Shown here piece by piece: positions 1-64,000 of a stretch of DNA of 64,000 bases. The notes beneath the pieces were generated by a model. It was not told the DNA's origin. It saw nothing but the letters and a program-made list of their open reading frames with translations, and searched no databases. Source of the stretch: Octopus bimaculoides (Eukaryota); NCBI RefSeq assembly GCF_001194135.2, contig NC_068993.1, positions 63,031,992 through 63,095,991 of the forward strand, read 5' to 3'. Positions within the stretch are counted from its first letter, which is position 1, and each line of letters begins with the position of its first letter. The translations under genes were made by a program, and so were the position numbers.

Positions 1-1961
1 TATATATATATATATATATACACATGCATACATACATACATACATACATACATACATACATACATACATACATACATACATACACGCATACATGCATGCA
101 TGCATGCATACATACATTTGTATATTTCTAACGAACAAGATATAAATGAATGTGTTTATGGGGTAACGTGAGGTATTGTTTATGAACACATCAGCTATTT
201 GTCTGCTCTAGAATATATAACGTAATTGTATCTACTCCAACGTTTATTTAACAAACCATCAAGATAACATGTTGCAGACTAAATTATTTGAGAGGTCTTA
301 GTGAATAAAAAAGCCAATGTTTACAACTTTGTGAAAACCGAGAGGTCCTTTATTCGATCTAACGTATTATCCCTACTTTTCATATTCTGCAAGCAACACA
401 TTCTTTCTTTCTGAATATCGTAAAGCAAGATGTAAACAGGAGTAGAAAAAATTTTTTGGTAAGTTTAATTGATAGCGACAGAAGCGGTATTAATGCCAAA
501 AGGTAATCTTGATCTCGTGGGGGTTGTGTTAGAACAAAGAATACTACGTTCTCTCATAAGGACTAGTGGTGTGTAAAAGCACACGTATCGTCTGCTACGG
601 CCGCCGCCGCCGGTGGTAGTGGTGGTGGTGGTGGNNNNNNNNNNNNNNNNNNNNNNNNNNNNNNNNNNNNNNNNNNNNNNNNNNNNNNNNNNNNNNNNNN
701 NNNNNNNNNNNNNNNNNNNNNNNNNNNNNNNNNNNNNNNNNNNNNNNNNNNNNNNNNNNNNNNNNNNNNNNNNNNNNNNNNNNNNNNNNNNNNNNNNNNN
801 NNNNNNNGTTGAGATCTCGGTCACTAAATTGCCATGGAAACCGAGTAACTGGCCCTACGAATCCTTGGACTCGAGACTATGCTTATGTTTTTTTTGTTTT
901 TTTTTTTCTTGGGGGAATCATTATTTCTTTATATTTAATAGTTTATCCCTGACAGAAAGTCATTTGTTGTTTTACTTGAGCATCTCAGCGTCTACTCCAT
1001 TATGTTTTTATCTCTCTCTCTTCACAAATTGTCTTCACGTCCCAATTGCATTCGGCAAACTAGTCTGTTGTGACACGCAGTGTCTAGTAGGGTGTGTCGA
1101 AAGTGTTGTTGCAGCTGTCTCCTTCAGCCTGGAATAACGACAGTTGACAGGTCAGCTTATTAGATACGTAGTAATGATATACTAAAATTACAATAACCGA
1201 GGACAGTTATAGCTGCCTCTCCAAAGAAAAAGAAAATGGGAAACTTCTGGAACGCACCTCGGACACGATCACTGCCTTCCATAGTTTCGTGGTTGGGTTA
1301 TCCAAAGTCAGAATACTCGATAGGTTTGCAAATAGATTTCGAGACATTGAACCAATAAATGAAAATATTCAGTTCTTTATTTAGAACTAACCAAGACAAA
1401 AGAGAGAAAAACTCGCAGGAAAAGCTAACAATACAAATCGCTTCGTGTCAGAGTTTATTAGGATATTGTCAGTGTTTATTACGAGAGAGCAAGAGTTGAA
1501 ACGTTGAGGACTTTTTCATAATTACATAAGACCACTGTCTATTCAGAAGAAATTGCAGAAGTTAATATGATGGTACAGAATAGCAGGATTACTTCCCCTA
1601 CTTGATTGATTTCTATTTTCTTGCTAAGAAGGAAGGTATCAATAGAATATTTTGCTCACGAACTCGAGTAATGTCTGAACTGATTTAATGACGCTATAGC
1701 AAGAAGACCATGGTACTTCGTTATTTTGTATCCGATACAACGCAAATATCTTAATTACATTATTTATTTATTCTAAATTTCTCAGTTATCAACTCATCTA
1801 TGTTTGGGATAAAAAGATGAAAGAAAACGGTTTGTAATGTAATTACATCTTCATTTGCGCATCCTCACATGTTCCCGTCATTCCTTGCGAAATGGCGTCA
1901 CTGTACGCATAAAAGGAAAACAGATCTTCAAACGCCATTTTTAACAAAACAAAATTCTGTT

Positions 1962-2022
<61 letters not shown>

Positions 2023-2181
2023 GGATGAATGGATGGGAACAAAATGAAGTAGATTGACAAATTTATTTTTCGAACCAGTGGAAGACACGCGAGATGTCGA
2101 AATATTGTTCCCAAGATAACAAATGGCACTCTTCTTTTAATTTTGACTCTATATCGGAGGAGTTACCTCAATCCTTTCTAT

Positions 2182-2235
<54 letters not shown>

Positions 2236-2663
2236 TCTTTTCTTTTCCCCCCTTTATTTTATTTGTTTACTTTTCTATTTTTTATTTTTTCCTTTTTCTC
2301 CCTGTCTTCCCCTTTTTTTCTCTCTCACATGACTCTATAAATGAACAATCTGGTGTGCTGCTTGTTTTAATGGCCTACCAATACATATAGTACGTTTCTC
2401 TGCCCTAGGTGTCAAGAAGACACTCGGCAGGAAATGGAAACAGAATTGAAAGATGCTAATGAAAATGATAGTAGTAGTGATGGTGGTGGTGGTGGTGGTG
2501 GTGCTGGTCGTCGTCGTCGTCGTCGTCTATGGTTTATTTTCTTTATATGTACGTATAGATTGTTGGGTTTCGACAAGTGGAAATGTGTTTGTACTTTTGT
2601 TTTCTTCCAAGTTGATTTTGTTTTACGCATTGTTTAAAAGTCACGTGAAAATCTCGCCAAAAT

Positions 2664-2746
<83 letters not shown>
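2664..2746. repeat. (TAG)n microsatellite
   Basis: Perfect run. Confidence 0.95.
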
Positions 2747-3108
2747 TTCCTTGATAATTATGTACTAAGCTATGTAAAATATATTTTCTGAAAGTCGAAA
2801 GCCTCCCTGAGAAATTCACAAACATCACATCTTTCCATATTTCTCTTTAAAATTACATTAAAAAATCTATATAACAAATCGTGGCATTTATCATTATTTT
2901 TATTTTCTATTTTCAAAACTAGTATTTAAAAAATATTCTTGGATTTTCTCTGAACATTCTTAGTCATTTATTCAAATTTTTTTTTTATTCTATTATATTT
3001 TTCCTTTAAAAACTTTTAGTTATTTTCATCTACTTTAGTTGTACCTTGAGGGCGGGAGTATTTGGGAATAAAATTACAAGGTTCTGGACTTCAGGCTGAT
3101 GTGGATTT

Positions 3109-3232
3109 TCAGCTGTTGATTGGACAACCTGCAAGTCTCATGGATCGAATAGTTTTAACAAACAATTTCTGGATGGTGCTGCCACATCCAGCTGTCAGAG
3201 GTCTGGCGCAGTTTACGAATTTCTGACTATTC
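3109..3232 (-). CDS. Candidate terminal coding exon (NSQKFVNCARPLTAGCGSTIQKLFVKTIRSMRLAGCPINS*)
   Basis: Strong acceptor tttcttttcttttgtttcttcgacag|, one open frame with 3 Cys, AATAAA at 2989-2984 and 2972-2967 downstream. Confidence 0.35.
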
Positions 3233-4263
3233 CTGTCGAAGAAACAAAAGAAAAGAAATTAAATGTTATGTAATTTCAGTTTTACAAGGTTTTCGTCTCC
3301 ATCCTCTTTCTCTCTCTCTCTCTCTCTGCACATATTAGTATTATATGTATACCGGGAGTTTGGGTTAAATTTGATGCTTTTTATGCCTCCTTTCTTCTTT
3401 CTTCTTCAGTAACAGCTTGCTGTATTGAATATTCAATGGTATTGGAGAGCATAAGGATTAACGTTGTAGTTGAGAAAAAAAGCTGACATGGAAAACTAGA
3501 AGCCATCTGAATATTGCAGAAAAAGAGTTACCTGTATCATGATGATTCGAACTGGGTATCAAAATACCTCTTGAACCCTTACTTGTTCCATATATATATA
3601 TATATATACGACGGGCTTCTTTCAGTTTCCGTCTACCAAATCCACTCACAAGGCTTTGGTCGGCCCGAGGCTATAGTAGAAGACATGTATGTATGTGCGT
3701 GTGTGAAAGTAAAGTTGTAAATCAATTTACCTGCAAATCTTGTCAAAGGTTTCTGAAGACTTGTAGTTAAAAATCAACATTTTCACACAGTCCATAGCCC
3801 GGTACATGTTACAAAGACCAGCACCTTCCAGACCACCAACAAATACTGGGGGAGCAAAACAGAAATTAACGTAAAATTATTATTTCATGCAGACATTTAA
3901 AAAAAAAATTCATTTACTTAACANNNNNNNNNNNNNNNNNNNNNNNNNNNNNNNNNNNNNNNNNNNNNNNNNNNNNNNNNNNNNNNNNNNNNNNNNNNNN
4001 NNNNNNNNNNNNNNNNNNNNNNNNNNNNNNNNNNNNNNNNNNNNNNNNNNNNNNNNNNNNNNNNNNNNNNNNNNNNNNNNNNNNNNNNNNNNNNNNNNNN
4101 NNNNNNNNNNNNNNNNNNNNNNNNNNNNNNNNNNNNNNNNNNNNNNNNNNNNNNNNNNNNNNNNNNNNNNNNNNNNNNNNNNNNNNNNNNNNNNNNNNNN
4201 NNNNNNNNNNNNNNNNNNNNNNNNNNNNNNNNNNNNNNNNNNNNNNNNNNNNNNNNNNNNNNN

Positions 4264-4326
<63 letters not shown>

Positions 4327-4707
4327 AGCGAAGCTATCAAAAGTGATAGTATTAAAAGTGAAACAATATAAAAGTGAAACTACTATATCGCATTACAATA
4401 GAGATTTTATTGTTGAACTTTTGACACGTAACATCGAAACAGTCTAAGAGATTGCTCCGGGCTCGTATTAGGCAAGAAGCTGGAATGTGTAAAATTTGAA
4501 TGAAATCGCTTGAATGAAATCGCTTTGAATGAAATCGCTTACATCCAAGGAAATATTGGTTCAATACCTAGTATTGTGAGGGAATGAAATTCCCTTCAAA
4601 CAATATGTATATATTAAGCATATAGTTTATATCCAGTTAAAAAAGGAAAAGAAAATGGAGATAAGGAAGTTAACAATTATATATTATTAACAAATTGGTC
4701 ATTTTCG

Positions 4708-4805
4708 CTTCTTACAGCCCTTTCAATTAATACTCAGTAATTCAATTACAAATTTGTACATTAAATTTGCATTTATTTGATATGAGCATAATTTCATCAG
4801 AGAAG
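4708..4805 (-). ncRNA. Type I hammerhead ribozyme motif (Penelope-like), long helix II insert
   Basis: Minus strand: CUUCU-CUGAUGA-AAUUA-(59 nt)-UAAUU-GAAA-GGGCUG-UA-AGAAG. Core intact, 5-bp helix I, 5-bp helix II base, degenerate helix III. Confidence 0.65.
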
Positions 4806-4922
4806 AGGATGTACCTTGGGATGTTATGTGCAGACCTTTTAGTTCCTTTTAGCTAAAATGAACTGATAGTTCCGCACATAATGAACTGATAGGCCCGCTT
4901 ATAACATCTCAAAGTACATCTT

Positions 4923-5020
4923 TTTCTCTGATGAAATTATGCTCATGTCACATAAATGCAAATTTAATGTACAAGTTTGTAATCAAATTATTGATTATTA
5001 ATTGAAGCAGCTGCAAGAAG
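4923..5020 (+). ncRNA. Hammerhead motif, inverted sister copy with A15.1:U16.1 changed to G:C
   Basis: UUUCU-CUGAUGA-AAUUA-(59 nt)-UAAUU-GAAG-CAGCUG-CA-AGAAG. Confidence 0.55.
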
Positions 5021-5836
5021 TAAGGATTACCAATTTGTTAATAATAAATAATTGCTAACTTCCTANNNNNNNNNNNNNNNNNNNNNNNNNNNNNNNNNNN
5101 NNNNNNNNNNNNNNNNNNNNNNNNNNNNNNNNNNNNNNNNNNNNNNNNNNNNNNNNNNNNNNNNNNNNNNNNNNNNNNNNNNNNNNNNNNNNNNNNNNNN
5201 NNNNNNNNNNNNNNNNNNNNNNNNNNNNNNNNNNNNNNNNNNNNNNNNNNNNNNNNNNNNNNNNNNNNNNNNNNNNNNNNNNNNNNNNNNNNNNNNNNNN
5301 NNNNNNNNNNNNNNNNNNNNNNNNNNNNNNNNNNNNNNNNNNNNNNNNNNNNNNNNNNNNNNNNNNNNNNNNNNNNNNNNNNNNNNNNNNNNNNNNNNNN
5401 NNNNNNNNNNNNNNNNNNNNNNNNNNNNNNNNNNNNNNNNNNNNNNNNNNNNNNNNNNNNNNNNNNNNNNNNNNNNNNNNNNNNNNNNNNNNNNNNNNNN
5501 NNNNNNNCACACATACAAACATGCATACATATATATATATATACACATGTACATAAAACAAAACGGAAAAAACACTTCTTATTTTAACTTCCTCGTGAAA
5601 TAGTATTCAGTTTTGTTAAAGTTTATACTGAAGCTTATCCCACCCAATATATTTGTATTTTGTAGTTTTTGTTGTTGAATTTGTTTTTGTCGTTGTTGTT
5701 TTTGAATTCTATTTATAAATTATTCCTTTCTAACGTTGGTACCAAACTGAAAATTTTGAGTGTGAGCATAAAACTAGACTAAACCGACAATAGAACGTAA
5801 ATGTATATAAGCAACTATGCATACAGATGTATGCGT

Positions 5837-5885
<49 letters not shown>

Positions 5886-6339
5886 TGTCTTTGTATGTGC
5901 GTGTANNNNNNNNNNGAGAGAGTATTGTATGGTTATCTGTGTGTGTATGTGTGTGCTTGTCTTTGAGGAAAGTGTGATATTTAGTGAAATAGGCAGAGTA
6001 TAAATGCAGGTTTGTATTCAAGAAAGTTTATTGAGAGAAGCAGAAATAATATGGAAGAGGTTGTTGTGTGTCAAAGAACGAAAAAAAACGTGGACGTTTA
6101 AAAAGTAGGTATATATGATTGCCTATTATAATGCAATATCAGCGCAGAACATACCAATGTTTAAGGACGTTCTAACCGTGACCATCTCAATTTTTTAAGC
6201 ATAATGTACGTAGAATTGTATTATATTGTTATCTGGTGTATTCGTAAAAAAATGATAGGGCGATTTTAGAGTGATATAGCTGTTATTTCTAGCTGGTCAT
6301 GCGACAACATAGAGGTTCTCTCGTTGGTTTGAGAGAATC

Positions 6340-7150
6340 AAGGGGAAAGATATGGAGAGGAGGGGATATAGAAAGTGTTTGAAGAGCGGAAGTGGAAAGA
6401 GTGTTAAAACGCGAAGAAAGTAAGACATGGCGTGAAAGAGAAGGAAGTTAGACGCTGGAAGAATAGAGTGAGATTTTGGTTGCTATGGTAACGCAGATAA
6501 ACAGTAGAATAAGTTGAGATGTGTTGAAATAATGAGACAGACAGGCAGACTAAGAAAGAGAGAGAAGGGGAGAGGGAGAGGCGAAGGTAGAAGGAACAAG
6601 AATGAAGGGAGGGGTGAGAGTTAAGAATAGAGTGCAAAAGAATCGAACGCGGACAAACAGTGGTAGTCAGAGGAGAATGAGTGACAGAGAAAAGAGAGAG
6701 AGGAAGGAGAAGAGCGTGAGTTACAGGCAGAGAAGACGAGAGTGAGATAGAGAAAGTAGAGGGAGAAAGAGAGAAGGGAGAGGGATAGAAAAAAAAGGCA
6801 GGGACAGACAGAAAGAGAAACGAGGAGTTGAAAAGGGAGAATGTGATAAACAATGATGAGAAGAAAAGGTGGGAGTCAGAAAAGGAGTGGGGAGAGGGGA
6901 ACAGTGAAAAAGTATGTGAATTTTATACACACAAACATATACACACACATACACATACATACACAGTCATACACTCACACATACATATACAAAGAGAGAG
7001 GGGTAGGGTGAGAGAGAGGGGGTAGGGGTGAGAGAGAGTGTGATAGACAGAGAAACAATGGAGAAAAAGTGACACAACAGAGATAGAAGAAAGTTTCATT
7101 CGAAAGATGGAGAGATAGGAACAATGCATAGGAGGAGAAGTAAGAGCAAA
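6340..7150 (+). repeat. Purine-rich (GA) low-complexity tract
   Basis: Strongly A/G-biased for ~800 bp with (GA)n and G-run blocks and one (CA)-rich insert. Confidence 0.85.
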
Positions 7151-7426
7151 GCTACAAACACGTGCTTCCATTTATCAGTGCATCGTATCTACATTGACTA
7201 GAAAAAAATACAATAAAATAAAATAAATAAATGAACTAATCTAGTGTGTATTGCATAAACAAAATGTCTTGTATATTCTTGGCAACGATAAAATATTGGC
7301 AAATAGAAATTACGAGATATGTAAAGAATTAACAGACAGAAAATGGCGGGTAGAAATAGATCTGGATTGTAAATTGGTGAGCGGATTTTTGGGAAGTAAA
7401 TTAGCGAAAGCTTTCGAGTTATATGT

Positions 7427-7471
<45 letters not shown>

Positions 7472-8496
7472 AGTTTATCCAGTTTCAGTCACAGGACTGC
7501 GGTCATGTTGGAGTACTTCTCTGAAAACTGTTAACTGATCAAAATATTAATTGAACAAATCGACCCCGTAATTATAACAATTCAGTTACTTATTTTATAG
7601 ATCGATATTTGTNNNNNNNNNNNNNNNNNNNNNNNNNNNNNNNNNNNNNNNNNNNNNNNNNNNNNNNNNNNNNNNNNNNNNNNNNNNNNNNNNNNNNNNN
7701 NNNNNNNNNNNNNNNNNNNNNNNNNNNNNNNNNNNNNNNNNNNNNNNNNNNNNNNNNNNNNNNNNNNNNNNNNNNNNNNNNNNNNNNNNNNNNNNNNNNN
7801 NNNNNNNNNNNNNNNNNNNNNNNNNNNNNNNNNNNNNNNNNNNNNNNNTAAGGTTACCGATAAAGGTTATTTTAACATACCGAACTACTTGATAAAATAA
7901 ATCTGAATTGAACCCAAAACATAGAAAACAAAACTAAGCAAGCGAACATGAAACACTCGAAACAGCCGTTGGACCAATTAAAAGTAGCCAGCAACTTTCC
8001 CTGAAATCATCATTAAATAATGGTTTCAAATTTTAGCTCAAATTTTGTCTCAGAATCTTCGTAACGGATTATGGGCCCTGCCTCCCCCTTGACTAAAAGA
8101 GTTTTTGAAACTTGGCAGACTATTCGGCTTCAAGAGTATTTTGGAAATGAAACAAGTGGCATGATTGTGTTGGTGAGCATGCCAATAATCTATGATAATA
8201 AGGGTACCTAGCGAAGATTAAGGGAGATTTTACGACCATTCTTTTTCTTTCCTGCTTCCATTTTGTAATCATAAACAAATAGAGTGCTACAAATGCACGT
8301 GTATTAGAGAGTAGAGTGGTATGATTAAATGCTATTTTGGCTGCTGTTTCTAGAACTTCAAAGGATCGAAATCCAATGAATGTTTTAAAAGGCAGCCATA
8401 GGAGATAGCGATAAAAATGTAAACAAATCCACGCCATTACCCTCCTTCCATCTCTTCAGAATTTGTCTCTCTTTTGAAGCCTGTCTCTCAATTTCT

Positions 8497-8585
<89 letters not shown>

Positions 8586-8888
8586 GCAACTAGCCTGGAA
8601 GGAGGCAACGATAAAGCGAAAGAACCATTAAAGGGGGACTGAAGTGAAAAGAAGACCAGTTTGACGTCATACAAACGTATTTTGGAATCTTACAGTTACG
8701 ACTTCTCGTTTCCAATTTGATGAATATCTGCTTTTGATATCTGCTACTCTGATTCAATCTTCTCTTTCTTCTTTCTTGACAGATACTCGGGTGTGGTGGC
8801 AGGGAGAACTGACTCTCATTTCTCAAAATAAATGTTATACACCTCTTTCCAGAGAGACGAGGAGTAATGAGTATGTGTGTGTTTACGT

Positions 8889-9195
8889 AGCACCTTGGGC
8901 AAGTCTCTTCTACTATAGCCTCCGGCCAACCAAAGCCTTGTGGGTGGATTTGGTAGACGGAAACTGAAAGAATCCTTTCGTATATATGTGTGTGTGTGTT
9001 AGACCCCACACATCATTGCTTGACAACCAATGTTGGTGTGTTTGCGTCCCCGTAACCTATCAATTCTGCAAAAGAACACCGATAAAATAAGTACTAGGCT
9101 TACAAAGAATAAGTCCTGGGGTCGATATGTTCGACTAAAGAGGCAGTACTCCAGCATGGCCGCAATCAAATGACTGAAACAATAAAAGAATAAAA
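8889..9195 (+). mobile_element. SINE family A, 5'-truncated
   Basis: Homologous to 40281-40635. Confidence 0.8.
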
Positions 9196-9207
9196 TAATA
9201 TATATAT

Positions 9208-9371
9208 ACGACGGGCTTCTTTCAGTTTCCGTCTGCCAAATCCACTCACAAGGCTTTGGTTAGCCCGAGGCTATAGTAGAAGACACTTGCACAAGGTGCC
9301 ACACAGTGGGACTGAACCCGGAACCATGCGGTTGGTAAGCAAGCTACTTACCACACAGCCACGCCTGCGCC
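9208..9371 (-). mobile_element. SINE family A, head half
   Basis: Reverse complement of the family A head. Further copies at ~3608-3687(-), 9590-9950(+), 10190-10257(-), 15106-15496(-), 18010-18160(+), 23900-24060(+), 47290-47520(-), 50725-50890(+), 52630-52980(+), 62060-62200(-). Confidence 0.8.
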
Positions 9372-9725
9372 TATTATATACATTTTTTTTTTTTGTGTTT
9401 CCTGTATTTAACATACTTTATATATTTACCTGTCCAATTTACTTATCTTTACGTTTACTTTTATATAGAAATATATACACATACTCACGCATTGCTGATA
9501 AATTCAAAAAGAATGTTACTAGTTTAAAGGCGCAGATATGGCTGTATGATTCAAACGGTCGCTTTGTAACCACAGCAATACCACAGCACAAGTGATTGGC
9601 CAAGTGGCCAAGTGACTTCTACTGTAGCCTTGGGCCGACCGATGCCTTATAAGAGGTTTTTGGTAGATAGAAGCTATGTGGAAGCCCGTCGAATATATAT
9701 GCGTGTGCGTGCGTGAGAGAGCATG

Positions 9726-9767
<42 letters not shown>

Positions 9768-10564
9768 TGTTTGTGCTTGTCCGCCCCACTTAATATGACG
9801 ACCAGTGTTGATTTATGCCCGTAATTATCTTTTAAAAAAACTGATAAAATAAGTACCAGACTTTAAAAATGAGTGCCGGGATCAATTTGTCCAGCCACAC
9901 CCTTCCCGGTGGTGCTTCACTCTTGGCCTCAGTCCAAAAGACTAAAACATGTACATAAAATATCTTCTTAGCTCCATATCCTCTCCTTAAACTAAGAAAC
10001 ACGACTGTTATAATACATGGTTCAAACCTCCCTTTTCACTTAATGTTAGAACTAATATCGTACAAACTTCTCTAAACTTTCAACCATTTACCAATTAACC
10101 ATAAATTTATATTTTACTTGTTTCAGACATTAGACTGTCCAACCACACCCTTCCCAGTGGTGCCCCACTCTTGGCTACAGTAAAAGACCACGAAGCGGAA
10201 TTGAACCCATAACCATGTGGCTGGGAAGCAAACTTCTTACCATACAGCCACGCCTACTATTTAATAACTATAATCTTTAGCTAGACTACTGCTGTACAAC
10301 AACCTGAAGAACATACTAGTCTTATCCACTAGTGTAACTAGGGTGTTTGCTGCCCGGGTCAACCCTTGAATTTTTTCCGCTCCTTCTCGGGTCCCCCGGA
10401 GTGGGGTGGCTTATACTGGCTTATGCAGTTGATCTAAAAGTTCCTCCTCCGCTCCCACCCAGCAATTTCCCCAGCTATGCAATTACACCTGCTACTGTCA
10501 TGTGACCAGGAACTTGAAGGAAACAAAGAAAATCTCTAGTTTCTATTACTTTGTAGAAATATTT

Positions 10565-10994
10565 TGTATCTATGTATATGTGTTTATGTGTGTGAATGTT
10601 TGTACGTGTGTGTGCATGTGTGTATGTGGATATGTGTGTATGTGTGGTGTGTGTATGTGGGGGATATGTGTAGTATGTGTATGTGTGTATGTATTGTGTG
10701 TGTATGTGCGTGTGTACGTATGTGTACATGTATGTGCATATGGTGTGTGTGTATATGTGTGTGTATGTGCGTGTGTACATGTATGTCCATATGGTGTGTG
10801 TGTGTATATGTGTGTGTATGTGCGATGTGCGTGTGCATGTGTGTACGTGTGCGTGAGTGTGCGGTGTGTGAATTGTGTGTGTGTGTGTGTGTGAGTGTGA
10901 TATGACTGCAGTGTATGTGTATATGTATGGGTATGTGTGGTGTGTACGCGTGTGTTTGCGTGTGCGTGATGTGTGTGTGTGAGTGTGTGGTGTA

Positions 10995-11028
<34 letters not shown>

Positions 11029-11085
11029 GTGTATGTGTATATGTGTGCGTGTGTACGTGTGTGTGGTGTGTAAACGGGTATTAAA
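10565..11085. repeat. Degenerate (TG)-rich microsatellite field with internal ~50-60-bp duplications
   Basis: Direct reading. Confidence 0.9.
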
Positions 11086-14000
11086 ACTGTTGATAAACAG
11101 CTGATTGAAACAGGGAAATGGAGAATTTCCAATTTTTCCAAAAAGATAAAAGAAATAAAAATTAAGTGAAATACAAAGAAACCGCTAAGTCAATTTCTGT
11201 TTTGTCTGATTGATTCGTCGTGTAAGGCACAGAGCCAGAAACTGTATTTAGGAAAGAACAATAAGATTATGTGATGTTCATGCGTTTTCCCCCAATAATG
11301 ACGAATGCAATAGAAACCCTTAGAGCATCACATACAATACTTTGTCGTTGCTGTTACTGTTGTTGTTGTTATCGTTGTCATTGTTGTTGTTGTTACTGTT
11401 GTTGTTTAGCCCCAGGATATCTTTGATTGCTAATTTATTCTGGTGATTGCCTATAACCATTAGATGTTTATAAACTAATTTTATCGATACTTCTTCCAAA
11501 AGTCTTATGCTTTTTTGTTCACACCTACTTGTGTAGGTTGAACTACGGAAAACGTAGAGAGAAAGAAATTTTGCTATTTCTTGTAATAAATACATCTTAA
11601 TCAGACCCTTTTCTTGGATGCTTATTATACTACTCTTAATCCGCAAATTACATTTTTGCTTGCTTGGACCCCCCAAAAATCTTATATGGACCCCTTGGGG
11701 TCAAATGGACCGCGATTGAGACCACTGTTTTAAGAATTCAAACTTGAACAAGCAGACCTTTGACCAAAGACACTCTATCAATATACACCCCGCTTTTTAT
11801 TGTTGCAAACATTATCTGATAGCGAATGAGTTAAGGAGGGTTGGCTGCTATTCTTAGCAGGTCGTGTGGTTACGTAGAAATTCCCTTATTGGCTCGTTTT
11901 AATCGTTGTTGTCGGTTATGGCTGTTGTTCGATGTTGATATCATTGCTGCTATTGATTTTGTTTGCCGTCATCAATGGCGTATCGTCGGTGTTCATAAAA
12001 ATACCACAAGTATTATTATTTTTAATGTCGAAGTTGCTACCGTATGTATTTTTTTCTCTCTCCGATGTTAAGTACAGTATCAACTAAACAATACAGTTAT
12101 TTTATGGAAACGGAAGTGTTCGTGTCTAGCTTTCAAATGAATTATTTTTCTATGATAGCTGGATTCAAGTCAAACTGTTACCATATCAATTAGCATTGTT
12201 CACTGTTGCTTCCAGTTTGACGCACTCACATATCCTCCGATCTGATTATACATTATCTGCCAACAAAGAAGTAAGATGTGGTCGCTCATCCTGCTAGAAG
12301 TAGTAATCAAATCGCTCTAAAAGCTCAGTCAACCGTATTTAAAAAGAAATGATCTTCATTGCAGCACTCTTGATCATAAAAATCCTTGGGCTCGGCTGAC
12401 TTGGGAATAAAATAACAAGCACTAGTTTCTTTCGTTTGACCTTATTTGGTGTTGTCAAGCTTCAGTAATACGAGCAACGATACGGCATTTATCGCACTGT
12501 GACGAAGTCCACCTTAACAGTTTCTGCTGTGGTCTCCTCCGTAATTTATAATCTGCGGGTGTACAAAGATAGATTGAAGAGCAGAGGACTCAATGTGACA
12601 CTTCAGGCTATCACACTGCATTCTATACGGTTTATCACTGCCTGCAGGAGTTGTAGATAATCATCACCGATTGTGTGTGATATGATTCCTTGATGGTGGC
12701 TACACAACAACAGCAACATCCAAAGATGGAGCCTGTAGTTTCCCTTGACTTCCGAGAAACTACAATTAAATTTCATGCAAACAACAGTCTGTCGTCTTAA
12801 AAATAAATAAGACAACTAAGATTACGTAGTCCTGGGTAAACCATCTGAATATCAAATGGGGTGGTTGCGGCTGGCACGCTTTTGAACGTAAGCCTGCTTG
12901 AGCAGAGTTGATCTAGATCTAAACAGCAAAAATGGCAAGATACATCGTTGAAACTGTTGTTCAAGCATGAACGTAATACGATCTTATCTGTTATTTGCCA
13001 CATATATCTGAAATTCGGAGTCTAATTTGCAATTCAAGTTATGTACATGCGTATACACATTCATAAAACAGCGTGAACATTTTTTATAAAATATTTATAG
13101 ATTGAAGAAAAAACTAGGACAAACGAATCTGATGTCATGATTTAATTAATTAAAAAAAGAGTTAGATAAGGTTTCACTAAAAAAAATTTGATAACTATGA
13201 GACATTGAGCAATTTCCAGAGTAAAAGAGAAAAGAAAATATTTCGAGTGTGACACTTTGCGAAAGAAATTGTATTAAATGATTCCCAATAAGTGTAATAT
13301 CACGTGATGGAAATATGAACAAAACAGACGACATATTAAGCCTTCCTTCTAAAAGGTGTTATCTGCATGGAAATTTGTTTTAAGTCATCTGTTTTTTTTT
13401 TTTTTGGTTTTTTCTTATTCCGATAAGTCTTGGAATATGAGATGAGACTCGAAACCTGAAACCTAAAAAAGGAATTTTTTCTTTTTCAGCTTGTATTTCA
13501 AATCTAAGATGTCAACCAAATATATTTTTTCTCAATTTATTTAATTAATTTTTGTTTTAAATCGAGCGTTGATTATCTGAATTAAGAAATTGCTGCTTAT
13601 AAAACCGCAAGTGTGGGTGATGATATATATATATGTATATANNNNNNNNNNNNNNNNNNNNNNNNNNNNNNNNNNNNNNNNNNNNNNNNNNNNNNNNNNN
13701 NNNNNNNNNNNNNNNNNNNNNNNNNNNNNNNNNNNNNNNNNNNNNNNNNNNNNNNNNNNNNNNNNNNNNNNNNNNNNNNNNNNNNNNNNNNNNNNNNNNN
13801 NNNNNNNNNNNNNNNNNNNNNNNNNNNNNNNNNNNNNNNNNNNNNNNNNNNNNNNNNNNNNNNNNNNNNNNNNNNNNNNNNNNNNNNNNNNNNNNNNNNN
13901 NNNNNNNNNNNNNNNNNNNNNNNNNNNNNNNNNNNNNNNNNNNNNNNNNNNNNNNNNNNNNNNNNNNNNNNNNNNNNNNNNNNNNNNNNNNNNNNNNNNN

Positions 14001-16881
14001 NNNNNNNNNNNNNNNNNNNNNNNNNNNNNNNNNNNNNNNNNNNNNNNNNNNNNNNNNNNNNNNNCTCTCTCAGATTTCAAGCAACAACAGAAATAAATGA
14101 GTCCTTCTGACCCAAGGTTACACATTTTTAAAGGTGAGGTCGACGTCTGAATCAATCACACATTTTATATTGGCACATATTTCATACCTCCAAACCGATT
14201 CACAAACATATAAGGGCCCCAACTCGATATTGATTTCTAACAAAGCCACAGATTTTGTTGGTGGGGTGGGAACTGTCTTAGTGTTGATCTTCTATTGTAA
14301 TTCATCTGAGATCGCTTAACACTTCTATTAGAAGGAAATACTCAGGCTGGCTTGAAATTAAAACCCCTGCTTGTGTAACAGGCACCGAACCCCCACGGCT
14401 CTTAATGTCTCTAAACAACGTTCCTTATCATTATTTTAGGGTCCTAACAAGTATACGTGGATGGTCAAAATAGTTTTTAAAAATTCGTTTTCAACCAGTT
14501 GAATCCTGGCACCGAAAAAAGTATTTTGCGAGACAATCTTTCTGGCTTTCTAAGTCTTAGAAATTTTTAGACGATGCCCCTGGTCATCTTCCTGTTATTA
14601 TTGGACATCGCTTTCACAGCTCTTGGCGGCAATTGTTACTTTGAAGGTTTTTTTGAAGAATCTTCATGCTAACGACGAAAGAAAATGCAACCGCACTTGC
14701 AAAATTCCGACAAAAAATTGCAATTTGATATAAGAAACGCGGTTAAAAATATTCATGAGCCATCGGAAAGTAGTGACAGACAATAAGCGACATGAAAGCC
14801 GCTTGAAACCAATTTAATTACGCTGTGCTAACGTTTTCGCTGATTTTCTACACCAAGAACAAATTATTGAAGAACTGGCTAACACTGGAAGAGAATTTGA
14901 TATCGATGAAATAAACGGTACCGGATATTTGTAATTTTCCTGAATCACATACAAAAAAAAATTAATCGGTCGCAACTTTATTAGTTAGGATCGATATCGA
15001 ACTTACGAAGAGTCGAATAATCAAGACGTCAATTAAAATGAAATGTCTGCCAAGTTTCGTTGCATTCCTAATGAGCTGTTGAACAGTGAACTCACTGCTT
15101 CATTATACTTTCTTTTATTCTTTTACTTGTTTCAGTCATTTGACTGCGGCCATGTTGGAGCACCGCCTTTAGTCGAGCAAATCAACCCCTGGACTACGTT
15201 AAGGGTACACATGTCTGTGGAGTGCTCAGTCACTTACACGTTAATTTCACGAACAGGTTGTTCCGTTCATCGGATCAACTGGAACCCTCGTCGTCGTAAC
15301 CGACGGAGTGCCGCGATAAATATGTGCGTATGTATGTATGTACGACAGGCTTCTTTCAGTTTCCATCTACCAAATCTACTCACAAGATTTTTGTTGGCCC
15401 GAGGCTATAGTAGAAGACACTTGCTTAACGTTCCACGCAGTGTGACTGAACCCGGAACCATATGGTTGGGAAGCAACCACACAGCCACGCCTGCGCATGC
15501 GTGTCTTTAGTGATCGAAATGCCTCCAATTAGATAACGGAAACCCTTAAAACCATTTAAAAATCAAACGTTAAGGATGTTTGTCGCGCTTCACCCTGGTT
15601 AATCTGACCAAAGATAAGAGACGTTCCAGTAATGACCATCTCCTCATTCTTCTCACCCCCAATATGGTGTACATACGACAATGTCTCTTATATAAGTCTT
15701 CGCCGTTGTTTATCTCCAAATCGGCGCTGATGAAGCAGACTTTTGATAAAAAGAGTTCCTACCGTGACCACCACATGTTTTCACTGCCTTTATGATTACC
15801 TTATTTATCATCACCTATTTATGATGGTGTGAAGGTGCGTGTCTTAGGGTGTTGCACTCGCGATTGCCAGAACGCGCGTTCGATTCCTGGTCCGGGCGGC
15901 GCGTTGTGTTCTTGAGTGAAACACCTCATTTCACGTTGCTCCAGTCCACTCAGCTGTTAATGGGTCACCATGCAAGTGGACAGTCTACCGATCGGGGTGG
16001 GGAGTTGGGCATGGTGGACTGCAGACCTAGGCAGTGGGATGGTGTCATTCAAAAGCTAAAACAATGCGAAGTGCATTGTGACCAACGTTGTATAGCAGCA
16101 CCCCATAGTCTGGTCAATACTGTGATGCTCCGACTAATGACGGTAGGATACGATATAAGAGGGAGATTGGTCTACTATTCCAAGAGGTTTCTTCCCTGGT
16201 TTATCATTCGATGTTTATATCGATCAATTTGAGCGCCAGCTTCCTCATTGGCTCAATCGAGTATACATGGTTGATATGATGAATTAAGAGATGAGACACG
16301 CGATATTGTAGTGCATACAACATAAAAGTTTTGCTGATCTGAGATCAAACTCACTCAAACAAACGAACAAAGACGAAGAGACAAGAAGAGAAAAACAAAA
16401 TATGTATTTTTGAAAAACAATTTTTGCGTAATTTCATTTCTATCTTTTTTAATTCTTTTTCCATGCACAATTTTGGTGAGATTTTTTTTCTTTCGTTTTC
16501 TTTTTTCGTATTGCCAAGCCAGGTTTTCTTTCATTAAAAGTAATAAAATAAAACTTATGTATTATCATGTGTGGTTTTCTTTTCACATTACTTCTAGAGT
16601 ACACGATTTCTATGGCGTCTGAGAAACCTATTATGTCACACAGTCAAAAGTCTGATGTCAACAAAAAAAAAAAAAAAAGAAAAGAAACAACGCAAAGTCT
16701 CGTTTCTATTCTCTTGCATCTCTAACAACATTCGATCTTCGAAAGAAAAGGCTTTTCTGCTTTCAGTCGACTTCCGACATGATTAAAAAGTATCGAATGT
16801 CTGTGTGTGTACGTGAGTGAGTGTGTGCCTGTATGCATATGTATATATGTGTGCCTGTGTATACATATGTATATATATATA

Positions 16882-16941
<60 letters not shown>

Positions 16942-17072
16942 GGGGGGGGATGCGTGTGTGTATAAGTACAGTGTATATATGAGTGTATACGTATGTATAC
17001 ATACTTATATATACATATACATACACACATGCGCGCACGAGCCCCCACACACGTATGTGTGTGTATGTGTGT

Positions 17073-17126
<54 letters not shown>

Positions 17127-17129
17127 TGG

Positions 17130-17168
<39 letters not shown>

Positions 17169-17862
17169 GCAAAGCAAAACTAAAACCAGAATAAAAGCAC
17201 AAACAACAAAAGTAAAAGGGACGAATACAGTAGGTGTATTAAGCTGACGCTCAGTTTAAGATATATCGGTAAAAAAAGGAGGGTGTGTGACGTTTCGAGC
17301 GCAGCTCTTCGTTAGAAAGAGGAAAGAGCCGCACAGAAGCAAAAGAATAATCCGAAGAAAGCATCCGTGTGGTGACATGGTTGAATTGACCGGAAGTGGA
17401 GAGATAGAGAAAGTGGTTTTTGAATGTGAAAGAACGCAAGATTTCTCTCCCTTAACATTTTTATATGCTATAATTTATAGCTTTATCTGTTTCAAGTTTC
17501 GCCGTCCCCCAAAAAATCATTTCATATCAGAAGACGTCGGTGTGAATCCTGTGACGCTAATGAGAAATAAAAATAGTGGGAATGGCGAGATCGTGTTTCA
17601 AATGGCTGCCAGTTGAAACCAGTTGTTTGAATGAGCCTAATCTGACTCATTAATGACTGACTGAACGATTAAACCTTATTTCCGCAAGTTCGCCGCCAGC
17701 CTGCACCTTCAAAACCCACTTGACTCATTTGATGAAACATACACTCCCTGACACTTAAACACACAGGCAAGAATCCACATACATACGCACGTATACATAC
17801 ATGCACGTATACACTTGACTAGACACGTACACATACATACACGCAAGCACACGTTTTGTCGC

Positions 17863-17896
<34 letters not shown>

Positions 17897-18254
17897 ACAT
17901 AGCTAAATAGTTAAGCGTTAGTAATTAAGGTACGCTGCGTATATATGTGTATATGCATGCATAAGCATATGTGAATATATATGATGTCCCATTAGTATGG
18001 CTGTATTTAGAGGTGTGATAAGAAGCTTGCTTCCCAATCGCATGGTTCCGGGTTCAGTTTCACTGCTTGGCACCTAGGGCAGGTATCTTTTACTATAACC
18101 TCGGGCTGACCAAAACCTTGTGAGTGGATTTGGTTGACGGAAACTGAAAGAAGGTCGTTGTATATATAGAGAGAGAGAGGGAGAGACAGACAGAGAGCAG
18201 TAATGCGGATAAACAAATTAAATATATGAGCATGGGTATGATATACAATACATA

Positions 18255-18291
<37 letters not shown>

Positions 18292-18309
18292 GTCTCTTCT
18301 ATTCTTTAA

Positions 18310-19250
18310 TTATTATAAATCTTCCACTGAGGAGGGACCCGGTTTCCAACAAAGATACAAGGCTCCATCTTTGGGATAAAGTTAACACAAATTCACATTT
18401 GGAACTTGAGAAAAGTCTTACATATTTTTTACTGTTCCGCTCACAGTTTGCACTTGTAATGTACGAATTAGCCGGTCGAGTTCTCTTTGTGAAAATCCCA
18501 GTTTATCCAGATTCTCCTTTAAGCATTTACTAACAAAGCTTAGTGCTCCAATTATTATTGGTATGAATATGAATTCATAGTCTGAATATAGAAGCGGGAG
18601 GTTTCGAAGCAGTTGTCCATAGATTCCTCTTTTTCTTTGATTTTCAAAGAGATATTCATATCTGCAGGGCAGGTAACCTCTATGATGGTACATACCTTTG
18701 CTCTTCTGTTCCAAACAACCATATCCAGCCTGTTATGCTTACATTTGACAGAAGTTTTGATGGTAATATTCCATCAATATTCCTTGCGTTGGGATTTTCT
18801 AAGTTTATTTCAAGACAGACTATTTTGCGGATGGCATTGTAAATTGTTTTAGCAACAATATTGTGCCGCATAGGGAGGTAGTACCGTGACGACATTTTAG
18901 GACAGCTGCTAATTACATGCGCAATGTCTTCCACAGAAACATGACATAGCCTACACATGCGGTTGCACCTTGGAATTACGAGAGTGTCACTGTGTCTCTT
19001 GTTCACCAAGTGTAGTTAAAAAACGGTTACAAGTTCAGATCCGTTCCAGACGATACTTTTCGGCTTTACTCTGTCAATGAACCGGAAGTGAATAATTCGT
19101 TACTAGTGATGGAAGTAGAATCAGTTTGAAATAGCATTCTGTAGATCTTACTTAACGTGTATAGAAAGCCACAATGCTGCAGTATCCACCTTGAGGAAGC
19201 TTCTCGTATACACGTATAGTGCTTTTTAGCGTTTGCATCTATTGATACAC
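18310..19250 (-). mobile_element. Degenerate 5'-truncated RLE-class (R4/Dong or NeSL-like) non-LTR retrotransposon
   Basis: CCHC knuckle CRLC-x7-H-x4-C followed by RHNIVAKTIY. Then, across frameshifts, a restriction-like endonuclease: KHNR(L)DMVVW...IIEVTCPADMN...KIKEK and IPIIIGAL. Confidence 0.85.
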
Positions 19251-19293
19251 CGAAGTGTATCAGTAACAAACGAAAAGCGTCCAGTAGCGACAC

Positions 19294-19337
19294 TTGTTAC
19301 TGATGATGTGCAAAGACTCAGAAATGTGATTTAGCAA
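19294..19337 (+). ncRNA. Candidate minimal type I hammerhead ribozyme
   Basis: UUGUUA-CUGAUGA-UGUG-CAAAGA-CUCA-GAAA-UGUGA-UU-UAGCAA. 6-bp helix I, helix II with 3 of 4 pairs, 2-bp helix III. Confidence 0.45.
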
Positions 19338-19874
19338 TTCCGACACGCTTCTGTGCTTTTTAGCACTATACTTCTGAAGCTTTCGCAAGACGAACGCTGC
19401 AGCTTTGTGGCTTTCGATAGTATATCCATGTTAAATAAGAAATATATAATGCTATACTGTAGTGAATTATGTTTTTATTTGCCAAAAATGATGTTCTGCA
19501 GCCAAATGGCAATTTTGATGCTATATTTCTATATTTAACAAACAAGAGTGAGGAAAATGTCGAAAATGGAGCAAAATGTTCACACACATATATGAATATA
19601 AATATACTGTTTATACTGTGATAAGGATAACTAAAATCATTAATCTTTAATTAAATGTATTGTTTAATATAAACAGTTTCTTGGGAACTATAAAGAAATA
19701 GAACGCATATCATTTTGATTTAGCCAGGCCAGGTTATTCGTGCCTGCTTTATCTTTTCAAACCAAGCTCTCTTGTCTCTTCTCAAGTTTCTCTTCGCTTT
19801 GTGAATCAACAGGTGGCATTATTCTGACACCACATCTTATCTCTTCTTCTACTCTTCTTTCCTTTCTCTGCTTC

Positions 19875-19913
<39 letters not shown>

Positions 19914-20516
19914 GTTTGTGACTGGCTTTTTTCTTTTGTCTTTTTTTCTTCTTCTTCTTCTTCTTCTTCTTCTTCTTTCGTTCGATACTTTCCCCAGACC
20001 TTTCCCTTTGAACTAGCCATGACCACCTCGCTAAATATTTTCTACGAGTCTTCACATCCGGTTGTCTGTCGCTGACATTCAAATTTGGTTTTCAATACCA
20101 ACTGGAACCGGACTTTGATGTCATCGGTTTACACTTTTTTCTATATGTGTGTGCACGTGCGTGTGTGCGTGTATTTGTGTGTATATATGTGTGTGTGTAG
20201 AGAGAGAGAGAGAGTGAGTGTGTGTGTGTGTGTGTGTGTTAGGTGTGTGTAGAGTGTTAGGTGTAACGTACAGAAATTGCATATTGAGAAAAAAAGTGGT
20301 CAGAATTTTGGAAAAAAAATCTTTTTATTTCATTATTATTAATGCTTTCGTTCCTTTCTCGAACTTGTCAAATAAAAAAATTTGTGAATGCACAAACAGC
20401 TCGTTCATTTATATAAAACATGTTTTTTGGCGGGGGTTTTGTTTAGAAGAGAACATTGTTTTTGCTTTTTGGGGTGAGGTTCCATGACAATGGAGCTGGA
20501 TAGATAGAAATATAGG

Positions 20517-20549
<33 letters not shown>

Positions 20550-20669
20550 NNNNNNNNNNNNNNNNNNNNNNNNNNNNNNNNNNNNNNNNNNNNNNNNNNN
20601 NNNNNNNNNNNNNNNNNNNNNNNNNNNNNNNNNNNNNNNNNNNNNNNNNNNNNNNNNNNNNNNNNNNNT

Positions 20670-20724
<55 letters not shown>

Positions 20725-20725
<1 letters not shown>

Positions 20726-21030
20726 GAGGGCGCCTGGCCTAGTGGTGAGAGTGTTGCAGTCACGATCGAGAGACCGAGGTTTCAATTCCTAGACCGAGTG
20801 ATGCATTGTGTTCTTGAGCAAAGACACTTCATCTAACGTTGCTCCGCGGTCACTTCGACACCTGGCTCGTGACACACCGAGCACCTGTTCAGGCAACGTC
20901 GATCTGATGAAGGGAGACAACTAATGTGCGACACACAGATTTGATCACAATAAACGAATCAATTGTGCTGGTCGTTTGGCAAAAAGTTGAACGCTCATAT
21001 GTCGTCGTCTTCGACGGCAGAGTCCGTCAT
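20725..21030 (+). mobile_element. tRNA-head SINE (family E); relatives at ~15835-16110(+), 22805-22925(+), 22940-23043(-), 39545-39645(+)
   Basis: A-box TGGCCTAGTGG, B-box GGTTTCAATTCC, then TGTGTTCTTGAGCAAGACACTT; no tRNA 3' half. Confidence 0.7.
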
Positions 21031-22103
21031 ATATACACACTCATGTTTTGAGTTCTCTCTATTGTTTTCATTACCAAATCTATTTCTGATTATAATTATA
21101 TATGCTATAATTCGTATTTCTTATATGTAAAATGCACAACAGATAAGAGCAGAAAGAAACGGTAAAAGAAAGAATTCTACGTAGGTTTTAATAATGCACC
21201 GCCATTACTATCTCTTCATCTATCAGACCCAACACGAAGAAAATAAAGTGCCACAGTTTCTGCCCTGTTTTTTTTTTTTTGGGGGGGGGGGTTGTATTTG
21301 TTTCATTGCTTGACTGATTAACCTGCCATTCTGGTAATACCATAGACTCCACTGATGGTAAGAAGGGCGTATATTTTGAATGATGGTAAAGAAGTAGAAA
21401 ATAACTCACGCTTTTAGGAAGATCAGACAGAAAGCTTTCAAATAAATAGCATTCTTCTGTTTCTTCTAAGCTGAAGAATATGTCATCGAGCAAAAGAAAC
21501 TCAATAATCTGAAAATACAGAGGGATGGAACTCTGTTATCAAACCTCTGCTGCCTCGCTGCAATACCTATCCATGGTGAAGATTTCAGGAGCAAACTTTG
21601 AGAAAAATAATCTCCTACTTAAGTCTAATTTTGCTTCTTTTCCGATTTCAATTAGCTATGAAGTGTCTAACAATATAAGACAGGAACGAGCTAATGGAAG
21701 GAATTTTCCAAGTCGTCACTCATCCTGCTAAAAGCAACAGCTAAATCCTTTAGAAATCACACTCGTGTGTCTTAAATAAAGAAGTACATACTGGACAAAA
21801 AAAAGAAATGTAGTCGCTGATATTCATAGGAAGATGAAACTTCTTTGATCACAGGTCTGCTCGATAGGGGCTGGAGGTAGTTAGCTGATTACATCGACCC
21901 TAGTATTTGACTGGTACTGATTTTATCAACCCTGAAAAGATGAAAGACAGGGTCGACCTTGGTGGCATTTGACCTCAGAACGTGAAGCCCGAAGAAATAC
22001 TGACAAGTATCTTTGCGAAGTGCGAACCATTTTGCCAACTCCTTAAACAACAGCAGCAATGATATGAATTAATATGGTAAAAGAAAAAAGAAACAGAACT
22101 GAC

Positions 22104-22284
22104 CTGTAAACAATACAAACAAAACCAGCAAATTCTTGGCCATCGTGGATATTTTTTGGCTTTTCTCTTTTGTTCCTTATTGCGTTTCCAATCCAAGTTC
22201 TAACCTTCACACTACCACTCGGAAGACAAAGAATGAGAACAGAAAAATTGACTTTTAATTTAACAGTCTTAGAGTGGCCGAAGT
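22104..22284 (-). CDS. Candidate start exon of an unannotated minus-strand secreted-protein gene (MAKNLLVLFVLFT, ATG at 22143)
   Basis: Acceptor ctttcttgtttattccag|, no upstream ATG in the exon, acgATGG Kozak context, hydrophobic run, phase-1 donor ACAG|gtcagt. Confidence 0.35.
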
Positions 22285-22434
22285 CTGGAATAAACAAGAA
22301 AGTAGCCACTTAAACCAGTCAGATATATATATATATATATATTCATAGATACTTACACATAGATTCACTACGCACACAAACGTGTGTGTATCTGCGTACA
22401 TACATATTTAGATACATACATAGATGTGTGTGTG

Positions 22435-22553
<119 letters not shown>

Positions 22554-24871
22554 CTAGCAGCAGCACAAGTACCTGTGTCACATGTCTTAAGTGTCTTCAG
22601 AACGAAGAAAATAAGTTCTGAAGACGTTCTAAAAAAATAATGGATGGACGTTATTGCAACAAAATATCGTTCATATATCAAATATATAAGAAGAAACATG
22701 AAAATGGGAATGAACAAGTAAGAAAGAAAGATGAGATCGAATCAAATGAGAATTGAAATTCTATCTCTCAGTTAAATATATAACCACATTTCTTTTATTC
22801 TGTGGAGGCGCATAGCCAAGTAGTTAGAGCAGCAGACTCGCGGTCGAGGGATCGCATGTTCGAATCTCTGACCAGGCGATGTGTGTGTGTGCTTACGAGC
22901 GAAACACCTAAGCTCCACGCGGTTCCGGCAGAAGCCATGTGAAATAAAGTGTCTTGCTCAAGGACATAACGCGTCGCCGAAAATTGAACTCACGACCTTG
23001 TGATCGTGAGCCGAATACCGGAACCACTGAGCCACGCGCCTTCAACCCGGTGTCTTGTAATGTCGCTAAGACAGCCCTGATCGGAAATTTGGTGAACTGA
23101 ATGAAATTTAGCGTGGCTGTTATAGAGTTTGTAAAGTTGTTGCATTTCAGGGTCATATCATTGCTATTATGCAAAAGTGTCGTCAGTCCAAAACGTTGCT
23201 TTTTCAGAAAACGAAAAAATACTTTCACCATTTCACATCAAAACCGTTGTACTACACATTGACAACTTTTTTGATATCTTAGTACCTGATGCAACTGGAG
23301 ATACGATAGTTTGAACAAAAGAACTGGCTACTGCAAGCAAAAATAAATATTGAAAAAAAAACGCATTTGACCAAACTGAACATTCGACAATTTAACATAA
23401 TGGTTGCAGAGTGTTGCGTTGATCCACCGAGTTGTATACCTCGACATGAAAACGTTCATCTAGCATCTAGATGAAATATTTAGAGAGAAAAACTAACATG
23501 AGGTGAGAAAATACAAGCAGATGCCACATCTATTACAAGCATGGATTGTGAATGAAAATGTTTATGGGGTCAATTTGACATGGAAGATCGGTTACCGTAG
23601 AAAAATGCAAAAGAATGAAAGGTTGCTTCTTTTTTATAATAGTAATAGAAAGAAGAAAGAGAAAGAATGCGAGATGTGAGTGCTGGGGAGAAAGAGAGAG
23701 AAAATATAATTTGGCAAGAGACCAGAGATTAAATATTTTCAGTATGAAAAATTAAAACGCCAGGCAGATTGATTTCTTCAAGATGCATTTAAGGAATGCA
23801 GTCAAAAGATGTACGTCATCTCAAGTATGAAAGCTTTACTTTCTCGCAGAATTTATGAACAGGAATGGACTATTTCAATATTCTTACGAAAATCTAAGTA
23901 TTTCTGGTCTCACGTGGTTAAGAAGATCGTTTTGCCAAACATGTTGTCTTGGGTTCAGTCCCACTGCCTGGCACCTCGTCAAGTGCCTTTACTGTAGACC
24001 TGGGCCTACCAAAGCCTTGTGAGTAGATTTTATACACGAAAACTGAAAGAAGCTCGTCATGTGTGTGTGTGTGTGTGTGTGACTGCTTGTGTCCTTCACA
24101 CACACACACACACACACACATACCTCCCTTTTACACACACACACACACACATATACTCACACAGTTTGAAATGTTTGATTTTTTTTCGCCGTAGAATTTC
24201 CACCACCCCCACTACCACTTTGCCATCACCCTTCCTTCCGTATTCCTCCATCACCCCTTCCGTTCTCGTTCATAAGTTGTGACAGAAAACACAAGAGTAT
24301 TATTATAAAATGAAAAAAACTCTTGTCAATAAACAGAAAGAAATATAATCCAAGTAACAAATGCTTTCGATTTTTACGATGTGTCATCTAGGGTTTCACA
24401 CATAAGTAGCGAGAAACTCTATGAATAGCTGAACAGCAGAAGGGCTTCAGAAAAGAAGATTCCACTTGAAGCAAGTGTTACGGCCCTTAACCTCTTACAG
24501 CCGACGAGAACAGGGCTGCATCCAGGCCATGACGGCTGGATCCTTCTCCATTGTCAGATTCTTTGTTATTTGTCTGTTGTATATATGAGTTTGTGGCAGT
24601 AACATGACCACCACTAAATCAAATAGGACGGGTACATTCCGAATCAGTCTAATGAGAATTAGATTGGGAAGATGGGAGGAAAGCAGGAACCACGAGAAGA
24701 ATAGAGTGGATTTGTAACATGCTTAGCCATAGTAGAACCGTAGCAGGAAAGGGACTCAACACTTTTGGGCTTCCATACAAATGGCCAATTATTAAGCGAC
24801 ACTCACTCCCTGAAATATGTACGCTTCCTGTTTTAAAGCATTTCCGGTCATAGTATGCGTGACTTTATATG

Positions 24872-24917
<46 letters not shown>

Positions 24918-24959
24918 CGATGCATAGATACATGCATATACATGAATTTATGTATGTGT

Positions 24960-25052
<93 letters not shown>

Positions 25053-25057
25053 TAGAC

Positions 25058-25117
<60 letters not shown>
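24960..25117. repeat. Compound (GATA)n/(GACA)n microsatellite; similar runs at ~1962-2035, 17075-17168, 25500-25588, 28243-28350, 33105-33194
   Basis: Direct reading. Confidence 0.95.
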
Positions 25118-25270
25118 GGTGTGTATTTGTATCCTACATATGTGTGTGTGAGTGAAATAATTAGCCCTAAACGTATGCAACTGAATTATCTCGAATAAGT
25201 GTAGATTTATATATTTCAGTATGAAAATGTATACGTGCCCCTCTACAGAGACAGCAACACGCGCGCGCGT

Positions 25271-25317
<47 letters not shown>

Positions 25318-25537
25318 TGCACGCATGACGTATTTATGCAGTGCTCACAGAGATGCACATAACATGATACTTAGAAAAATTATCATAACACGGTTAAGAA
25401 GTATTTACACACGTATTGAGGTCAGGGAACTTATCGCTAATTGAAGCATTTGAGCAGCGTCTCTGCCTGTCTGACCGACTGTCTGCCAGTAAACATATAT
25501 GTATGTATGGATGGATGGATGGATGGATGGATGGATG

Positions 25538-25588
<51 letters not shown>

Positions 25589-26666
25589 GTAAGTTACATC
25601 TATCAAACGCTAACTCCGTTAAATATAAAAGAAAATCAGCAGCTCGCAATTGTAAGATGCAGGGTTCAAATTCAAGACATATTCCTTGTACGTTTTCTTC
25701 AACAAATAATCGATAACATGATGTGATTGCACTTACTTTGTCTCTGAATATCAAGAGGAAGAGTGGATCGCCCTCAAGTGACTATGTAGGCCGGTCCTTG
25801 ACATTGCTGGGCTTTTCCCCCTGCCTGCACTTAACAGTTTTAAAGCGAGGGTCAATCTGCACAATCTGATCCTAATCTTTAGACTTGGATGCCTCATCAC
25901 AGTGGTTCAGTCGGCTAAAGTAGTTGTGATGTCCAGTAAGCTGTAGGCTTTTCATTGGAATTGCCTTGCAGGGCTAGAATGCCACTTCTCTTTTAAAGGT
26001 GCCGCAAGGGTGTCAAAGGGTGACCACCTGAGGGATACATTCCTTGATTTACTGTTGGGGTGTACTCACCTAGCCTTATCCTTTCTCCTGGCACTCACAA
26101 GGCAGTGAAGGTTTGTGCTTGAGGTTTCTTCCATAATAATGCTGAATAACCTGTAACTGGGATCCTGATAGGTGTTACTGCTCCTGGTCAAAGTAGACCT
26201 GAGAACAATGGTGGATAAGCGGTGGTTCCACACTCCTCAAAACCGTGGAACTCCCGAACCAGGGCCCCACGACCGGATGCTTCTTAAAGTCATACCCAGG
26301 ACAAAACTTATAGAAATATAGATACATATATAAACATACATACATTCTTACATACATACGTGCATACACGTATACATATATAAACATCCATCCATCCATA
26401 CATACATACATACATACATACATCCATACATACATAAGGTCCTGTTTTCACATCTTGGAAATCTTGTTACAATTGTACTTCCTGTCACCAAAACGGAAGC
26501 ATACAAGCGAGGCAAATGGACAAGCTTAACCCTAACTCTAACCATTAGCGAGGGAAAGAGAGAAAAAGAGAGGGAGAGAGAGAAAGAGAGAGAGATAGAC
26601 AGACAGAGAGAGTGGGAGAAAGAGAGAGGGAGAAAAGAGAGAGAGAGGAAGAGAGAGACACTAATA

Positions 26667-26875
26667 CAGTATTCCCTCGACTATCGCGGGTGTTATATTT
26701 CAAACCCCACCGCGATACGTGAAAATCTGCGAAGTAGAAATAGTACTGTGTACATATATATATATATTATTATTATTATAATTTGTATATATTTATTTTA
26801 TTATAGATGCAATACAACACCACGTAAGCTTAAATAGCCGCGATAGGTGAGCCGCGATGTGGCGGGGGATTACTG
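26667..26875. mobile_element. Tc1/mariner (pogo/Tigger-like) MITE, 209 bp
   Basis: TA|CAGTATTCCCTCG...CGGGGGATTACTG|TA; subterminal CCGCGAT repeats; AT-rich core. Confidence 0.8.
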
Positions 26876-27182
26876 TACTTCCTAGATGGCTTCATCTATA
26901 TCCTAACAGTATTTGTCTCACTAAGAAATTTGGTCGCAAAGTTATTACGAGATATAAGAACAGAAGTTGACCAAGAAAAACGATCCAATCTGATAATTAG
27001 CTGAAACTAATTATGAACCAACAAAGGTTTACGTATTTTCTCTTCTCCTCAACTGTGAGTGGTTTAAGTATCTAGGAATTAATGAGGACCATGTTTAAAT
27101 TTGTTTATATCAAGACGAGCAGACTGACTGAAGAGGATTTCAACCAGCGTCAGAAAATATTGCAGTCAAAACACTAGTTGTG

Positions 27183-27328
27183 GTAGGTCAGACGTGGGGC
27201 CATGTGCCGATGCAGCGCGTTGCTGCATTCGCCGTTTGTCGGTATATTCCTGGTTCTTCCCGAGCGATCCGTTGAGCAGAGTTTCGGTCAGTCCCCATCT
27301 CCGCGAAATACCTCCTCATCTGCCGTCG
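27183..27328 (-). mobile_element. 3' end of an RTE-clade (Rex3/Expander-like) LINE
   Basis: Translates RRQMRRYFAEMG...ANAATRCIGTWPHV*, matching the recalled RTE C-terminus (VDAATRCSGVCPHT*), followed by a TGACCT tail remnant. Confidence 0.65.
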
Positions 27329-27802
27329 CTATAAACACATCGCGACAATGATAGAGTGACACTTGCCGTTGTAATGTTTTGGATAATGAATAGACGGGGA
27401 AGTGGTGCCTCGGTAAACTTTACAACCTAACAACTTGAAAACTGAGACAGCAAGACGGAAAAAAGAACATTGACCGCTGCAAGGGAAATCATTTACCATG
27501 GTAACATGACGTAATGCAACAAAGATAATGTGACGAACGGGTAGAGTCGTCAAGGCGATGGATATAATGCCGCGCGGTATTTATTCCAATTCTGCACTCA
27601 CAGTTCAACTTCACCATTCATCCTTTCGGAGCAGAAAAAGAAAGGTGTTAGCATGCAGTTTCGTGTACTAAAAGATAAAAGTAAATTGCACACAAGAAGC
27701 GACGGTAATTAAATCCCATAATTTCATAAACTCTGATGCACCTAGTGACATAATATCTTCTGGTGGTGGCACGAGCATTTCCGAAATAGCAGCTGAGGTA
27801 CA

Positions 27803-28074
27803 CCGCTGCAACGTAGATTATCCAGCAACACCAGTGAAGACCATAAAGACGCGTTGGATTTCCAATTGGTGGGCTTCCTATGTTAGTTTAGGCCACATAT
27901 ATAGTTGTGAAGTTGTGAACCGTTCTTTGAAGTTTGTTAATCCAAAGATGAGAGCATCCATACACAGACTATCGAAGGCGGTGGATGCTGGCCAAGAAGA
28001 AACTCAAGAGACAATGCTGGACAAGAGTTGCTTCGTTCACATCGTATCTGCGTGAACATAAAGGACAGAAATAG
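27803..28074 (+). mobile_element. Frameshifted Merlin (IS1595/ISXO2-like) transposase relic
   Basis: Pieces in different frames: AAT*IIQQH, WISNWWASYVSL, VVNRSLKFVNP, HTQTIEG, WMLAKKKLKRQ, FTSYLREH. These are colinear with the ISXO2-like pattern SDxWxAY...VNHSxxFVDP...HTQTIExxW...SYLxE. Confidence 0.75.
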
Positions 28075-28239
28075 GTTAAGAGGTTGTGAAAAAGATATAT
28101 GTACGTTTCTTTATATATCGTTTTTGCGTTACATAAATACATTGAGTAATGGGATTTTACTGTCGTCGCTTCCGATTTCTATCACAATTTACTGTAAAGG
28201 CTAATGGCACTCCCTTCCCTCATGGCTAAATAACAGTGA

Positions 28240-28351
<112 letters not shown>

Positions 28352-28615
28352 GTGGCAGCTGTTGTACAAAAGCCAATCCAAGGAGTCTTCGTATCTTCTA
28401 TGGCATCCCATAGCAACGTCTCCAAATCAGTGAAGAAATAGAAATATTTCTATAAAAAAAAAAATTATTTCGACTGTTTCAGTAAAATAAATAATCAGAA
28501 CGTGGAGAAAGTCGATACTACTCGGGAGGTGCGAAGACGTATCTGAATAGATGATAAATGAAGGAGAAATGTTTGATATATTTATATCATACGTGTATGT
28601 GTGAGAGCATTTGTG

Positions 28616-28660
<45 letters not shown>

Positions 28661-28778
28661 AACGTGTGTATGTAAGCGCGTGTGTGTGTCTGTGGGTGAG
28701 TGTGCGAGTGTGTGCGTTAGTATATGTGTATATGTGCGTGTATGCATTTGTGTCTGTGCGTGCGCATGTGTATTTGTG

Positions 28779-28823
<45 letters not shown>

Positions 28824-29369
28824 TTTATTCAAAGTTGTATTTCGAGAATCACTACTCTAGTTCAACGATTCCCTTTCATCGGCTGAGAAGTAATAATTTC
28901 CGATTGAGTTTTTATTTATAGCTCCAGAAATCTTCATCCACCAACACTGGTGGTCTAAGATAACAGTCTGCAATACGATATAAACATACTACTGCATAGT
29001 TATGAAATGTGGACTTCATAGTCCAAACGAGAAAAACTGAAGACCTTGCAGTAGCCGCCATATTTGAACTCATCCTGGCAAGACAGAGCAATGGCCTACC
29101 TAAAGTGTGTGACACCGGAGGTGACTGAGGCGGGGTTCACGACACCCAAAACCAAAAAGAGAACGTACCCGGTGCAGTTCTTGACTTTTCCTCCCTCGCT
29201 CCACATACAGCTTGTATAGTGGACTCGAAAGTGCCGTACCCTTAAAAGCGTTGCTCAGAGAGGACCACCACCCTCCTCTCTAAGCTTCGCTTCTGAGACA
29301 GAATGTCCATAGCAGCAATCCGTTTTCGCACTGGGTATTCTAGTGTATACCTTCTGTTCAGGGAGCGAA

Positions 29370-29620
29370 GTGTGCGTTAGTTGGAAGCGCATAGAGGATA
29401 ATTGCGAGCTACTCACGAAAATATCCTGTATGGAAAACTAGTGCGCAGGAAGATCCCAGCTGTGCTACAAAGAGGTCGGCATGAGGGAAATGAAAGTGTT
29501 CGATACCACCACGGAAACCTTACAGTGTGCCTAGCATCCGACACAATGAGTCGGAATGGTATCATGAACGGGTGTTTCAAGATAGTAGAGAGAAGGCACA
29601 AAGAAAAGATTATAACAACG
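29370..29620 (+). mobile_element. 3' fragment of an RTE-BovB-like LINE
   Basis: Frameshifted pieces ILYGKLV, QLCYKEVGMREMKVFD and LASD, typical of the RTE C-terminus. Confidence 0.6.
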
Positions 29621-30338
29621 CCAGCAGATCAATAAGAACACTGGAAAAACTCTTTCATTGAAAGTCTTTCTAATCAGGGTTGGGGGTGGGGAGCTTAGGT
29701 GCTGCAAAAATGAGTAAGAATCAATTCAACACGAGGAGTATTTATATAGTTGTCCAGAGCTGAAATATCTTAAAACCTAACCAGCTTAGTACTAATCGTG
29801 TATTTAAGATCAATTCATACTTGACATGAGATTTCCGTCAGCTGACAAAAGACACAAATTAGATTTACCAAGCAACAATAACCAATCCTATTATAAGTTT
29901 CTTCCAAAAATAAAAATAAAAATCTCATACTGTTCTCTCCTTTTTTTACGATCTGCCGAAACAGCAGTCACCTCCCACTCAAATTGCTTCCTTTAGGCTC
30001 AGTAACTAATGACATAATTGTCTTCTGAGTTCGATGTTCTCATAACTTTGTACACGAGTGTTTGTGGGAGTTGTCTCCCGTTGAATTATCGCTCTTTTAT
30101 ACAATCCCGTATAACAATCGGATGGTCGCCCTTGCCTCGGTTTGCATTGTAGATCAGTTGGTTAGTGGGTAGGGGTGGGGGATGCTGGTTCGTGATTCAG
30201 CAATCTTTGGTCGGTGTCAATCTCCTAAGTATTGATTTGTCTCACTGAATTACAAACGAATCAGTATTTATTATCTCATAAATCTGTAGAAAATTTATTT
30301 ATTTACTTTTGGACACTGGCATGCATTCACCCATCCAA

Positions 30339-30383
<45 letters not shown>

Positions 30384-31194
30384 NNNNNNNNNNNNNNNNN
30401 NNNNNNNNNNNNNNNNNNNNNNNNNNNNNNNNNNNNNNNNNNNNNNNNNNNNNNNNNNNNNNNNNNNNNNNNNNNNNNNNNNNNNNNNNNNNNNNNNNNN
30501 NNNNNNNNNNNNNNNNNNNNNNNNNNNNNNNNNNNNNNNNNNNNNNNNNNNNNNNNNNNNNNNNNNNNNNNNNNNNNNNNNNNNNNNNNNNNNNNNNNNN
30601 NNNNNNNNNNNNNNNNNNNNNNNNNNNNNNNNNNNNNNNNNNNNNNNNNNNNNNNNNNNNNNNNNNNNNNNNNNNNNNNNNNNNNNNNNNNNNNNNNNNN
30701 NNNNNNNNNNNNNNNNNNNNNNNNNNNNNNNNNNNNNNNNNNNNNNNNNNNNNNNNNNNNNNNNNNNNNNNNNNNNNNNNNNNNNNNNNNNNNNNNNNNN
30801 NNNNNNNNNNNNNNNNNNNNNNNNNNNNNNNNNNNNNNNNNNNNNNNNNNNNNNNNNNNNNNNNNNNNNNNNNNNNNNNNNNNNNNNNNNNNNNNNNNNN
30901 NNNNNNNNNNNNNNNNNNNNNNNNNNNNNNNNNNNNNNNNNNNNNNNNNNNNNNNNNNNNNNNNNNNNNNNNNNNNNNNNNNNNNNNNNNNNNNNNNNNN
31001 NNNNNNNNNNNNNNNNNNNNNNNNNNNNNNNNNNNNNNNNNNNNNNNNNNNNNNNNNNNNNNNNNNNNNNNNNNNNNNNNNNNNNNNNNNNNNNNNNNNN
31101 NNNNNNNNNNNNNNNNNNNNNNNNNNNNNNNNNNNNNNNNNNNNNNNNNNNNNNNNNNNNNNNNNNNNNNNNNNNNNNNNNNNNNNNNNNNNNN

Positions 31195-31226
<32 letters not shown>

Positions 31227-31283
31227 GGAAGAAAGTGGAGAGCTAGTGATTAATATTTGTTTATGAATAAATTGATAATCCTT

Positions 31284-31383
31284 TCTTCCTACAGCTGTTT
31301 CCATTTGTAATCACTGAATAAATTACAAATTTATGCATTAAATTTTCATTTACACGTTATGAGCAAAATATCATCAAGGAAAA
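31284..31383 (-). ncRNA. Hammerhead motif, third copy of the long-helix-II family
   Basis: Minus strand: UUUUCC-UUGAUGA-UAUUU...AAAUG-GAAA-CAGCUG-UA-GGAAGA. 6-bp helix I, palindromic ACAGCUGU helix III, C3U variant. Flanks are homologous to the 4.7-5.0 kb copies. Confidence 0.6.
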
Positions 31384-31724
31384 GTTATACATTAAAAAAT
31401 TACACGTTCACTTATCTGTTCCTTCCAACAGACTAAATATATGGATTTGTTTTATTTTTTATTAGAATGTATTTCACAGGCTGTAATGGGAGCGTTTTAT
31501 CATAGTGCCACTACTGGAGATAATGTCGTGACTTCGTCAGGAAAAGAGGAAGGTCTCACTGTTCTACGTTATCTCCGTTCGTACAGAGATGGTTAGAAAA
31601 AAAAATGGTGATTATAAATGGACTTGACTGTTAGAAATACCGATAGAGTGGATTAGGTCAGAGTGTGGAAGAAGAAGGAGAAAAGGAGAGAGCACTGAGA
31701 GTGTCTAAGCGCGCGCGTGTGTGT

Positions 31725-32940
31725 ATGACACGAGTACTGTCCCAGATACGGGAGCAACATTCTGTTGAGAGCCTCATGTGAAATTTACTGAGTCCATAAT
31801 TATTTTCTGATCCTGAAGAGAAGAGCCAGCCTTTGAGATGTGACTTAAAGCTATGTTAAGAATGCGCTGCTACTTCAACTGATATTTAGTGATAGTGAAA
31901 CCTAATGTGGAGCGAATAGGCTGCTTCTACGTTGAGTGCTGCTCATATTTAAGAAGTTCGGTGATGTTTTCTCGATATAAGCACTTCTTCCTTTCATTTT
32001 TCTGTTGAAAATACAAAATTGGCGTGGCTTCACTGGTGGATGCTTTAGAGATCTCCGTTCGTAGAATCAGTACAGATTTGGTGTGTGGCATCTAGATTAC
32101 GAGTGGATTAAGCATGATTCGATTTTTGAGAAAAATAAAGTGATATCTATTTAAGACTGGGCGTTGTTGGACTTGATGCCAATTAGCACAGTGATATACA
32201 GATGCAACAGAGAAGAGAACAAAACCGAACCCTGGGGCACACCAGAGTTGACAGAGTGTGGGACAGAAGAAATTCTGTCCGTAATAATTCGATCTGATAG
32301 GAAGCTACTGATCCAAAAGATATGTGTTGGATCGAAAGTTTCATTTGGAAATTTGCATGAAACACTCGTCGAGAGTTTTGCTGATGTCTAGAGCAACAAC
32401 ATTGTTTTAATCATTGGTGAATGACATAGGATCAGAGGTCTCCAGTGGATTTGAGTCTACGGAAGCCGTGCTTTTGTGGTCGTTGAGGAAAGAGAAAGAT
32501 TTAAGTTAGAACGAACATGTGATTAGAATGCTGCAGAAAAGAATCGCAAGACGGAATCTTCAAGCCGAACCAACGGCAGGAGACGTAAAGGTAGACAAAG
32601 AACGAGATAGTTTGATAATAACCATAGTTTATGTTGGCCATGCATGGAAATCCACGCATGAAAATCTAATGACAGCTTCTAGTAGGACCCTATGGAGGAG
32701 GTGCCTGAAGACACTACACCGACGACCTTACCAGGAATTGTGGAGTGGATGAGTGGAAGGTAGATGGAGCAAAAAGAGAGACAAGAAACTTTTAATGATC
32801 TGATAGTTAATGGGTAATATAAAAGAGTTTGACGAGTAGGATTGCTGCGAGGAATGGAAAAATCTAAGTTTTGGGCTTTAGTCTTTTGCTTAAGACGGAT
32901 GAAGAATGGAAAAAGGTACAACCAAATCGGCATTACCAAT
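31725..32940 (-). mobile_element. Degenerate CR1/Jockey-group LINE reverse-transcriptase fragment
   Basis: HGFRRLKSTGDL, VALDISK, WISSFLSDR, VNSGVPQGSVL (~32225-32250), TLGFTIT and ECCSRIW in the expected order, with stops and frameshifts. Confidence 0.85.
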
Positions 32941-33100
32941 TCCTTTCGTCTTCATTTTAGATGAAAGGCAACAACTGAAATGTTAAATTCATTATTCCAC
33001 CTGGCGAATGAATTTATCAAACCAAACTCCACGAATACTTCTATTATATTGATAAATTGACAAGAAGACATAAGGACTTTGATGCATATATAGACTGGAT

Positions 33101-33194
<94 letters not shown>

Positions 33195-34049
33195 GTAATT
33201 ATGTAGAGAGATAGATAAGACAGTTAAGCGAATTTATTTCTATTTCTTTAATTTATTCAATATTTATTAATGTATTGTCACGATGATATAATGCATAAAA
33301 CAGCAATAAAATATGATGTTTCAAAAAACCAAAAAGGCGTTCAGGACGTTGTCTGTGACATTAGCTTCTGCGTGTAGTAGCAGCAAAGATCACTTTGAGG
33401 GCGAAACACCAGAGTAGTGTCCCTTGCAATGCTTTATAAAATGTTAATATGTTGTCAGGTGATGTGCAGGTATGATTTCTTACAACCGTGAAATGATACA
33501 GAAATATCTTCTTAGCTTCACTGGTATTTATAGACACACCCTTTTTTCTCCTCCCCCTTACTTTTCTTCTTCTTGTGAGATTTATTAAATTAACAGCTAC
33601 AAAATTTAATTAGACTATGCGTTAATTTAAAGACTAACACATAATTTTTTTCCCCTCATTGAAATTGTATTATGAATGGGAAATTGTGAAGCTTCGTTTT
33701 TGAGATTACATAAAAGAAAGTAACAAGAATCGTTGTTGTATTTTCAACTTCATGTCTTTCCATTTAGTATTCTGTTATTTTATTTTGAAATATTTATAAA
33801 TAATAATATGTAATATTATTTGTTTCGTTTTGTTTTTGTTGTTGTTTTTCTTTTTCTTCCCCTGTGTTGTTCCTTGTGGAAATCCGCGTACATGTAAACC
33901 CAACATCTATTTGGTGGTCAGGCACGTGACAAACTGTTTTAATGTTATTGTACCTCGCAGCAGAACATCAGGTGGGGTACGGCGGCTCTCGATTTTGCTC
34001 GATCGAGGTTTATGGAATAATAAAACAATAATAGTGATTTCTAACACAG

Positions 34050-34534
34050 GCACAAGGTCTCGAGTCTGGGGGAGAGGGGTTAAGGGTACAGTCGTCTATA
34101 TTGACTTCAAGACATGATTTATACTTCGTTTTCTTTTCTTTTTTTTTTATCTACCCCCAGAAGGATTAAAGTTGAAGTTAACTACGACAGGATTTGAACT
34201 CAGAACGCAAAGGGCCGTAACCAAATGCTGCATGGCATTTTGTTTGATATTCTAACGCATCTGACGATTCATTGCAATAATAATAATAATTATTATTATT
34301 TATAATTTAGGCACAGGGCCGGCAATCTTCTAGAGCAGGGCTAGTTAATTGCATTGACCCTAATTTTTGACTGGTACTTTATTTTATCGACCTCGTAGGA
34401 ATGAAAGGCAACGCTGACTTCAGCAGAATTTGAGCTCAGAACATGAAGAGCCGAAATTCTTTTTTCCAAAGCTCGGACAATTCTGGCAATCCATATATAT
34501 NNNNNNNNNNNNNNNNNNNNNNNNNNNNNNNNNN

Positions 34535-34567
<33 letters not shown>

Positions 34568-34770
34568 GGTTCCTAACATTGACACAAGGCTAGAAATTTA
34601 GGAGAGGGAGCAGTCAATTATATTGATCCCAGTCAGTACTTCCCTAGTACTTTATAGACTCCGAAAGGGTGGAAGATGAAGTTAACCTCAACGGGATTTG
34701 AACTCAAATAGTGAAACGGCGGAATAAATAGCCAAAAGAATTGTATCCAACGTTCCAACAACTGAGTTAA
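34050..34770 (-). mobile_element. Three tandem SINE family B copies (minus)
   Basis: Reverse complements of family B. Further copies at ~21880-22045(-), 39230-39420(-), 41745-41850(+), 54280-54600(+). Confidence 0.75.
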
Positions 34771-35510
34771 TCCACTGCCTTTTTGACTGACTTCCAAAGC
34801 TTCAGATTCTTATCTTTTCCGACATTCCCCAAGTTTATTCGCGATTGTAACTTCCGAGAATCGAAACCGAGTTGCCGCTTCTGTTGACCGGAGACTTCTC
34901 TCTACAGTGTTTACTAGACTTTCTAATAATAATTATAATTCTAACTGGGGTTTTTTTCCCCTCGTTTATTTTCATTTCGTTTCTTATGAAATAAACTCTG
35001 CAAAAAATCCTAATATAACGTACATTATGATTTCTTCAGCAGATTTACCAGTTTAGGATTGGGGCTTAACTGACCGAATTTACTTCTAAATATTACTGTT
35101 ACGATAAGCGGTAATCAGCCAAGAAATGAATTTGCCCTCCCATACTGCTGTTTCAATACCAATTAAGAATACCCACCCTCATCCCTGACAACCCCAAAAT
35201 ATATAAAACAAATATTTAGAAAATATTTTTTTAAAACATTATTATCCATATGAATAATATATTTTTGAAATTTTTGATAAACTTATAAATATATGCAAAT
35301 GTTTTAATACGAAATAAATGAATCGGTCTTTAAATCGTGATATTATGAAGCGTAAAATTATTAAGGAGGTTGATTGGAACGGATAGGATAATGCGAAGAA
35401 TCCGTTAAGTATTGGAAATGGTAGTTAAAACAAGTTTAAAAAATGAATAATGGAGGTCGGGTTTCGGAATTCACTGGTTCCAAGTCAGGTTTTGTAAAGA
35501 ACCATTTTGG

Positions 35511-35622
35511 TACCGGAAGTCGCCATAAGCCAGCTTGGTTGAATGTAAAACCGAATGTAGTCTAGCGATTTTTTTTTGATTCTTCCATGTAGCTGGTCAA
35601 CTTAGTCGTCTATTCTGTAAGT
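35511..35622 (+). promoter_or_regulatory. Candidate CYFIP core promoter and non-coding first exon (ends 35616)
   Basis: ACCGGAAGT ETS consensus (35512-35520) abuts a CGCCAT YY1-like core (35521-35526). A GTAAGT donor follows at 35617-35622. The CYFIP ATG exon has an acceptor and so needs an upstream exon. CpG depletion begins ~3 kb downstream. Confidence 0.55.
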
Positions 35623-36052
35623 ACTTTTAATTTCTAGTTGCTTCAACTTGATTTCGAAACACCATGTATAGCGATTCCATCAGCGTACGGCCTTGTTTTC
35701 CTCGCCGCACTCCGTTGGTAATAGAGGAGGGGAGGGCAAGAAAGAAATCCAAACCAAAAACTCATTGTTACAGCTTTCACTTTATTCTTTCCTTTTTTAA
35801 GTAAATATTATGATTATCCTCATCATTTCTCTCATTATTACTCTAACTGTTAATATATCGCTCCTTAATTCTGCTAACAAGTAAACTAATCAGGAATCTG
35901 GTGTCTTCAGGGGTTCATTTTCGCTACATAGTGTGTAGGAAAAGCTAGTTTTTGGTTACAAACAATTATTATAATCATTATTATTATTACTAATACTAAT
36001 AATAATAATATTAAGTCTTATCTTACTATCTCCCCATAAAGCTTTTGCTTTC

Positions 36053-36095
<43 letters not shown>

Positions 36096-36289
36096 GTGGA
36101 TTTGTCCCAAATCTGTAAAGCTTTATATGACTAGTCACCGATTAAGATGAGAATTTCTCTTCAGCTGTTTATTTATCTATTCACTGTGATCTGCTCTGTT
36201 TAAGCTTATTGTTGAAGGTGTGGTACATTCCACAGAAATGCTCTGATTATGTGAGTGTGTTTAGATAGATAGAACGGGGCGTGTGTGTG

Positions 36290-36320
<31 letters not shown>

Positions 36321-37122
36321 GTAGCTGATTGCTGAGGAAGTGTATATAAATATAATCCTTTGTAGAAGTGCAATGTATATAGAATAGTGTTGACAATGAC
36401 TTCGAAGTTTCGGTTAGCTAAGCTGTTGATACTGTTCTTGTTAAAAGATAATACATTTATACTCTACATAATGTATTGAGTAATCCTTCAGTTTAATGCA
36501 AAATTGTTTTTTATTATTACTTAACATTAAAACGCTATATATATATAGAGAGAGAGACACACACACGCACGCACTCTGCTATGGATTGCATTATTTTTGT
36601 ACACTTCTGTATGTAATGTTTATGATATAAAAAAATAATAATTTGACTTCTCGAGTTTCGCCTATCGGCTGATCGCTCCCCATATTCCCTCCATCTACAC
36701 ACACACACACACAGTTGATTAGTATTGTTTTGCATGCATATTATTTTACATATCTTTCTATTCTGACCACATATACATACATATTTATATGTATATATAC
36801 ATACACACACACATATATAAGTTATTGTAAACGCACGCACATACACACACATATGAATGCGCGATCCTCTCCTTATTCTAAATGTTAGAAATGCTGGCAT
36901 CGCTTTAATAGGACTGTCGTAAAAATATTTCGTTCCTCTCTACTTCTCACTTCCTTTCCGTAATTTCTTCTGCTGCTGATTTATTTTGATTCCAAAAGTG
37001 GGTTAACTTGTCTAAATGCAATATACACATCCTCTCTCTCTCTCTCTTTCTGCGCCCTTTATTTTCTCTATCGCCTCCATCCATCTGTCTATATACTATT
37101 TGTCTCATCCTGCCTCCTTTTA

Positions 37123-37157
<35 letters not shown>

Positions 37158-37545
37158 GTGTGTTTCCGTGCACAATGTGGTATGAATTAGTTAACTGAGG
37201 CTGCATATTTCTGCAAGCTCGCTCTAGTCTTACACATTCACATTCCTTGCCATTGTTCATCTCGTCTTAATGCATGTAGGAAATGCATGAACATCACAAC
37301 CTATGCTTTCACTTCTGCAGAAGCACTCTGATGTGTATGTATAGAATGTTGAGTAAATCCGATATCCTCTCGGTTTCTGAAGATTTGAAGTTGTAGTTGT
37401 CTAGTCCCAAAGTCAGCACTGATCATGATCAAGCAGGCCCATGATCAAAGACATTCTAGCCATGCCATCTTACTCGGACTTAGTGTAGCCAACACTACAT
37501 CATCCAATGTATCCGTTATTTTAATGGACGGTTTTGGGGTCTTTT

Positions 37546-37580
<35 letters not shown>

Positions 37581-63624: not shown

Positions 63625-64000
63625 TGATTGATCTGTAAAGATAATTGTTTTTGCTGCATTTCATGTGGAATTTTTGGTCTTCCTTTATAAGTCAACCGAC
63701 CTTTTGGGGCTGAAAAATTCAACTCAAATGCCAGAAAATACCATAGATAAGTTTTTGATCAGCTTTAATGATATTTAGACGTTTGACATTATGACATTCT
63801 GTGAATTATACATATTTTATATTCAGTGAAGCAATCAAGTACATTTAATATATCCTCCACTAAGTTACATCTTTGATCTTATAGTTATCTTGTAATGAGA
63901 GTTCTTTAATATAAGCATTATAGTATTTAATTCTTCAAACCTTTCTGTAATGCAAACTTTGTTCTGTGAAGTCTCTTCTTCAATCAATTTATTGTTTTTT

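What the first reader, a model, noticed from the sequence alone, without database searches (positions are those of the whole stretch)
35543..35592. Three AUG-stop minimal uORFs in the putative CYFIP 5' leader
Every ATG in the candidate exon is immediately followed by a stop: ATGTAA 35543-48, ATGTAG 35555-60, ATGTAG 35587-92. The remaining leader (51147-51198) has no ATG. At uniform composition, 3 of 3 is (3/64)^3, about 1e-4; AT bias and post-hoc selection weaken this. Start-stop elements are known ribosome-stalling regulators (mammalian ATF4, Arabidopsis NIP5;1). A triple array on the mRNA of a translational-repression/WAVE hub would be a novel control module.
Basis: partly seen in the sequence, partly recalled or inferred. 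Interest (0 to 1): 0.72.

Follow-up and report, generated by a model that had tools for sequence, protein, structure and literature searches.

The report
Three start-stop codons near CYFIP's promoter
Three ATG-plus-stop hexamers really do sit in the best candidate for the non-coding first exon of the CYFIP gene, but nothing shows they are in the mRNA, a cluster like this is expected by chance somewhere in the window, and their poor initiation contexts point to weak, ordinary minimal uORFs rather than a new control module.

Summary
The three hexamers are exactly where stated: ATGTAA 35543-48, ATGTAG 35555-60 and ATGTAG 35587-92. A GTAAGT follows at 35617, and 51147-51198 has no ATG.

CYFIP is confirmed on the + strand. 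Its ATG is at 51199, and the acceptor at 51146/51147 is conserved in a related species.

Indirect evidence supports a far-upstream first exon. CpG observed/expected (o/e) drops from 0.80 to 0.33 at about 38,050, so the methylated gene body starts 13 kb before the coding sequence. The candidate segment is unique in the window, is the CpG peak of the 33-52 kb stretch, carries ACCGGAAGT, and has the only GTAAGT in 30-38 kb.

No cDNA or orthologous sequence could be obtained, so exon status, transcription start site (TSS) and conservation remain untested.

"3 of 3" needs a TSS between 35453 and 35542, because ATGs at 35443 and 35450 open longer uORFs. For a pre-specified exon, P is about 1e-4. Window-wide, such a run arises in 54% of simulated sequences.

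All three AUGs have a pyrimidine at -3, no G at -1 and AU-rich flanks, which is the profile of unoccupied human start-stops.

Start-stops occur in more than 1400 human genes, with up to nine per leader, so the kind is known.

Most likely these are tolerated, leaky minimal uORFs with at most mild dampening, or they are not transcribed at all.

The parts
35543..35548 (+). Start-stop 1, ATGTAA. Context ggttgaATGt: -3 T, -1 A.
35555..35560 (+). Start-stop 2, ATGTAG. Context aaccgaATGt: -3 C, -1 A. It lies 12 nt downstream of start-stop 1, in the same frame, and shares GAATGTA with it.
35587..35592 (+). Start-stop 3, ATGTAG. Context tcttccATGt: -3 T, -1 C. It lies 32 nt downstream of start-stop 2 and is preceded by a T9 run and the pyrimidine tract TTCTTCC.
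35453..35616 (+). Largest extent of the candidate non-coding exon 1 in which the three start-stops are the only ATGs. The true 5' end (TSS) is unknown.
   Evidence: ATG map. Unique sequence in the window and the CpG o/e peak (1.39 in 35250-35749) of the 33-52 kb stretch scanned, both.
35512..35527 (.). ACCGGAAGT (ETS-type core-promoter motif) abutting CGCCAT (YY1-like core). This is a possible TATA-less promoter element.
   Evidence: CCGGAAGT occurs 3 times in the window against 0.71 expected. Naming the motifs is from general knowledge, not a test.
35617..35622 (+). Consensus 5' splice-site hexamer GTAAGT. The exon side (tct) is poor.
   Evidence: It is one of 12 GTAAGT on the + strand and the only one between 30 and 38 kb. 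Its PWM rank is 16 of 280 GT sites in 33-38.3 kb.
37965..38162 (.). CpG-depletion change point (best estimate 38,050). CpG o/e is 0.80 upstream and 0.33 downstream. It is read as the start of the germline-methylated CYFIP gene body.
   Evidence: LLR 156. TpG and CpA are in excess downstream. The octopus methylation patterns come from PMC9476566.
35617..51146 (+). Putative intron 1 (15.5 kb) if the 35617 donor is used. No coding ORF or Pfam hit was found inside it, and it contains dispersed repeats.
51147..51198 (+). ATG-free 5' leader part of the first coding exon, behind the acceptor ttttatttcag|G.
   Evidence: The acceptor and leader are conserved in the related contig L001.
51199..51411 (+). 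Start of the CYFIP coding sequence ([22 protein letters not shown]...). The Kozak context is strong: caggATGg. Further exons run to 63576.

Best explanation
The three hexamers lie in the most plausible first, non-coding exon of CYFIP, next to a TATA-less, ETS-type promoter. They behave as tolerated minimal uORFs rather than a dedicated switch.

**Mechanism (inferred)**
- Each AUG has a pyrimidine at -3 and necessarily a U at +4, so most scanning 43S complexes leak past all three. They then reach the strong-context CYFIP AUG (A at -3, G at +4).
- The minority that initiate meet a stop in the A site at once. They are recycled or resume scanning.
- The net effect is at most a mild, constitutive dampening of CYFIP translation.

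**Why 3 of 3**
- Chance.
- A local duplication (GAATGTA twice, 12 nt apart).
- Survivorship: uAUGs that open longer or overlapping uORFs are removed by selection, while AUG-stop in weak context is the least harmful form and persists.

**Shown:** the hexamers, their contexts, the gene's identity, the split leader, and an upstream TSS zone.
**Inferred:** exon usage, TSS position, and leaky scanning.
For: - Sequence and contexts.
- CYFIP coding sequence and its strong main AUG.
- Acceptor at 51146/51147 conserved in a related species.
- CpG o/e step at about 38,050 (0.80 to 0.33, LLR 156) puts the TSS upstream of 38 kb. This matches the octopus class of constitutively expressed genes with an unmethylated TSS and a methylated body (PMC9476566).
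- The candidate segment is unique in the window, is the CpG peak of the 33-52 kb stretch scanned, has CCGGAAGT, and has the only GTAAGT in 30-38 kb.
- Occupied human start-stops prefer a purine at -3, G at -1 and GC-rich flanks. The three here have none of these.
- The leader has no significant structure: z = -1.2.
- A run like this is expected somewhere in 54% of random windows.
Against: - For a pre-specified 164-nt exon the pattern is rare, 6e-5 to 2e-3. It is the only such run on either strand of the window.
- In human cells most expressed start-stops are ribosome-occupied (88 against 21), and inserted start-stops repress reporters 5- to 10-fold despite the U at +4. Three in series could therefore matter more than I assume.
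- There is no transcript evidence that the exon exists.
- The exon side of the donor is poor (tct|GTAAGT).
- A second CpG- and ETS-like cluster at about 34,800-34,900 could be the real promoter.
Confidence: 0.45

Rival explanations
1. The hexamers are not in the mature mRNA. They are a chance cluster in promoter, intergenic or intronic DNA. Either the TSS lies downstream of some or all of them, or the real first exon is elsewhere in the unmethylated 33-38 kb zone.
For: - A window-wide run of three or more start-stop ATGs occurs in 54% of simulated sequences, and a 3-in-50-nt cluster in 19%.
- ATGTAR is not enriched.
- The donor's exon side is poor, and other GT sites score higher in 33-38.3 kb.
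- ETS-type promoters usually start transcription close to the motif (general knowledge). That could put the TSS at or beyond 35543.
- A second CpG-dense, ETS-like patch lies at 34,800-34,900.
- No transcript evidence was found.
Against: - Several features coincide within about 110 nt: the only GTAAGT in 30-38 kb, a rare ETS 8-mer and the CpG peak of the 33-52 kb stretch scanned.
- This lies 2.4 kb upstream of the gene-body methylation step.
- The segment is unique, not a repeat.
Confidence: 0.35
2. One reading: a functional array of three start-stop elements that retains ribosomes and substantially gates CYFIP translation. This could be cooperative, because a ribosome held on the third AUG (35587) would place a queued complex about 32 nt upstream, which is on the second AUG (35555).
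For: - The pattern is rare for a pre-specified exon, and it is the only such run in the window.
- Start-stops are strong repressors in human cells and are mostly occupied.
- Cap-proximal position is typical of functional elements.
- The 32-nt spacing is about one ribosome width. This is read from the sequence, and the queuing idea is inference.
Against: - Contexts are poor at all three: -3 T/C/T, -1 A/A/C, AU-rich flanks. These resemble unoccupied elements.
- There is no downstream structure.
- Exon and TSS are unverified, and no conservation data exist.
- The first two copies may be a duplication.
- The pattern was selected after the fact.
Confidence: 0.12
3. The repeated GAATGTA / CATGTAG motifs act at the DNA level, as transcription-factor sites in the core promoter. 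Their reading as AUG-stop would then be incidental.
For: - GAATGTA occurs twice, 12 nt apart, immediately downstream of the ETS/YY1-like motif.
- The segment looks promoter-like.
Against: - No known factor motif was matched by any test here.
- Resemblance to TEAD-type GGAATG sites is imperfect and comes from memory only.
Confidence: 0.05

Closest known systems
Start-stop (AUG-stop) elements of human 5' UTRs, such as ATF4, MORF4L1, SLC39A1 and PSPC1 (Rendleman et al., NAR 2026, PMC13338717; bioRxiv 10.1101/2021.07.26.453809)
   Same: [quoted passage not shown]
- The position would be cap-proximal.
- The gene is a dosage-sensitive signalling hub.
- Several elements in one leader are documented, up to nine.
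   Different: - Transcription of the segment is unproven here.
- The initiation context is poor: pyrimidine at -3, no G at -1, AU-rich flanks. Occupied human elements prefer a purine at -3, G at -1 and GC-rich flanks.
- No occupancy, conservation or reporter data exist.
AtNIP5;1 AUG-stops (Tanaka et al. 2016, as summarised in PMC7503886)
   Same: - The minimal ORF is AUGUAA.
- There is more than one copy in a leader: two in NIP5;1.
   Different: - The plant element responds to boron and triggers mRNA decay.
- Nothing here suggests a ligand or decay.
- The organism is an animal and the gene is unrelated.
Ordinary tolerated uAUGs bypassed by leaky scanning (Kozak scanning model; general knowledge)
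   Same: - The upstream AUGs are in weak context, ahead of a strong-context main AUG.
- There is no elongating uORF, so the cost to main-ORF translation is minimal.
   Different: Three out of three being start-stops is more orderly than a typical leader. That is why the functional reading cannot be excluded.

Membership tests
Start-stop (AUG-stop) translational regulatory elements | AUG immediately followed by UAA, UAG or UGA | tested here: met
   ATGTAA at 35543, ATGTAG at 35555 and ATGTAG at 35587.
Start-stop (AUG-stop) translational regulatory elements | Located inside the transcribed 5' UTR of a mature mRNA | tested here: inconclusive
   - Indirect support only: the CpG step at 38,050, a conserved acceptor, and GTAAGT plus an ETS motif.
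- No cDNA or transcript was reachable.
- The TSS is unknown.
Start-stop (AUG-stop) translational regulatory elements | Initiation-competent context as seen in ribosome-occupied elements: purine at -3, G at -1, GC-rich flanks | tested here: not met
   Here -3 is T/C/T, -1 is A/A/C, and exon-1 GC is 39%.
Start-stop (AUG-stop) translational regulatory elements | Conserved above the flanking sequence in related species | not testable with these tools
   No orthologous exon-1 DNA was found. The six-frame composite protein search gave no hits and both metagenome scans were empty. The only relative recovered, L001, covers exon 2 only.
Start-stop (AUG-stop) translational regulatory elements | 80S retention on the hexamer, and de-repression of the main ORF when it is mutated | not testable with these tools
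   This needs Ribo-seq and reporter assays.
CYFIP (cytoplasmic FMR1-interacting protein) gene | Collinear protein homology to CYFIP across multiple exons | tested here: met
   - tblastn of a human CYFIP1 sequence (written from memory) found 13 collinear exon matches on the + strand, 51214-63576. A further hit at 58212-58331 overlaps one of them in the query and looks spurious.
- Database hits at 55-70% identity are named CYFIP and carry PF07159 and PF05994.
Invertebrate gene-body methylation with an unmethylated TSS (octopus pattern 'MP 2') | CpG-depleted transcribed body abutting a CpG-normal promoter and upstream region | tested here: met
   - CpG o/e is 0.80 (1-38,050) against 0.33 (38,051-64,000), with LLR 156 and a TpG/CpA excess downstream.
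- This is a sequence proxy. Methylation itself was not measured.
- The pattern description comes from PMC9476566.

The most novel reading that the evidence does not exclude
The three hexamers are all in the dominant CYFIP mRNA and form a cooperative start-stop gate. A ribosome retained on the third AUG-UAG holds a queued pre-initiation complex about 32 nt upstream, on the weak-context second AUG. That second AUG is backed by an in-frame first copy 12 nt further up. Three individually weak elements would then add up to a strong, possibly stress-resilient throttle on a WAVE-complex and FMRP-partner protein, conserved among cephalopods.
Probability: 0.06. Interest if true: 0.55.

Novelty: new member of a known kind. 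Interest (0 to 1): 0.25.

Why it matters
CYFIP links Rac/WAVE actin remodelling with FMRP/eIF4E-dependent translational repression, and it is dosage-sensitive in neurons. A built-in translational throttle on its own mRNA in a large-brained invertebrate would be a neat regulatory loop, and an invertebrate example of multi-copy start-stop control.

As things stand, the elements are unverified in the mRNA, statistically unremarkable at window scale, and in poor initiation contexts. The element class is also already well described, including several copies per leader. The practical value is therefore a cheap, well-defined test on existing RNA-seq data rather than a discovery.

The more solid by-product is the CpG-depletion step at about 38,050. 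It delimits the 5' end of the CYFIP transcription unit from sequence alone.

Tried and rejected
1. **Transcript evidence through the protein database.**
   - The exon-2 peptide returned only exon-sized genomic ORFs that read through into the intron.
   - A 366-aa multi-exon query returned no protein closer than 75% identity (at most 67% among hits covering the whole query), so no same-species or closely related transcript.
2. **Exact look-ups.** The window's exon-2 ORF and the 40-aa ORF spanning start-stops 1 and 2 are not on record.
3. **Orthologous exon-1 contigs.** A composite six-frame translation of 35280-35800 drew 5951 word candidates, and none scored E<=10.
4. **Metagenome scans.** Scans for the predicted splice junction and for the ETS/YY1-to-start-stop pattern gave 0 matches each.
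5. **Non-coding RNA.** Rfam and tRNA scans of the whole window found nothing. The segment is not a known RNA.
6. **Repeat check.** Self-BLAST of 35200-35900 found no other copy in the window, so it is not a repeat.
7. **RNA structure.** The spliced leader folds with z = -1.2, so no start-stop-plus-hairpin arrangement is seen.
8. **Another gene in 38-51 kb.** No convincing ORFs and no Pfam hits, so this was rejected.
9. **Bacterial promoter and terminator scan.** This was run but does not apply to a eukaryotic locus, so I ignored it.
10. **TATA-like and octamer-like strings at 35284-35301.** These are expected by chance in AT-rich DNA. A TSS there would add six elongating uORFs to the leader. 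Not pursued.
11. **Known CYFIP uORF regulation.** A literature search found nothing specific.

Full report
**1. The observation**

The sequence is as described. ATGTAA is at 35543-35548, ATGTAG at 35555-35560 and ATGTAG at 35587-35592. A consensus donor hexamer GTAAGT follows at 35617. Downstream, ttttatttcag|GAAGCAGCAG marks an acceptor at 51146/51147. The 52 nt from 51147 to 51198 contain no ATG, and the next ATG (51199, caggATGg) opens the reading frame.

"Every ATG in the exon" is true only for a 5' boundary between 35453 and 35542. ATGs at 35443 and 35450 open ORFs of 40 and 15 codons, and four more ATGs lie between 35318 and 35418.

**2. What the gene is**

A tblastn with human CYFIP1, written from memory and used only as a guide, gives 13 collinear exon matches on the + strand, from 51214 to 63576. 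A further hit at 58212-58331 overlaps one of them in the query and looks spurious. A 366-aa concatenation of the window's exons hits proteins named cytoplasmic FMR1-interacting protein, carrying PF07159 and PF05994, at 55-70% identity. The gene is CYFIP. I could not verify the taxon. The window is an AT-rich, microsatellite-rich draft with N gaps.

**3. Is there an upstream leader exon?**

Two independent lines say yes.

(a) The acceptor is conserved.
- The one related genomic contig I could recover is L001 (Logan, SRR11869394).
- It is identical in protein over exon 2 and about 80% identical in surrounding DNA.
- It keeps the acceptor tttcag|GAAGCAGCAGCAGCATC and an ATG-free leader. An alternative upstream cag in the window is caa in L001.

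(b) CpG observed/expected (o/e) changes abruptly.
- It is 0.80 over 1-38,050 and 0.33 over 38,051-64,000.
- The maximum-likelihood change point is at 38,050, with a support interval of 37,965-38,162 and LLR 156. TpG and CpA are in excess on the depleted side.
- The depleted domain runs without interruption through all CYFIP exons, and it begins 13 kb before the start codon.
- I found no other gene in 38-51 kb: no convincing ORFs and no Pfam hits.
- In Octopus bimaculoides, a large class of highly and constitutively expressed genes has a methylated body and an unmethylated TSS and promoter. The authors say this resembles other molluscs and many invertebrates (PMC9476566).
- Reading the CpG step as the 5' edge of gene-body methylation is an inference. 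On that reading, the CYFIP TSS is upstream of about 38 kb.

**4. Is the 35.5-kb segment that exon?**

It is the best candidate, but it is not proven.

For:
- It is unique in the window.
- 35250-35749 has the highest CpG o/e (1.39) of the 33-52 kb stretch scanned.
- It carries ACCGGAAGT followed by CGCCAT. CCGGAAGT occurs 3 times in the window against 0.71 expected.
- 35617 is one of only 12 GTAAGT on the + strand, and the only one between 30 and 38 kb.
- My rough estimate for an ETS 8-mer falling within 100 nt upstream of one of the 12 GTAAGT is about 0.05.

Against:
- The exon side of the donor (tct) is poor. The site ranks 16th of 280 GT sites in 33-38.3 kb with a generic donor matrix.
- A second CpG-dense patch with an ETS-like ACTTCCG lies at 34,800-34,900.
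- The TSS cannot be placed from sequence. If it lies close to or downstream of the ETS motif, as is common for such promoters (general knowledge), the first hexamer could be missing or too near the cap.

I put the chance that this exon is used at about 45-50%.

**5. Is the pattern more than chance?**

- The local base rate of ATG followed by a stop is 5.9-6.1%.
- For a pre-specified 164-nt exon, simulation gives 6e-5 for three or more ATGs that are all start-stops. It gives 5e-4 to 2e-3 for three or more start-stops.
- It is also the only run of three in the window on either strand.
- However, a random sequence of this length and composition contains such a run 54% of the time, and a 3-in-50-nt cluster 19% of the time.
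- ATGTAR is not enriched in the window.
- The first two copies share GAATGTA at a 12-nt offset, in frame. That looks like one microduplication rather than two independent events.
- The significance therefore rests on the independent reality of the exon.

**6. How it would work**

Human start-stops retain ribosomes and repress the main ORF. They occur in 1417 of about 19,000 genes, mostly singly but with up to nine per leader (PMC13338717). AtNIP5;1 has two (PMC7503886).

Ribosome-occupied elements prefer A or G at -3 and G at -1, with GC-rich flanks. Unoccupied ones show mixed preferences (bioRxiv 10.1101/2021.07.26.453809). Here:
- -3 is T, C, T and -1 is A, A, C.
- Candidate exon 1 has 39% GC.
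- The spliced leader has no unusual structure (z = -1.2).
- The main AUG has A at -3 and G at +4.

The best-supported mechanism is leaky scanning past three weak AUGs. The few ribosomes that initiate terminate at once. The result is at most mild dampening.

The orderly 3 of 3 is explained by chance, by duplication, and by selection removing uAUGs that open longer uORFs. I cannot exclude a real gate:
- Start-stops repress strongly even with U at +4.
- Three in series add up.
- The 32-nt spacing between the second and third AUG is about one ribosome width, so queuing could boost initiation. This last point is inference only.

**7. Comparison and novelty**

In kind, these are start-stop (AUG-stop) elements. 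Of the family's defining features:
- the hexamer itself is met;
- location in a 5' UTR is inconclusive;
- a favourable context is not met;
- conservation, occupancy and effect are untestable here.

A triple array is not a new architecture. No CYFIP-specific uORF regulation turned up in the literature. If real, this is a new member of a known kind.

**8. Verdict**

The gene identity and the split leader are supported, and a distant TSS is supported by a striking CpG step. The claim of a novel triple start-stop control module is not supported by anything beyond the hexamers themselves, and it is weakened by their contexts and by window-scale statistics.

| Reading | Probability |
|---|---|
| Transcribed but weak or tolerated | about 0.45 |
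| Not in the mRNA | about 0.35 |
| Functional gate | about 0.12 |
| DNA-level motif | about 0.05 |

Interest: 0.25.

Noticed in passing
window 37965-38162 (change point about 38,050); domains 1-38,050 and 38,051-64,000: There is a sharp step in CpG o/e, from 0.80 to 0.33 (LLR 156), with a TpG/CpA excess on the depleted side. It starts 13 kb upstream of the CYFIP start codon and continues through all exons. It looks like the 5' boundary of germline gene-body methylation and delimits the transcription unit from sequence alone.
   Followed up: yes
window 50735-50900; also 8894-9058, 47352-47513, 40357-40488, 3623-3685, 9223-9308, 15357-15442, 52705-52804, 23982-24045: A dispersed repeat family (71-90% identity between copies) occurs on both strands. 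One copy ends about 250 nt upstream of the CYFIP exon-2 acceptor. The related contig L001 stops aligning at 50904, just past that copy, so the insertion may be lineage-specific.
   Followed up: partly
window 37620-37700: The sequence ...gacccggtttcgattcccagctggcac... resembles a tRNA B-box / T-arm (GGTTCGAnnCC), suggesting a tRNA-derived SINE. It sits in the second CpG-dense patch (37500-38000), right before the CpG step. ARAGORN and Rfam report nothing there, and there is no second copy in the window.
   Followed up: partly
window 18418-19009 (- strand): Two overlapping ORFs look like the C-terminal end of a non-LTR retrotransposon ORF2. The Pfam hit to zf-RVT is weak (E = 0.009, below the gathering score). 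The other two CCGGAAGT 8-mers of the window (17390, 19082) flank this element.
   Followed up: partly
window 51166-51171: A near-cognate start-stop, GTGTGA, lies in the exon-2 part of the leader. It is conserved in L001 (CACGTGTGAGTGAG) and overlaps a donor-like GTGAGT at 51168. This is probably chance, but it is the only start-stop-like hexamer in a part of the leader that is certainly close to the mRNA's coding start.
   Followed up: no
window 35284-35301: A TATA-like TATAAATATAT abuts a perfect octamer, ATGCAAAT, about 250 nt upstream of the hexamers. About four octamers are expected by chance in this AT-rich window. A TSS here would put six elongating uORFs in the leader.
   Followed up: no
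window 34800-34900: This is the densest 100-nt CpG bin in 34-39.5 kb (8 CpGs), with an ETS-like ACTTCCG on the + strand. It is an alternative promoter candidate about 700 nt upstream of the proposed exon.
   Followed up: no
L001 (Logan SRR11869394), 1514 nt: This is the only close relative reachable. The exon-2 protein is 100% identical and intron DNA about 80% identical. The 110 nt at 50904-51010, upstream of the acceptor, are about 90% identical, which is more conserved than the rest of the intron.
   Followed up: partly
window 465-824, 3900-4340, 5050-5560, 13630-14100, 20440-20760, 30340-31250, 38486-38495, 48840-49150: Runs of N (assembly gaps) are mostly flanked by TA, CA or other microsatellites. 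The window comes from a draft assembly, so distances across the gaps, including inside the putative intron 1, are approximate.
   Followed up: no
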